A stretch of 63,359 bases of DNA, the filler included, from Reticulomyxa filosa (taxonomy: Eukaryota; Protista; Foraminifera), in assembly GCA_000512085.1 (NCBI GenBank). It is 19 parts of 19 records of this genome, joined end to end, with 100 filler letters (N's around TTAATTAATTAA, not from the genome) between each part and the next. Parts side by side here need not be neighbours in the genome. Positions count along the whole stretch, not along the records: positions 52,341 to 60,408 come from ASPP01009364.1; 18 more parts are not named here. One strand, 5' to 3'. Below the pieces are notes generated by a model. That model was not told the origin of the DNA, searched no databases, and worked only from the letters and a program-made list of their open reading frames with translations. A program made the translations under genes and the position numbers. Positions 1-63,359 of this stretch are shown piece by piece (positions within the stretch are counted from its first letter, which is position 1; each line of letters starts with the position of its first letter).

Positions 1-619
1 CTTATAAACAAAATTTAATATTAAAGAAAAACATAACATAATTGACAACAATTTTGTCAAGATCATAAATCCATCCTAATTTAATATTTAATATTCGAAT
101 CCAATATTGAATAATTATCCGTGTCTCTTTTTCTTCTTCTTCTTCTGGCTATTTTTTTCACAAGTCACTATTAACTTTTTTGAAAAAACAAAACGAAACT
201 TACAAGTGGTAGTTGTGTTAAAGTTTGTTTTTGAGTATTCATTCTTTGTCTTTCTAGTTTCTTTTTAAAAAAAGTAAGCATTTTTTTCCAAGACTTTCCT
301 TTTTTCTATCTTGGGCTAGTTTTAGATGATTTTTTTTATTAAAAAATTGAACTTTTTTAAGACCAACAACGGGGATTGTAACAGTATTGTTTTTATTTTG
401 TTCACAAAAATTTGTAATGCGAATAACATTGAAAGAGGGCTACCATTTTAATTCATAATATAAAATTTTCTGATAGTAGTTAGATATACGATTCTCTAAA
501 TACAAATGTCGTTATATTGAATGATAAAGAAGTCTTGAATTTGAAAAAAGAGAAAATATACAAATGACATAAAAATTTTGCTTCGTGAAATCGTATTGGT
601 AGTACCCAGTGAAAATTCT

Positions 620-760
620 AAAAGGTTAACCTCTTTCGTATGCGTTCTGCATGTCGGTTACTCAGTGCCGGCAGTTTTGCCCCATACGGGTTTCGGTAAG
701 GATCACACGTATTTTGGGTGCAGATGATGCGGAGAGGCTATCCCTTCCCTTCTTTTTTTT
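620..760 (+). ncRNA. Candidate structured RNA or cis-element of unknown class
   Basis: GC-richer island in AT-rich DNA. CCTCTTTCGTATGCGTTCTGCA pairs imperfectly with TGCAGATGATGCGGAGAGG. This encloses a UGCCG/CGGUA stem bearing two hairpins (GCA-GTTT-TGC, CCC-ATAC-GGG). A T-run follows. Confidence 0.3.
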
Positions 761-948
761 TATTCCAATTATTTCAATCAAATTTCATTCAAGCAAATCC
801 GTTTAAAACATAATATTGCTTTGCTGTTCACCACATTTTTTATCAATTTTTTTGGCACAAAGTCTCAAAAAAAATAAGTTGTCAGAAAGTCTAAAACCAA
901 ACTCTTTATTCAGAAATCACACTAAAATGTAAGTCTGTAAACGAAAAG

Positions 949-1900
949 ATGACACAAACTTTTAACTTTGCTTTTGTGTTTAATGCAAAATTACTTTAGA
1001 AGAAGTTTTTGAAAAGAAAGATATAAAAATAATATAATGATGTATTTTACAATAAAGTGATTCGTACAAAGATAATCGTGTTGAATCAACTTATGCAATG
1101 CTTAAAGAATGGTGAGACAATTCATTTACAATTGACGAAAGATATTCTTAATGAAAGTTGTGATCACCAAAGTTATGATGGGGAAAGAATTGGCAAACAG
1201 TTGTTCAAATGTATGGTATACAACCAAAAATTTTAAACAGAAAGGTGTCCAATTTGAAAGAGAATTTCGCTATAAATCAATGGGAAACTATCAAACAGAA
1301 TATACAAAGCAAAAAATGAGAAGATCTAAAAAGCGTGAATATAGATTTTACTGCAATTGAGCCAAAAACAAAAATGTATTAAACTGGTTTTCCAGATATA
1401 AAAATATAAATAACAATCAAACAAGTATAAATAATAAAGTTAAAAAAAATGCAACAATTCTGGCTAAAGATGAAAAAATGGAAAAACATGAAAATAATTT
1501 TGAAAAAGATACTGTGAAAAAGGAAGAGATAACTGACACATACGATGACACAGAGTTATCAGATATATAAGAAGAAGATAAACATACTGCATAATCACAA
1601 AAACTAACACATGGTGGAAGAAATACACAGGAATATGTAAACAAATCAACGAATAATATTACAGAAACGCATGTACCTGAGACAGAAAACGAACATAAAT
1701 GCAGAAAAATAAGCACAAATGACAGATGGACGGAAACAATACGTATAACAATCAAAAAGAAAATATATTGTCAGATATCAACGCAAAAAAAAATAATTTA
1801 CAAAATCCATTCAAGTATAATCACAAAAATTAAATTTGCAAAAAAAACAAATTTTCAAGTTCACTAACATAAAATTATGATGACATTGCAATTTGTTATA
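949..1900 (+). pseudogene. Degenerate ORF of unknown family with multiple stops and frameshifts
   Basis: Coding-like K/E/N-rich segments (e.g. EDLKSVNIDFTAIEPKTKMY*TGFPDIKNINNN...TELSDI*EEDKHTA*SQK) are broken by in-frame stops. The region lies between the structured island and a large palindrome. Confidence 0.35.
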
Positions 1901-1921
1901 GTATTTAAAGATATCCATTTT

Positions 1922-2038
1922 AAAAAAAAGCAAAAGGAAAGGAAAAGCGAAAAATAAAAAATTAGATCAGGCGGCGCATTCAGGCGCCGCCCGAATTAAC
2001 TTTTTCTTTTTGCTTTTGTCTTCATTTGCTTTTTTTTT
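1922..2038. repeat. Imperfect ~117-bp palindrome with a perfect GC hairpin core
   Basis: Core GGCGGCGC-ATTCAG-GCGCCGCC (1970-1991). The A-rich left arm matches the reverse complement of the T-rich right arm over about 55 bp. Confidence 0.85.
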
Positions 2039-2084
2039 GCTTTTGAGTTCTACAAAAGTGTGTTTTTGGTGTATCTTTTGAAAT

Positions 2085-2184
2085 NNNNNNNNNNNNNNNN
2101 NNNNNNNNNNNNNNNNNNNNNNNNNNNNTTAATTAATTAANNNNNNNNNNNNNNNNNNNNNNNNNNNNNNNNNNNNNNNNNNNN
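2085..2184. other. Artificial contig spacer (N44-TTAATTAATTAA-N44, stops in all six frames)
   Basis: Identical 100-bp spacers also start at 3287, 5601, 14863, 16601, 19718, 25160, 28685, 30040, 31422, 34127, 35356, 36797, 37897, 39624, 42280, 52241 and 60409. Adjacency across them has no biological meaning. Confidence 0.99.
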
Positions 2185-2365
2185 AAATCAGGCTGCGCGC
2201 ACGGATCATGGGATGCAGCGTGTTCATGCCGACGAACAGGCGTTCGACCTTGAGACCGGTCTCGTTGAGCCGTCGGCCGAAGCCGTCGACCAGCTCCTCC
2301 AGCGCCATGTTGCGCAGGCCGGCCTGCGCCAGCCATCCGACGAGAGGGGCAGATTTCATCGACAT
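2185..2365 (-). CDS. Bacterial class III adenylate/guanylate cyclase family protein, N-terminal fragment
   Basis: MSMKSAPLVGWLAQAGL...LVDGFGRRL...G+.V.R....TLHP resembles the N-terminus of alphaproteobacterial cyclases. GC-rich contig; truncated by the contig end. Confidence 0.6.
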
Positions 2366-2446
2366 GCTCTCCGGGCATCGGTACATCGGCGCAACGAGGG
2401 TTGCTATTCTCGTGGCAAAGATAGACCCCAAAGCAAGGGCACGCCT

Positions 2447-3238
2447 ATGGCGAACACCGATCCCACAAAGAAGCCCCTTTGCCAGGACGAACTGAACGCG
2501 CGGCTGAAGACGAGCCGCGCCTTCGAGGCCGCGGCCTTCACCTCCGCCGTCACGCTCGACGAACTCGACCTGACGGAATGCCTGTTCACCGATTGCCTGT
2601 TCGATCTGCCGGCCATCCGCGGCGCCGATTTTTCCGGAGCGCAGCTCAAGGGCTGCCGCTTCTCACCCGGTCGGTTCGCCAGTTGCAGGTTCGCCGGTGC
2701 GCGATTGCAGGACATCAACTTCTTCGACGTCGAGCAAAAAAAGGGATGCACTTTCGCCTTCTGCGATCTGCGGGACGTCGAAGCGGAAAAGTGCAACTTC
2801 GCGGTCAACGGCTTCGAACGCTGCGACTTGCACGATTTGCGGGCTCGGGAATGCAGTTTCCGGGGCGTGCGCTTCTACGCCTCAACCTTCACCAGGGCGG
2901 TCTCGAAGCGCGTGATGGTCACGCGGGCGCGTTTCGAGGCCTGCAACTTCACCTTCACGGACTTCTCCGGCGTCTCGCTCGAGAGTTGTGAGTTCCTGAC
3001 CTGCAAGTTTCTCGACACAGCCTTCTTCGACGTCAACCTCACCGACGCAATCCTGCGCGACTGCTCGGTCGACAAGGCCGAATGGGAGCGCGCCAATCTG
3101 ACCCGCACGGATTTTCGCGGCTCGACGATTTCCGGGCTGAACCTCGCCGTGCTGTCCGGCTACGCGGGCCTGATGATCGGTGAAAGCCAGCAGACCGAGC
3201 TTCTCGAAGGACTCGGCGTCTCGGTCAGCCCCGATTGA
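2447..3238 (+). CDS. Bacterial Qnr-like pentapeptide repeat protein (263 aa)
   Basis: Tandem A/C-x-F/L pentapeptides with Qnr-type loop A (FFDVEQKKGC), loop B (FTRAVSKRVMV) and C-terminal helix GLMIGESQQTELLEGLGVSVSPD. ATG at 2447 preferred over 2213, which overlaps the divergent gene. Confidence 0.88.
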   Translation: MANTDPTKKPLCQDELNARLKTSRAFEAAAFTSAVTLDELDLTECLFTDCLFDLPAIRGADFSGAQLKGCRFSPGRFASCRFAGARLQDINFFDVEQKKGCTFAFCDLRDVEAEKCNFAVNGFERCDLHDLRARECSFRGVRFYASTFTRAVSKRVMVTRARFEACNFTFTDFSGVSLESCEFLTCKFLDTAFFDVNLTDAILRDCSVDKAEWERANLTRTDFRGSTISGLNLAVLSGYAGLMIGESQQTELLEGLGVSVSPD

Positions 3239-3386
3239 AAGCTTACACCGGCGGCGGCGTCATCGTTCCCGCCGGCAGCGCGGCGCNNNNNNNNNNNNNN
3301 NNNNNNNNNNNNNNNNNNNNNNNNNNNNNNTTAATTAATTAANNNNNNNNNNNNNNNNNNNNNNNNNNNNNNNNNNNNNNNNNNNN

Positions 3387-5520
3387 AAACCTCCACTTTC
3401 TTTTCTTCTTCGTAATTATGATTGTTCTATTACGATAAATCACATTGTTTTATTTGATTCTTAAATTTAAAAAAAAAAAAAATTAAAAAAACAAAACATC
3501 ATTACAGAGTCATATTCAATATCCGATTCAATGGTAGCACGAATTGCAGGAATATCTTCACTCTTCACATCATCTTTCCATTCCTTTTGATCCAACAACC
3601 ATTCTCTAAAACCATTTCGTGTTAAGCGTTTAAATTTTCCAATAATTTCAGCTTTACCATTTTCATCGTTTTCTTCCCACCGTTGCATACTTTTGTCCTT
3701 CTTTTTATTTATTATTATTATTATTATTATCTTATGATTAAATATAACTAAACAATAGATAATCAAACTTCATTGATCTTTTCCAATATCAATATCGTAT
3801 GCATTGCCTTTTGATGTTGTCCACCAAACCTTTTATTAAAAATCTTGAGTGCATTTTCATAACTTTCCTTTGCTTTAGTTTTGCTTCCTCTTGCAAGATA
3901 AATATCTCCTAAAAGAACATAAGATTCACCAACGTGTGGATGATCACAATCTAATTTATTTAATCTCAATTTCAATGCTTTTTCTCCAAATTCAATTGAT
4001 TTATTCAAATCATTCTTATTTTTAAATGCACTTGCCAAATAATGGAAAGACCAACCAATATAAAGATCGTTATCATTCAGATTTTTAGATCTAATTTTCA
4101 ATGATTTTTCAAAAAATTGAATTGCTTCTCTGTATTTTCATCTTTTTCTAATATCAATCCCAGCACATCATAAGATTTTGCAATCTCTAAATCAAAGCTA
4201 TTGCTCTTGTCATTGACCAAAATTGTCAAAGCTTTGTTGGCATATTCTCTAGCTTTGTTTATTTGCATTTTTCCTTTTATCCACACCAATCCCAATTCAT
4301 TCAATAACCACACAACAAATATATGTTTTTTACCAAATTCCAATAATTGAATATTCAATGCCTGTTCAAGATATTCTATTGATGTTTCATATTCTCCTGT
4401 TTCAAAATATGCCATCCCCAACCAAAACATCGATTTTGCAGAGTGTGTGTGATTTTCGCCAAATTGTTCTAATAAAACGTTTAAACCTTTTTCGTGATAT
4501 TCAATTGATTTGACATATTCTCCTTTCCCACGAAGAACGTTCCCTAAGTGACAGTAACAAAGGGAAACATCTATTTGATTTTCGTCCAATTGTTTCAAAT
4601 AAATATTCAATGCTTTTTCATGATATTCATATGCTTTGTCATATTCTGCTTTCATACAATAAACTCTTCCCAAACTGTCATAAGAACTGGCAACATCATT
4701 GTGACTATCGCCTACATTTTTTAACTGAATTTCCAGCGCTTGTTGGTGATAGTCAGATGCTTTGTCGTATTCTCCTTTCCCGTTATAAGCAATCCCCAAT
4801 GCACAGTATACCTTACTGACATCAATATGATCTGATCCCAATTTATCTAAGATTATTTTCAACGCTTTCTTATTGTATGCAATTGATCTGTCAAAATCCT
4901 TTTTTGCAAGAAATGCCTCTGCTAACCAGAAAAAAGCGTATGAGACTTCAACATCAGACTTATCTAATGTTTGCAATCTAACACAAATTATAAAACGAAG
5001 CAATGAAATTGCCTCATCGAAATTTGATTCCTTACATAAATCCATTCCTGATTCCATAAACTTGTTTAAATCAATGGGCCATGAGACAGTGAAAACAGGT
5101 TGTTGGAAAGTATAACAAATAACAGATTTTCTGGTATGAATAAGGTATTGGGTAATGTGAAAATGACCAATTCCATTAATGACACAATCAATAGCATAAA
5201 CACATCCATCGATTATAATATTATCAAATGTGATATTTTTTGAATGAAATGAATAAACAGTATATGGTGGAATTACTTTTTTTTCTTTCATATATTTATG
5301 TGAATTAATCATCATTGTAAAAGGAATGTTTTGAAAAAACCATCGATCATTTGGTCTTGCAAGTTGATCAAGATTGATTGAAACAACCACAATTCCGCTC
5401 TGGTTTTTTTTAACCATTTGCTCAACTATTGTGTGGGCTATCTTGTTTGCTTCATTCCACGGCTTATTTTGATCCAATTCAATATTTTCGATATCTTGTT
5501 TTTCTTCATCATCTTTTAAT
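3387..5520 (-). CDS. TPR-repeat protein followed by a conserved helical module (partial, multi-exon)
   Basis: Kinesin-light-chain-type TPRs (H.DVA.SY..LG.VY...GEYDKA..YH.KAL.I). Frameshift in the A-run near 4135-4138 joins ORFs 4098-5477 and 3763-4101. Phase-0 intron 3701-3768 continues into KDKSMQRWEE...WLLDQKEWK. A further intron starts at 3505. Both ends truncated. Confidence 0.85.
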
Positions 5521-5700
5521 TATTTACATTTTCAATTCTTTTTTTTTTTATTTTTATTTTTTTTAAAGAAAATATCTTTTTTTTAAAAAAATACAAAACC
5601 NNNNNNNNNNNNNNNNNNNNNNNNNNNNNNNNNNNNNNNNNNNNTTAATTAATTAANNNNNNNNNNNNNNNNNNNNNNNNNNNNNNNNNNNNNNNNNNNN

Positions 5701-5733
<33 letters not shown>

Positions 5734-6285
5734 GCTATTATTGTAATTGGAAGGTACTATTGGCAAAGACGAACTCTTTGCAAAGTGATGCGCGTTCGAT
5801 TCGTCCTCTTTTTTTCCACCCAAAATTCGACTTGTCGTTGTTGTCGTCGATAGCCCCGTACCTGTCGCTTGAATGTAACTATACGATCCAATCACATGAA
5901 CAACTCGTATCAAATCGATCCTCTTATTGCAACGCTTGTAGATCTGCAATGTTCGAATCCAATGCTGTAAGATGGTCTCGATTTGTGCGGCCGACAGATA
6001 TATCTCGGGGCATCTGTGACGCTGGTATATGCTCCCATTCGGCGCTGCAAACGACGAAAGAGATGTTGATGCCGATGCTGATGAATCCATAAACGAAAAC
6101 AAAGATAATGATGATGACGAATGAACACTTGGAGGGGGATTGAAACCTTCACGGTCTCCTGACGACAAGTATGGGTCCGTTGCCCCTCCTTTCACGTGCT
6201 TTGGTCGCAGGACCTGCGAGGAATTTACTCTTTGAAGAGTACCATTTTCATACACTCCCTGTTCTTGGCTGGGAAGAGTGCCCAT
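5701..6285 (-). CDS. Hypothetical protein, N-terminal part, possibly myristoylated
   Basis: MGTLPS fits the MGxxxS consensus. Ser-rich and poly-Asn tracts; contains the IETILQHWIRTL motif; runs into the contig end. Confidence 0.55.
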
Positions 6286-7073
6286 GCTTAATTGATTTCC
6301 AACTTCTTTTATTAAATGATTATTATTTTTTATTAATGCCTTCCCCTTTCAACGTCTGATGTAACGTACTTCCTACAGTTTTATGGGTCTATCTTGAACA
6401 ATATCACATAATTTAAATGAATACAGCCTTTTAGGCGCTTTGATTTTTTACTTTTTTTCCTTTAAGGCTTTCCATCACTAATCTATCATAAATATGAAAA
6501 CAGTAACTTGTGTGCTATTTTTTAAAAGCAATATTATTACAAATCTAAAGCAGATTAAAAGTATAATGAAATGTTTACAATCATCTTTGGATAAATATTT
6601 TGCAGAAGTACAAAATACATACCGCAGACAAAACTCTTACAAAATTTTTGTTCTATCTCGTTGTATTGTCCCAAATTATATTTAATATGTTTTTCATCCA
6701 AACCCTATTTCACGTGTATTATATAATTTTACTTGTAAAAAAATTTTTGAATGATATACCGACCAGATTGATAAACGAGTTCTGAAAATACAGAAAACTA
6801 CAGAAAATTCTAGGATACAAATGATACATGATTCAAGCTAAAAAAAACTGGAATTATGAATACTGCTACCACAAAACTGCTTCAATGGGTCGATGAAGTG
6901 ACAACATCACATCGTGAACTGTGGAAATTGTTTGAATTGGATTTACTGGATTTCAACATAATAAAGGCGCAAATAAAGAAAGAGATCACGTGCGAAATCT
7001 TCTGTTCTTAAATTGTACATCTTGAAGAAAAAAAAAAAATCAGAACCAATACATTTGTACTTACAAAAAGGCA

Positions 7074-8491
7074 ATGGCCGACCTCCCAAGCAAGTCAATT
7101 AGCATACTCGTTATTGCCTTTAGACGCATTGTTACCAGCGGACGTAATTGTGTATGTATTTCAATTCTTATCATTGAAAGAGATTGCGAAGACAATCCGT
7201 CAAATATCGACACGTTGGAATGCATTGACATATACCCGTATGGCACCATACTTTGAAAACTATGCACTATCTATCCACCTGACATCAACATGGACGAACA
7301 TAGAAGTGGCCCAATTGAAAGGGAATGCGCGTGTTTGCGCGGTGCACCATCGTACAATGTGCAGAAATTACGTAGATGAAACGACATCGAATCTGTTGCG
7401 TAGTGTCCGCGGTGTTTCGCAGGTTTATATCGAGGTATTGTCCGGCTTACAAGCGCGACGCTTGTATTTGAATATTTTGTGTCATTTGGAAAAATACACT
7501 TTGCTGCCACATCTGGAAGTTTTGAAATGTGATTATCTGGACAAGTTCATCGTACCGTTTTTGAGCAAATGTGTGAACCTCACAGAACTGGAACTTTACT
7601 ATGTCTCCCCTCATGTTCTTGATGGTAGTGATGACATTAGTACTATCGTCAGTGATAATGACAATGACGATGACAATGACGACGGCAATAACGATAAGGG
7701 ACCATTGAAAGTGTCCATATCAGTGAATGCTGATCAAATGACCTCCAATTTCGAGGATTCGAAGCAATATGCGCAATTGCCGAAACTAAGAGTAATGCAT
7801 GCATTTGGAATAAATCCGACTTGTTTGTTGCATCCCAATGTGATCCGACAGGTTTGCACTCAAACGACAAAAGGCTTAGAGTCTATTCAAACACTCAAAA
7901 TTTTGCTTATATATGTATATATATTTATTTGTTTTTTGTGAGATGGTGTGATGTGTATGCATACACGGACGGGAAAACTTTGGGGTGGCGATGGTAAAGT
8001 TGACCAAGCTCTCTGTCGATATCAGCTTATTGACTTTGAAAACAAATGAAATGTTGATGAGTCAATTCGAAAAAGACAACAACTTAAAGATACTCGAATT
8101 ATTTGGCTCGTTTTTGGATTTCAAAACTCGTGTTCCTGCGAGTGTTAAGTCGTTGCATCTTCATATCAGCCGAGGACAAGGAAATGGAGCCATTGAGCTG
8201 TCCGGAGCCAATAAAAACATAACCGAATTGCACTTGAACGACGCCAAAAGTATCAAGTTATTACTCAGCACGCAGTATTTATACTCGTCTTTGCGATATT
8301 TGGCTATCTCTTCTGGACACTTATCGTTTGAGTATTTTACTACCTATTTTAACCCGACCCATTTCAAAGAACTAGCTGTTGTCTTTTTAGGGAATAGACA
8401 ATGGATATCCAAATTTTCAAAGCCGTTTCAAAGTTGGAACATCCATTTATGTAAAACCTACAAGGAATATTGTCGACTCCTTACTCAGTAA
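7074..8491 (+). CDS. F-box / leucine-rich-repeat protein
   Basis: F-box LLPADVIVYVFQFLSLKEI...RQISTRWNAL followed by LxxLxL repeats. Phase-0 intron 7852-7999 joins ORFs 7114 and 7985. The 5' end is frameshifted and may extend to the ATG at 6856. Confidence 0.8.
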
Positions 8492-8865
8492 TTTTTTTTT
8501 TTCAAAAAAAAAATTTTGTGATAAAGGTCTTTGTTTTATTTTTTTAATTTTCATATATCGACATTTTTTTAAAAAGGCACTCAGTGTCTAATTGCAGAAA
8601 TACAACAATCTAATTGTTTACAATGAAACATAAATATATCGTGGATTAACAGTCGATTTACTTGTGTCAACATATTCTGCTTTTTTTGTTTAGCAAAAAA
8701 CTAACAGTAAACCAAATGTAAGGGGTTTTTTGTAATCTAATCTCTTCACGTTTTATTGCCGTGTGAAAAGATTAAAATAACATTGGTGACAAAGCCACGG
8801 AAAGTCGCATAAATCAACACGCGCACCCCATCAAACAAAATTAAAACAAAAAAAACACTGTTCGT

Positions 8866-9135
8866 TTATCTCAATCGTCGAGCCTCTCGTTCACTCTCCA
8901 ACAAACACAAAAAGTCTCCTTTTTTGACAGGTCCTGCAACATTTCGATACAAAATTCGAGGCTTATTTCCTGTTGGGTCAGGAATGCTAACTTTGACTTG
9001 TGTGACTTGACCTCGGGCACCTGTTCTCATCACAATGCCCAATACTTTTGCATGTACCAAGTTTGCTTCTAAATCAATTTCTTTTTCTTCCTCTTCTGCC
9101 TTCTTTTTTTTTCCTTGGGTTCCTTTTTTAGACAT
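8866..9135 (-). CDS. RPS28: 40S ribosomal protein S28 (eS28)
   Basis: [13 protein letters not shown]...[26 protein letters not shown] signature; intronless; short charged N-terminal extension. Confidence 0.96.
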
Positions 9136-9632
9136 CTTTCAAGTCTTTATTTGCCTATTTTTATTTTCTCAATTTAGAAATGTGAAGAAAATTGTGTAGG
9201 CACAAAATAACTTGCGACTCGAGTTGTCGATAATACAACACAGGAAAAAGGGAACTTTTTTCACCCTTTTCATTTTTTATGTCCAGTTTAGGCCACTCGT
9301 AACAATATTGTTCATATTGTTATACTATGAAACAGAAGTAATGCTTCACAAGTTGTATATATCTGATGCATCTTCAAAATTTTTAACCAATTTCAATAAT
9401 TCTGTCTTAATCTACTTATGTTATCACAGGAACTTCTTGTTACCCTTTGATTTAAAGCATTTAACCTTAAAGGTTATGTGCTTCTGTACAAACACTTTGC
9501 CGGTAGGAATTTTGGCTGTACTTTTGAGTTAAAAAAGTGCAAGAATTCGAAATAATCGATTGTTTGGTTTTTTAAAAAAGTTTCATTATCTTTGTAATTT
9601 AGCCAGCGCAGAAAAAAAATCAAAGAAAGAGC

Positions 9633-12600
9633 ATGTCGGTTGTCGGAATCGACCTTGGAACGCAATTTTCAAAAGTTGCGGTTGCGTTTCAAAAGAAGAT
9701 TACAATGGTGCCAAATGATCAGTCCAAATTCGAGACGACGACATTAGTAACGTATACAGATAAGCAACGAGAGATCGGGGAGGCAGCTGAAACAACCTTT
9801 AACCGCCACTTCAAGAACACAGTCTGTCAAGCGAAGCGCTATTTGGGCCGTGATGCTGACGACCCAACCTTGGCAGAGGAATCGCACCGATGGAATTATT
9901 GCAAGTTAGGTCGATCCGATGAAGGCAAAGTTTTATTCAATGTAACGACGGCCGAGGGTAAGCAAGACCTTTCACCGGAACAAGTGTTAGCACCTTTTCT
10001 GAGGCAATTAAAAGAAGTTGCGCTTTTTTTTTTTTTTTAATAAAAAAAAAGGGTGTTTTTTTTTAATTTAAAATAATTTTTTTTTTTTCCTAAAAAAAAA
10101 AAGTTCACTTCAAAGCATTTGCAGGGATTACCAGTGAAAGATTGTGTAATCACTTGCCCGGTGTATTTTACGGATGCGCAAAGACGATCCCTGCTGGCGA
10201 CGGCAGCCTTAGCGGAATTGAACGTACTTCGCTTATTGAACGAGACGACAGCAGTGGCGGTGACGTACGGATTAACGCGCAAGTTGGAGGAAAACCGGCG
10301 TGTGATGTTTGTGGACATGGGATATAGCAATACGCAAGTAAGCATAGTCGACTTTGGGCCGGGCCAATTGGAAATGTATGTGACGAACAGCGATGCATTT
10401 CTCGGTGCGCGTGACTTTGATTTTGCGCTGTTTGAACACTTTCGCAAGCAATTTGAGACACAGCACAAAGGGGTGTCGCTGGCCGAAGATGCACGAGCCA
10501 GAATTCGGTTAATGAAAGGCGTCGAGCGAGTCAAGAAGATCCTCACTGGGAACAAGGAAGCTGTCCTCATGTTGGAGTGCTTGGCAAATGAAATTGATTT
10601 CAATTTACGCATTACTCGAGACGAATTCGATGTGTTGTGCCGTCCTTTGCTGGAAAGACTTTCCATTTGTGTAGGCAAAGCTGTTGCGGAAATGCGAGCG
10701 CGTGATGCGAAAAAAAGTGCTGCAAAACAACCCAGCCCAAATACTGATGCAAATGCCAATGGTGATAATGCTACTGCTGCCACTACGAATGCGAATGCAA
10801 CTGAAACGAAAGCTAGTAAACCACTTAGCATTGACAGTATCGAAGTAACCGGAGGAGCGAGTCGAATTCGCTGCGTTCAAGAAGGATTGGTTGAAATATT
10901 GAAAAAACATATCCCCGATAGCACCATTGACAAGTGCCGTACCACTTTGAACGGCGATGAGTGCGTCGCTCGTGGGGCTGTACTCATGTGCGCAATGCTG
11001 TCGTCCGGGTTTAAAGTGAGGGATTTCAAAGTCCAAGACACGAACCAATGGCCGGTCTTGATGAGTTACGCCGGGGCTCCCGGAGCAGATGGCTCAGAAA
11101 CACAGACTCGACAGATTGTCATTCAACGATACGCGCCGTCGCCATGCACTGCGAAAATCACTTTTCACAAGAAGGAGTCATTTGCTGTTGCTTTTGAACA
11201 TCCGAAAGACGAAACCAAAGAACACTATTCTGATCTGATGAACGTGGAGTACCCCCTGAAGTGTAATTTGGCCATTGGAAAGTTCCAAGTGGAAATGGTC
11301 AACTTGTTGCCCAACCAGGCTAAGGACCCTCAAATCAAGCTGGTGTTGGCATTAAACAAACACGGACTACTTGAACAACCACAAGCTGAATTAATTGAAT
11401 TTGTTAAAGTCGAGCCAGAAAAAAAAGCAGAAGCAATGGAAGGTATTATTATTATTATTTTTTTTTTGCATAATTTAAAAAAGGTGATGACCACTTTGTT
11501 TTTTGTGGACGAACAATCAATAGTGGATAAACCTGCTACTGAAACACCAGCAGACGCTTCGGCAAACAAATCAGAAGAAAAACAAACTGAAAGTAGTAAA
11601 TCAGAGAACGTAACCAATGCGGACTCACAACAAACGGGACCAAACAAAGAAGAGAACCAAAACAAACCTGATGCGGAAATGGTAGACAAAGACAAAGCCA
11701 AACCCAGTGAGCCCGAGAAAAGCGAATCGAAAACAGACGACAAAACCAAGCCAGCACCAAAAAAAAAAGAAAAGAAAAAATGACTCGTAACCTGTCCGTG
11801 ACGGGATCATTTTACTCGCATATCAGCCAACAAAAAATCAAAGAGTGGATGGAATTGGAAGTCAAATTGGCCAACGTGGATCGAATCGTTAGAGAAACAA
11901 GTGACCGAAGAAACGAACTGGAGGCGTACATTTATGACATGAGAAACAAAGTAGACGACTCGCACAAAGACTTCATTTCGGAAGAAGAAAGAGAAGATTT
12001 TTTAACGCGACTTGACAACACTGAGCAATGGGTTAATGACGAGGGCGATAACGCTAACAAAACAGCGTATGCAGAAAAAATGGACCATTTGCGACAAATT
12101 GGTGATCCTCTGTCAAGCAGATTCTGGGAGGCTGAACATCGTCCACAACGTATTGAGGCCTTACGAAAACTAATTTCCAGTTATCAAGATGTTATTAACA
12201 GTGCTGATGAACAATTTGCACATATTGACCAAGAAGACCGAAATACTGTGCGAAAAGCCGTTGGTGAGGTTGAGGATTGGATCGGAAATGTCAAAGCCAA
12301 GCAGGAACAGCTCAAGCCATTTGAACATCCTGCTGTGATGTGTTCCGAATTTGACGAAAAATATGTTATGGCATTTTTTCATAACATCAATATATTTTTA
12401 TAATATATACATATATATGTATGTATTTGTATGTGTATATTCAAATGAAATAAAACAAATATCGTTTTTGAAATCGATTTACAGCGCCAACTCGTATGCA
12501 CATGTCAGCCTATTGTGACAAAACCAAAACCAAAACCGGAACCAAAACCGGAACCAAAGCCGGAACAAAAGTCAGAAGAAGCAAAAACGGAACCAAAGCC

Positions 12601-12768
12601 AGAAGAAGCCAAACCGGAAGAACCAAAACCAGAGAGCGCTCAACCCAATAATGCTCAACCAGAGCAAAAATGGAAAAGAAAGCAACATCGAAAACGAAAT
12701 CCCTATTCCGACCAATGCTACTTCACAAAACACAGAAAGTCAAAAAACCAACAGAAGTCGATCATTAA
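9633..12768 (+). CDS. Hsp110/Hsp105 (Sse1/HSPA4-like) Hsp70-superfamily chaperone
   Basis: MSVVGIDLG, LRLLNETTAVAVTYG, LGARDFD, TTLNGDECVARG, RNELEAYIYDMR and QPIVTKPKP motifs. Introns 10017-10103, 11443-11523 and 12365-12484. A-run frameshifts near 11775, 12668 and 12745. Probable C-terminus PTEVDH*. Confidence 0.93.
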
Positions 12769-14776
12769 AGGGGAGCGAAAATCACTTACCATCCCCAAAA
12801 AAAAGCTTCGGGGATGTTCATGCCTTATTTTTTTATTTATGTTTTTATTATTTTTATTTATTTTTGCGTGTTTGGTACTTAAAACAAAACTTGGGCTGCC
12901 GAAGATATTAAAATTTTGAAATTAGCCTTTTGTCTTGCTCCCCTTTTTTTTTTTTTGCTTTGAGTTTGTCCTTCTGATGCGCTCGTATTTTTCCTGGACA
13001 AACAGATGTTGTTGGAAAATCTCACGTTTGTTTTGTTTGGTCAATTTTGATGTCCGCATTTGAAGAAAAAAAAAGAAAATCTTTTGCCGAATTACTTTGA
13101 CGTCTCTGATTTGTGCCCATTTCCATAAAACTGCAATTTGTCATGTTTTTATTTTATGCAAAAAGCATTATCTTCGGTGAATTGTAATTTCGATTACAAC
13201 ATTTCAAAATTATGGGAGTAACACGCTTTCGTTAAAATATCGCGGTTTGTGTTTTGCATTTAAATTCATACACTTGTTCAAGGAACTAGATTTTGACTTT
13301 CAAATCAAATTGATGGAGCCGTGGACACGACGAACACTTTGGGTAAAATTCTGATGTTTTTTCCAACAAGACTTGTATAAGTACAACTTTCATTTTTTTG
13401 TTACAAAATAAAAACGCAGTCACACATCCCTTTTTTTAGAATAAAATTGATACGTACAAATATTGTATTGCAGTTACCTGACAATAGATTTGTTTTCAGA
13501 TATAGAACTCCAAATCTAAAAAGATGTTCGAATTTTTTATCAACGTGTAAGTTTTTAGATTTAACGATTTTTGTTTGATATTAAAATAAAATTTTGATTT
13601 CCAAAATCAAATTTTTTTCATTTAATCAAAATTCGTTTCAAGCAACTAGCAATTCTAATTATTTTCCGCAAGGCGTTGCTAACGTTGCCTTCATTATCTT
13701 GAATTTTTGCATGTCAAACTATTTTTAAAACATATATTTCGATTTTTATAAATTAAACAAAAAAAGATAAACTTACACTTAAATAGTTCCACATCGTAAA
13801 CGCAATAATATCAACTTTCTTTATTAATCTAAACATTTAATTTTTTTTAGCATAGAAAGAAAATCTGACATCAATGGACGGTTTATATAGTATAAAATAT
13901 ATTTGCAATATATATAGTGTGGCATTTTGTTTCAACAATACAGTTACATAATAATAATTAATACACAAATATAAATATTTTATTTTTATATATTTTTTTT
14001 AAGATAGTTTTTATTACAAAAAAACTTACTGTAAAAAAAAATACAACTTACATTTATATTGCTCCAAGTCATAATATAATTGACAATATCATCATAATTT
14101 CTTTTTGGATACTATACTTGATTAATATTATGCAATTAACTAATTGTTTTTAATTAAGTATTGATATGTGGAGACTACTTCATTGTGTTTTGTATATTGT
14201 CATTATGTCAAAAGTCACGTAATTGTTTTTACAGTCAACGTTTCCACAAATAATTCAAATAAACAAATATTCATAGTTTAATTTGAGTCGACATTTTTTA
14301 TCTGATTATAATGAAACAAAACAGACAGTAGTTTTTTTTCAAGAATATTATCTACTTGACCCCTGAGCTTTGTGTTTGAAAGATATAAACTGTTTACTTC
14401 TGCTTGTGATAAATGATCAAGCTTCTAATTGAAATTACATAAGAATTTACTTGAAATTTAACTTAAAGACAATATTTTATATAACTTTTTCCAAATTGTA
14501 GTTCTTTTTTTTGCTTAATATAATCTTAGTCCATGAAGAACATTTTTGCCGAAACTGCAAGTCAAATTGAAAAAGTGTTGTCGTGAAGCATCACAATCGC
14601 CTTAATTTAATACTCTTGTTCTTCATTTTGTAAAGCTTGATTTATACTGTCTTTTAATATTTTGATTTGTCGTAAAAACCATTGTTTGATGTAATTTGGA
14701 GCTGTGCTTGCATTCACATACGAGTTACCAAATTGTTTTAATTTCTTCCAAATCAAAAAAAAAAGTTATTAAAAAA

Positions 14777-14862
14777 TCAATATCATATTCAAAAACTACA
14801 AGACTTGTAGATATTTTTAAAAAAAAAATTAGTTCTAAATGTTGATTTTTCATTGATAAAAT
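14777..14862 (+). repeat. 86-bp sequence shared (inverted) with 60322-60408, central palindrome CTACAAG-A-CTTGTAG
   Basis: Reverse complement of the last 87 bp of the contig ending at 60408, with three substitutions plus homopolymer length differences. Confidence 0.9.
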
Positions 14863-14962
14863 NNNNNNNNNNNNNNNNNNNNNNNNNNNNNNNNNNNNNN
14901 NNNNNNTTAATTAATTAANNNNNNNNNNNNNNNNNNNNNNNNNNNNNNNNNNNNNNNNNNNN

Positions 14963-15206
14963 CGACGGCTTGCAAACGCCTTTGACTGCTATTCCCATGG
15001 CCACACATCTCCTCAGTGGACTTACTGCCAACACCGTCAACTCAAACTATACTCCAGGCTCGAATACGCAATATGATTTCGCTGCCCCAAAAAAATTCAA
15101 CGAACAAAAAAATGCATTGTCCAAAATGCCTCACTTTCCAATGGGCGAACCTTCATTCGGTACCATGGAGCATTTGCTTTTGGCTGGCAATGCGCCTCAC
15201 GAATAA
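14963..15206 (+). CDS. Hypothetical protein, C-terminal fragment
   Basis: Open frame from the contig start with coding-like composition, followed by an AT-rich UTR; no recognisable motif. Confidence 0.4.
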
Positions 15207-16246
15207 TATTCGCCCTTCTCGAAGTCAGGCTTTCTTCAATTATACTGTATCAGCTGTTACTGTTTATAGGGTCCATTGAGCAAAATCTTCCGATATATTT
15301 CATATATTTTATGTTGTGCTTATGCATTTCACAATATTTGCTTACATATTTTGTAACAAAAAAACATGTTCTTGCTCAGATGTTTTTTTTTGAATGAATA
15401 TTTTGTATTGTTTGGATAATTATTTCATTTTTGGATCCGGGATTTTAATTGATTGGACTATGTACAATCAAATTATTATTTGTTTGTTTGAAATTCTGAC
15501 GTTCAACATGTAAAACATTTTCTCACAAATATTTCCTCCAAATTTTTTTTTTGGATAAAAAGTAAACCACGTCAATACTTTTAACGAAAAAACCCAAATA
15601 AGAACAGCACTTTTAATGAAATTACTGAGAGGACAAGAAAAGCACAAACTTAAAAATGTTTTAGCTTTGTTGATTTGTTGGATTTTCTTGAGAAGGATAT
15701 TTTTTGTTTCCTTCAGCCAAAACTTTTTAAAATCAAACTGTTTGCAACAAAAAATGGTTTTCATTTTGTCATGTACTGTTTGTCGGGAAAGTTGGGCTTA
15801 TTCTTGCTGGTGTTTGAAAAAAATTCTTTAAATTTCAATTTAGAGGTCAGAAACTTTGACTTATGAGTACGATTGAGTGTGAAGATCGAAATACAAATGT
15901 CTGAATTTCGCAATGGACGATTTTCTGAAACTCCCTCTAAGCTTATTGTTGTTTTACGGATTATTGACGAACTTTTTTTGTGCTTGCAGTGCTGGAGAAA
16001 GTTAATGGCAATCAAGTCTTTCTAAGATATCAATCTAAAAAGAAAGAAGGGGTATATTTTTCTTTATTTTTTTTCCTCTCTGTTAGTAACTGTTAATTCC
16101 GTACAATTTTCGAACGATGGTTGTTGCCTGGAGATACATTTTAACATAAGATTGAAATTGACTACTTATGCGAAATCACTTTCGAGTACCTCCTTATGTG
16201 AGCATCTTTTTCCTAAACATTACGCTTCACAATTACTTGGCTCTAA

Positions 16247-16600
16247 ATGTCTGCTCTACACAAACTGAGGCAACTGTTAGTTGTTTTAGCCAGCACTTCG
16301 AACGTAGGAATCGATGATTATCTCACATTCGCACCAAGTAGTTACATAGAAAGTGCTGAGTTTCCTAAAAGTGCATACTCTTTCTCAAATAACAACTCGG
16401 TTAATATAACGTGTGATTTCCCGAAAAATCCATTTTCGCCAAAAATTATTACTACATCGCCCTATACAATTGGCCTGTGCAAGGATGTCATCATTGACAG
16501 TCGGGCCTCGAGATACGTCGGGTTCCGAGGAGCTACGTATTCATGGAGCTCCTCCAAATTCAACCTTGGTGGATACGTCACAAATAAACCAATTTTATTT
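16247..16600 (+). CDS. Hypothetical protein fragment
   Basis: 118 open codons to the contig end; no family recognised. Confidence 0.35.
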
Positions 16601-16783
16601 NNNNNNNNNNNNNNNNNNNNNNNNNNNNNNNNNNNNNNNNNNNNTTAATTAATTAANNNNNNNNNNNNNNNNNNNNNNNNNNNNNNNNNNNNNNNNNNNN
16701 TTTTTTTTTTGCAACATACTGTATATTAAAAAGTTTATTTTGTTTGATGTTGTTTGTAGCAAATATAGAACTTTTTTTGGAAG

Positions 16784-17018
16784 TGTAGTACAAGTCCATA
16801 TTCTAAATGTTTGAACTCAGGAGGACCCGAGGAACCTCCAGTGGGTTAAACTTCCTTTACAACCTTCTTCACTTTGCCTTGTTTTGTTTTCCTCTTTTTC
16901 GTGTCATTTCTCTTTAATTTGTTTTAATTTACTTGTTTGTTGACAATCAGGCTCTTTGAGCAAAAAAGCACTTTCGTATTACATTTAGTGCGAACTCTTT
17001 TCTGGCTGACGTCTTACA
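16784..17018 (+). mobile_element. Solo-LTR-like dispersed repeat, copy 1
   Basis: TGTAG...TTACA termini; colinear with the reverse complement of 50571-50798 (e.g. AGTGGGyTAAA, TTCGTATTACATTTAGT, GCTGACGTC); flanks GAAG/AAAG. Confidence 0.6.
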
Positions 17019-18420
17019 AAAGCAAACTTTTCGTACTACACTTCAAGAGGCAGGCCCTCTACAAGTTCTTAAACCAAACATATGTCCGAATTGACAACGA
17101 TTGAATGCTTCAAAACTTACCAACTATGATATGTAAAATTGTTACAAGAGTAACCAACCGAATTGTATCATAAGAAATGGCTGCAGTATTGTTACTGATA
17201 GAACGTTTCTGTCATATTATCAAAATGTTCTTCCAAATTTTGTGCATGAGAATAAGAAAAAAATGGCAGACAAAAGAGTCTTTTATAAATCCAATTTTTG
17301 TACGAATTGTCGACATAAAAATAACCTAAAAACGCCTCATTAAAATAGTAATCAGAAAACTATTCTATTAAGACAAAAAAATAATTGCAAAATCTTAATT
17401 TTGAAACATGGAATAAATCGAAACAGTATTTAAAAACTAATATTTTGAAGAAAAGTTTAAATAGTTTCATCAACGTTGAAATCAATTGATTTTTTTGTTT
17501 TTGGGCGAATGTGCATCTCACGCAGTGAAAAGTGTATTATTCCAATTAAAGATGTGTTCTGAGGGATTGTACGTTTTGTCTTTTAGAAAACAGCAATTGA
17601 TCAAAAAAAAAATTAAGAAAAAGTAGTGATAAAAAGTAAAAAGAAATAAAAGAAAAAACATCAAAAAGAAAAAAGATATACGTGAATAATACTGAAAAAA
17701 GAAAAATAATGTTTAAAAAATAAAATATGATGATATAGGAAAAAAAATCATAAAAAATGAAAAAGTTACAGGAAAAAAGGAAAATAAACAAAATTAAAAA
17801 TTTAATGTCATCATTACAGTAGTTCACATGAAAAACTCTAGCAAAAAATAACAAGAATGAAGAAAAAATAAAGAAAGTAAAAATGCATAACGAATCCAAT
17901 ATTGAGAAATCAAAGATTTACATAATTTATTTTATTATTGATATCTGTTTTGAACAGGAATATCAAAAACGAGAACAATTAACTTGGTCTTCAGCATTTT
18001 ATTTTTTGTTTTACAGTGCTATTTCATTAAGCGATGTGCTGTCAACTTAAAGATAAGTATTGTACAAAACGCTTGATCCACCTGTTGGAATTAAAAAAAA
18101 CCCGACAATTGTGTTTTTTGTAAGTTTGGTAACGCAATTGAATCCTTGATTATATCATCCTCCAAAGGAAGTGTAATATTGTTGCACTGGTGAAGGATTT
18201 ATCGTGACTATGTCCAACAAGTTTTGAGTAGTTTTTGCAATATATATATTTTTTCCAACGTAACAGAAACAACCAAACTACGCACATAATCTGTAGAGAG
18301 AACGAATCTAGCACACGTCGTAAACATGTTTAGCAATAGTTTCTGCGGACTTTTTTTTTGCGGGGCTCTTTTTTTTTCCCTTCAGTTTTTGTAATTATCG
18401 CCAAAGGAAGAGAAAGCAAA

Positions 18421-19717
18421 AATGATGAATGTTGTGAAAGGCAGTGAATGAGTTGGTAGCCACGGAAGAGACATATGTTGAATTATTGACAAAGTTGCTG
18501 GCAAACTATGTGTTATCGTTACCAGCAAAGAATATAATCAGCAGTGACGATATAAAGGTGCTGTTCCCAGACCCCGATATTTCCCAAATTCGAAAGTACA
18601 ATCTCAACTTCTTCGCTGCTTTGAAAAAGCGAATGGAAAAATTTGACAACAATACCACGAAAATTGGAGACATTATTTTACAATTTGTACCATTTTTCAA
18701 AATTTATCAACAGTTCGATGAAGCACTCTTTCGTTTGTTTTGACCGTTTCTTCCAAAAAAAAAAAAAAAATTGGAAATATGGGAAAGGAGTGAAGGGGAG
18801 AACCAAAAAAATTGACCTTTGAACATTCGCTCCACTTTTTTTTTTTTAACAGTTATTGCAATAACTATGAAAACGCAAGCGAACGGTTAAAACAACTCAG
18901 AAAAAAAAATCGTGAAGTTTAGTTGATGATACAAAAAAAAAAAAAAGTTTATTCAAATTTTTTTTTGGAGTGGAAAAAAAAAAAAAGGGATCAATTGTAC
19001 ATGGATATGGGGTGGTGTACAGTTTGTGGATTTTGTGGATTCGATTCAAAAACAAGACAATGACTTGCGTATAGAAAGGTAAACAAAAAATATATATGTA
19101 TATATGTGTATATTGAAGATGGAGTACTGCAATGTGCACATGCTTCACACAGTTTGCTGATATTGCCAATCCAGAGAATCACCCGTTACAAGATGATCCT
19201 CCAAGAAGTCGTTAAGTATACTGACTCCAATCATCCCGACTGCCAATCGTTGCAGCAATCTTTGACTAAGACAGATGAAGTTACTCCGTTTTCTTTTTTT
19301 TGAAAAAAAAAGGGGGAGGAAAGAGAGAGAATGTCAATCAAAATGACACTCTAAATTGACAGTTGGCGACGATAGTGAACCAGCGAATGGCGAAGCACTT
19401 AAACTTTGAGAAGGCGATGAAAAATATTGCTGACGTTGGATGCTTCCTGCACCCCACACGATACATTATTTTGGAGGCTAGTTTTTGTAAATTGAAAGCC
19501 GATTCGGAGCGGCGTCTCCACTTCTTCTTGTGCAATGACTGCTTGGTCTATGGTTCGAAATCACGCAATGAAATGGGTGTGCTGACTATTGACTCTGCTT
19601 TTGACATCAGAGACAGTCAGTTCAAGGATAATCGCCATCCCAACTTACTTCAGGTTTTTGTTTTTAAATTTCTTCTGTTTTTGCAAAGCCCATCATAAAG
19701 TCTTTTTTTTTTTTTTT
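18421..19717 (+). CDS. RhoGEF (DH-PH) protein, partial, multi-exon
   Basis: NELVATEETYV, IGDIILQFVPFFKIYQQ|YCNNYENA, LLILPIQRITRYKMILQEVVKYT...HPD and a PH-type RRLHFFLCNDCLVY segment; several homopolymer-rich introns. Confidence 0.9.
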
Positions 19718-19831
19718 NNNNNNNNNNNNNNNNNNNNNNNNNNNNNNNNNNNNNNNNNNNNTTAATTAATTAANNNNNNNNNNNNNNNNNNNNNNNNNNN
19801 NNNNNNNNNNNNNNNNNAAAAAAAAAAAAAT

Positions 19832-20446
19832 TTAGGTGCAATTGTATATCGTCCATGCTATCCCCATTGGCACTCGTCGACAGCGTCGTGTGTAAAGTTT
19901 TATACGCGACACTTTGTGAAGAAAGGCATAGATTATTTCAGAATGTATTTTGTGATTCACTTGGGCGCTTGTTTGTATGGCCAGTTTGCGAAGAGAAAGG
20001 CCACGCGAAAAGAGAAGGTGAAAGAGGACGGTAGCAATCGTGTGGACGATCTGTTGGGCTCCGTGGAGCGCGTCCTCATATCTACGATACGTTCTTGTCT
20101 TTATTTGAGCACGTTTCAGAATCTGGCCAAGTTGTTGCAGTGCTGGACTCGCCATGTCTTGCAAAGGGAACCCATTTGGCTCGGTCCTGCTTGCTTTGCC
20201 ATTGGGGGCACCGCCGCTGGCTTTTGGGAGCCTTTTAATCGACGGATGCAACTACTTCATTTCATGGCTGTTCATGTCTTGAAGGTGTGGGGGAGAAAGG
20301 CCGATCAGTTTGCTCACTTTCAACAACTCCCTTTTCTTGGCTGTCTGGCCCGTCATTGGTCTGTTGTCCTTTTTCAACTCACTTTGTTTCTTTGGTGTAA
20401 AGTCGTGCAGTTTTTCAATAGTATCAATCGCATTGGTGTTTTGCAT
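19832..20446 (-). CDS. Hypothetical or disrupted coding segment
   Basis: Two same-frame ORFs separated by a single TAG at 20252-20254; coding-like GC content; no family recognised. Confidence 0.3.
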
Positions 20447-20872
20447 AACTCATGGGTCCCTTTTTTTTTGGGGCCTCTTACGCATTAAACTAGCTTTATT
20501 CTTATAAATTTTTTATCTATTTTTTTTTTTTTTTCTTTTTTGGAGGAAGGAATGAAAGAAAGAGAAAGAATTTTTTTCTATCTTTCTTTTTTTTTTTTTT
20601 TTTTGAATCTTTGTGCCCCTCTTTTGACTGTTTTCCAAAAAAAAAATAAATAAATGCCAATTTGCACTGATATCAGTTTGTTGTTATTATTATTCTTCTT
20701 TTTTTTTTTTTGGAAAATTGTTTACTTGGAACAAAGTGATTAACTAAAACTTACTTTTATCATTTCTGCAAAAAAAAGATTCAATTTCCATAACACAGAA
20801 GTAAAAACTAGTTTGTTTTTTTTTAGGTCCGCATAAAACACTGTAGAGTTGAAATAATTATGAGATAGTATT

Positions 20873-22570
20873 CTACAGTTCTGAGCGAGTACTCAACACA
20901 ACATTTACAGTTGGTGATTTATTTAATTTTATAAGTAGTTCTTTCAATATATGTTCTTTGTCTTCCAATGACAGTTCAGTCAAACGAATTTTATTTGGAT
21001 TAATCTTTTTCAGATTTTCGCTCTTTAGGCTATTTTTCTCAATGTGTTCATTATCCCTTTCTTTTAAAGCTCTCCCGTGTTGTTTTGTAATGTATGGATA
21101 TTTTTCCAATCTGTTTAGGTGTTCTGCTTGTTTCTCTAATGCTATCTGTTGGAATTGAAACAAATGATTTAGTATTTTGCTTTTGCATTTTCTCGGAAAA
21201 ATTTTATTGGCTGAAAACGTAGTAAAATCTTTTTTCACAAAAAAAAAAGGGGCTTATGGCACAAACTTTAATTTTGACTTCTTGCAAGGCCTCATGAAAA
21301 AATTGTTCCATTTCAGTCCGCTGGAACATCAATTGATTTGCTAATTTTCTAAAATGTTTCAATTGATGGGTTATTAATTGCAGTTGTTTTGCTTGGCTGT
21401 CGACAGTTCCTTTACTGGCTAACAATTCCTTTGAGTTTTTTTCTTCCAAAGATTTTTTTGTGTTGTCCCAATGTTGATATTCTTTAATTGTCTCTTGAGC
21501 AACAGCGACCTCTTTTGTCAATGCTTCTATTATTTGTTTGTCCATTACTGCCTTTTTACATTGCTCCAAATTTGTATCTTTTATTAGCGTCAGTTCCTGG
21601 TTCAACTTTTTAACTAACAATAAATTGTTTTCATTGAGCAAATTAATAAAAATATTAATTAAGATCTAATTATTCTCCCTTTTAATTTATTAGTGGATAG
21701 ATTTTCAAACCTTTTTCATGTAACTCTTGATTTTCATTGTGCAGCCTAGAGGTTACCTCCACGTGAAATAATAAATCTTCTTGCATCTGCTTATTATTTT
21801 GACGCAATTGACGTGATTCAGCGTCGATCTCTTGTTCCAAAATATCACGAGCATGCTGTCTTACTTCTTTTAACTCCTTTGACAGCGTTTGTCGCAGCCG
21901 TTGTGTGTCAATTGCATGCTTGCTTTGGAAGGCTTCTAATGAAACTTGAAATTTTTTAGCTTGTGCTTCAATAGTGGTTTTTGCTGCAAATAAGGCAGTT
22001 TCTAGATCTTCTTTATTGTCTTTGATATAGTTCAAACGCTCTAACTCTTTTTGTTGTGAATCCACTTTTTGCTGTGTTGCATTTCTAATTGTTCTAATTG
22101 TTGTCGAAATTCGTTTTGCAGGTTTGAAATTATTGCATTTTCTTTCATAGAAAAACTCTCAATTTCTTTTTTCATTGTTATATTTTCGCCCTAAGCAAAA
22201 TTTTAAAAGTAAAACGATCAATTGTAATGAAGGTCTCCCTTTTTAGAAAGAAAAAAATGACATGCTTGAAGTTTTCTAGTTGTGTCATCCTTCTGATTGA
22301 TTTCACTTTTGAGAAATAATATTCTCTCAATGACATGTATGTCATGTTTGAGGAAGTAATCTTTCAGTTTGTCAATGAGACGATTGTCGAGATCTTGTTT
22401 GACTCTCGCGGCTTCCAACTCAAGCAGTAGTTGTTTAAACTGTGATTGTTCCAACAAGCTAAATTCTTTTTTGATTGTCTTGTTTTCGGCATTCCTTCAA
22501 AAAAGTAGATAATGAGCCGGTTGTAGATGTGGTTAACTTTTAAATTTAGTTGTCTCACCGTTGGACTCAT
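20873..22570 (-). CDS. BBOF1: Basal body orientation factor 1 (CCDC176)-like coiled-coil protein
   Basis: LKHFRKLANQLMFQRTEMEQFFHEALQEVK and C-terminal KIRLTELSLEDKEHILKELLIKLN match BBOF1 conserved blocks. Several introns; A-run frameshifts near 22068 and 22470; start at 22570 or 22492. Confidence 0.78.
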
Positions 22571-22767
22571 AAATTTTTTTGATTAGAAAAATTGAAAATT
22601 TTTGTGAAGTTAACAATTGATGAATTTTAATTGTACTTTTTCAATAGTCCACAATTCATTTTTTAAAAAATGAAAACAAAGATGAGTTTTTGTTTTTTTT
22701 AAAAAAAATAATAAAAAATTAAAATTTTTTAATTTTAATTTATAAATTTAAAAATTAAATAAGAACT

Positions 22768-24064
22768 TCAATGAACATGAAACAATTGCTCAGTTGTCAA
22801 TGGACTATCTTTGGGCATTTGTTCAACAGCCAAACCTAAATAATGATCAAACACAGGGGGTGCATCTTTTTCTTTGCCAGCAGCAGCGCAATATTTGTGC
22901 AAGGTTCCATCGCCAATTACCTCAACCTTTTCAGGTTGCCGTGCAACGCTGTTTTGTTGTTGCGCTCTGTTGCTGGCACGAGGCATTTGGCCTTCACTTT
23001 TTAAAGAGTGACCTTGCATTGTTTCGTCCCTATGCTCCTCCGTCTTCTTTCTTTCGATCTTCACTCCAAAAGTGGGGTTTTTGCAATATACTTGCCACAA
23101 GCTCAGTAACTCTTTATAAACTTGCTCCAACTTTGTGATCGGATCTACTCGAAAGCCAAGTATATACCCACCACTGATCGCCACTGGTTTCAATCACTAA
23201 TGCCATTCCAAATTTGCTATTCTTTGTGCTTATATTTTTCTTTTTTTTTTTTTTTTTGGAGGGAGTATGTTATTGTTTGTTTGTTTGTTTGTTTTGTGGA
23301 GTCACTACTTTTTTTTTGTGGAGTGCACGTATGTGTATACGTATGTGCAAGGATTATTAACGATTTGTATGTAAGGCAAGGAAACGTTGAAATTATTTGC
23401 CAAATTGGCAAACCAAACAATTCGAACATTTGTCATAATGAAAGTGCCCAAGCTTCCTTGCTCACAAGACAAATTCCAGATTCCGTTAGTTTCGTTGATG
23501 ATCTCTTCGTCCGGTAGTAGTATAAGCTGCTGTTTGTGCAAGGTGCTGCTACCAAAGGATTGACTGCTATTCATGGTTACCCCTCTCAACTTTAAATCGC
23601 GATATAATTTGCTTGTCTCATAAGCTCGGATAATCGACTGAACGGAGCCAAATATTGCACCGATTTTTTAACCGGTGAAGTAAAGATAAATTCAAAACGC
23701 GTTTCATTGTGTTTCGCCACAACAAAGAGTGCCTCCGTAACACCGCGCATTTTGAAGTGATTTGTGCGAATGTATGTATTGAGCACGCAGTTGTAGCCAA
23801 TACTCAAATTTATTTTCAGTCCTATTCGATCGCCATATCAAACGTAAGTTTGTCACACGCAATTCACCTGCCTCTCCATTGTTCCCTTTTGTGTCTTCTA
23901 CATTGCTGATCTTCTCTGTTTCAAACTCTCCATTAATAATTTCCAAATCACTATTCATGTTCGTACGCACTTTTTTTTTTTCCTTCGGTTTTTACACAAA
24001 TACTCCTTGCACACCTAACGTTGCGGTCAAATCTTATTTCTCGATCTTGCCAAATTCCGGTCAT
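22768..24064 (-). CDS. BBS5: Bardet-Biedl syndrome 5 protein (BBSome subunit)
   Basis: MTGIWQDREIRFD, EDTKGNNG, TNLRLIW, RFEFIFT, RAYETSKLYRDLKLRG, GIWNLSCEQGSLGTFIMTNVRIVWFA, SGGYILGFRVDP and LGLAVE motifs; introns; frameshifts near 23815 and 23667. Confidence 0.95.
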
Positions 24065-24574
24065 CGTCCTGAAGACTTTGAGATGATTATTATTATTATA
24101 AATGCTCCCTTTTCACTACCTTAAAGTGACGTCACGCGTATTCTCAGAGATTTTTTAAAATTATTTGTTTGTTTATTTAAGAAGAAAAAGTATTTGGCGT
24201 TTTAAAATAAAAAAGTTAGCAGCCAAAAATAAAGTAGTAGCAGAAGAAGTCTTTTGAAAACAACCACATATTTCAATGTGGGTCTTTCATTGACTATCAC
24301 CTTTATTTTTTCCCTTCAACGTGAATAATTCACACTGATTGAAAAGTTTTTGACTTGCATAAAAAAAACCGTGGATTTGTGCTGTCTCCATAATTATTGA
24401 AAAGTAAAGTGTTTGTTTGAAACAGGCACACGTATCCATGTAAACCGCGTGCACACTTGCAAAAAGCTTTTGTCGTTCCTCTTTTTTTTTTTCCTCAAAG
24501 GACGGTATTAGGTTAAAAAAGATAAATAACACAAGCATTGTTAAATGTTTTGTTGCTGCAATGATTCATCCACA

Positions 24575-24945
24575 GATGGAGTGAATTTACATGACATTGA
24601 TAGTGATGCCATTTGGCTAAAGCACGACAGGAGCGTACGAAAACACAAGGACTATCAGACATTGCGTATACTAGCAAGAGGGGTTGTAACAAGTCCGACC
24701 GGCGACTGCTTTGGATCAAAGCGACAAATGCAAGTGAGAAAGACATGCAAGGATATAAAGATTTGGCAAAAACATTGTTTGAAGGAATAGAAATGCACGA
24801 CTTTCCACAATTTCCAATGTTTGGTAGCAAATGTCGTTTCAAAACGTTGTCCGCCGAAAAGAAATATAGTGTGCGAAAAATATTGGTTGTATTGGCAGTG
24901 GAGCATGACTCATTGCACTACTGTCCACAAATTCCATTTGTTGTA
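24575..24945 (+). CDS. TBC (Rab-GAP) domain protein, TBC1D24-like, partial
   Basis: LRILA(K)RG..SDRRLLWIKAT...PMFG...VRKILVVLA....LHYCPQIPF; one frameshift near 24676; intron and contig end follow. Confidence 0.65.
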
Positions 24946-25259
24946 GTTACAGCCCCTTTTTTTTTTTTTTTCCTTCACATCCAACAACGTTAATAATGAC
25001 AACCGCAAAAAAAAAAAAAAAAAATGTGAGCGACCGGTCTCCAAACAATCAACCAAATAAAAAAAAAAACTTATAAAAATTTTAAACATACCTTTTTTTG
25101 TGGATCGTTATTTTTTTTTTTTTTTTTGATGGGGAAGCTAAGACTGAATCGAAATCAAANNNNNNNNNNNNNNNNNNNNNNNNNNNNNNNNNNNNNNNNN
25201 NNNTTAATTAATTAANNNNNNNNNNNNNNNNNNNNNNNNNNNNNNNNNNNNNNNNNNNN

Positions 25260-25290
<31 letters not shown>

Positions 25291-26024
25291 CATATACATA
25301 TATGCATATATATTTCTAACGTAGATTTATAAATCTTATTTGGAGGTTCGAATTCAGTGACAACTAGTCTAATGTCGGGCAACTTTTCTTGACTCACGTT
25401 CCAAGTACCGGTGTATGAAAATGACAAGTATGCTCTCGCGTGAAAAATGAACCAATCTTGACCTGTTTCGCTGTATTCTAATACTTGCGCAATCACACGA
25501 TGATTTTCAATTTGTTCTTTCATCTTGCCACGAACAGTCAGCCATTTATCGCTTGTCATTTTTTTTTTTTTTTTATAAAAAAAATTTGTTTATTCAATAC
25601 ATATAATAAAGACCAAAGGGGGTTCTTTTTTTTTTTTTTTTTTACTACATTTTGTGTAGAGAAGCGGAAATATATAAATACATATATTTATTTATATACC
25701 TTTTTGTCATTCGGCGCTTGGGCAATTCCGCAGTGTCACTGTCTCGCAAGAAAAAAATGGTCCAATCTTGGTCACGTAAATGTGCTCCTTCTGGAAGCAT
25801 TAAATCGGCTAAAATACTAGAGGGAGAGGGGCAAAAAGAGTATTTTTAAAAAATTCATTTTTGTGGGTCAAGTGGATCACAGGTTATCTGTGAAAATACC
25901 TTTCACTGACAGGACATGGCTCTGGATATTGATGCTTCACTGTCGATCCTTTATCAATGTCAAACTCTGCCAACATTATGAATTCAACATTGTTTTTTTT
26001 GTCTTCCTTAAAGTTCATCGACAT
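25260..26024 (-). CDS. Afi1/MesA-like DENN-superfamily protein, N-terminal part (multi-exon)
   Basis: Hand translation of short exons: VEFIMLAEFDIDKGSTVKHQYP | ILADLMLPEGAHLRDQDWTIFFL, the Afi1-type uDENN signature. These exons are absent from the ORF track. Confidence 0.8.
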
Positions 26025-26345
26025 TGTAAAGTTATTGTATTACTTCGATGACGCAAGTCTAAGGCTTATTATTATTTCTGTGAAATTATCCGACAATCAC
26101 GTATATATCAATTATGCTATGAAAAGCTCAGAAAGGTCCCCAAATGTTTAAGGTATTCGTCTTTCAAAAGATGTGTTGTAGCTAGAAGTAACGTAAAAGT
26201 TTGCTCACATGATCTGGCGTTGGCTAAGACGATACCAAAAAGTGCAAAAGATAACAAAACTGAGCTAAAAGGTCTTCCACAGGTAAATTTTTTTGAATAT
26301 ATAAATATATAGAATCGAAGCATTTTCTGAACTTGGATAATATAA

Positions 26346-28684
26346 ATGGACTGGATAAAACCAGAAGATATCGCAGCAGCATTTGACAACTATGGCGAAG
26401 CTTGGACCGATCCGCAAAATACAAGCAGCAAAAACGACGACAAGGACAAAGGAAAGCCACATGACGAAGAAAAAAGATCAAACACAAGGAACAAGAAAAA
26501 TAAACAATCAGCAGCAAACAACAGTTTAGGCAAAGAAAAGGATACAAAGAAAAAGCTCTTTCCTAACTCACAACGGTTAAAGCTGAGGGGATGGTGGAAC
26601 AATTTTGGGAATGATGATTTGGAAGTTATTTCGGATGGGAAAGAACGGAACAATGTGATGGAATGGGAATCATATGATATCAATTCCAATGTGTTTATAT
26701 TAGCTGAAAAAAAGAAAAAGCAAGAGCAAGAGCAAGAACAACAATTATCCACACGAGATTCACCTCATGTTGATCTAACCAATGACAGCTCTGTACTTCC
26801 TTTGTCCACGACGACTGCTACTACTAATATTGATAAGAATAATGACAATAATAACAATGATAATAACAATGATAATAACAATGATAATAACAATAATAAC
26901 AATGATAGCAATAGCAATAGCAATAATAATAACAGCAACGATAACAATGATGACCAACAGTTGTTTCCATTCAATACTGAGACGAATACACTCTGGAACA
27001 CATTTTCAACTCCCTCCGCAATCGCTTTATCGGCCTTGACGCCTCATTCGGATTTCACTACAAGTAATCCCTTTTTACAGCAGACGAGTTTTGTTATTTC
27101 TGTGTTTGCATACATACGCATTTTGTGATTACACATCTTTACATTTACATATATATATATGTATATATATGTGGAACAGCACAAGCACAAAAAGAAGACA
27201 AAGAACTACAACAGTCTAAACATGTTCAGTTTTATACTTTTTTTTTTTTTTTTTTTTTAATCAAAGTTTTAAAAGTGTTGAAGTTTGATGCTGTCACACA
27301 CACACACACACACACACAAAAAGAGGGATGCATCGAACAATGAGTTGCAAGAAGAATTTGGAGCCACTACAACGATCATGCCTGAGGGAAACTGGAAAAG
27401 CACGCTCCATGATAACGTGCAAGCCGAGTTATTGAATGTTTTGTTGATCAAAAGAGGAGTATGTATTTGTTGCTGCGTTCATGTTTTCTCTTTCTTTCTT
27501 TCTTTCTTTCTTGTTTGCATTGGGTTATCGTTTGGTGGATTGGACCAACATAGCATTGATCTCACGGAGTCGGCCGATGATTTCCCTAGCAAACAATGGG
27601 ACATGAACGACCTACCACAAGTGAAGATCGTAGGAGAGGAGATTCTCTCTTTATACGAAAACGAGAATTCGAATAATGACTTGTTGGAACCCATCCCTCA
27701 TCCACAAGAGCATCTTGCCGCCTCCGAATCGCTTTTTCCGGAAGATTTCAAGTTGCCACAAGGAAACTCGCCAACTAAACCATCTGCAGCACAAGAATAC
27801 AAGCCTATCCATAACATATATTTTGATCCACCGGAATGGTATTCAACACGATTTCATGCCACCGATCTCACCTATTCATTTTCGCCACAATCTGAATGTA
27901 TGCTTCATTACAATCAAATACTAACTCTTCTTTCTACACAAGGACAACTGTGTATCTGTTTATGTTCTTGTACAAAAGCCGAAGACAAAGAGAATGGAAA
28001 CAAGGAAAATGAAAAGCAAAAGCAAAAGGAAAAGGAAAAGGAAACCAAAAAAGAAAAGGAAAATGAAAGTGAAAATGGAAATTACCAAAAGGAACTCCAA
28101 AAAGAGAGTGGCAATAATAGTAATGATAATAAAGATAACAACAAAGATGGTGACAATGGTAATGATAAAGATAATGATAATATGAATGTGAGTGAGAATG
28201 AGAATGAGAATAAGAATAAGAATGATAATGAAAATGATAACACAATTAAAAATAATAATAATAATAATGATAATAATGATAATGATGATGATGATGATAA
28301 TGAGAAAGAAATAGGAATAGAAGAAAGAGAAAAAAATGAAAAACTTGAACATACCAACATCAACGGACATGATCAACAGCAATTAATGGATGTCGCAGAA
28401 TTAGAAGCAAATGAAGAAAAAGAACTCATAGCCAATACCAACTTTGAAACACCAAAACGTCGACCTCTGCCATTAAATGACGAAACTATAGTCCAAACTG
28501 TCATTAAACAAACTATCGCAAAACAACAACAGCGTGCAGAAGAATGTGCCAAATTAAAAGAGCAACTGTTGGCTGAGTCATCTCAAAATAATATGTGTGT
28601 ATCCTCTCTCACATCTGTTTTTGATAAAAAGTTAAAACAAAAACGAGCCTTGGAACAGTCAAGGGACGAATTTTTATCAGTTTA
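26346..28684 (+). CDS. Low-complexity (N/D/E/K-rich) hypothetical protein, partial, multi-exon
   Basis: ORFs 26346-27128 and 27285-28684 with microsatellite-containing introns; divergent from the Afi1-like gene. Confidence 0.6.
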
Positions 28685-28784
28685 NNNNNNNNNNNNNNNN
28701 NNNNNNNNNNNNNNNNNNNNNNNNNNNNTTAATTAATTAANNNNNNNNNNNNNNNNNNNNNNNNNNNNNNNNNNNNNNNNNNNN

Positions 28785-30039
28785 TTTGGATTTCGAATAG
28801 TGAGTGTGCTGCTAATGTGAGGAGTGAGCTTGCGAATGACATAAATATTGCTTGTCTGTGACTATAGAAAGAGAAGTAAAGCTAGTTGCGTTTCTTGGCT
28901 CCATCACTGTGAAAGTCTAGTGCATTGCGTTATTCGGCAAAGATGATCGGCGCTTGTTCGACAGTCCACTATATCGACTATGGATTACGAATGACGTGTT
29001 GGATGCAACGCAATACTTTGTATCCATTGCATTATCCCAGCGCTCGGAGAAAAACGAAGTAAAGACCGCAAATTCGGGTCGACGTGAGTGATAAGAAATC
29101 GTTGAATTAGTGCACTCAGAATGAATAAATTTAATAATTAAGAAAAAAAACGAATTGTGCCCTCCTTCCATCATTGGATCGCCAAGCCAAATATTATTGA
29201 ATGGACAATCATTGCGATGGACGCAGAAATTTCTAATATTGGCCGTGATCCAACACAAATGTATGTGTCCCTCATCATAATGGCAGCAATAGTGAATGAA
29301 CATCGTATTTTGAAAATATTCATCATTGGACTAGTTGAAAAAAATTGTCCCAGTTCAATCCTTCTTCTTGGTAGGCTTGCTTTCGTTCGTAGTCGGACAG
29401 CACCAACATCCAGAAGAAAAACATTAAAATACCGTGAAATAAAAAAAAAGACGATATCGGCATTACGGTATCGAAACAGCAGCAGGGACTGGATCGTTCG
29501 AAGAAATGGAAGAAATAAAAGACAAAGAAGGAGATGTGATGACAAAGAAAAAGATGACTCCAAAGCCATATCATCGTTGGACTTGTTTTAAAAAGAAAGA
29601 AAATATCGTTTACACAAATGGCGACTTTGCGCATGAGCAATTTCACATAATGCGCGTGACAATATCAAGAGCAATATCAACGATGATGACAACGACAATG
29701 ATGAAATACAATCCATGTCCTCCTCTATTAATTGTCAATTTTTTCACGACATTGAACTGAAGTTGTGTAAGCCAATGTTTGGGTACTGCTGCTGGTGTGT
29801 GGAAGAAAGTTGTTGCTTTTTGCCAATCGATAATTGGATTGACTATTCAAAAGTCGCTCCATTATTTGACGAGTGAAAACAAAGCTTGGATATTGACAAT
29901 GTGTTGATGGTGCTGGGCCCTGCTGAGTGAATACGTAGGCGATATTTTATATCAGCAGTCGAGCACATCTTTACTCTCAAAGAAGTCGCCGCTCTGGATA
30001 TGAACGCATTTTTCGATTATCAAAATCAAATCACTCGAA
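28785..30039 (+). pseudogene. Coding-like but fragmented region of unknown family
   Basis: Elevated GC and several partial frames with stops; strand and product not resolved. Confidence 0.2.
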
Positions 30040-30139
30040 NNNNNNNNNNNNNNNNNNNNNNNNNNNNNNNNNNNNNNNNNNNNTTAATTAATTAANNNNN
30101 NNNNNNNNNNNNNNNNNNNNNNNNNNNNNNNNNNNNNNN

Positions 30140-31421
30140 TTTTTTAAACAATTGTTTAAAGTTTTTTACATCTTCTTCTTTCATATTTGGAAGATCAGGC
30201 CATTTTGGGTTATCATTATATTCACTAATTGCAATCATCATTACCAATGCATTTTTAATTGTTTTCGTTTTTCCACATATTATTGGGTGAAATGGAGTCC
30301 AAATTATTTTAAATGAAGGTTGACTCTTTTTAAATTCTTTTTTCACATCCTTGTCTGATTCAATAATATTATCTTTCATATTGGTCAAATCAAGTTTTAC
30401 ATGTTCATTTCTCATTTTTTGAAAATCCTTCCGTTCCAAACAATGATAACTTTGATAAAGAAGTTCTTCAAATTTCAGTTCTTTCATTTTTATCAATGTT
30501 TTTCTTTCATCCACTTTCACATATGCTGTCAACTATTTTGTATTTTGTTATTGTTGTAATTCAGATGAAAAAAATAAGAGTAAAATAATACACAATTTAT
30601 CAACTTCCTTTTCTTCTTTTCTGGCTTCATCGGTTGTGATCAGAGCAAGATGAGAATCAAGTGAAAAACAAATAGAATCAATATCATCTTTTGTGATTTC
30701 ATTTTTCCATTTTTGTTGATTCAATAACCATACTCCAAATTGTTCATTTGATAATGTTTTAAATCTTTCGATTATTTTTGTTTTATCCTTTTGTTTTCTT
30801 TCATTCCACCATTTCGTCACTTTGTTAAAACTTTCCTGGATTTTATTTGATTTGGATATACATTAAATGCAAACAAAACAAAACAAAAAATATTTCAACA
30901 TTTGCATTCTTTCTTTTTGTCACATAGTTATTTGTTTCCAGTTTTCAACTTAAAAAAGATGATTTTTTATACCTCCTCCTTCTATCAAAATCAGAAATTC
31001 AAAACAATCGTATTGCTACAACTGACATTAATACTTAACTTTTACATCCTTTTTTTTTGCAATTTTGTTCATTTCACTGCCACTCTCTTTTTCTTCTTCC
31101 TCTTCCTCATCTTCTTCCTCTTCCTCATTCTCTTTTTCCACTTTCAATTGAATTCCTTTTTTCATTTCTTTTTCACTCAGCCATTCACGAACTTCAGTTT
31201 TCATGTGTGTTGATACAGATCCTTTATTATATCCTCCAATAATATGCACATACGTGTTGTCTTCACTCAATATTGCAACACATAAATATAATGGACTGGG
31301 TAAAGTGTTTTGAAATGTCATCCATTTGTTTTCTCGAATTGAATACTTGTACACTGATTTTGAAACAATATTAACACTCCATCCACCAAAGAATAAGATG
31401 ACATCATTGATACACACATAT
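30140..31421 (-). CDS. Kelch-repeat / helical module / caspase-like (Peptidase C14-like) multidomain protein, partial
   Basis: Kelch blades (ILFFGGW...VYKYSIRENKWMTF, VHIIGGY), an acidic linker, the module WWNERK..K.KII..FK.L...F..WLL.Q.KWK, an LTAYVKVDE domain, then NALVMMIAISEY...WPDLPN...DVKNFKQLF (caspase first strand and helix). Confidence 0.7.
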
Positions 31422-33590
31422 NNNNNNNNNNNNNNNNNNNNNNNNNNNNNNNNNNNNNNNNNNNNTTAATTAATTAANNNNNNNNNNNNNNNNNNNNNNN
31501 NNNNNNNNNNNNNNNNNNNNNGCAAAAGTACCATGTAACAACACCTTCAAATTGTTCAAATAGTCGGCTCATTACGCGACATGCTAACTTGGATTGAATA
31601 ATGGCTTGAACGACTGGTGGACATATATCTGGGTCGACTTGCTGCGACTGTGCTTGCACTTGTCCTGGGCTACGCCATGAAACTGACGCATACGTACCTT
31701 CGTTTCGATTATCGACACTCACATCGCTGTTATGAAATAGTTGCACTTCGCCTGCTCTTTGGTCATTGGGAGGGCATGCAAAGTAATGGAGATTGCCACC
31801 ATCCTGGTGGCTTAACAACACATAGCTCTTGGCTGGACTACCCCCGCTTTGCTTGTCGTCATTCCAATATCATTTCTACCAATCCTGCCCCCACTTGCCA
31901 ATGCAATAACTGGCAATTGGTTGTGATAGTTACCATCAGCAATAAACAAACTTGTCGTTTCTTCCATATTCATTCCATCATTGCGATTCGATAATGAACA
32001 AGCATATTTTTCTTGGGGTATCCCTTTTGCAAACAGCTACCGCGCCGTTGAATATTATCCTCTATTCACACCTTCTTTCTTCAACATCTCTCTTAACTAT
32101 CTGTATATTTATTAATTTGTGTTGTAATTTTGTTTTGAAGCACTTCAAACTGTGTTATTGTCTTTGTTCATCTTTACTTGGAACTATTTCAAAAAAAGTA
32201 ATCTTCATTTATTTACAAAATCAATAACAAAATGAAATTTTTACATACACTTATTGATGTATATATTGCTATTGTTAGCTATGAAAAAAATCAACATACG
32301 TCATATTTACAGTATTGAGTAATGTCAATGTAAGAAATATTTCATTTCGGCAATTTAGTGTTAAATATAATCAAGATTTATAAACTATTTGACACATCAA
32401 GTATAACGTTGACGTAGTCTTGCTAGAAATGTTATTATGAATCATGCATTATCATATATGGAAATCGTTGTTGATATAAGTTAAATAAACAATATTTCAT
32501 TAACATGAATTTTTGTTTTGTTAAGTTAATACTTTTCACAAACGAAAAGTTTTATCGCGATAAATTTAAACAGGTAAATAAGTTTTATTAATAAAAAATA
32601 TTAATACTTAAATTTTAGTTAAATGAATTACATTTCAGCTTTAAAAGCTATTTGTTGTTTCTTAAAATTGTTTTTTTTAGCAAATATATATTTATGTTTT
32701 TCTTTGCTATATTGTATTAAATATATACTATAAAACATTTATAAAAATATTTGTTTATTTTACTTGTTATATAATATATATTATATATCAGAAAATTTGA
32801 ATAATTAATATAATAATAATTAAGATAATGTAGGAAGATCTCGAAACATAACTGTAAGACGAAATTTTTTAATTATTTTAGTAAATATTAAACGAAACCG
32901 AAATCAAATTAAAAAAAATAACTATATAATATAAAAGTTATTAAGATTTTACATGTTAATATATTTCAATGTATATTGTTACATATTTCTTTGTCAGTAT
33001 GTCAACATAGTATATGTTTTTTATAATTTATAAATTCTTAATTTAAAAAAAAATACAAAATTTTGTATTTATAAATATGTTTAAAAGTTTCATTATGTTG
33101 AAACTAAATATTGTTTATATTTTGTAATATCTTTTTCCAAATATAGTACGATCATTAAGAAATTCATTAATATAAATCAAAAGTAATGAAATATAAATTA
33201 TATAATTTATTTGTTTATTTCTTTTCAACTTTAGTAGATGTTGTATTTTTAGTATAACGACAACTTTTTCTGTTATTTTCAAGTATTGAACTAAAAACAA
33301 AACTCACACAAGAAAACTGTTAAGCAAATAAAGGAAGTTTGAGTGAAAAGTTTGATCGTTTGAAATTTGTCGTATAGTCGATATATGTCGAATCTAAGAT
33401 CATTTTCTCAATCCTTTTGCACAATTTTTTGTATATTCATAGCTGTAAGAGCTATTATTAGCTTCATATTGCTTCCAAGCTAGTTAAGAGATTAAAAAGG
33501 GTCAAGCACTGGTGGGTTAGCACAGTTGTGTCTTTTTTAGGAACTCAGTGTTGTAAAATTTCAAAATCCTTGTCAAGTTCAACCAGATCT

Positions 33591-34126
33591 ATGGAGACTG
33601 ATTCTTCTATTCTTAATGCACACGCAAAACCTTTTATTCCAGGCATTTCTCCTGCTCCTGTCAACCCAACATTTACTTCTATGGTATGTGCATTTATCTT
33701 GCAAAATTTTTTTTTGTTCGTTTTTAACGCGCACTTGCGTAATGTGGGGGCTATAGAGACATGGAAAAGGTAGCAAAAAACCACAAACCCCGTTGGCTAC
33801 AATTCCCGAACAAGACGTTCCAGCTTCAATCAACAAGAATCAGTGGGAAAAGGTGGCAGCCTCAAAAGTGAATACGGACACAAAGAAAAGCAGTCCTGGC
33901 GGTCAACGACAGTCATTTGCCCAACAGCAGCTGAGCGCAGAGAGTCTTATTCAATTGAATATGTGGAATAATTACTGCTTATACGTAAGCATGTGTTTTT
34001 TTTTTTTTTTGTATTGCCCTAAGAAGCAAGGTTTCCTCCCCCCCAATGGTGTGGCAAAAAAAACGAAGGGGGAGAGGTGTGGAAAGAAAGAAAAGGGGCA
34101 AAGAGGCAAAGGGGGGGGGGGGACTA
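33591..34126 (+). CDS. PAM2-motif protein, N-terminal part
   Basis: METDSSILNAHAKPFIPG matches the PAM2 (poly(A)-binding-protein-interacting) consensus LNxxAxxFxP; intron from 33684; truncated. Confidence 0.65.
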
Positions 34127-34226
34127 NNNNNNNNNNNNNNNNNNNNNNNNNNNNNNNNNNNNNNNNNNNNTTAATTAATTAANNNNNNNNNNNNNNNNNN
34201 NNNNNNNNNNNNNNNNNNNNNNNNNN

Positions 34227-34431
34227 TTATTTGAAAAAGTTGTTGCAACTGTTTTTAATCGCAGAACTTTTTATGATTGCGTTCTACGTGGTTGTGTTCG
34301 TGCGCGATTGGAGTAATGCCGCTTCGGTCATGGGCCAGTTCTATCTTTGCGTCAATTGCTCCACCATGCTATTGTCCTTTGCTTTTGCCAAACCTTTCTT
34401 CGATTTCTTTTGCCCGTGTACATTGCAGTAG
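34227..34431 (+). CDS. Membrane protein, C-terminal fragment (two TM helices, possibly TM6-7 of a 7TM receptor)
   Basis: Two hydrophobic segments and a Cys-containing tail before the stop. Confidence 0.45.
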
Positions 34432-35455
34432 TTATTTGTTTGTTGTGTGTTTTAATAGCCTCAGTTGAAGAAAAATTTGTCGAAATTGATTTTTTTTTTT
34501 TTTTTTGCAGAAAATATAGCCCTTTTTTTTTCTTGTTTGCTTATCTTTGTTTCATATCGTGATGTTTTCTGTTCTTTTGTGACTGCTTTTTTTTTTTGAC
34601 GATTTTCACTTGTCGCTGTTATTTTTCTTTGAAAAACTGTTCATTTTCCCATTTGTTGACAAAATAAAAAAATGGATTACAAATGGTGGATCATTTTGAT
34701 TGTACGTGAACCAAAAGGCGTCGTTGTGCATTTTACGAATTTTTTTGCTTATTTTGTATGCTGCTATAAAAACCTATGGGAAAAATTTGCTTTTGTGATA
34801 TGTAATCAATACAATTTATTGCCTGCTTATAAAAAAAATATTCAATTGGATGAAGCAAGACCAATTTTCAAAAAGAAAGAATTTACAAATACTTTTCCAA
34901 TTTAATCAAACTTCCATCATAATTAAGTATGCTATAGATAAATCAAAATCATTTCGTCGAGTAGAGTTTTTATTTTAATATGTCCAGCTTCCATTGAACG
35001 TCTGTAGCAAAAAATGATACTATAACGTATAAATTATATGTTAACCAAAGTCAAAATTATAAAAATATACATCTGACAGCTGAAATTTACCCTGTAACAC
35101 TGTTTGTGAAAGAGTGGATATATTGAAAAATAATTCTGAAAGAAAACAATAGCGCATGAAAACAAAGTGTATAAACAACTTTTCAAAGTAATTAATTCAA
35201 AAAAAAGTTGCCACATGAAATGTCAAATTATTTAATCCAAACTTTTTAAAAATCTATAAATCATGTAGTTTTAATATAGTTTTTATCCATCTCATTAGTA
35301 AATACAACATTTTGCTATCAATAAAATTCTCTTGTTATTCTTGTTGTTGGAATGCNNNNNNNNNNNNNNNNNNNNNNNNNNNNNNNNNNNNNNNNNNNNT
35401 TAATTAATTAANNNNNNNNNNNNNNNNNNNNNNNNNNNNNNNNNNNNNNNNNNNN

Positions 35456-35488
<33 letters not shown>

Positions 35489-36079
35489 AACAAAAAAAAC
35501 CTGACAGTAGACATGTCCAAAGGTGGTACATTGGGCTTTTTTTGTACATTGTTGTTGTTGTTGTTGTTGTTATTGTTATTATTGTTGGGATGCAGTCTTT
35601 GCTGCCCGGAAGATGGACATGGATGGTATGGAGGATAGGGGGAGGCATCTTGTTTGACATTGGAAGGGGCTCGGAAGTTTGTTGTGCAAGAGATGGGAAT
35701 GCACCGTGGTGATGAGCAGCGGCAGTGGTAGAAGAAGAAGAAGAAGGATTGAGGTGGAAAGGGTAGTAATGTGGGTCCAAAGAGGCGTATTGCTGTGACT
35801 GCGGCGTTTTTGAGTGCAATGGAAATTGCGGAGTGAGAGACCCGCCACTCCAAGTGGATGACATGTCACTGGTCGTGGTAGCCACCGTCCCTGTTGTGGT
35901 GGCTGTTGCAGTTGTTGTTGTTGTTGTTGCTATTGTTGCTGTTGTTGTTGGTGGTGCAGTGGTTGTTGTCGCCGCTTCTGTTAGGTGACGCAAACGCAAT
36001 CCATAAGACATTCGTTTTCGATAGGCTTTAAGTGCATTACGAGAATTTGTAAAGATTGGATTACCTGTCGATACTATTC

Positions 36080-36112
<33 letters not shown>

Positions 36113-36700
36113 CATTATTATTGTCATTGTCATTGTTATTATTATCTTTCTCTTTCTCGCTCTCTTGATCCGACGGAGAAGACAGATAATGCGAAGGAAG
36201 AGAGTGCGGATGCACGTTGTGGATATTGGCTTGAGGATCTTCGTTAACAGTGTCGGGGAAACGCGAGTTCCTTTTGGCTGACAAGGATAATGCGGCCTTG
36301 CGACTGTTCCATATGTCCACATTTCCTTCCAGAATCCGCAAGGAAAGACGTTGCGAAGTTTCAACATTGTCATCGTCGTCATCTTCATCTTCGTTGTTCT
36401 TTTTTGCGCGTGCTTCTCTCGCCGCTGCTGCTTTTTCTTGCCCTTGCTCTTTCGCTTTCTTCTCCGTTTGCACTCGTCGTTGCATGTTCCTGCTCTCGAT
36501 TCGACGATAAGTCGCACCTTTCTTTCGTTTATCTCGTTTCGGCTTTCGGCGGCCGTGGTGGTGATGATGACGGTGGCGGCGCTCTTCCTCATCACTTGGC
36601 ATACCACCATCTGCTGGTGAAGTCACCGCATTTTCCAACAACACACTCGATGATTTTTTCCACTGCTGGGAAGTGGAGACGTCTTCATACTTTCTAATCC
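35456..36700 (-). CDS. Low-complexity hypothetical protein, internal exon
   Basis: Long open frame with His, Asn, Thr and Ser runs, bounded by intron-like microsatellite and poly-T sequence. Confidence 0.55.
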
Positions 36701-36764
36701 TTTACGATCATACAAATAATATACACATGTATGTATACATATGTATATAAACATATAAATATAA

Positions 36765-36796
<32 letters not shown>

Positions 36797-36896
36797 NNNN
36801 NNNNNNNNNNNNNNNNNNNNNNNNNNNNNNNNNNNNNNNNTTAATTAATTAANNNNNNNNNNNNNNNNNNNNNNNNNNNNNNNNNNNNNNNNNNNN

Positions 36897-37547
36897 CTCG
36901 CTCATGTTGAACGTGACGTAGATCGGATCGAGCTGGACGATCGTGGCGAGCTTGGTGGCCGTGGTGGCGCCCACCAGCTCGCCGACCGAGACGAGATGCT
37001 TGCTGACGATGCCGTCGAACGGGGCGCTGACCGTCGTGTAGCCGAGGTTCGTCTGGGCGATCGTGAGGTTGCCCTCGGCATTCTCGACATTGGCCCGCGC
37101 ATTGTCGCGCTTGGCCTTGGCGGTGTCGTAGGTGGCCTGGGCCGAGACGTTCTGGCGGAGCAGGGTCTCCTGGCGGGTGAACTCGGCTTCGGCCTGGGCC
37201 AGCGAGGCCTTGGCGCCGTCGAGCTGAGCCTCGCCCTCCTTGACCTTGGCCTTGTACATCGTCTGCTCGATGCCGAAGAGCTTGTCGTCCTTCTTCTTTT
37301 CGGAGCCGTCGACATAGTCCTGGGAGACCAGGAAGCCCTCGACGCGGGCGACCAGGTCGACGGTCGCGAAGGCCACCGTGTTGCCGGTCAGCACCTCGAA
37401 CGGGGTCACGTCCTGCTTGACGGGCACGCCGACGCTGACTTCGGCGGGCGGCGGGGGCTGGAACTTGTTCTCCTGCTTGCAGCCCGTCACCAGCGCGGCC
37501 AGTGCGACCGCCGCCACAAAGGGCGCCAGCGCCCGAAAAGGTTTCAT
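36897..37547 (-). CDS. Bacterial RND efflux periplasmic adaptor (AcrA/MexE family) lipoprotein, N-terminal part
   Basis: Lipobox LVTGC, V.LVARVEGFL, alpha-hairpin, LGYTTVSAPFDG.V....VSVGELV and VQLDPIYVTFN motifs; GC-rich contig. Confidence 0.93.
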
Positions 37548-37662
37548 GACTGCAAGAACTACGGCTTCATCGTTACGATTCGACATATTTCCGACGATGC
37601 TCCCCGCGAGGCCGGCGCCAGCGTTAGCGCATCCCCTGCAGGATTGCCACCGCCCAGCCGCT

Positions 37663-37896
37663 TCACAGCCGCTTGAACAGGAGCGACAGATTGTTTGCCG
37701 GCATCTCGACGATGTCGGGCTCCCCAAAGCCCTGCCCAAGGGCGAGTTCGGTGACGGCTTCCAGGTCGCGCACGCCCCATGCGGGATTGCGCCGTTTGAG
37801 GTCGGCGTCAAAGGCCTCGTTGCTGGGCGCGGTGTGCCGGCCGCCCCGTCGGTAGGGGCCGTAGGTGAAGAGCAGGCCGCCCGGAGGCAGCAGGCG
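37663..37896 (-). CDS. Bacterial DUF938 (METTL26-like) SAM methyltransferase, C-terminal fragment
   Basis: Hand translation: LLPPGGLLFTYGPYRRGGRHTAPSNEAFDADLKRRNPAWGVRDLE...IVEMPANNLSLLFKRL*. Confidence 0.88.
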   Translation of the reverse strand, partial: RLLPPGGLLFTYGPYRRGGRHTAPSNEAFDADLKRRNPAWGVRDLEAVTELALGQGFGEPDIVEMPANNLSLLFKRL

Positions 37897-38149
37897 NNNN
37901 NNNNNNNNNNNNNNNNNNNNNNNNNNNNNNNNNNNNNNNNTTAATTAATTAANNNNNNNNNNNNNNNNNNNNNNNNNNNNNNNNNNNNNNNNNNNNAAAA
38001 AGGTCCATATCAAACGTAATGTGGTGCATGATGAATTGAATAATTTAAAAGTTGTGAGCTGATTATATGCAATCTATATTCCAAGTTATAATGTGATTGG
38101 AAGATATTTGAAATATGTATGTAATCAATACACAAATATATAACATAGA

Positions 38150-39451
38150 TCTCCAAAGAACACAAAATTTGTCTATCGAGCAATTGGAGAGTGTTGCGGT
38201 GCCAGCAAGCAAGCGAAGTAAAGTTCAAACAACTCCAAAATTGATGGTATTGTCGATCTCAAGGTGTTTATTTGACAATTGACTCAGTTTTTTGCTGTCT
38301 TTTTGTGTGAATTGTTGTTTCTTTGTGATATTTTTTTTGCAAAGATAAGTTGATGTTTCAATTCTCCAGCTCACCTGATATGCTTCTAATCTCTTTAGAT
38401 TTTTCGCAAAAAAAATTTTCTGAAATGGAATATTTTTGAGTTTTTAATATGATAATCAAGTTTTTTTGACTTAAACACTCTGTATCTTTTTTGTTTCATT
38501 GAACTATTTGAGTTTTTTGTTAATAAGAACTATCTATTTGTGTCAACGACTGATCTTTCCACAAATTGTTAAAAATATTGAAATATTAAATTTATTCAAT
38601 TTTCAAAAAACTTAAATATTTCACACTTATACAAGTTAAAATTTAATTTTGAAGATTGTCCAATAAATTTTTGTCCTCCTTGATGCAAGAACAAGACTCA
38701 AAAATTAAATTGTTTTTTTTTGAAAGTAATCTCCAAAGGAAATAGAACATACACCACTTAAATAGCCACCAAGATGTGCAACATGAGCAATTCTATAAGG
38801 TATGCCTTGCGCCAACACATGGATTCATTTTGTTTTTACAGTCTAAATCTTGTATTACTGTGATCACCTCAAACTGTAGACTTTTGTAATCCATATACAA
38901 TGCAGACATGTCCAAAAAGCACATGGCAAAAACGATGGGAAAAAGAGAAAGTATGTACTCCTTGTAGATCCTCGTTCTCTCTTCCAATGGCAACAATCTG
39001 TTTTCCACTTTTTTGCTTGACTCATTACTCCATCCATTTTGATATTTCTCATCATCAGGGTGTAGCGTCCATGATATGGGATTCTCATCAAAGGAAAGTA
39101 ATGTTAGCATGTTTTTGTCTTTGCTTTTTTTCATGCTTCCAATATCACACTTAATGACACTATGTCCTTGCAATTACTTATTATACGGATACACTCTACT
39201 GTTTTTTTTTATATTCCTCTATTCACTACGTGGTACGAGTAAAAGTTACCGTTTGATATCAATAGTTTAGCATTGAAAATCACACACTGATTATCAATCA
39301 TGTATAAAGACAAAGAGACACATGATCTCATTGTTCTTCTTTTTTTATGAACGAAGTTACACCCTGGCCATAGTTTTGTATCTCTATTGTTATTCAAGTT
39401 TGCTTTCTGTATTTCAATCTTGAAATGTAATAACTTTGAAAAAGCAACCAT
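38150..39451 (-). pseudogene. Degenerate Kelch-like propeller family member
   Basis: Remnants QCVIFNAKLLI, FYSYH, GHSVIK, LTLLSF and YTLMM are spread over different frames with stops. A degenerate Trp-helix motif lies near 38170-38260. Confidence 0.45.
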
Positions 39452-39723
39452 TTTTGATAAATAAAATGAACTATTATAAAAAGTAAATTTTTATGGACAG
39501 AATCACGTTTCTTTTTTTTTTTTTAACTGTTAGTCAATAATAAGACATAATGTCTGCAGTGCTTTCATTTTTACTGGATGCACCAGTATCCTGTAAGGAA
39601 GACATGGCAAACAAACTCTGGGANNNNNNNNNNNNNNNNNNNNNNNNNNNNNNNNNNNNNNNNNNNNTTAATTAATTAANNNNNNNNNNNNNNNNNNNNN
39701 NNNNNNNNNNNNNNNNNNNNNNN

Positions 39724-40296
39724 ATATAAGAAACACTTGAAACATTGCAAAGCGGAATTGAAAAAATCGAAGCGAAAAGATTATTACAAGATATTGGAGG
39801 TCACCAAAGACACAGAAGACAAAGAGCTAGAAAAAGCTTTCCGAAAGCAAGCAATGAAATGGCATCCAGATCGCTTTTCAACCGGAACTGAAGAAGAAAG
39901 ACAAGCTGCGGAAGAAAAATTCAAAGAAATTGGTGAGGCCTATGAAGTGTTAAGAGATCCCAAACTTAGACAAAGATATGACCAAGGCTATGACTTGGAT
40001 GAAATCAAACAAGGAGCCGGTGGACATTTTGCTCATGGTATGGACTTTATTTTATTTTATTTTATTTTTTATGATACTCGCTTACTATTTGTTAAATATG
40101 ATTGGCCAAACTCTTCTATTTTTTTTTATTTTAATGATCATAACAATACGTAGGAGGAATGGACATGGCCGATATCATCAATTTGATTGGAGGAATGGGA
40201 GGCGGAATGGGAGGTGGAATGGGAGGTGGAATGGGCGGAATGGGAGGAATGGGAGGAATGGGAGGACCAGGTCATTTCACTTTTCGATTTGGCTAA
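39724..40296 (+). CDS. DNAJC7: DnaJ subfamily C member 7-like co-chaperone, C-terminal J domain
   Basis: LKKSKRKDYYKIL, HPD and AEEKFKEIGEAYEVL.DP..R.RYD.G.DL motifs; intron 40038-40153; GGM-rich tail ending FTFRFG*. Confidence 0.85.
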
Positions 40297-41663
40297 AACA
40301 GCAAAAGCGCTTTTATTGACAAGCTTACGTAATAAGGATTTCACCCATTTTTTACAATCTTTTCCTTTCTCCCTCCTTGTGTGTTTTCCCACAACCAAAA
40401 GAAAAGTTATTTCGCTGTGGCAAATGTTTTGGCAAGGGTTTTTTTGTTTACCTTACTTTGAATATGTGGGAGATGGATTATGCCTTTTGCTTTGCAACGT
40501 AACACCTTTATCAAACACTACCAAAAATTCCTTGAATATGCTTGAAAATTAACTGTTTTTTTTATTTGTGGTCTGGCACCAACAATAAAAATCAGTCATA
40601 TTTCGGAGCAGTAACAGAGATAAACTTCGTGAAACAAATTTTACATCTTTCACAGACTACGAAAATAAATCCAGTTTGAAGAAAAAATGTTTTTCGGCTA
40701 ATGTATGAACGTCCACATCCAATTGATCGGTGATAGTAATGTACGCATCCAACCATTCATTATAATGCAATGAGGTTCGTCAGTAACTGATGGATGCGAT
40801 TGACGGGCAATGGTTTGACAAGTTAACGTTCTTAAGTTTGTCTACTGTCACATTACAAGTAAGCCAAAAGTTGAACCGTCAACAGTTAAATAGGATTAAT
40901 AATGCACATATTAATTTTACATTGCAAAAGTCATTTTATATAATTTTTGTTTTTGTCATTTTGTTTTCTCATACAAAAATAGTCCATTTTCATAAAACAT
41001 CAAACAGAAATTAACACTGCCATATTCTTCATTTTGATTAATTAATGGATATAATGTATATGAAATTATTGTAAGCTGTAGTTTTGAAAGTACTAATCAG
41101 AATGGAAACAACAATCAAAAGTCGACAACGACACCAAAAGACAATATTTTTAGGACAAGACAGCATATTGCGACGCATTTGTTTGATGCAAATACAAAAT
41201 ATTTGTACGAAAAAGTCATCAATTGCTTTTTTTAAAAAATAAAATTTTAAAAACAATGATAAAAGGAGATAATTTTTTTTTACCAGACTATCAACTAAAA
41301 TACAAACCAAAGATTTTGTACACTAGTTCATGATTGAAATATTCTTGTTTTGAAGTGCAAGGAAGCCCTACGAATAGAGCAATGAGGAAAGTGCGCCTTG
41401 AAAGATACCTGACACTCCTCAGTGCAAAAATAAAAAAAAGATTTTCTTTTCCCTCTCCCCTTTTACCTTCCTGTTCCCTTCAAATCTCAAATCACAAAAA
41501 AAAACAACAAAACAAACAGACAAACAAAACGAAAGAACAGCGATAACAACAAACAATTTCCAAAGTTGTTTGTTGAACCTCTTTTCTACTTTTAATCTAT
41601 TCGCTTCAAATTAAAAAAAAAGAAAAGAAATAGGATTGGACAGTGTGTTAATTGTTATTGTTG

Positions 41664-42228
41664 TTATTGCTGAGTGTTATTAGAAACAAGTTCGACACCG
41701 ACATTATTTGGCGGCGTGATATGTGATTGAGGGCTAGCAAAGGAATCACGAAAGTTGTTATCGTAAGAAACAGAGGCATGATGAAGACGATTGGATCCAC
41801 GGGAGTCGTACTGATTGTGTTTCTTCATATCGTAAGTAGTCGATGCAGGAGTAGTGGCGCCACTGGCATGAACAGCGCCAGTAGCAGCACGCTGCTGAAT
41901 ATCGGGAGTGTTAGAAGGAACGTGATCATGTGAAGAGGGCTGTTTGCCTTGCAGCTGATTAATCAAATTGTGGTCCTCAAAGCCGCTAAAGTCAACAATA
42001 TCACGCTCCGTCGCTTTAATAAATTTTTGGCGTTGGCGTTGGTGTCGACATATCATAAAGATACGTAAAAACTGCACGCCCAGCCGGATGAACAACATAG
42101 TACGAAACAGCGGCCGTGAGGTAAGTACTACCCAATACACCGGCAACGCCAATACGCAAATCGCTACCAATACAAAGTCACAAATATTCGCACATGAGTT
42201 CCAATACTTGTGTGGATGAGCAAATATC
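41664..42228 (-). CDS. Voltage-sensor-like (S3-S4) membrane protein, last exon
   Basis: YWNSCANICDFVLV (S3 NxxD) and RTMLFIRLGVQFLRIF (S4-like), then a hydrophilic tail with no pore module. Confidence 0.55.
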
Positions 42229-42867
42229 TTTTTTTTTTTTTTTTTTTGCCAAGCTATTTTTTTTCGGGATTATAAAAAANNNNNNNNNNNNNNNNNNNNN
42301 NNNNNNNNNNNNNNNNNNNNNNNTTAATTAATTAANNNNNNNNNNNNNNNNNNNNNNNNNNNNNNNNNNNNNNNNNNNNGCGTTCAGTTTTCTTTGCAAC
42401 CTACTGTAATATTGCATTACCATGTGCAACGCAAAATGAAGTTAACAAAGTGAAGCTGAAGCATTAGTTAAATAGTTGTAAGTATGTAGCTGAATGGGCA
42501 AATATGCTAAGTAATCATGAATCTATTGCTGTTTTTAAAAAGGATGTATATTCTTTATTCGTGAATAATTAGACAAAAAATTACGTCAAATTATGCAAAA
42601 CATTTTTAACAATATAAGTTCAACTGCAGTTGATTTAGAAAATATGAGCTATTCCATTCGTTATTGTGAAAAAGTGTTGTTTCCTGTAGTTGAAAATAAG
42701 ATTTACAAAATAACAAAAAAATGAAGTAAGGTTAGCATAATGAAATCACTGTAACCAAGATATACAAAAAAAAAAGAATGTAAATGCAGCACGAGGTATA
42801 AAAAGGATATGGAAATGTTGGACCAAGAAAAAGAATATCCATTATGTGGAGCTGGCAAATTCTCGAT

Positions 42868-44734
42868 CTACATTGAAGAATGTCTGGCCACTATCCTGAA
42901 AAGAAAAGTTTCAACAAATTGTGCAATGATGAGATGTTGATAATCGTTTTGAATATGCTCAAACCCAGGGACTTTGTGATTTCGTGTATCTTTATGGAGA
43001 TGAAGTAGGTCAAACAATACAATCATTTCCTTTGACTTGACATAATGGTATGTGACGGGTTCACGTGTCGTGTGTTCCAATCCCTCCTTTATTTGTGATT
43101 CCACATATCAAGCAAAGTATGAATGTATACTATCAAAAAAATATATATATACATATACATATGTGTAGACACAAAAAAAAATAAATAAAAAATATATATG
43201 TGTGTTATATGATATAAATGATATCGAAACAGTCGGTTGGGAATACCAATGATAAGTTCGATACCATTCGACATTGGTTAGTTTGTAAATTCCTCCCAAT
43301 CCGGTCATGGTCAATGGCTCAAAGACATTGAAGCGATCGTGTCCTTGAGCGTCTCTGGTGTCTGTCGGAGAGACTTGGAGGATGCTATCCATAATAAAGG
43401 CGGTGCATAGGTCATCCCATATGAAACCCGAGTTGGAGCAATACTCGTACGTAATGACTCTACCTTTCCAAGCCTCCAGGAGTGCCTCCACAATAGGCTT
43501 ATTTACAAGATAACCAGCGCCGCCACTGTTGAAAATAAAGCTGCCAGGCAACTGAAGACGACATCCGAGCCAAAGCTTGACTTTGTCGTTACCGTCACTG
43601 TTGTCATGTGTGAGTTGGTTTTTCGCTTTTTCCGTGAGACTGTACAAATAGCGCAACAAATTGGGAATGTGCAAGAATGTGACATCACCAATTTGAACAC
43701 CCAGTCATATCCATTGGCTCCATACTCACGTACCGCCCAAAGCCAAGCAACTCCACTTTCCTGTGCAGAGCTCGATATCTCAAGTGCTTGATATGGAGGT
43801 GTTACAACATCATCACCTTTTTTTTTTCCCCCCTCCCTCCTCATTTTAGCCAAACAGAATACAATTAAACTATTCTTCTCTCCAAATGATATATGATAGA
43901 AAAACAAATACACCTGTGTGACAAACATTTGTGATCCTGTATTGACAAATTTAATATGAAACAGAGGCTGTTCTGCATTTTGGCTCTGCTTTGGAATTAA
44001 GGTGCTTTGGGGTTAGCCCATGTCTGACGGATCACCGGAATGCCATCTTCCTCGCGATTTTGGATTGACGAACGGAACACCAGGAATAAGATCTTTGGCA
44101 ATATTTTCTCATACAAACGTGTTTCTTTTTCTTTCATTTTCGCAGCAGATTGCGAGTATGTCTTGGACTCCGTTTCTCCGCTACCAACTCCAAAACTCAA
44201 ACTGGTTTGTCCTATTCACTCCATTTCAACTTCTTATTATATGCATCCATGACACTCCAAATTTTTTTTATTTTATTTGTTTCACACATGTTAAAAGAGT
44301 TAATAATATAATATTAACAACCTGAAAAAATCATGAAAAGGAACCAACCGCAGCCAAGGCAAACGGTGAAAATTAATAATCGCATCACAGTACTTTGGCA
44401 TAAGATATGCAATCTTGCTGGACGTCTCTCAGATAACAAATGGAACGATTCATTTTTCTCATTAACCCCTTCGTCAGCTTTCTCGGACTTATTTGAATGG
44501 ATGTCGGTCCGGGGGAGAGGTCATTATTTTTGCTAATCTTTGGAGCCTCTGTGTTGAAATAGGATTCGTCACTGGCCATTCGACTACGTGATGCCAATCT
44601 TGACTTTACAAAGGTCACGTTTACGCTTGGATTGGAGTTTGTGCTTGTGTTCGCTCCTGTTTCACCGCTGTTCGACACTTCCACAGGGGGAGAGGGCGAA
44701 TTTCGAGGTGACTTGTACGCTATTGAGTTTTCAT
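42868..44734 (-). CDS. GT31 (C1GalT1/Fringe-like) type II membrane glycosyltransferase
   Basis: Single TM segment, IRQTWA, YDWVFK...TFLHIPNLLRYL, SGGAGY, DDL, DTRDAQGHDRF and TYHYV motifs; several introns and homopolymer frameshifts. Confidence 0.82.
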
Positions 44735-45133
44735 TATAACTGTTTCTTGATTTTCATTTTTTTTCTTTTTTATGTTTCCAATATTGATATGTAAGTTTAG
44801 GAAAACTTTTTAAAAGACTTGATGTTGGCAACATGTTTGCTTGTGAATTTTTTTCGCTTTTTCAATTTTTACTAGTTCAAGAAACTAATTTCTACACTAT
44901 TTATACTATCTTTGCTGCAATGATGGCGTATTATTGGGAAACTCATTTAATAGAACAAAGATTTGTTAACTATCTTTTTTTGTGAGCTGCGAAAAGATAT
45001 GCGGAATATGATCATTCAATTCTCACATAAAAATGAGAAAAAGTAAATATTTTTCTCTCAAAGAAGAAAAATCTGAAGAACAACCCAACTAAAAAAAAGA
45101 GCAATCAAATATGAAATTTGTTTATCACAGCAT

Positions 45134-45448
45134 TTAAAAGATATCTTTGTGTTTCTGACTGACCACCACAAGTTGCTCGTAAAGCTTCATTTCAAAGTTG
45201 TCCGTCAGATTCCTTACAATCTCTTGCTCAATCTTGCCGTTGTTTACAGTTCCAACAATTTCTACAAATCGAGAATCATACGAACTAAATTGGGTGGGGT
45301 TAAAAGTAATCGTTATTTGTTTGTTGTCACTACTTTCGAGAACAGCTGTTCCGTTTTGACACGTTAATACTTTTCCAACAAATATGACGCGCTCTCCTTC
45401 ATATTTGCTTAATAAACTGCCGTTAACGCGAGGACAATTGTTGCTCAT
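45134..45448 (-). CDS. RPA3: Replication protein A 14-kDa subunit
   Basis: PRVNGSLLSKY.G..V.FVGKV, SSD, FVEIVG.V and NF....Y..LV OB-fold pattern; 104 aa. Confidence 0.9.
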   Translation of the reverse strand: MSNNCPRVNGSLLSKYEGERVIFVGKVLTCQNGTAVLESSDNKQITITFNPTQFSSYDSRFVEIVGTVNNGKIEQEIVRNLTDNFEMKLYEQLVVVSQKHKDIF

Positions 45449-46051
45449 ATCTATTTTAGCAAGATAACACCGTCGAAGATAACTTAGAAAGGGGTTTTTT
45501 TAAAAACACGTGGAAAGGTAACAAGTCAACAAACTCCTGGTGCTCCACAAAAAACTATTATTTAAATTTTGTAATCTTTAAAAAATCAAAAAATTTATCA
45601 TTTGCTTTATCCATTTGTTGTTACTGCTGCAACTCTTTCTTTATTCTGTTTTTTAATATATTTTAATTTAATAAAAAATATTTCATTTTTGCTAATTTAT
45701 TATAACCTTCTCTTCTAATTTATGCCAACTCCACGATCGAAATTTTTATATATTGACAATTATGAAAAGACAATTTTAAAGGAGTTAATATAATAAAAGA
45801 AGATGGAATTGATGATTTTGTAATTAATAATTGTTTTTGAATTGATATATTTGGAATTAATTACATAGATATGTTGGTAATATTACATTGGATTGATACT
45901 AAATATTAGTATCAATATTATAAATAAAAATACAATTTGTACATTGTTTATATATACTATCATATCCACAAAAAATAAGTCAAATTTTGAATGATAACCA
46001 CAAATCTTTTCGATTCATTTTTTTTACAATAATAAAAATTTGTTTTCAAAC

Positions 46052-46097
46052 TGTAGCAAAACCATTTTCGTATTACATTTAGTACAACCTCTTCCAG
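46052..46097 (+). repeat. Internally deleted fragment of the LTR-like repeat
   Basis: AGCAAAACCATTTTCGTATTACATTTAGTACAACCTCTTCCAG matches copy 2 (reverse complement) except for one indel, and is preceded by TGT. Confidence 0.75.
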
Positions 46098-48783
46098 TTC
46101 CATTTTTTTAATTGGTATTTCTTAGCAAACCAGTCTGAACAAATCACAATGATATCTGTTTTTTCCACTTCAAACGCTTTATATATTGACATCAAGTTAT
46201 GTATATTGTATATTTTTTTCAAGAAAGTGCTCAAGCATCAAACATCTTATTGTATTCCAAAAAATCATATGCTTTTCTTTTTCGCTGCAAAAATGTATTT
46301 GAATTAGTCATTGAAGCGCTTATAGAATATAGTGTTGTTTTTCCTAAAATTATTTGTTAAAATGCATCCAATGAAATTTTTTTGTTTAAAATAAATCTCA
46401 TGTTTGATGAATAAGATATGTTAGAAACTCTTTAAAAAAATCAATAATGCTATATCTAAAGGGGTTGTTTATGTTATTTCTTTCTCTTCATCATCTTTTT
46501 CAAGGGTTAAATTATTTTTGTTCTTGTCTTAAAAAATACTTCAACTAAATTATCACATGTTCAAGTAGTTAGCGGTTTATATAAATATTTATTATATATC
46601 AAGTGTGTTGGCCTTAATGATGCCCAATTATTCAATCTATGTTTTTCTTTGACTTGATACTTTTATTCAACTGTAAAAAAGTCTATCTATATCAAGATAA
46701 AAATCACTTTAATAAATACAGTTAATCATATTTTTTATTGAAACAAATCAATTTTGATGCGAATGTGAGTAAATGTCAGATATTACAATATTTATTTTGA
46801 TAAAATAAAAATGTAATTTTTATGTGACAACTAGAACATAGACTCAATTAAATAAATAATACTTTCCAGTTGAAGAAAAAAAACTTAATGATATGTACTT
46901 TAAATAATCTTAGATACCTTTGCACAGAAAATTTCTTCATCAGTCCTGGAATGAAAAGATTGTCCTTTTAAACTTTGAAAATAAGAAACGAAACTAATGA
47001 TGCGACATAAAAAAATAAAAAATCTGGAACTAAGCCCTTTTTAAGAAACTCTTCATCAAGTCATAATTTTATTTTTATATTTTTAATAAAAAATAAGTAT
47101 TATCCATTTAATCAAATCAAAATTAAATTAAATAATGAATTAAAACAGTGTGGTGTAGTTCATTTTTTTTTCGCATTTGTAACGTTTGTTCAATTTTCTG
47201 TCGGTCTAGTTGAACTAAAAAAAACTGCGTCCTGCCAAAACATTCAAAAAAGAAAACTAATAAACACCATTTAACAGAATTATCGCTAAAGAAAAAAAAA
47301 ACTATAAATTTCATCAAACATGTTAGTGTTTCTCTCTTTACGTTCAAAAAATTTCACTGTAGCTTTTTAAAACTGTGTTGCTTGTTGTGCGTCTTGAAGA
47401 ACTTCAATTTATTTTGTGTGGTTGTTCAATACATCTATGTTTGATTTGTAAACAACAACATTACTGCTAATGTTTACTCTACTTCTGAGTCCAATTACTC
47501 CTGGATTTAGTAGTTTGCATAAACGATCTTAGAAATAAAGGCGTTTTCAATGCTTTTTCTTTAAAATGTGTTTAGAATTTAGAGTTGAAAAATGTAAGCA
47601 ATTGTCTCTCGGTTTCAAAGATTGTTTTAAACATGTAGTAGTTTTTTAATTTAGTTGTGTGGATACTGGCAATCAAATTTATCTATTACCATTTGGCTCA
47701 AGAGAAAAATTATATGATGCAAATCTGTGCCTCCTTTGTAATTATATTTAAATTAGTTTCGGTAATATGATGAATTGAAATATCCCTTAAAAAGAATCAA
47801 ATGCATTGAATGCAACGCCAATAGAAATTTCATTTTTTCAATGATATAGTTTTTAAATTATTGATTGCACCTAGTACTTTCTTTTTAGAAATGACAGCCA
47901 ATTTACAGCACAATCAATATGCTATCAAATATTTTTATAAACATGCGAAATATACATTAGTATTCTTGTAGAATTATTTATATGTGATTTTGGCTCATTT
48001 TTTAAATATTGTGGATCATTTTCTTTAATTTGTGGGTCATTTTGCATTTTTTTAAACTTATTTTTAAAAATAAGCCACTTTCATTTAAAGAGATAAAAAA
48101 AATTGTTTTTTTAAATTAAATATTAATTATATAAGTTAGTTATTATGTTTTTATCTGTTTGTTAAATTAAAATTATATCAAAAAATCAACAAGTTACAAG
48201 GGGAACGTCGTTCCATTTTTTAAATTTTTTTATCTGTCATGAAGTTGCAAGTCAAAGTAAATCCAGAGGTGATGAAGTAAATGTTAGCTACTTTTAGAAT
48301 TAGGGACAATTGCGAAAGGATCTAAGTTGGTTTTGTTAAGTTTAGTCTTAATTTGTTAGTAAATGAAACTGATATACTTCACATTACATATTTGATAAAA
48401 AATTCTGTTATCACTTGTTAAATCAATAATATACAGACTGAATACATGCACAGAATTATTGAAAGCTTTTAATTATTTATGTTAACGTTAAATCAGCGTG
48501 ATGCCCTTTTTTTTTTAAAAGAGTTGTTCTTATTTTCTTCTTCTGTACATTTGGCATCATTTGTTTAAACATTGACATCAAAAAACATGCAAACAAGCAG
48601 CAACAAAAAATGACGCAACCACTAACTCAAATTTAATTGATCCATTTTCAAAATGATACTTTTCATTTCTTAGTTTTTTCATTTTAAAAATTCAGAGTCG
48701 TCAACTAAAAAAAAAAAGTTAAATTCTCGTTCTATCTATAAAAATATCATAAAATATTGTCAAAAAAACGAGGAAATAAGAAA

Positions 48784-50382
48784 ATGCCGTCACTTCCTGT
48801 CAATCCATCGTACAAAGATAAAGAAAATCACGTTAAAGCTCCAGAGAAATGCAAATGCAATTATCACGCGTTCTTGAGCAATATCGAAGAAATAGCCAGT
48901 TTACCACAACGGGTTGTGTTTTTGAAATTTGGAGGATTTTTGGGATTAATATTGTTACTCTCGTGGCTTGTAATGGGTCCTTTGGTAACGTCGCTTGATC
49001 TGGTATCGCAGCGTGCAGTATATTTTTACAAGCACGAGCACTTGAGATACGTGCAGTACGCGTTGATAAATCTAATTTATGGTTTCAACAGCTATGTAAT
49101 ATTAAAATGCACAGTGATTGATGTAGGTCACTCCAATTCGCAAAGTTCCAAATGGCGGCATATCTTGTTACTATTCTTGGTTGTGGTGTCTTCATATTTG
49201 AATATGGGCGTTACATGTGTGCTTTGGTTGTTTCGAAATGATTTACCAAACGTTGCATTTTTATGCACTTATTTGTATTGTGAATACATGTCATTTTACT
49301 TATTTTATTTGAATGTCTTTGGTTTAATGTTCCCTTGTTTAGTGTCACTGTTCTTCTATCGTATGTTAGTGCCCACCCCAAAAGTTTGGAGTGATAATCC
49401 AATTAATACCTCTGACTATTCTTTAGAGCTACTCCAAGAATCTGGAGCTGCTTTTAGTCCAAAAACTTCGCAATTTTTTTTGAATTTGTGTGCATTTTTG
49501 TGGATTATGATCTTTGGTGCGACCGTATTTGTTGCATACGTAAGTGCAGAGTTGGAGTCGAGTTACGCGGAAACACATTTTGAGCAAGTGTATCTCATCC
49601 TACTAATTGTGATGATAGTGTTGAAATGGGCCTTAAAAAAGATTTCAAGACAACTGGACCGAACTCGGTTGCAGTATACCAATTTTAGTGCAAAAGAGTC
49701 GTCACTGGAAATCATGACCGAATTTGTTATGTCGTATTTGTATTGGGATGTTTATCGATATTTGTTTATCTCTGAAAATATTCAGTGGAATAATTTTATT
49801 TATACAAAATCATTACATGTGCTGTCAGAATTATTCGAAACTGGGTTATTTTTTTTTTTTTTTTTTTTTAAATTTTGCACCTTTTTTTTTTTTGAAATGA
49901 AAAGTTTTCGCTCGACAGATTGGTATTTTACAATCACGCAAAAATGGCAAGACAACAAATGGTCACGCCAATGGCTGATACAATCTGGGCTTATTCAAGA
50001 TGCAAACACATCCCATGACCAGTGGAAAGTGCGTTATTGTATTGACATTATGCTACATTTCACTGCGTCTTGGTTGGACGGTATAGGGTGGATTGTCATT
50101 TTAACTGTTCACCATTCCTATCTTGCAAACGATTTGGGCATCAATGTCGGGCTTTCGTTTTTGTTTTTGATAGCAAGCATGCTCATTGATGCATTCATAA
50201 TGATGGCTCTTTACCTTTGGTTTTGGTGGGCCTATTCCATCGACATGGTCCACTTGGTTTGCGCTCTCTTCGTTTTGCCTACAACACATACTTTTCGTTG
50301 GCAACTTTTGTGGGCCCTTGTGTTTTTGTACACTGGCTACGCACAGTGTTGGTTTTTTCCTGACAACTTTACGCCTTTGTAA
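48784..50382 (+). CDS. Multi-pass membrane protein of unknown function
   Basis: About 10 hydrophobic segments; in-frame 60-nt intron 49845-49904. Confidence 0.8.
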   Translation: MPSLPVNPSYKDKENHVKAPEKCKCNYHAFLSNIEEIASLPQRVVFLKFGGFLGLILLLSWLVMGPLVTSLDLVSQRAVYFYKHEHLRYVQYALINLIYGFNSYVILKCTVIDVGHSNSQSSKWRHILLLFLVVVSSYLNMGVTCVLWLFRNDLPNVAFLCTYLYCEYMSFYLFYLNVFGLMFPCLVSLFFYRMLVPTPKVWSDNPINTSDYSLELLQESGAAFSPKTSQFFLNLCAFLWIMIFGATVFVAYVSAELESSYAETHFEQVYLILLIVMIVLKWALKKISRQLDRTRLQYTNFSAKESSLEIMTEFVMSYLYWDVYRYLFISENIQWNNFIYTKSLHVLSELFETGLFFFFFFFKFCTFFFFEMKSFRSTDWYFTITQKWQDNKWSRQWLIQSGLIQDANTSHDQWKVRYCIDIMLHFTASWLDGIGWIVILTVHHSYLANDLGINVGLSFLFLIASMLIDAFIMMALYLWFWWAYSIDMVHLVCALFVLPTTHTFRWQLLWALVFLYTGYAQCWFFPDNFTPL

Positions 50383-50570
50383 TGTTTGTTTTTGTTTGTT
50401 TGTACTCCGTACATTTTTTGTTGATACCAATGTTCTATTCTAAATGAATAAATATGTGTAAAGTTCTCAAACTTAACAATCGGATAGGAAAAACAAAAAA
50501 AAAACACACTGTACACATTTTTGATCAGCTCTTCAATTAGAAAATATTTTTTCTTCTGAATTAACAGACT

Positions 50571-50798
50571 TGTGGGACGTCAGCTGGAAGAGGTGTACTA
50601 AATGTAATACGAAAATGGTTTTGCTCAAGAAACCAATGTTCGATAAAACAAAAGTAAATTAAATAAAAGAAAGATGAATAACGCAACCAAAGAAGAAAAC
50701 AAAGCAAAAGAGTAAGTGAAGTTGGTTGAGGAGTTTTAGCCCACTAGGGACTCCCAGGTTCCTTCAACGTTCAGATATTTATAGGGCATTGCCCTACA
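50571..50798 (-). mobile_element. Solo-LTR-like dispersed repeat, copy 2
   Basis: Termini TGTAGGGC...GTCCCACA (imperfect inverted repeat, TG..CA); TATAAATA near the 5' end; homologous to 16784-17018. Confidence 0.6.
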
Positions 50799-51761
50799 CA
50801 AACGAAAATATCAACAGAAAGCATTAATCAGAAGAAAATCTATTTTAAGTTATAACATACACAGTCGATTGGTCATGTGGTTGGTAACTGATAAATGTGA
50901 AAATGCAAAGGACACACAAAGAGAACTGGAAAAAACTGACAGCATATCCTTACATCAGACATAAAAGTTTCTTTTAACACAAGTGTAAACGTTTGTTGGA
51001 TTGATTATTTTTTATTTATAGTTGATATAGATTAATAAAAAATTTTTGTTAAAAAAAAAGGCATAATGTAAAGTCAGCTAAAAAAATTGACTTTCAATAA
51101 ATGCAAGTGATAAGATATTACAACATAGATGAAAAATAGTATGTGATCTGTTCGATGTATCTACAAAATTATTTTACTTTAGCTCTTTCAATAAAGATAC
51201 ACAAGTCAAATACTAAAAAAGCCCTTTTTTTGGTTATACAGTTTTTTTTGCAAAATACTGCATTATATAAAATGATAAACAAAAAATTATAAAAAAAAAT
51301 GAATTGCATTTTGAAACACTGAAGATTCGTATATTTAAAAAAAAGATTTTGGAAAAATGTAATTTTTAATTAGAAAATCTATTATATTCAAAAGTGTTAT
51401 TTTAGTATGTCAGCACTTTTGTCACTACATGTAACTAATCAATTCTCAATAATGAATCAAGAAACTTAGATTATATGATTTATGTCAATAGTATCAATAA
51501 ATTTTATGTTTGACACCAAGTTGATTTATACAAATCATTTTACCATTAATAGTTTTAACTAAAAATAAAACAAAACTATACGTTCTTCAAGTTTATTCTG
51601 TTATAGCGATTAATAAAGGATATCTTGTAAAAAATATTTAGTGAATCATACAACTCAACACTGTTTGACTTTGCAAATTATCTTGGAGATGAAAATTAGT
51701 TTAAACAGAATTCGGGAAGGGCTATTTGTTATAAAAGTTTGAGGAAGCGAAGATAATAACA

Positions 51762-52172
51762 ATGCAGATGCCCAACATGGAACAGATAATGCGCATGGCT
51801 CAGGCGCTGCAAAACCAAGCGGGCCAAGGGCGACGACCAGGAATGCCTGGAATGCCAGGAATGCCCGGAATGCCAGGAATGCCAGGAATGCCTGGAATGC
51901 CTGGAATGCCCGGGATGCCAGGCATGCAAATGCCACCTGGCGGAGTGCCCCCGCAGGCGTTTGCGCGCCCAGTACCAATAGACTTGAAAACGCTAGAGAC
52001 GCAATATGGCGTAGATCCAAAAAAATGGCGCTGCGTGCACACATGTTACCTAGACAAGGACAAATCTAAAGATCAAGGTCGCAAAATCGCGAGAAAATAT
52101 TGTGTCCAATTTCCACACCCGCAAGATATTGTGGAGGTGTGCAAGTATCTTGGATTGCCACATTACGTTGAA
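51762..52172 (+). CDS. SRP19: Signal recognition particle 19-kDa protein (SRP19/Sec65), first exon
   Basis: WRCVHTCYLDKDKSKDQGRKIA...CV..P...DIVEVC..LGL...VE motif; N-terminal (PGM)10 repeat; intron and contig end follow. Confidence 0.88.
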
Positions 52173-52536
52173 GTTGAGTTGTTGTTTTTTTTTTTGTTTT
52201 TTTTTTGAGAATCAAAGAAGGAGATGGCAATGCATAAAGCNNNNNNNNNNNNNNNNNNNNNNNNNNNNNNNNNNNNNNNNNNNNTTAATTAATTAANNNN
52301 NNNNNNNNNNNNNNNNNNNNNNNNNNNNNNNNNNNNNNNNAACGTACAGTTTTTTTTGTTTCGAATATAGTTCCTATCAAAATACTGCATTTGTTTCCCC
52401 TTGAAAGCATCACCCAATAATTTCACGTTTCTTATCTTCTCACCTTTTTTTTTTGTTGCAAGTATACCAGTTTTGCACTCGTAAATGTTGCAAGGGCGCT
52501 CGCAAAAAATTTTTTTGAAGAATCAGCATTGAGGAA

Positions 52537-53723
52537 ATGAACAGTATTAAAAAGGAAAGTGAGAATATAACTTCACATTTGGTAATATCTTACCATATAA
52601 ATAAAGATACACTCACCCCATAAACGGACACATAAAAACAAAAAGTCAGAAAAAAAGATAAAAGTAATTCTTCAAAATTGGGTTCGAATTTTGGCTATCA
52701 AATTGGGGTGGGTTTCTGACTTTGACAAAATTGTGATCAGATATGTTAGTAACACGTTTTGTTTTGTGAAAGTTAAATGCAAACGTTTCTTTGACATTAA
52801 ATTATTTATTGAAAATACAGACCAAATGCTTTAAACTATTGAACACATTACAAGGGCATGACGACATGGTAACCGGTGTAAGATTTTCACCAGATGGTCA
52901 CAAGATTGTTTCCTCATCAGCGGATAAAACAATTCGAATTTGGGATGTTGCATCAGGAAAACAAATTCAAAGTTTTCAAGGACATTTGGATTGGATCAAT
53001 GTTACAAGATTTTCACCTGATGGATATACAGTCATTTCATGTTCATGTGACAAAACAATCCGATTATGGGATGTGAAATCAGGAAAAGAAATAATGAGAT
53101 TGGGAGAATATCCGTTTTGGATATTTGATATAAACTTTTCTCCAGATGGCAAATATTTTGTGTCAGGCTCTTCTGATAAAATATTACGAATATGGGATGT
53201 AAATTCTAGAAAAGAGATTAAAAAATTAGAAGGTCATGTGAATGCTATATTGGGTACGCAATTTTCTCCAAATGGCTTAATGATTGTATCGGCATCAGAA
53301 GATAACACAATTGGTATATGGGATGTGCAAACAGGCAAAAGATTGAAGGAATTAATAGGACATACGAATGCTGTAATACGTGCAAAATTTTCTCTAGATA
53401 ATAAATTTGTTGTATCTTGTTCAAAAGATAAAACAATTCGGATTTGGGATGTGGAATTAGGAAAAGAAATACAGAATTTAGGAGGACACTCAGATGTCAT
53501 ATGCGATGTAAAATTCTTTCCAGATGGTCAAACTATTGCGTCATGTTCATCAGATTATACAGTTCGAATATGGGATGTAAAATCAAGAAATGAAATACAA
53601 AAATTGGAAGGACATTCTGATGAAATAAGATGTATGGATATTTCATCCGATGGTAATACTATTGTGTCTGGTTCTTGGGATTATACTATTCGAATCTGGG
53701 GATTACAAAAGGTGAGCAACTAA
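52537..53723 (+). CDS. WD40-repeat protein (7 blades) with N-terminal Trp-helix motif
   Basis: Exons 52537-52581, 52646-52744 and 52821-53723; GH..V...FSPDG..IVS.S.D.TIRIWD repeats. Confidence 0.93.
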
Positions 53724-54328
53724 AAAAAACAATACTAAATACTTTTTTTTTCAAATACATACTTTGTTTTATTTTATTGCAGACAACCTTAGCATTTTAA
53801 AAAAAGCATTATTTTTATCAAATAAAAAATATTCATCAAGTTTTATTTCCATCTCATATCCTCCAACATTGTATTTTTTTAATCAAAAAAATAAAATTAT
53901 ATTTTCATCTCTGAATAATTTAAAAAAAGAAAATAGCCAAAATAATATTGAATTACTATTGCAATGAAAAACACTCGTAAGCAATATAAATGATCAGTTT
54001 TCTTTTTTTTGGGATGAAGCTGTTCATTGAACAATATTGGAATTTTTGGCTGAAGTCGGACAGCAAGCGTTCATTTGAGTCAATAAACAAAGAGCAAATG
54101 AAAGAGTTTCAATAATTTTTGTACATCTTTGTACATATTTTGTACAGGTAATTATCGAAATTAAAAAAAGATTTAAAATCGCAAAAAAGAAATAAAGAAC
54201 AAAAAAAAACAAGAATAGAAGCGTACTCACAATATCCAAAAGAGACCTTCCCTTTCTCTCCCCATTCCCCTCCTTCCGCCCCCCTCCGCGGCTCTTTGGA
54301 TATCATTTTCGCTGTAAAATGTTATATG

Positions 54329-57300
54329 TTACATGAAAGCTCGTAGTAACAAACAAGCGAACAAAATGGACAAGTTCACATGTACAGAGACCGAAAATCC
54401 TGCGGACACCGTCGTTTTGGTAAACATATAAGTGCCTTGGCATGTTTGATCGTGTTTAAGGCTAAAGCCTGAAAAATCACATTCATACATTCAATATACA
54501 GCACATATATGTATACATATATATTTATGTATGTGTGTAAGTTCCTTTTAATGATACAAACTTGTACTACTAATACAGTGCAACGACGTTACAAACCTGG
54601 ATCAATATTATCTTTGAACGCCGCAATAAATGAATACGGAGTGCGCTGATGAAGCATAGGTAAAGGACTTGGCATAAACTGCAAGAACTTTGCGTCCAAA
54701 AAGGCCCGAGATCTCTTGGGTATGAATGTACTTGTACAATTGGCTCGAACTTTTCCATCGTGTGCGGTCACATTTCCACAGTCTAACAGCTGCACAATGT
54801 TATGCTGTCCCTTTTGTGGCAAATAATACAAAGCAAAGGTCCAATGCGAGATCAGATTTGTGCCAACAATGCCCACTCCCGTCATCGATAAGTCTCCACT
54901 AACATGATAATTACCAAAGAATGCCACTCCAAACCAACCCTTTGTTGCAGGTCCTTCAATAGAATACTTTACGGTGCAGTTGTTTCCGTCAATTACCAAT
55001 CGAAAGGAAATATTTGCATTGTCACAGTCAGACAAGCTCTTCACCTCACTTGTCCACATTTCATTTTTCTTAATGCCCAACATGCTGCACGCAGAGTTGT
55101 TGAATGCAACGCGGCTCACTTTTTGCGCGTTAAATGCAATTTTCAATCCTTTCTTGCACGCGTCGCGACTATTTGCAACAAAGAACTTGGTGCCCGCGGG
55201 CTCGACAATCGGGAAGCTGCTATAGCACTTTGTCGAAATGTTGCAATTCTTCCAACTCTCGTAGTCATCCACCAAACATCCCGTCAACGAACCATCGCAC
55301 GACGTGAAATCCACTTGTTCCAAATCCGACACGTTATATATTTTATTGAACAAGTTCTGTCTTAAAGACAAAAACGACTCGTTTAGAGGAATTACAATCT
55401 ATTACGTATACATCTAAAGCGTTACTTTTTTTTTTTTAAGAGATAAATAAATATTATATATACGTATATGTATGTATACGTATATATGTATATATGCATA
55501 TATATAATAACATGGCCTTGTTCTGGACTGACAAATACAGAGCTTGTATTCCCAAAGATATTGCCACTAAAGCCTTGCAAAGCATTTTGGTCCAAATAAA
55601 AGTGGACAAGGGAGGTCATTCCGTCGATTGCAAAGGTATTTCTGGCGTGTTTGGCCAGCACGTAAGGGGCATAATCTTCCTGTTTGCCCTGGCTGTAAGC
55701 GCCCTTCAAGAACGCGTCACTAAAGACCAATTGCGCCACCTGCACGTTCGACGTCTCTCCAATGGTCAGCGTTTCAAATTGCAGCGTGTTCACGTCCACT
55801 TCGACATCTCGGTTGTATTGACTGTGCAGCGTTATCGTGGTAGCCCTGTCGGTCTTGTTTATCAGCTCTATGCGCACTCCGTCGTTGGCAAGAGAGTCGG
55901 TTCCTTTTTTTTTTTTTTTTACTTGTTTTTTATTTTTTTTTAAAAAAACAAAACAAAACAAAAAAAAAAAAAAACCTAAAGATAAAGCTGATGTCGCCTC
56001 CAACGCTAAGATTTAAATACTGAGGACCCCAATAGAAGCGATACGTGTCATTGCCTTTGTATTGATAAATGATGGCAGGATGAGGGAGGGTAATCGCAGG
56101 ACCATTGGCACTGACAACAAAGTCCACGTCCACGAGGTTGTCAATAGCAAAGCCATTGGGCAGGTCGTCGGTAATGTCGATGCGATGCAAGAACTTGTCG
56201 ACATTGTTCTGGAACATGCGAGACCCCAGCTTGGTGAATGATCCCGTGGTAAGCACGGTCGCACTGTTGTAGCGACGGACTGTGTAGGAAATGGTATACG
56301 TGATATTCGAGCTGATCAAATACCACCCCAATAACAGTCGCTCCGAGTTGTGCGTCTTTCCGTTCAAATACGTTGCCAAGTCCTCCACGCTGTCAAAGTT
56401 TCCAAAGAACTTCTCTGGGTAAGGGTCGTACGCATAGTTCATGGCTGACCAGTTCATTGAATCAAATGAACTTCCACCGTATTTCAATGTGATTGGATCA
56501 GCATTTACCAACTCTCTGTTGCCTTTATTATTATTTGTTATCATTTGTTATAATTTGTTATAATTATTATTAAAAAAAAAAAAAAAGTAGATATATTTAA
56601 GTAAATCATTTCAGTCACTAAAAAAAGTATAGTTAGCAACTTAACCAACAAACGGACGAAGTGGTTCATCCAAATGGTAATAACTGACAAAGCATCCCAA
56701 ATACTGGGCAATCTGTGGAGAGCCTGTTTGGTACGAAATACCGCGATATTCGACTAACTGTTGCCATATCAAAAAGTACCTCTCCACTCCCATGTGATGC
56801 AACATAAACATCGGGTCGAATGTCGTCGTTTCGAGATCGATGAATGACCCTCCAACCATGTTGTGGACATTGTTATGAGGAACTTCAAACCTGTTTTGTT
56901 TGTTTGTTTTTTAACTTTTTTTTTTTTTTTAAACAAAACAAAAAAAAAATTGAGCCTAAACAACCTTTCTCACGTATACGTGTGTTGTTGCAACTCGTAT
57001 TACACATAAAAAAAAAAATAAAAAAAAATAAATAAAGACATGTAATTAAAAATAATCCAATTATCAAATTCGAAAGCTTGGAGCACTTGCTTAAAAAAAG
57101 AAAAGCTGCTACCCATCCTCGTGGCATTAAAAAAATTGGAAGCAGGATTTCGACACGTGTAGTTACAATTGTAGCCGGCGGTGAGGCCACTAGTGATCTT
57201 GACCACATCTTCAGGAATGCGATAGTTCCACCAGGGATTTCTGTATGTCTTGTTTCCCACGGTAAAGGTCAGTCTTGTGGCCAAATCAGGAAAAGACGTG

Positions 57301-58014
57301 AGGTTGGAATTGGCCCAATTCCAGTACGGCACTGCCAAACTCAGATTCCATCGGCGCAATGCGTTTTCAAACTGCAGCAGTCCTAACCGATGCCATGTTG
57401 GAAAACGTGGGTCACTGTGGAGACAACATGATGCATTTCTCTCATTGAAATCGTCTGTGATCAAATAAAAATCCACATGGTTTTTTTTTTATGTATACAC
57501 TTTTTTTTTACGTATACACATTTTTTTGTTACCATAGCAATCTTGAAACCAATCAGGAGCACCATGAAAAGTTGCCACGTAAGGCCAAGTGTTATTTTTG
57601 TATGCAATTTTTCGTTCATCTTGTTGCTGGGCGCAAGCCAATGCTTTCATTAAATTTATTTTTTCATCTTCCGTTATGTATTCCACATTTTTGCGAACTC
57701 GATTGCCTACTCAGCAAAAAAAAAAAATAAAGTTTGTAACGTATACCTTTTTTTTTTTTTTTGAACAATGCGAGTAATCAAAAAAAAAAAACAAAACCTG
57801 ATGCTGCCTCTACGACACTGTACGGTGGAACTCCTCCAAAACAATCGTCATACACTGCCGCGTTGTTCCAAATCTGAAAGTGGTTTGTGTCAATTTGACA
57901 ATGTCCAGGAGCAAACGCTGAGGTAGCCCAGTACGCACAATGAGTGTCATTATTTCCGTTTGACAAGCCAAAATTTGCAAGCAAACAAAGCCAAAAAATC
58001 TCTTTCCACTTCAT
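54329..58014 (-). CDS. Secreted or GPI-anchored haemocyanin/tyrosinase-like type-3 copper protein with cupredoxin-like and DOMON domains (~976 aa)
   Basis: Eight exons: 58014-57798, 57706-57533, 57454-57040, 56890-56646, 56522-55976, 55903-55512, 55398-54597, 54468-54329. CuA: FHGAP..CCLH..FPTWHR. CuB: FEVPHNNVH..DPMFMLHH. The exon 5/6 junction needs one base removed (T-run near 55979). Confidence 0.9.
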
Positions 58015-58485
58015 TTTTTACACGATCAGCAAAAAAAAACGTTAAAACGACAATCAAACGTAGCTTTTTTCTTTCACGTCTTCTTTGTGAGTGGCTTGTT
58101 TTCGGTTCAACACGTTGCCACCACAAGTTTTCTTTGTGTTTTTAGACAAAATTATGTTGCAATATTGAACAATTTGTTTAGTAAAAAGTGAGATTTTACA
58201 GTGCAAAGTTTTGAAATAATCCATTTTTTAATGTTTTAAAGCAACATCATTCAAAAATAAGATTTGTAATCATTTCTTAAAAGAATAAAAAAGCACAAAT
58301 AAAAATATTTCTCGTGCTTGTGACAAAATTATTGGCGATTATTTTGTTTAGCTCAGAAATGCTTTTCTGCACAACTTGGAAAAATTTTCACCACAATGCA
58401 GTAGTTCAGCAAAAACAAAAAAAAAGTGTTTACAAACTTCAAAAATTTGTTTTCGAATCATCATCTTTCTTCAAATAAAAAAGAA

Positions 58486-59651
58486 ATGGACATGATTATC
58501 AATGAAATGGCTGCCACAAAACTACAATTGGTAAGCTTCCTTAAAATCTTTCGTTACGATACGAATAAAAAAAAAACAACTTTTTGTTTGCGATAAACCA
58601 GCCAAAAAAATGTGTAAAAGTAATAATTAAAAATTGGGCTCGAATATTCAATGATAAATTAGGATGGATTGATGACTTTGTTAAAATCATCATGAAATAT
58701 GTTACGTTACTTATTTTTTTACTTTGCAAGTAAATTAAATATGTTTATTAATAAGCAAACATCTAAATATAGATCGGAGTTCAATTATTGAAGATTTTAC
58801 AAGGACATGTAGGTCCAGTAAAAAGTGTAAGATTTTCATCTGATGGTCATAAAATTGTTTCGTCGTCAAATGATAGAACAGTTCGAATATGGGATGTTGA
58901 ATCTGGAAAATTAATACAAACTTTTAATGGACATACTGATTGGGTTAATGCAGCAGAATTTTTATTGGATGGAAATACTATTATTTCATGTTCAGATGAT
59001 ATAACAATTCGATTATGGGATATGATATCGGGAAAAGAATTGATAAAAATTCAAGGACATGGAAATGTAGTACGTGATTTACATATTTCTCCAGATGGAA
59101 AATATATTGTATCTAGTTCAGATGATGGAACAATAAGATTATGGGATGTAGATTCTGGGCAAGAGATAAAACGTATGGTGGATCATTCGATGAGTGTATT
59201 AAATTCACAATTTTCAGTAGATGGTCAAAAAATTGTATCATCATCTGCCGATGAAACAATTGATTTATGGGATGTAAAGTCAGGTGAAAGATTAAAACAA
59301 TTAAAAGGGCATTCAGATTATGTAACTCGTGCAAAATTTTCTCCAGATGATAAATATATTGTATCTTGTTCATGGGATAAAACAATTCGAATATGGGATA
59401 TATTAACAGGAAAGGAAATAAAAATTTTGGAAGGACACATATTCTTTGTGAATGATATAAAATATTTTCCAGACGGTCAAACTATTGTATCTTGTTCAGA
59501 TGACAAGACAATTAGATTGTGGAATGTGAAATCAGGTCATGAAATACAGAAATTGAATGTATATTCTACTGTATCAGGAATTGACATTTCACCAGATGGT
59601 AATACAATTGCATCCGCTTCTCAGGATTGTTTGATCCGAATTTGGGAATGA
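58486..59651 (+). CDS. WD40-repeat protein (7 blades), paralog of 52537-53723
   Basis: Exons 58486-58530, 58602-58700 and 58773-59651; same 45-nt and 99-nt first exons and same repeat pattern. Confidence 0.93.
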
Positions 59652-60321
59652 TACAATCATATATCTTTTTTAATCAAAATTCTGTTTTGAATTGTTTTGT
59701 ACATCTTTTTCAATTTTTCTTTTGAAATATGAAAATGGAATTAAATTCTGCATTCTTTGGAATATTGATAACGTAACTTTTTACTGTATCTAGTCTAGGG
59801 GCAAAACGCAAAACACTCGAATGTGGATAGCAATCACATTGAGGCATTTTTTGGTTAATTATCAATTCCATTGGTTTTAAAAATACCAATTGGATGACTT
59901 GTTCAAATATGTATCTATACTGCCAGTTTTTGCTGGCAATGTGCTTATAAAGTGTGAACAATGTACTGAATTTTGATTTAAGTAAGTTTGGAATGTTTGT
60001 GCAATGTACAGACGTAGAGTTGATTTGTTACATAATTATAAGCAACAACATCTTTTTTTAAATAAACAAAAGTACTATATCCATAGGTTCAGAAAGAAAC
60101 ACATGTACGACACTTTTTAAAAGTTATTTTTATCAAATATACAAATAAAAATCCAATAAATTTATTCTCTTTTTGAAATTGAGTTAAATCTAGTGAACAG
60201 CTTTGTGAACATTGTATTACATAATGGCATGATTAAGACTATTTTGAAAGCGTAGAATGTTTGTAATACAGTAGGTGCAAAGAAAACTGAACGCCTAAAA
60301 CATATCTTATGATGATAATTG

Positions 60322-60408
60322 ATTTTCTCAATGAAAAATCAACATTTAGACCTAATTTTTTTTTAAAAAAATATCTACAAGTCTTGTAGTTTTTAAATAT
60401 GATATTGA
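60322..60408 (-). repeat. Inverted copy of 14777-14862 at a contig end
   Basis: Direct sequence comparison; contains CTACAAGTCTTGTAG. Confidence 0.9.
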
Positions 60409-60508
60409 NNNNNNNNNNNNNNNNNNNNNNNNNNNNNNNNNNNNNNNNNNNNTTAATTAATTAANNNNNNNNNNNNNNNNNNNNNNNNNNNNNNNNNNNN
60501 NNNNNNNN

Positions 60509-61743
60509 AAAAAAAAACAAACAAACTCGTTTGAATTGAGTTTCTGATAAAATTTGTACTGGACAGCAGCGCCACCGATAAATAAAGTCATCCACATGGC
60601 CAAGCACACGTAGCAGCGCCAATCACATTCCTGACTGAAGCTATTGACATTTTTTTGAGAAGTAAAAAAACGCAAAAAGTTCATTACATTGCTCCCGTGA
60701 TGTTTTTGTGACCGCTATTTGAACCACAAACAAACACATTATAATGTATATTAACGTATTGTTTCAACTGTGTATTCAAAAGTCAAATTAAGCAAACAAA
60801 AAAGATTAGAGTATATATAAATATATATATATATATATTTATACATATATATATATATGTATACCTCAATGAAATAACTAACGGCAGACGAAAACATGAA
60901 TGACCCAACAAAAGCAGTGATCCCTTTCAAAATAAATGCAACAAATTTAAAAGCGGCAAAGCTACCAACAATAGCGCCAATGACAATGAAAACCAATTGA
61001 ATAGCCGACGTGTGGGATATGACCACGTATCCATGAACCAATTGGAAAATCAATTGAGCCAATATGACACCTCCAACAGCACCCAAACTCAACACTGCGG
61101 CTTTGTACACCACAACACATATAAGTCCCAACGCTCCACCAAACGCCAGCGATAAGTATAATCTTGTTGTATCTTCGATATGCGAGCTATTTTTTTTTTT
61201 TTTTTTAACCCGGAATTCAAACCCTTTCGGTTCCAACGCATATTCGATCCTATTTTGCTTGCTGTGTGTGTGTGTGTGTAGTGTGTGATGGCCACTTATT
61301 AACTTTGTGTTTTGACACATCACTCAATCACAAAGAAATACACATAAAACAAAGTCCAAACGATGTTTTTTGTTTTTTTTTGCATGTGATTCACTTCACT
61401 GTAACGCTTTCCATACGCTGACAGAAACGTAATATGCGACCAACGCCCCGGCCACAAACCCTGTTCAATTATTGATAACAACAACAATCTCAACCAAGTC
61501 TTGCAACAATAAAAAAAAAGACAAAAATAGAGGGGATCATTGTATTGAATGCAAGAAGGGGAAGAGGGGAGAGGGGAAAGAGGAAAAGAGGGAGGACTGC
61601 CAAATTTTTTTTCTACCTACAAAAAATATTACGTGCTTGAAAAACCTGGCACCGCAGAAACACACGAACAACCCTGCCAATAACATGACTGACCCAATTA
61701 TATCCTCGTTCACCTCCTCGGCTTTATGAACTACACTCGACAT
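60509..61743 (-). CDS. TMEM198 / DUF4203 multi-pass membrane protein (multi-exon)
   Basis: GLFVCFCGARFFK..IFFVG|FVAG, GA.GG..LA, TAFVGSF......YF and G..VQY motifs. Confidence 0.8.
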
Positions 61744-62753
61744 TATTTTTTAAAGTTTTTTCACTCGTCGTTAGATTAGTTAAGGGTCACAATATTACGT
61801 TGTCTTTTTGATTTTCAAAAGCAAAAAAATTCTTCACCCTTTTGGCTGGTTTGTACTTGAGTTGATTAATTTTTCAGATGTCCTTAGGATAGGAGCATAA
61901 AAAGGACTATTGATATTGACAATATTATTCAAATAATCACTCCCAGGATAAATTGAAAATGGAGTGTGTTCTTTTTTGCTTTATGTGGTTCAATAAATCT
62001 AAGGCAAAGTCAGTGATTGCAGCATTTTCAACGTTGTTAAATAGTCAAAACAACAAAAATAGAAGAGTCAACAATTTTTACAAATTGGTAGTGTAGCAAT
62101 CGATTTAACTTTTAAACTGATCTCAAAAGTAGATACCGCTGCTCTTTTTTGTCTTAAGCAGCTCTTCTTCGAGTTTTGATATTTTTTATCATAGACAAGA
62201 CACTCTTGCTCATTTGTTGATTAAAGTGTTTATAATCAGTGCCAAATTTGATAAATTTTTTAACTAGTTTAAAACTGTCATATGTAATTTTTGCAAACCG
62301 TTTGGCGCAGTATATACATTTGATTTAGAATAATTAAGTTCATTCTGGTTTTAGTCAAGCATAACGTTGAAGGATAATCAAATATAATGCAGTACTTAAC
62401 TCGGTGACTACCTATTTCCGAGACTATAAAGAATTATTTTCCTTTATTTCTTTTCGTTGCCAAGCTGGATCCAGTTTAACCAACCTTAATTGCAAGAACT
62501 TCTCCGTGCAAATTTATTTTATCAAACTTAACACAAAAAACTGAAAAATGGCAAACAACAAATCTTTAATAAACTCTAACACAGCGAAAAGTGACATGTA
62601 GTGTGAGTAATTAAAAATGATGTTGCATTCATTTTTTGATTGTCTATCATTTTTTTATCAAGTTCTTGTTTTTGCACTTACTGCTACGCGCTCGTTAAAA
62701 AAGTTTTGGCGAAGAACTGGTTCGGAAAAAGGTTAAAAAAAAATTTGTAAGAT

Positions 62754-63359
62754 ATGGAATCAAAAAAGCATACGCTTTCTGAACTGGGTAAGATTTCAAA
62801 TTATCATTTTTGTGTTCTGTTCCTCTGAGTTTTCAGTTGATTCTGTTATAATTCGCATTTAAAAAAAGTAATGAGGTGAATGAAACAGAAAACGTAACGT
62901 CTTCGCCAAACAAGAAAGTGGGTGTGCATCATCCAACAAGTAAGAAAGAAGAAAACGAGCATAGGCAAAAAGAAGAAAATGAGCACAAACAAAAAGAGAC
63001 CAAGGCGCACGATGGCAGTGGTAAAAAGCGAGATAAGGAAGAATTTTACCGCAATTTGGTGGTATCTTGTCAAATGTTGATTGAAGAAGAGAAAGACCTG
63101 ATTGCGAATTTGTCCAACATAAGTGCCGAAGTGTATAACGATCTTCGTTACGAGTACGGGGTGGAAGCAACCAATTGGTGCGGATTTTATTTGGTAAAAC
63201 CCACGAAAGACAAAGCGCGGCAAGAATTGGTTTTAGGCCCTTTTCAAGGTAAACCTGCTTGTATTCGCATTGCGTTTGGCAGAGGTGTATGTGGAACAAC
63301 CGCTAACAACAAATCCTCCTCCGTTGTCCCCGACGTTCACAAATTTCCGGTATCTCCCC
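62754..63359 (+). CDS. Free methionine-R-sulfoxide reductase (fRMsr, GAF domain; MsrC/Ykg9-like), partial
   Basis: Hand translation: IANLSN.SA, NWCGFYL, LVLGPFQGKPACIRIAFGRGVCGT, VVPDVHKFP. Runs off the window; 5' exon structure uncertain. Confidence 0.9.

Follow-up and report, generated by a model that had tools for sequence, protein, structure and literature searches.

The gene described here lies on a contig of Reticulomyxa filosa that forms one piece of the window, by which we mean the whole stretch of DNA analysed (63,359 nucleotides). It extends from 58014 to 54329 on the minus strand, has eight exons (Table 1) and encodes a haemocyanin-like protein of about 975 amino acids. Its parts are, in order, a signal peptide, a dicopper core, a mollusc-type beta-sandwich, a middle domain, a phytocyanin-like domain, a DOMON domain and a GPI-like tail. 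The first-pass annotation had placed a complete molluscan-haemocyanin-like functional unit at 56060-57706. The motif region is real, but the gene runs beyond it in both directions. What had been suggested to be a single-unit haemocyanin relative does have a core and beta-sandwich nearer to mollusc units than to tyrosinases of fungi, plants or bacteria, but these make up the N-terminal half of a longer anchored protein, to which exons 6-8 add about 440 residues and a hydrophobic tail. Two stand-alone WD40 reading frames of seven repeats flank the gene (52791-53723 and 58788-59651, both plus strand), with no evident link to it.

Table 1. Exons and other features of the R. filosa gene; all positions are those of the window.
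Feature	Position	Strand	Content
Host piece			R. filosa contig, 8068-bp
Exon 1	57798..58014	-	Signal-peptide-like start (about 20 aa) and Cys-rich N-terminal segment; similar starts in homologues
Intron 1	57707..57797	-	Phase 1, in Gly codon, 11 nt before Arg of R-K motif
Exon 2	57533..57706	-	RVRKNV motif, first CuA His (57566), disulfide Cys (57539)
Exon 3	57040..57454	-	C-C-x-H (thioether Cys 57425, putative; His 57419), third CuA His (57392), remaining CuA half
Exon 4	56646..56890	-	CuB His 56877, 56865 and 56796; conserved Glu (56886); Asn after first CuB His
Exon 5	55976..56522	-	Core end (Y-x-Y), beta-sandwich (about 56346-56065), placeholder Leu (56229), start of middle domain
Exon 6	55512..55903	-	Middle domain; 40% identical to paralogue
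Exon 7, first part	54597..55398	-	Phytocyanin-like cupredoxin without type-1 copper ligands (about 55398-55123)
Exon 7, second part	54597..55398	-	Bulk of predicted DOMON domain (from about 55020), conserved Met (54885)
Exon 8	54329..54468	-	Final DOMON segment, conserved His (54454), GPI-signal-like hydrophobic tail, stop

NCBI splits the gene into two hypothetical proteins, RFI_12948 (P0002, 399 aa) and RFI_12947 (P0140, 604 aa), and the public annotation thereby hides it. The second CuA His is missing from these models, which break off after exon 4 and patch over intron 5. They also lack exon 8, which is present as the same exon in the R. filosa paralogue. With exon 3 ending at 57040, the spacing before the CuB helix is ten residues, as in haemocyanins. 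The window protein was searched exon by exon, and the stored P0002, P0140 and P0128 from the foraminifer Bolivina argentea stood in for the joined protein. Three full-length homologues, P0128 and the marine contigs P0013 and P0015, are intronless and carry the same parts in one reading frame; the long architecture is therefore real for the family.

The introns had been called host-style; introns 1-4 are GT-AG, with phases that preserve the frame, which intron 5, as assembled and with the evident splice sites, does not preserve. Its canonical donor at 55975 is in phase 2, while the acceptor at 55904 needs phase 1. The same intron of the paralogue (contig L001) is in phase 1 and has one T fewer at the donor. 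In the window the surplus T sits in a short T run adjoining long homopolymers, a difference typical of an assembly slip, which we consider its likelier cause. Were the base genuine, this copy of a real family would be broken or shortened, either a functional unit secreted on its own or a pseudogene of recent origin, as joining donor 55975 to acceptor 55904 meets a stop after 42 codons. We judge this quite improbable: exons 6-8 contain no stops and share 40-44% identity with the paralogue, and the frame would likewise be kept by use of GC donors (55988, 55997) or of a more distant acceptor (55846).

Dicopper core and beta-sandwich

All haemocyanin motifs listed in the first-pass annotation are found in the listed order in exons 2-5. 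The six copper-ligand His are likewise present, and their codons lie in the CuA and CuB motifs of a tyrosinase domain (PF00264), which makes the protein a type-3 copper protein. Pfam assigns exons 3 and 4 to Tyrosinase (E 2e-13 and 5e-13). Their top PDB matches are mollusc haemocyanin units, with 37-58 bits per unit compared with 30-34 for the best tyrosinases. A Cys two residues before the second CuA His, where the sequence suggests a thioether bond, and a shielding domain at the C terminus assign the protein to the type 2 polyphenol oxidases (PPOs), all of which are marked by these two features (PMC11803259). The fold combination had been described as known mainly from mollusc oxygen carriers; a mollusc domain subtype does occur in this protist, but shield and thioether as such are general.

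The disulfide pattern follows that of haemocyanin in part. The Cys pair of the first core disulfide is present, but the D-Y-C Cys of the second (PMC3658974, Table 1) and its partner are absent, and the Cys before PLRPF is not that of haemocyanin. The disulfide of the beta-sandwich is missing too, and other Cys have been gained. Next to the first CuB His, all family members have Glu and Asn/Asp, residues tied to tyrosinase activity (PMC11803259). Departures beside the copper ligands of the window copy comprise Ser-Asp after the second CuA His (57416-57411), Phe before the CuB Asp-Pro motif (56850-56840), where relatives have Met, and Met-Gly after the last His (56793-56788), which the R. filosa paralogue has in common.

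Exon 5 alone gave no match in Pfam, the PDB sequence search, a word-indexed search or the Atlas. On a mollusc-only beta-sandwich profile it scored 23.3 bits, where shuffled sequences did not exceed 6.4 and the C-terminal domains of fungal and bacterial proteins scored about 0. When exon 5 and four homologues were combined into a profile, the PDB sequences retrieved were all mollusc haemocyanins (E down to 2.5e-12 for single units). The R. filosa paralogue and a Bolivina homologue pass the cut-off of Pfam Haemocyan_bet_s, while the window copy stays below detection; of the two profile searches suggested at first pass, only that for Tyrosinase was thus positive in the window gene itself. The domain is accordingly the PF14830-type beta-sandwich of molluscan haemocyanin (type j), as had been proposed. 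By alignment, its Leu corresponds to the haemocyanin placeholder, and this Leu is kept in four of the five family sequences. Structural comparison with octopus FU-g (1JS8) gave a TM of 0.85 for a Bolivina model folded from an alignment that included mollusc rows, against about 0.52 for fungal pro-tyrosinase. Transcript P0011 of B. argentea equals P0128 minus about 143 residues (382-524), almost exactly the beta-sandwich, and may be an unshielded splice form or a mis-assembly.

The C-terminal half

The middle domain, about 150 residues between beta-sandwich and cupredoxin, had no match by Pfam or hhalign and no confident fold in the predicted structures. Its identity as a first FU-h-like cupredoxin is unsupported (hhalign 0.3%). 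The model of RFI_12947 comprises 453 residues with a mean pLDDT of 45, and of about 50-85 across cupredoxin and DOMON. Its cupredoxin has a phytocyanin fold (Z 9.7 to umecyanin, 7.5 to the KLH FU-h tail). Foldseek returned a snail haemocyanin as top match, and profile comparison with FU-h-type tails gave 93% by hhalign. By sequence, the domain is nearer to plant phytocyanins (E 1e-4) than to the FU-h tail (0.57), and is at most a candidate for direct orthology with the latter. The blue-copper ligands (His, Cys, His, Met/Gln) are lacking at the aligned positions; the disulfide Cys pair is kept.

A DOMON fold is predicted further downstream. The RFI_12947 model resembles cellobiose dehydrogenase (CDH) cytochromes (Z 8.0 and 7.8) and dopamine beta-hydroxylase (DBH; 7.5), and the Bolivina model points to the same family (Z 8.1-9.2), with the haem-less DBH DOMON as best match. 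Together, these two independent models match CDH cytochrome, PDH cytochrome, DBH and EbdC at Z 7-9, with a pLDDT of about 50-70 and values near 8 being borderline. Neither Pfam nor the PDB sequence search gave a sequence-level match. All five sequences contain an invariant Met and a late His, including exon 8 of both R. filosa genes, at positions that we take to fit those of CDH. Sequence and models taken together, the domain probably binds haem b. Met/His ligation is the mark of haem-binding DOMONs, whose haems carry out interdomain electron transfer (PMC10691727).

The C-terminal tails appear GPI-like in the window gene, L001, P0128 and P0015, and form a transmembrane helix in P0013; anchors and signal peptides were called from hydropathy and pattern. 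Tandem arrays of 7-8 units and soluble decamers, as in molluscs, do not occur, since every full-length member has one unit and a C-terminal anchor.

Homologues and relation to molluscan haemocyanin

Searching 1.8 billion representatives with exon 3 brought up multi-unit haemocyanins and, much closer, a small number of single-unit proteins, namely the R. filosa paralogue, transcripts of B. argentea, which has at least two paralogue lineages, and marine sequences. The paralogue lies on another contig (L001) and shares introns and a repeat with the window gene. This element of roughly 50 bp, near the ends of both contigs (window about 60264-60314, L001 about 3512-3564), is probably an interspersed repeat. 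The NCBI model of the paralogue, ETO23759.1, misses the start of the CuA exon and the last exon and has two misplaced splice sites (discrepancies at L001 1-140, 1495-1667 and 3050-3200). Pattern scans of prokaryotic genomes and JGI metagenome contigs, which are insensitive, yielded no relatives. Viral contigs L005-L010, several of them labelled GVMAG, contain distant tyrosinase-like genes (24-32% identity) not close to the family. The marine transcripts L011 (P0059), P0062, L012 (P0048) and P0081 encode single haemocyanin-like units; P0059 reaches 55.6 bits on the mollusc beta-sandwich profile, and P0059 and P0062 apparently carry two cupredoxin-like domains. Their hosts are possibly crustacean, and they may represent another undescribed family.

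In a tree of 53 catalytic cores, the foraminiferal family forms a clade (100/100), as do the mollusc functional units to its exclusion (99/98). The two are weakly supported as sisters (92/66) and join two marine transcripts with a unit-plus-cupredoxin layout (96/81), among rows collected by likeness to the window gene and with no identified tunicate or brachiopod sequence. The tree is unrooted and leaves out 40 long or redundant rows; a quick tree of 93 rows agrees. Grouping of the foraminiferal clade with FU-h was rejected (AU 0.022), so the family is not nested among mollusc units. Grouping with the fungal-type sequences, which the first-pass annotation had named, together with a missing beta-sandwich match, as a refutation of its claim, was rejected as well (AU 0.010).

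The best matches outside the family are mollusc haemocyanins, as they would be if the gene were a mollusc contaminant or had recently been acquired from a mollusc. Such an origin is extremely improbable and largely refuted by the paralogue on the second R. filosa contig with its shared introns and repeat, by the homologues in the independent foraminifer Bolivina and by the position of the clade outside all mollusc units. The gene is thus a resident nuclear one, as first thought. As the clade lies outside the mollusc units and the protein is a single anchored unit lacking two haemocyanin disulfides, it is neither contamination nor haemocyanin proper.

Intron 1 is identical in position and phase to the intron before FU-a in three mollusc contigs (L013, L015, L017 Argonauta hians). 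It is absent in Physella (L016) and in L004, a gene of the foraminiferal clade. Phase-1 introns are common after signal peptides, and the match was spotted post hoc, with a rough chance of 0.6% before biases and a few per cent after. For these reasons the correspondence is no more than suggestive.

Compared with molluscan haemocyanin units, especially FU-h (type j PPO; 1JS8, 3QJO, 9KZL), the foraminiferal protein shares the dicopper core, C-x-H, the first disulfide, the beta-sandwich with its Leu placeholder and a copper-less phytocyanin-like domain downstream; with FU-a it shares the phase-1 intron before the R-K motif. It differs in having one anchored unit instead of 7-8, in its Cys pattern and clade, in the insert of about 150 residues before the cupredoxin and in the DOMON domain. 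Tunicates and brachiopods have known single-unit relatives of haemocyanin (PMC3730353, PMC3658974, PMC9395347). Tuphoxin, the 'urochordate haemocyanins' and clade B tyrosinases are single secreted units, some with a copper-less cupredoxin (PMC9395347, PMC3658974, PMC3730353), and a role as matrix phenol oxidase, like the one favoured below, has been proposed for the Tuphoxin group (PMC9395347). That group differs in being animal, in carrying a TSP1 domain instead of DOMON and in having no anchor described. Fungal long tyrosinases, plant catechol oxidases and Burkholderia-type enzymes (groups i, k, l; PMC11803259) have the thioether, a shielding domain and the logic of a latent pro-enzyme in common with the foraminiferal protein, but its shield is of the mollusc subtype, the structural match is lower and the fungal-type grouping was rejected. 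The haem DOMON proteins (CDH cytochrome, CYBDOM) share the DOMON fold and fittingly placed Met and His, and DBH likewise joins a DOMON domain to a copper enzyme. The partner of the DOMON domain is here a coupled type-3 copper site, whereas elsewhere it is a flavin, a cytochrome b561 or an uncoupled copper monooxygenase.

Possible function and significance

The reading we favour, with about an even chance of being right, is that of a secreted, glycosylated, membrane-anchored type-3 copper pro-phenoloxidase with a built-in haem electron relay. The two coppers would bind O2 as peroxide, and the Leu of the beta-sandwich would bar phenols as long as the domain is neither displaced nor cleaved. Once open, the site could oxidise tyrosine or catechols to quinones, which may cross-link the surface coat, organic lining or cyst wall. 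Haem b of the DOMON domain would pass single electrons from an outside donor to oxidised (met) copper, so that it could bind O2 again. The middle domain and the copper-less phytocyanin domain would be spacers or assembly modules. This pro-phenoloxidase is suggested by the six His, C-x-H and the shield with its placeholder Leu, by the activity-linked Glu and Asn/Asp in all members (PMC11803259), by 23 N-glycosylation sequons against about 11 expected, and by the DOMON fold (Z about 8-9) with its Met and His. A single unit with an anchor is ill-suited to a circulating carrier, and among the single-unit animal relatives described, the nearest, tunicate Tuphoxin, has a copper-less cupredoxin and a putative role as matrix phenol oxidase (PMC9395347). 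P0011, which may be mis-assembled, lacks exactly what an unshielded form would lack. On the other side, the same Glu, Asn and Leu occur in true haemocyanins and so cannot separate enzyme from carrier, the DOMON assignment comes from borderline models whose best match in Bolivina is haem-less, and tyrosinases as a rule work without a protein reductant. Second-shell residues of the window copy are, moreover, unusual, and a frameshift may precede its C-terminal half.

Rather unlikely, in our estimate, is a tethered reversible O2 binder, a buffer or sensor on the cell surface in which the haem domain would repair oxidised copper. It would agree with haemocyanin units being nearest in fold and sequence (the model compared having been folded with mollusc rows in its alignment), with the retained placeholder Leu and with the paralogue lineages of B. 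argentea, a low-oxygen sediment species. One site per anchored protein of roughly 110 kDa would store little O2, however, there is no multi-unit chain for cooperativity, and the family also occurs in freshwater R. filosa. We regard as improbable a haem-to-dicopper oxidase, in which electrons from Fe(II), ascorbate-like donors or membrane cytochrome b561 would enter at the DOMON haem, O2 would be reduced at the closed copper pair for O2 scavenging or metal oxidation, and phenols would never enter. A shielded site and a conserved probable haem domain do lie in one chain, and DOMON haems transfer electrons between domains (PMC10691727). Since the cupredoxin has lost its copper ligands, the haem would be the sole candidate for electron entry. 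Two domains lie between haem and copper, placed unreliably by the model (pTM 0.59), and we know of no type-3-only site that performs haem-fed O2 reduction. Sequence cannot separate pro-phenoloxidase, O2 binder and haem-to-copper oxidase.

Titles and abstract openings, from a literature without most subscription papers, contained no report of a mollusc-subtype unit in a protist or of a tyrosinase-DOMON fusion, and we found no description in foraminifera of a surface-anchored haemocyanin-like unit combined with a probable haem domain. The known relatives of the mollusc haemocyanin unit are animal (PMC3730353), and where the unit came from whose duplication gave rise to mollusc haemocyanin is an unsolved question (PMC7931591). 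Tentatively, the foraminiferal dicopper-haem protein and mollusc haemocyanin may come from the same single-unit ancestor, with the DOMON haem coupled to the type-3 site. If so, this ancestor had the core, the beta-sandwich, a cupredoxin tail and a 5' phase-1 intron, and the protein has a redox architecture without a described precedent among type-3 copper proteins, which may serve in O2 handling in low-oxygen sediments. A rhizarian clade beside the mollusc units that has an FU-h-like cupredoxin, and possibly shares the FU-a intron, would provide an outgroup for the origin of the haemocyanin unit; it implies an early transfer between animals and foraminifera or, alternatively, an old eukaryotic gene with many losses. 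A type-3 copper site, a probable haem DOMON and a membrane anchor fused in one protein make up a new redox layout that can be tested, and the family is a candidate for the hardening of foraminiferal organic walls or for O2 management.

What the first reader, a model, noticed from the sequence alone, without database searches (positions are those of the whole stretch)
54329..56060. Type-3 copper unit fused to cupredoxin-like, DOMON and GPI-like domains: a candidate cell-surface redox chain
Downstream of the haemocyanin unit is YESWKNC...PAGTKFFVANSRDACKKGLKIAF. This resembles a copper-free cupredoxin/phytocyanin fold like the tail of haemocyanin FU-h. A DOMON-like domain follows (GWFGVAF...SMTG...FIAAF...SLKH), retaining the Met and His that ligate heme b in cytochrome-type DOMONs. 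The last exon, absent from the ORF track, ends in small residues plus a hydrophobic tail (VSAG...LSILFACLLLRAFM*). With the N-terminal signal peptide and many N-x-S/T sequons, this suggests a GPI-anchored outer-surface protein coupling a binuclear Cu-O2 centre to a heme electron carrier. I do not recognise this architecture. Possible roles are matrix or cyst-wall cross-linking, O2 capture or sensing, or extracellular phenolic oxidation (inference).
Basis: partly seen in the sequence, partly recalled or inferred. Interest (0 to 1): 0.8.

Follow-up and report, generated by a model that had tools for sequence, protein, structure and literature searches.

The report
Surface-anchored haemocyanin-type copper protein with DOMON
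A freshwater foraminifer (Reticulomyxa filosa) carries one gene that strings a mollusc-haemocyanin-type copper unit to a copper-less plant-cyanin-like domain, a probable DOMON domain and a lipid-anchor signal. This is a very rare combination that could be a self-contained cell-surface oxidase, although haem binding is untested and this copy carries one surplus base.

Summary
The piece is contig ASPP01009364.1 of Reticulomyxa filosa. On the minus strand, 58014..54329, lies one 8-exon gene. GenBank splits it into two models.

- Exons 2-5 encode a complete mollusc-type haemocyanin functional unit: a tyrosinase domain with all six His, plus a beta-sandwich.
- Exon 6 is a family-specific domain that is conserved in relatives.
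- Exon 7 starts with a phytocyanin-like domain. A family profile hits five phytocyanins (best E 0.001). All four copper ligands are replaced and the disulfide Cys pair is kept.
- Next comes a DOMON-like domain. Pfam does not detect it. Support comes from language-model features (0.93 to PF03351) and from an enrichment of DOMON-superfamily chains at the top of an exhaustive fold search with a low-confidence model.
- Exon 8 is conserved in a paralog and ends in a GPI-type signal.

An intron-free 1092-aa transcript ORF from another sample has the same order of domains, so this is one polypeptide. Only 3 protein clusters among 1.84 billion carry the C-terminal module.

Against the paralog, the window has one extra T at the last codon of exon 5. 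This is either an assembly error or a frameshift. Haem binding and electron relay remain inference.

The parts
57798..58014 (-). Exon 1: start codon at 58014, hydrophobic leader (about 58014-57955), then a 4-Cys N-terminal stretch. Ends in phase 1.
   Evidence: Sequence. Hydropathy peaks at 2.1 over residues 5-13. The junction with exon 2 (VVEAAS-G-NRVRKNV) parallels P0003 residues ~70-85.
57533..57706 (-). Exon 2: start of the type-3 copper domain. Holds the first CuA His (FHGAP, 57566-57564).
   Evidence: Blastp to P0003 76-132, 47% identity, E 9e-15. GT-AG introns.
57040..57454 (-). Exon 3: CuA site. The H-x4-F-P-x-W-H-R motif lies at 57419-57366, with a C-x-H (thioether-type) Cys just before it. 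PYWNW lies at 57329-57315.
   Evidence: Pfam Tyrosinase E 2.4e-13. Best PDB hits are mollusc haemocyanins. Motif match.
56646..56890 (-). Exon 4: CuB site (HNNVH at 56877-56863; DPMFMLHH at 56817-56794).
   Evidence: Pfam Tyrosinase E 4.6e-13, profile positions 173-213. Motif.
55976..56522 (-). Exon 5: end of the alpha domain plus the haemocyanin beta-sandwich. One surplus T lies in TTT 55980-55978 at the last codon, so the exon ends in phase 2 where phase 1 is needed.
   Evidence: The profile of exon 5 + paralog + P0003 hits only mollusc haemocyanin units to their C-terminal end (1lnl 260-405, E 3.7e-6). The paralog hits Pfam Haemocyan_bet_s at E 1.1e-6. Paralog DNA reads ATC ATC TTA G|GT; the window reads ATC TTT AG|GT.
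55512..55903 (-). Exon 6: family-specific middle domain (~130 aa, no Cys, motif DQ..QGF.G.IF). Fold unknown.
   Evidence: 40% identical to paralog P0002 411-531, E 1.6e-26. Aligned with P0003 590-745. No Pfam or PDB match. Acceptor AG|GAACCGA is conserved with the paralog.
55120..55398 (-). Exon 7, first part: phytocyanin-like (cupredoxin) domain without copper ligands. The disulfide Cys pair is kept.
   Evidence: Family profile A1 against PDB: cucumber basic protein E 0.001, stellacyanin 0.0023, mavicyanin 0.019, umecyanin 0.15, plantacyanin 0.8, and nothing else. P0003:735-860 hits Pfam Cu_bind_like at E 0.0047 and Ephrin at 0.15. In the printed alignment, ligand positions H39/C79/H84/M89 of 2cbp correspond to T/A/A/L here.
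54597..55077 (-). Exon 7, second part: DOMON-like beta-sandwich domain. Invariant GW..A..G.Y and M.G..IV motifs. Candidate haem Met codon at 54885-54883.
   Evidence: Alignments A1/A3. Atlas features: 0.77 to DOMON/Skeletor for the window's exon 7, and 0.93 with 189 shared features to PF03351 for the homologous part of P0003. DOMON-superfamily chains head the exhaustive fold search. No Pfam hit.
54329..54468 (-). Exon 8: last DOMON-like strand with the candidate His (54454-54452). Candidate omega site S-A-G (54406-54398). An 8-aa spacer, a 14-aa hydrophobic end (54373-54332), and stop at 54331-54329.
   Evidence: Phase-1 junction fits exon 7. Conserved last exon in the paralog, L002:3059-3193. 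Tail analysis.

Best explanation
This is a single 8-exon gene of the foraminifer Reticulomyxa filosa. It encodes a secreted, heavily N-glycosylated protein of about 976 residues that is tethered to the membrane.

Domain order: leader peptide; a complete mollusc-haemocyanin-type functional unit (binuclear type-3 copper domain plus its beta-sandwich cap); a family-specific ~130-aa domain; a phytocyanin-like cupredoxin domain that has lost all four copper ligands; a DOMON-like domain; and a GPI-type C-terminal signal.

Shown: the gene structure, the copper site residues, the haemocyanin-unit and phytocyanin relationships, conservation of every exon in relatives, and the one-polypeptide architecture.

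Inferred:
- It sits on the outer face of the plasma membrane.
- It acts as a phenol/catechol oxidase, for example cross-linking or tanning secreted organic material such as cyst or surface coats.
- The DOMON-like domain, with its conserved Met and a C-terminal His about 100 residues apart, may bind haem b. It could then pass electrons to or from the copper pair, for example re-reducing the resting met form. CDH's cytochrome domain does this for copper LPMOs.

I put the haem/electron-relay part alone at about 35%.

The window's copy has one surplus T at the exon 5 donor. If that is not an assembly error, this copy is broken and the paralog or paralogs carry the function.
For: Gene model:
- GT-AG introns of 72-149 nt with GC 0.10-0.28, against exons with GC 0.37-0.49.
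- Exons 2-7 are colinear on P0003 and P0002.

One polypeptide:
- P0003 is an uninterrupted 1092-aa ORF on an RNA-type contig with the same domain order and its own leader and hydrophobic C-terminus.
- The paralog model P0002 spans both halves.

Type-3 copper:
- Pfam Tyrosinase on exons 3 and 4.
- CuA/CuB motifs with six His.
- Best PDB hits are mollusc haemocyanin units.
- Beta-sandwich.

Cupredoxin-like without copper.

DOMON-like. The Met is invariant in all three sequences. The His is kept in the paralog.

Haem DOMONs use a Met/His pair, and AIR12 is a GPI-anchored DOMON cytochrome (PMC10784544).

Secretory features: 22 sequons counted plus one more in the revised start of exon 7, giving 23; leader and C-terminal tails.

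Rarity: 3 clusters in 1.84 billion representatives.
Against: - No Pfam DOMON hit at E<=10 for any of the three relatives.
- Both structure models are of low confidence: pLDDT 35 and 46.
- The fold-search Z values (<=4.8) are no higher than those a meaningless model gives to unrelated folds.
- The atlas shape search gave noise.
- The His is shifted by two positions in P0003.
- Tyrosinases need no external electron donor for diphenol oxidation, so an electron relay is not required.
- The exon 5/6 junction is out of frame in this assembly.
- No RNA run was listed, so there is no expression evidence for this locus.
- Signal peptide and GPI signal were judged by simple rules, not by dedicated predictors.
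Confidence: 0.6

Rival explanations
1. The gene and architecture are the same, but the DOMON-like domain is a non-redox module. It would bind a ligand or sugar, or be purely structural, as in CBM9-type relatives and many animal DOMON proteins. Together with the copper-less cupredoxin-like domain and the exon 6 domain, it would form a stalk or adhesion region. That region holds a conventional phenoloxidase at the membrane or binds it to secreted matrix. No haem and no electron relay are involved.
For: - DOMON domains bind either haem or sugars (PMC10784544).
- CBM9 (1i82) and a putative carbohydrate-binding protein (4jpq) score as well as the cytochrome domains in the fold search.
- The neighbouring cupredoxin-like domain has already lost its metal site.
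- The His is not strictly aligned in P0003.
- Tyrosinase chemistry needs no electron partner.
Against: - The Met in the M.G..IV motif is invariant in all three relatives.
- A His lies about 100 residues downstream in all three. This spacing compares with 84 in HYP1 (M90/H174).
- The best feature matches are classical PF03351/DUF568 (AIR12-type) families, not CBM9.
Confidence: 0.3
2. The window's copy is a pseudogene. A 1-nt insertion at the last codon of exon 5 shifts the frame, so only the copper unit (exons 1-5) could be made, followed by a short out-of-frame tail. The architecture would then be functional only in paralogs.
For: - The exon sum is 2932 nt, which is 3n+1.
- The only canonical donor after the conserved ...ISFIF is in phase 2, while the conserved acceptor AG|GAACCGA needs phase 1.
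- The paralog has TTA G|GT where the window has TTT AG|GT.
Against: - Downstream exons 6, 7 and 8 (130 + 267 + 45 codons) are all open in an AT-rich genome and are 34-45% identical to the paralog.
- Splice sites are all intact.
- A single-base error in a T run next to a 13-T homopolymer is a common assembly artefact in a fragmented draft genome. The sequencing chemistry could not be checked because the genome paper is not held.
Confidence: 0.25
3. These are two separate genes, as in the GenBank annotation: a 399-aa tyrosinase and a 604-aa protein of unknown function.
For: The public annotation of contig ASPP01009364.1 calls two genes. The frame break lies between the parts.
Against: - The 604-aa model starts at an ATG inside intron 4 (MITNNNK..., 56544). 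It has no leader and reads through homopolymer intron sequence.
- It cuts a haemocyanin unit between its alpha domain and its beta-sandwich.
- P0003 and P0002 carry both halves in one product.
Confidence: 0.04
4. The copper unit is an oxygen binder or sensor (haemocyanin-like) rather than an oxidase. The beta-sandwich would permanently block substrate access.
For: A complete haemocyanin-type unit with beta-sandwich cap, a PYWNW motif and a C-x-H motif, as in mollusc oxygen carriers (motif cited in PMC6992001).
Against: - It is a single unit, membrane-tethered, in a single-celled organism with no circulatory need.
- Haemocyanin units show latent phenoloxidase activity (PMC4041863 abstract).
Confidence: 0.08

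Closest known systems
Mollusc haemocyanin functional unit h (KLH1-h, PDB 3L6W/3QJO)
   Same: Tyrosinase-type alpha domain with six His, C-x-H motif and PYW.W motif, then a haemocyanin beta-sandwich, then an extra copper-free cupredoxin-like domain (PMC6992001).
   Different: - It is a single unit, not a string of 7-8.
- A ~130-aa extra domain lies between the beta-sandwich and the cupredoxin-like domain.
- The cupredoxin-like domain here matches plant phytocyanins. It shows no detectable sequence match to the FU-h tail (3l6w is absent).
- It has a DOMON-like domain and a lipid-anchor signal.
- The host is a foraminifer, not an animal.
AIR12 (plant GPI-anchored DOMON b-type cytochrome; Pfam DUF568/DOMON)
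   Same: An extracellular DOMON module tethered by a GPI signal. A Met/His pair is proposed as haem ligands (PMC10784544). DUF568 clusters are among the nearest feature matches.
   Different: AIR12 is a lone DOMON domain. Here the domain is the tail of a type-3 copper protein, and no sequence-profile match was obtained.
Cellobiose dehydrogenase / pyranose dehydrogenase cytochrome domains (1D7C, 4QI3, 6JT6)
   Same: They are the top structural neighbours of the model (Z 4.8, 4.5, 4.0; Foldseek probability 0.69). They are a haem b sandwich that shuttles electrons to a copper enzyme (LPMO), which is the functional analogy.
   Different: They are fused to a flavin dehydrogenase rather than a copper domain, and they are fungal and secreted. 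The similarity here rests on a low-confidence model.
Dopamine beta-hydroxylase / MOXD1 (DOMON + copper monooxygenase)
   Same: It is a precedent for a DOMON domain in one chain with an O2-activating copper enzyme (4ZEL, Z 4.0; PMC4846438 listed).
   Different: The copper sites there are mononuclear type-2 (CuH/CuM), the DOMON is N-terminal, and no haem is bound.
Phytocyanins, and their copper-less relatives (early-nodulin-like proteins, ephrins)
   Same: The C-terminal two thirds of the fold match at profile level, with the conserved disulfide. Copper-less, GPI-anchored members are known from my own knowledge, not tested here.
   Different: This is not a stand-alone protein. All four ligands are replaced (T/A/A/L). 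The scores are below Pfam's cut-off (17.3 against 20.8 bits).

Membership tests
Type-3 copper proteins (Pfam PF00264 Tyrosinase) | Profile match above the curated cut-off | tested here: met
   Exon 3 scores 51.4 bits and exon 4 scores 50.5 bits, against a cut-off of 22.6.
Type-3 copper proteins (Pfam PF00264 Tyrosinase) | Six copper-ligand histidines (three CuA, three CuB) | tested here: met
   FHGAP (exon 2). H-x8-H in HSDPRFPTWHR (exon 3). HNNVH and ...LHH (exon 4). The PROSITE-type patterns were written from memory.
Type-3 copper proteins (Pfam PF00264 Tyrosinase) | Copper content, O2 binding or phenol oxidation | not testable with these tools
   Needs expressed protein.
Mollusc-type haemocyanin functional unit | C-terminal haemocyanin beta-sandwich (PF14830) after the alpha domain | tested here: met
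   The window's exon 5 alone gives no Pfam hit. The 49%-identical paralog scores 29.1 bits against a cut-off of 24. The 3-row profile containing exon 5 hits only haemocyanin units up to residue ~405 of 408.
Mollusc-type haemocyanin functional unit | Tandem array of 7-8 units forming decamers; oxygen transport | tested here: not met
   There is a single unit per polypeptide in the window, the paralog and P0003.
Phytocyanin / cupredoxin (PF02298 Cu_bind_like) | Sequence-profile similarity to the fold | tested here: inconclusive
   The family profile against PDB gives five phytocyanins and nothing else, best E 0.001. Pfam Cu_bind_like scores E 0.0047 at 17.3 bits, below the 20.8 cut-off, for P0003. 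The window alone scores E 0.3 to 2cbp.
Phytocyanin / cupredoxin (PF02298 Cu_bind_like) | Type-1 copper ligands His, Cys, His, Met/Gln | tested here: not met
   In the printed alignment to 2cbp, positions 39/79/84/89 are T/A/A/L in the window. They are also non-ligands in the paralog except the last, which is Met.
Phytocyanin / cupredoxin (PF02298 Cu_bind_like) | Conserved disulfide (Cys52-Cys85 of 2cbp) | tested here: met
   Both Cys are invariant in all three relatives and align to C52 and C85.
DOMON (PF03351 / clan incl. DUF568, CDH cytochrome, CBM9) | Profile match to a DOMON-family model | tested here: not met
   No hit at E<=1 on whole proteins and none at E<=10 on isolated domains. No DOMON chain appears in PDB profile searches.
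DOMON (PF03351 / clan incl. DUF568, CDH cytochrome, CBM9) | DOMON-type beta-sandwich fold | tested here: inconclusive
   The model has pLDDT 46. Seven of the top ten of 48,161 chains are DOMON-superfamily (1d7c, 6jt6, 4zel, 4qi6, 4qi3, 1i82, 2ivf_C), but Z is only 3.6-4.8. A control model gives the same Z to unrelated folds. Atlas features score 0.93 with 189 shared features to PF03351, with 27 of 30 hits in that family.
DOMON (PF03351 / clan incl. DUF568, CDH cytochrome, CBM9) | Haem b ligands Met and His in contact (cytochrome-type members) | tested here: inconclusive
   The Met is invariant. The His in exon 8 is kept in the paralog and is two positions off in P0003. The spacing is 101 and 106 residues, against 84 in HYP1. 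Geometry could not be read because pLDDT is below 30 at the His.
GPI-anchored surface proteins | N-terminal signal peptide, plus C-terminal small omega/omega+2 residues, a short spacer, and a terminal hydrophobic stretch with no cytoplasmic tail | tested here: inconclusive
   The pattern is present by hand rules in the window (S-A-G, 8-aa spacer, 14-aa tail), in the paralog (S-G-A, 8, 14) and in P0003 (18-19-aa tail). No dedicated predictor was available and there is no biochemical test.

The most novel reading that the evidence does not exclude
This would be a self-contained extracellular redox enzyme of a new kind. A haem-b DOMON cytochrome would be built into the same GPI-anchored polypeptide as a haemocyanin-type binuclear copper centre. 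The haem would feed or drain electrons of the Cu2-O2 site, for example ascorbate- or surface-reductase-driven activation of the met form. It would be an intramolecular analogue of the CDH-cytochrome-to-LPMO relay, in a foraminifer. It would also show that the complete 'molluscan' haemocyanin unit exists outside animals.
Probability: 0.25. Interest if true: 0.8.

Novelty: new variant of a known kind. Interest (0 to 1): 0.6.

Why it matters
All the building blocks are known: the type-3 copper unit, the haemocyanin beta-sandwich, the phytocyanin fold, DOMON and the GPI signal. I found their combination in no paper. It occurs in only three protein clusters out of 1.84 billion.

If the DOMON-like domain binds haem, this would be the first binuclear-copper oxidase with a built-in cytochrome. 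It would give a direct test bed for how resting (met) tyrosinase-type sites are reduced outside the cell.

Independently of that, a complete haemocyanin-type unit with its beta-sandwich in a rhizarian bears on the origin of mollusc haemocyanin. It could be ancient or horizontally moved.

In practical terms, the public annotation of this locus is wrong. It splits the gene in two, and the models read through introns.

Tried and rejected
1. Exon 6 skipping. Exon 5 in phase 2 joins in frame to an AG at 55362-55361, and I briefly read the end of exon 5 as the first half of the cupredoxin fold. I rejected this. Exon 6 is conserved in both relatives, and the true exon 7 acceptor is 55400-55399 in phase 0.
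2. An alternative phase-1 donor at 56027 (GTCCTC). Rejected, because the residues it would delete (GPQYLNLSVGGDISFIF) are conserved in the paralog.
3. The mini-intron in the GenBank model (RFFFFFVLF-LKKKKK). It is an artefact of forcing the frame through homopolymers.
4. RNA evidence. No run was listed, so read laying could not be used.
6. Word-based protein searches. Exon 7 found nothing. P0003 600-1092 and P0003 70-590 found only P0003 itself. For the last of these I set E<=1e-5, which was stricter than needed.
7. Single-sequence AlphaFold of exon 7 gave pLDDT 35. Its fold search gave unrelated hits, which I used as a control.
8. The atlas shape search with the 3-row model gave noise.
9. Adding the short last-exon rows to the MSA misaligned them, so they were dropped.
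10. The exon 6 domain profile against PDB found nothing.
11. The run SRR14325534 was not found in any paper, so the organism behind P0003 is unknown.
12. The genome paper is not held.
13. I never joined exons into one protein. The spliced product as a whole was not searched or folded. P0003, a natural uninterrupted ORF, served as proxy for the parts that cross exon borders.
Full report
**Where the piece comes from**

The exact gene model that the window encodes (P0001) lies on contig ASPP01009364.1 (8068 nt) of assembly GCA_000512085.1. That assembly is the freshwater foraminifer Reticulomyxa filosa (PMC7744380; lineage). The sequence is AT-rich (intergenic GC 0.24-0.33) with GC-richer blocks on the minus strand between 58014 and 54329.

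**Gene model**

Reading the minus strand and listing GT/AG sites with their phases gives eight exons:

| Exon | Coordinates |
|---|---|
| 1 | 58014-57798 |
| 2 | 57706-57533 |
| 3 | 57454-57040 |
| 4 | 56890-56646 |
| 5 | 56522-55976 |
| 6 | 55903-55512 |
| 7 | 55398-54597 |
| 8 | 54468-54329 (stop 54331-54329) |

- All seven introns are GT-AG, 72-149 nt long, with GC 0.10-0.28. Exons have GC 0.37-0.49.
- I searched every exon separately by reference.

**Relatives**

An exhaustive phmmer of exon 7 against 1.84 billion cluster representatives found three proteins.

- P0001 is the window's own GenBank model (604 aa).
- P0002 (830 aa, 42% identical) is a paralog on contig ASPP01009728.1 of the same assembly (locus L002).
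- P0003 (1092 aa, 29% identical) is an uninterrupted ORF on a 3571-nt contig assembled from run SRR14325534 (L001).
  - That contig begins with an Illumina adapter remnant and has AT-rich untranslated ends. I take it for a transcript.
  - Its organism is unknown.
- Exons 2-7 map colinearly onto P0003 at 76-132, 134-277, 284-350, 371-582, about 701-715 and 768-1004. Exons 3-7 map onto P0002 at 1-113, 133-212, 219-398, 411-531 and 557-808.
- The 5' and 3' halves therefore belong to one polypeptide.
- GenBank's split into a 399-aa tyrosinase and a 604-aa protein is an annotation artefact. The 604-aa model starts at an ATG inside intron 4 and reads through homopolymer intron sequence.

**The phase problem**

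The exon lengths sum to 2932 nt, which is one more than a multiple of three. The paralog's DNA localises the surplus base.

- The paralog's exon 5 ends ATC ATC TTA G|GTTCTC (phase 1), and its exon 6 begins AAATAG|GAACCGAG.
- The window has ATC TTT AG|GTTTTT and AAAAAG|GAACCGAC.
- The acceptor is conserved and needs phase 1. The window has TTT (55980-55978) where the paralog has TT.
- This is either a single-base assembly error beside a 13-T run or a true frameshift.
- All downstream exons stay open and conserved. I therefore favour an error or a very recent lesion, but I cannot decide. No RNA run was listed.
- The paralog also fixed the exon 6/7 junction. The donor is at 55511 (SPEQGH|GT) and the acceptor at 55400-55399, both in phase 0. 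Exon 7 starts IVIPLNESFL..., matching the paralog's AVVPLDRELL....

**The copper unit**

- Exons 3 and 4 hit Pfam Tyrosinase (E 2.4e-13 and 4.6e-13).
- All six ligand histidines are present: FHGAP; the H-x4-F-P-x-W-H-R motif preceded by C-x-H; HNNVH; and DPMFMLHH. There is also a PYWNW motif like the PYWDW of mollusc haemocyanins (PMC6992001).
- In the PDB, the best matches of exon 3 are mollusc haemocyanins, ahead of bacterial and fungal tyrosinases.
- The paralog's first 400 residues align to single functional units over nearly their full length (for example 1lnl 156-405 of 408, E 3e-18). They also hit Pfam Haemocyan_bet_s above its cut-off.
- A profile of exon 5 with its two relatives hits only haemocyanin units, up to the end of the beta-sandwich.
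- The 'haemocyanin unit' is thus confirmed, as a single unit.

**The middle domain**

Exon 6 (130 aa, no Cys) is 40% identical to the paralog and is alignable to P0003. It has an invariant DQ..QGF.G.IF motif. It has no Pfam or PDB match.

**The cupredoxin-like domain**

- The first ~93 residues of exon 7, as a 3-row profile, hit exactly five PDB sequences, all phytocyanins: cucumber basic protein (E 0.001), stellacyanin (0.0023), mavicyanin (0.019), umecyanin (0.15) and plantacyanin (0.8).
- The homologous part of P0003 hits Pfam Cu_bind_like (E 0.0047, below the cut-off) and Ephrin (0.15).
- In the printed alignment, the four copper ligands of 2cbp (H39, C79, H84, M89) face T, A, A, L in the window. 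The disulfide pair C52/C85 faces two invariant cysteines.

**The DOMON-like domain**

Sequence profiles do not find it. There is no Pfam hit at E<=10 and no DOMON chain in the PDB profile search. Three indirect lines agree.

- *Language-model features.* The window's exon 7 is nearest to DOMON/Skeletor clusters at 0.77, which is a lead only. The homologous part of P0003 scores 0.93 with 189 shared features to PF03351. In that search 27 of 30 hits fall in that family, and AIR12-type DUF568 clusters are next.
- *Fold search.* The AlphaFold model of P0003 855-1055 was made with a 3-row alignment, no templates and no DOMON sequences. It has low confidence (pLDDT 46).
  - An exhaustive alignment to 48,161 chains nevertheless puts these at ranks 1, 3, 4, 5, 6, 7 and 10: the cytochrome domain of cellobiose dehydrogenase, the cytochrome domain of pyranose dehydrogenase, dopamine beta-hydroxylase, two further CDH entries, CBM9, and the haem subunit of ethylbenzene dehydrogenase (Z 4.8-3.6).
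  - Foldseek gives its highest probability (0.69) to CDH.
- *Motifs.* GW..A..G.Y and M.G..IV resemble the DOMON core as I remember it. I did not test this against a DOMON model.

Cautions:

- The Z values are in the range that a meaningless model gives to unrelated folds (control).
- The atlas shape search gave noise.
- I rate 'DOMON-superfamily fold' at roughly 75%.

**Haem ligands**

- Cytochrome-type DOMONs bind haem b through a Met/His pair, for example M90/H174 in HYP1. AIR12 is a lone DOMON on a GPI anchor (PMC10784544).
- Here the Met (54885-54883) is invariant in all three sequences.
A His lies two positions further along in P0003.
- The Met-His spacing is 101 and 106 residues.
- The geometry could not be read from the model, because pLDDT is below 30 at the His. 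Haem binding is therefore an inference, at about 35-40%.

**Targeting signals**

- Exon 1 begins with a short basic stretch and a 12-residue hydrophobic core. P0003 has a stronger leader.
- The eight exons carry 23 N-x-S/T sequons: 22 counted, plus NES in the revised start of exon 7.
- All three relatives end directly in a hydrophobic stretch preceded by small residues. The window has S-A-G, an 8-residue spacer and a 14-residue tail. The paralog has S-G-A, 8 and 14. P0003 has an acidic linker and an 18-19-residue tail.
- This is the classical GPI-signal layout, but I had no predictor.

**How it most likely works**

- *Shown:* the architecture.
- *Inferred from the families:* the protein enters the secretory pathway, is glycosylated, and is transferred to a GPI anchor. 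It then displays a haemocyanin-type copper unit on the cell surface, where it oxidises phenolic substrates with O2. The beta-sandwich possibly keeps it latent, as in haemocyanins.

**Novelty**

I found no paper describing a tyrosinase-DOMON protein or a foraminiferal haemocyanin-type protein. The sequences themselves are already public as 'hypothetical' split models. I class this as a new variant of known kinds: a new domain combination in a very small family.

Noticed in passing
window 52791-53723 (+) and 58788-59651 (+): Two intron-poor seven-blade WD40 genes flank the copper gene on the opposite strand. They are 57% identical to each other (Pfam). Each is preceded by a short ORF sharing a KLGW(V/I).DF.KI(V/I) motif (52691-52834 and 58584-58733), probably an upstream exon of the same gene family.
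   Followed up: partly
window 52341-60408 (= L003): The public annotation of this contig splits the copper gene into a 399-aa and a 604-aa product. The 604-aa model starts inside intron 4 and reads through parts of introns 5 and 6.
   Followed up: yes
L002:140-3034: The paralog's public model P0002 also reads through introns, for example SLFKQKKKKKQLINNKL, GSLCACSCQQ and VIKKKKCFKN. It also misses its last exon at L002:3057-3196. The contig is cut at the 5' end, so its N-terminus is unknown.
   Followed up: yes
window 55440-55510 (-) and 55904-55975 (-): Intron 6 holds a (TATACA/TATATA)-type microsatellite. Intron 5 is almost only a T run, short GTTTT repeats and an A run (GC 0.10). Such homopolymers border several exons and are the likely reason for assembly and annotation trouble.
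   Followed up: no
L001:1-17: The Logan contig that encodes P0003 starts with an Illumina adapter remnant (GTGTGCTCTTCCGATCT). The 5' end of that record is therefore not biological.
   Followed up: no
window 54200-54310 (-): Just downstream of the stop codon lies a G-rich purine tract (GGAGGGGGGCGGAAGGAGGGGAATGGGGAGAG...). A similar GA-rich tract follows the paralog's stop (L002 ~3205-3260). It may be a conserved 3' element or a simple repeat.
   Followed up: no
literature: A 2019 study noted an R. filosa dopachrome-converting (yellow-type) protein grouping with animal sequences and raised horizontal transfer (PMC6678240). Together with this animal-like haemocyanin unit, that hints at a melanin/quinone-tanning toolkit in this foraminifer.
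   Followed up: no
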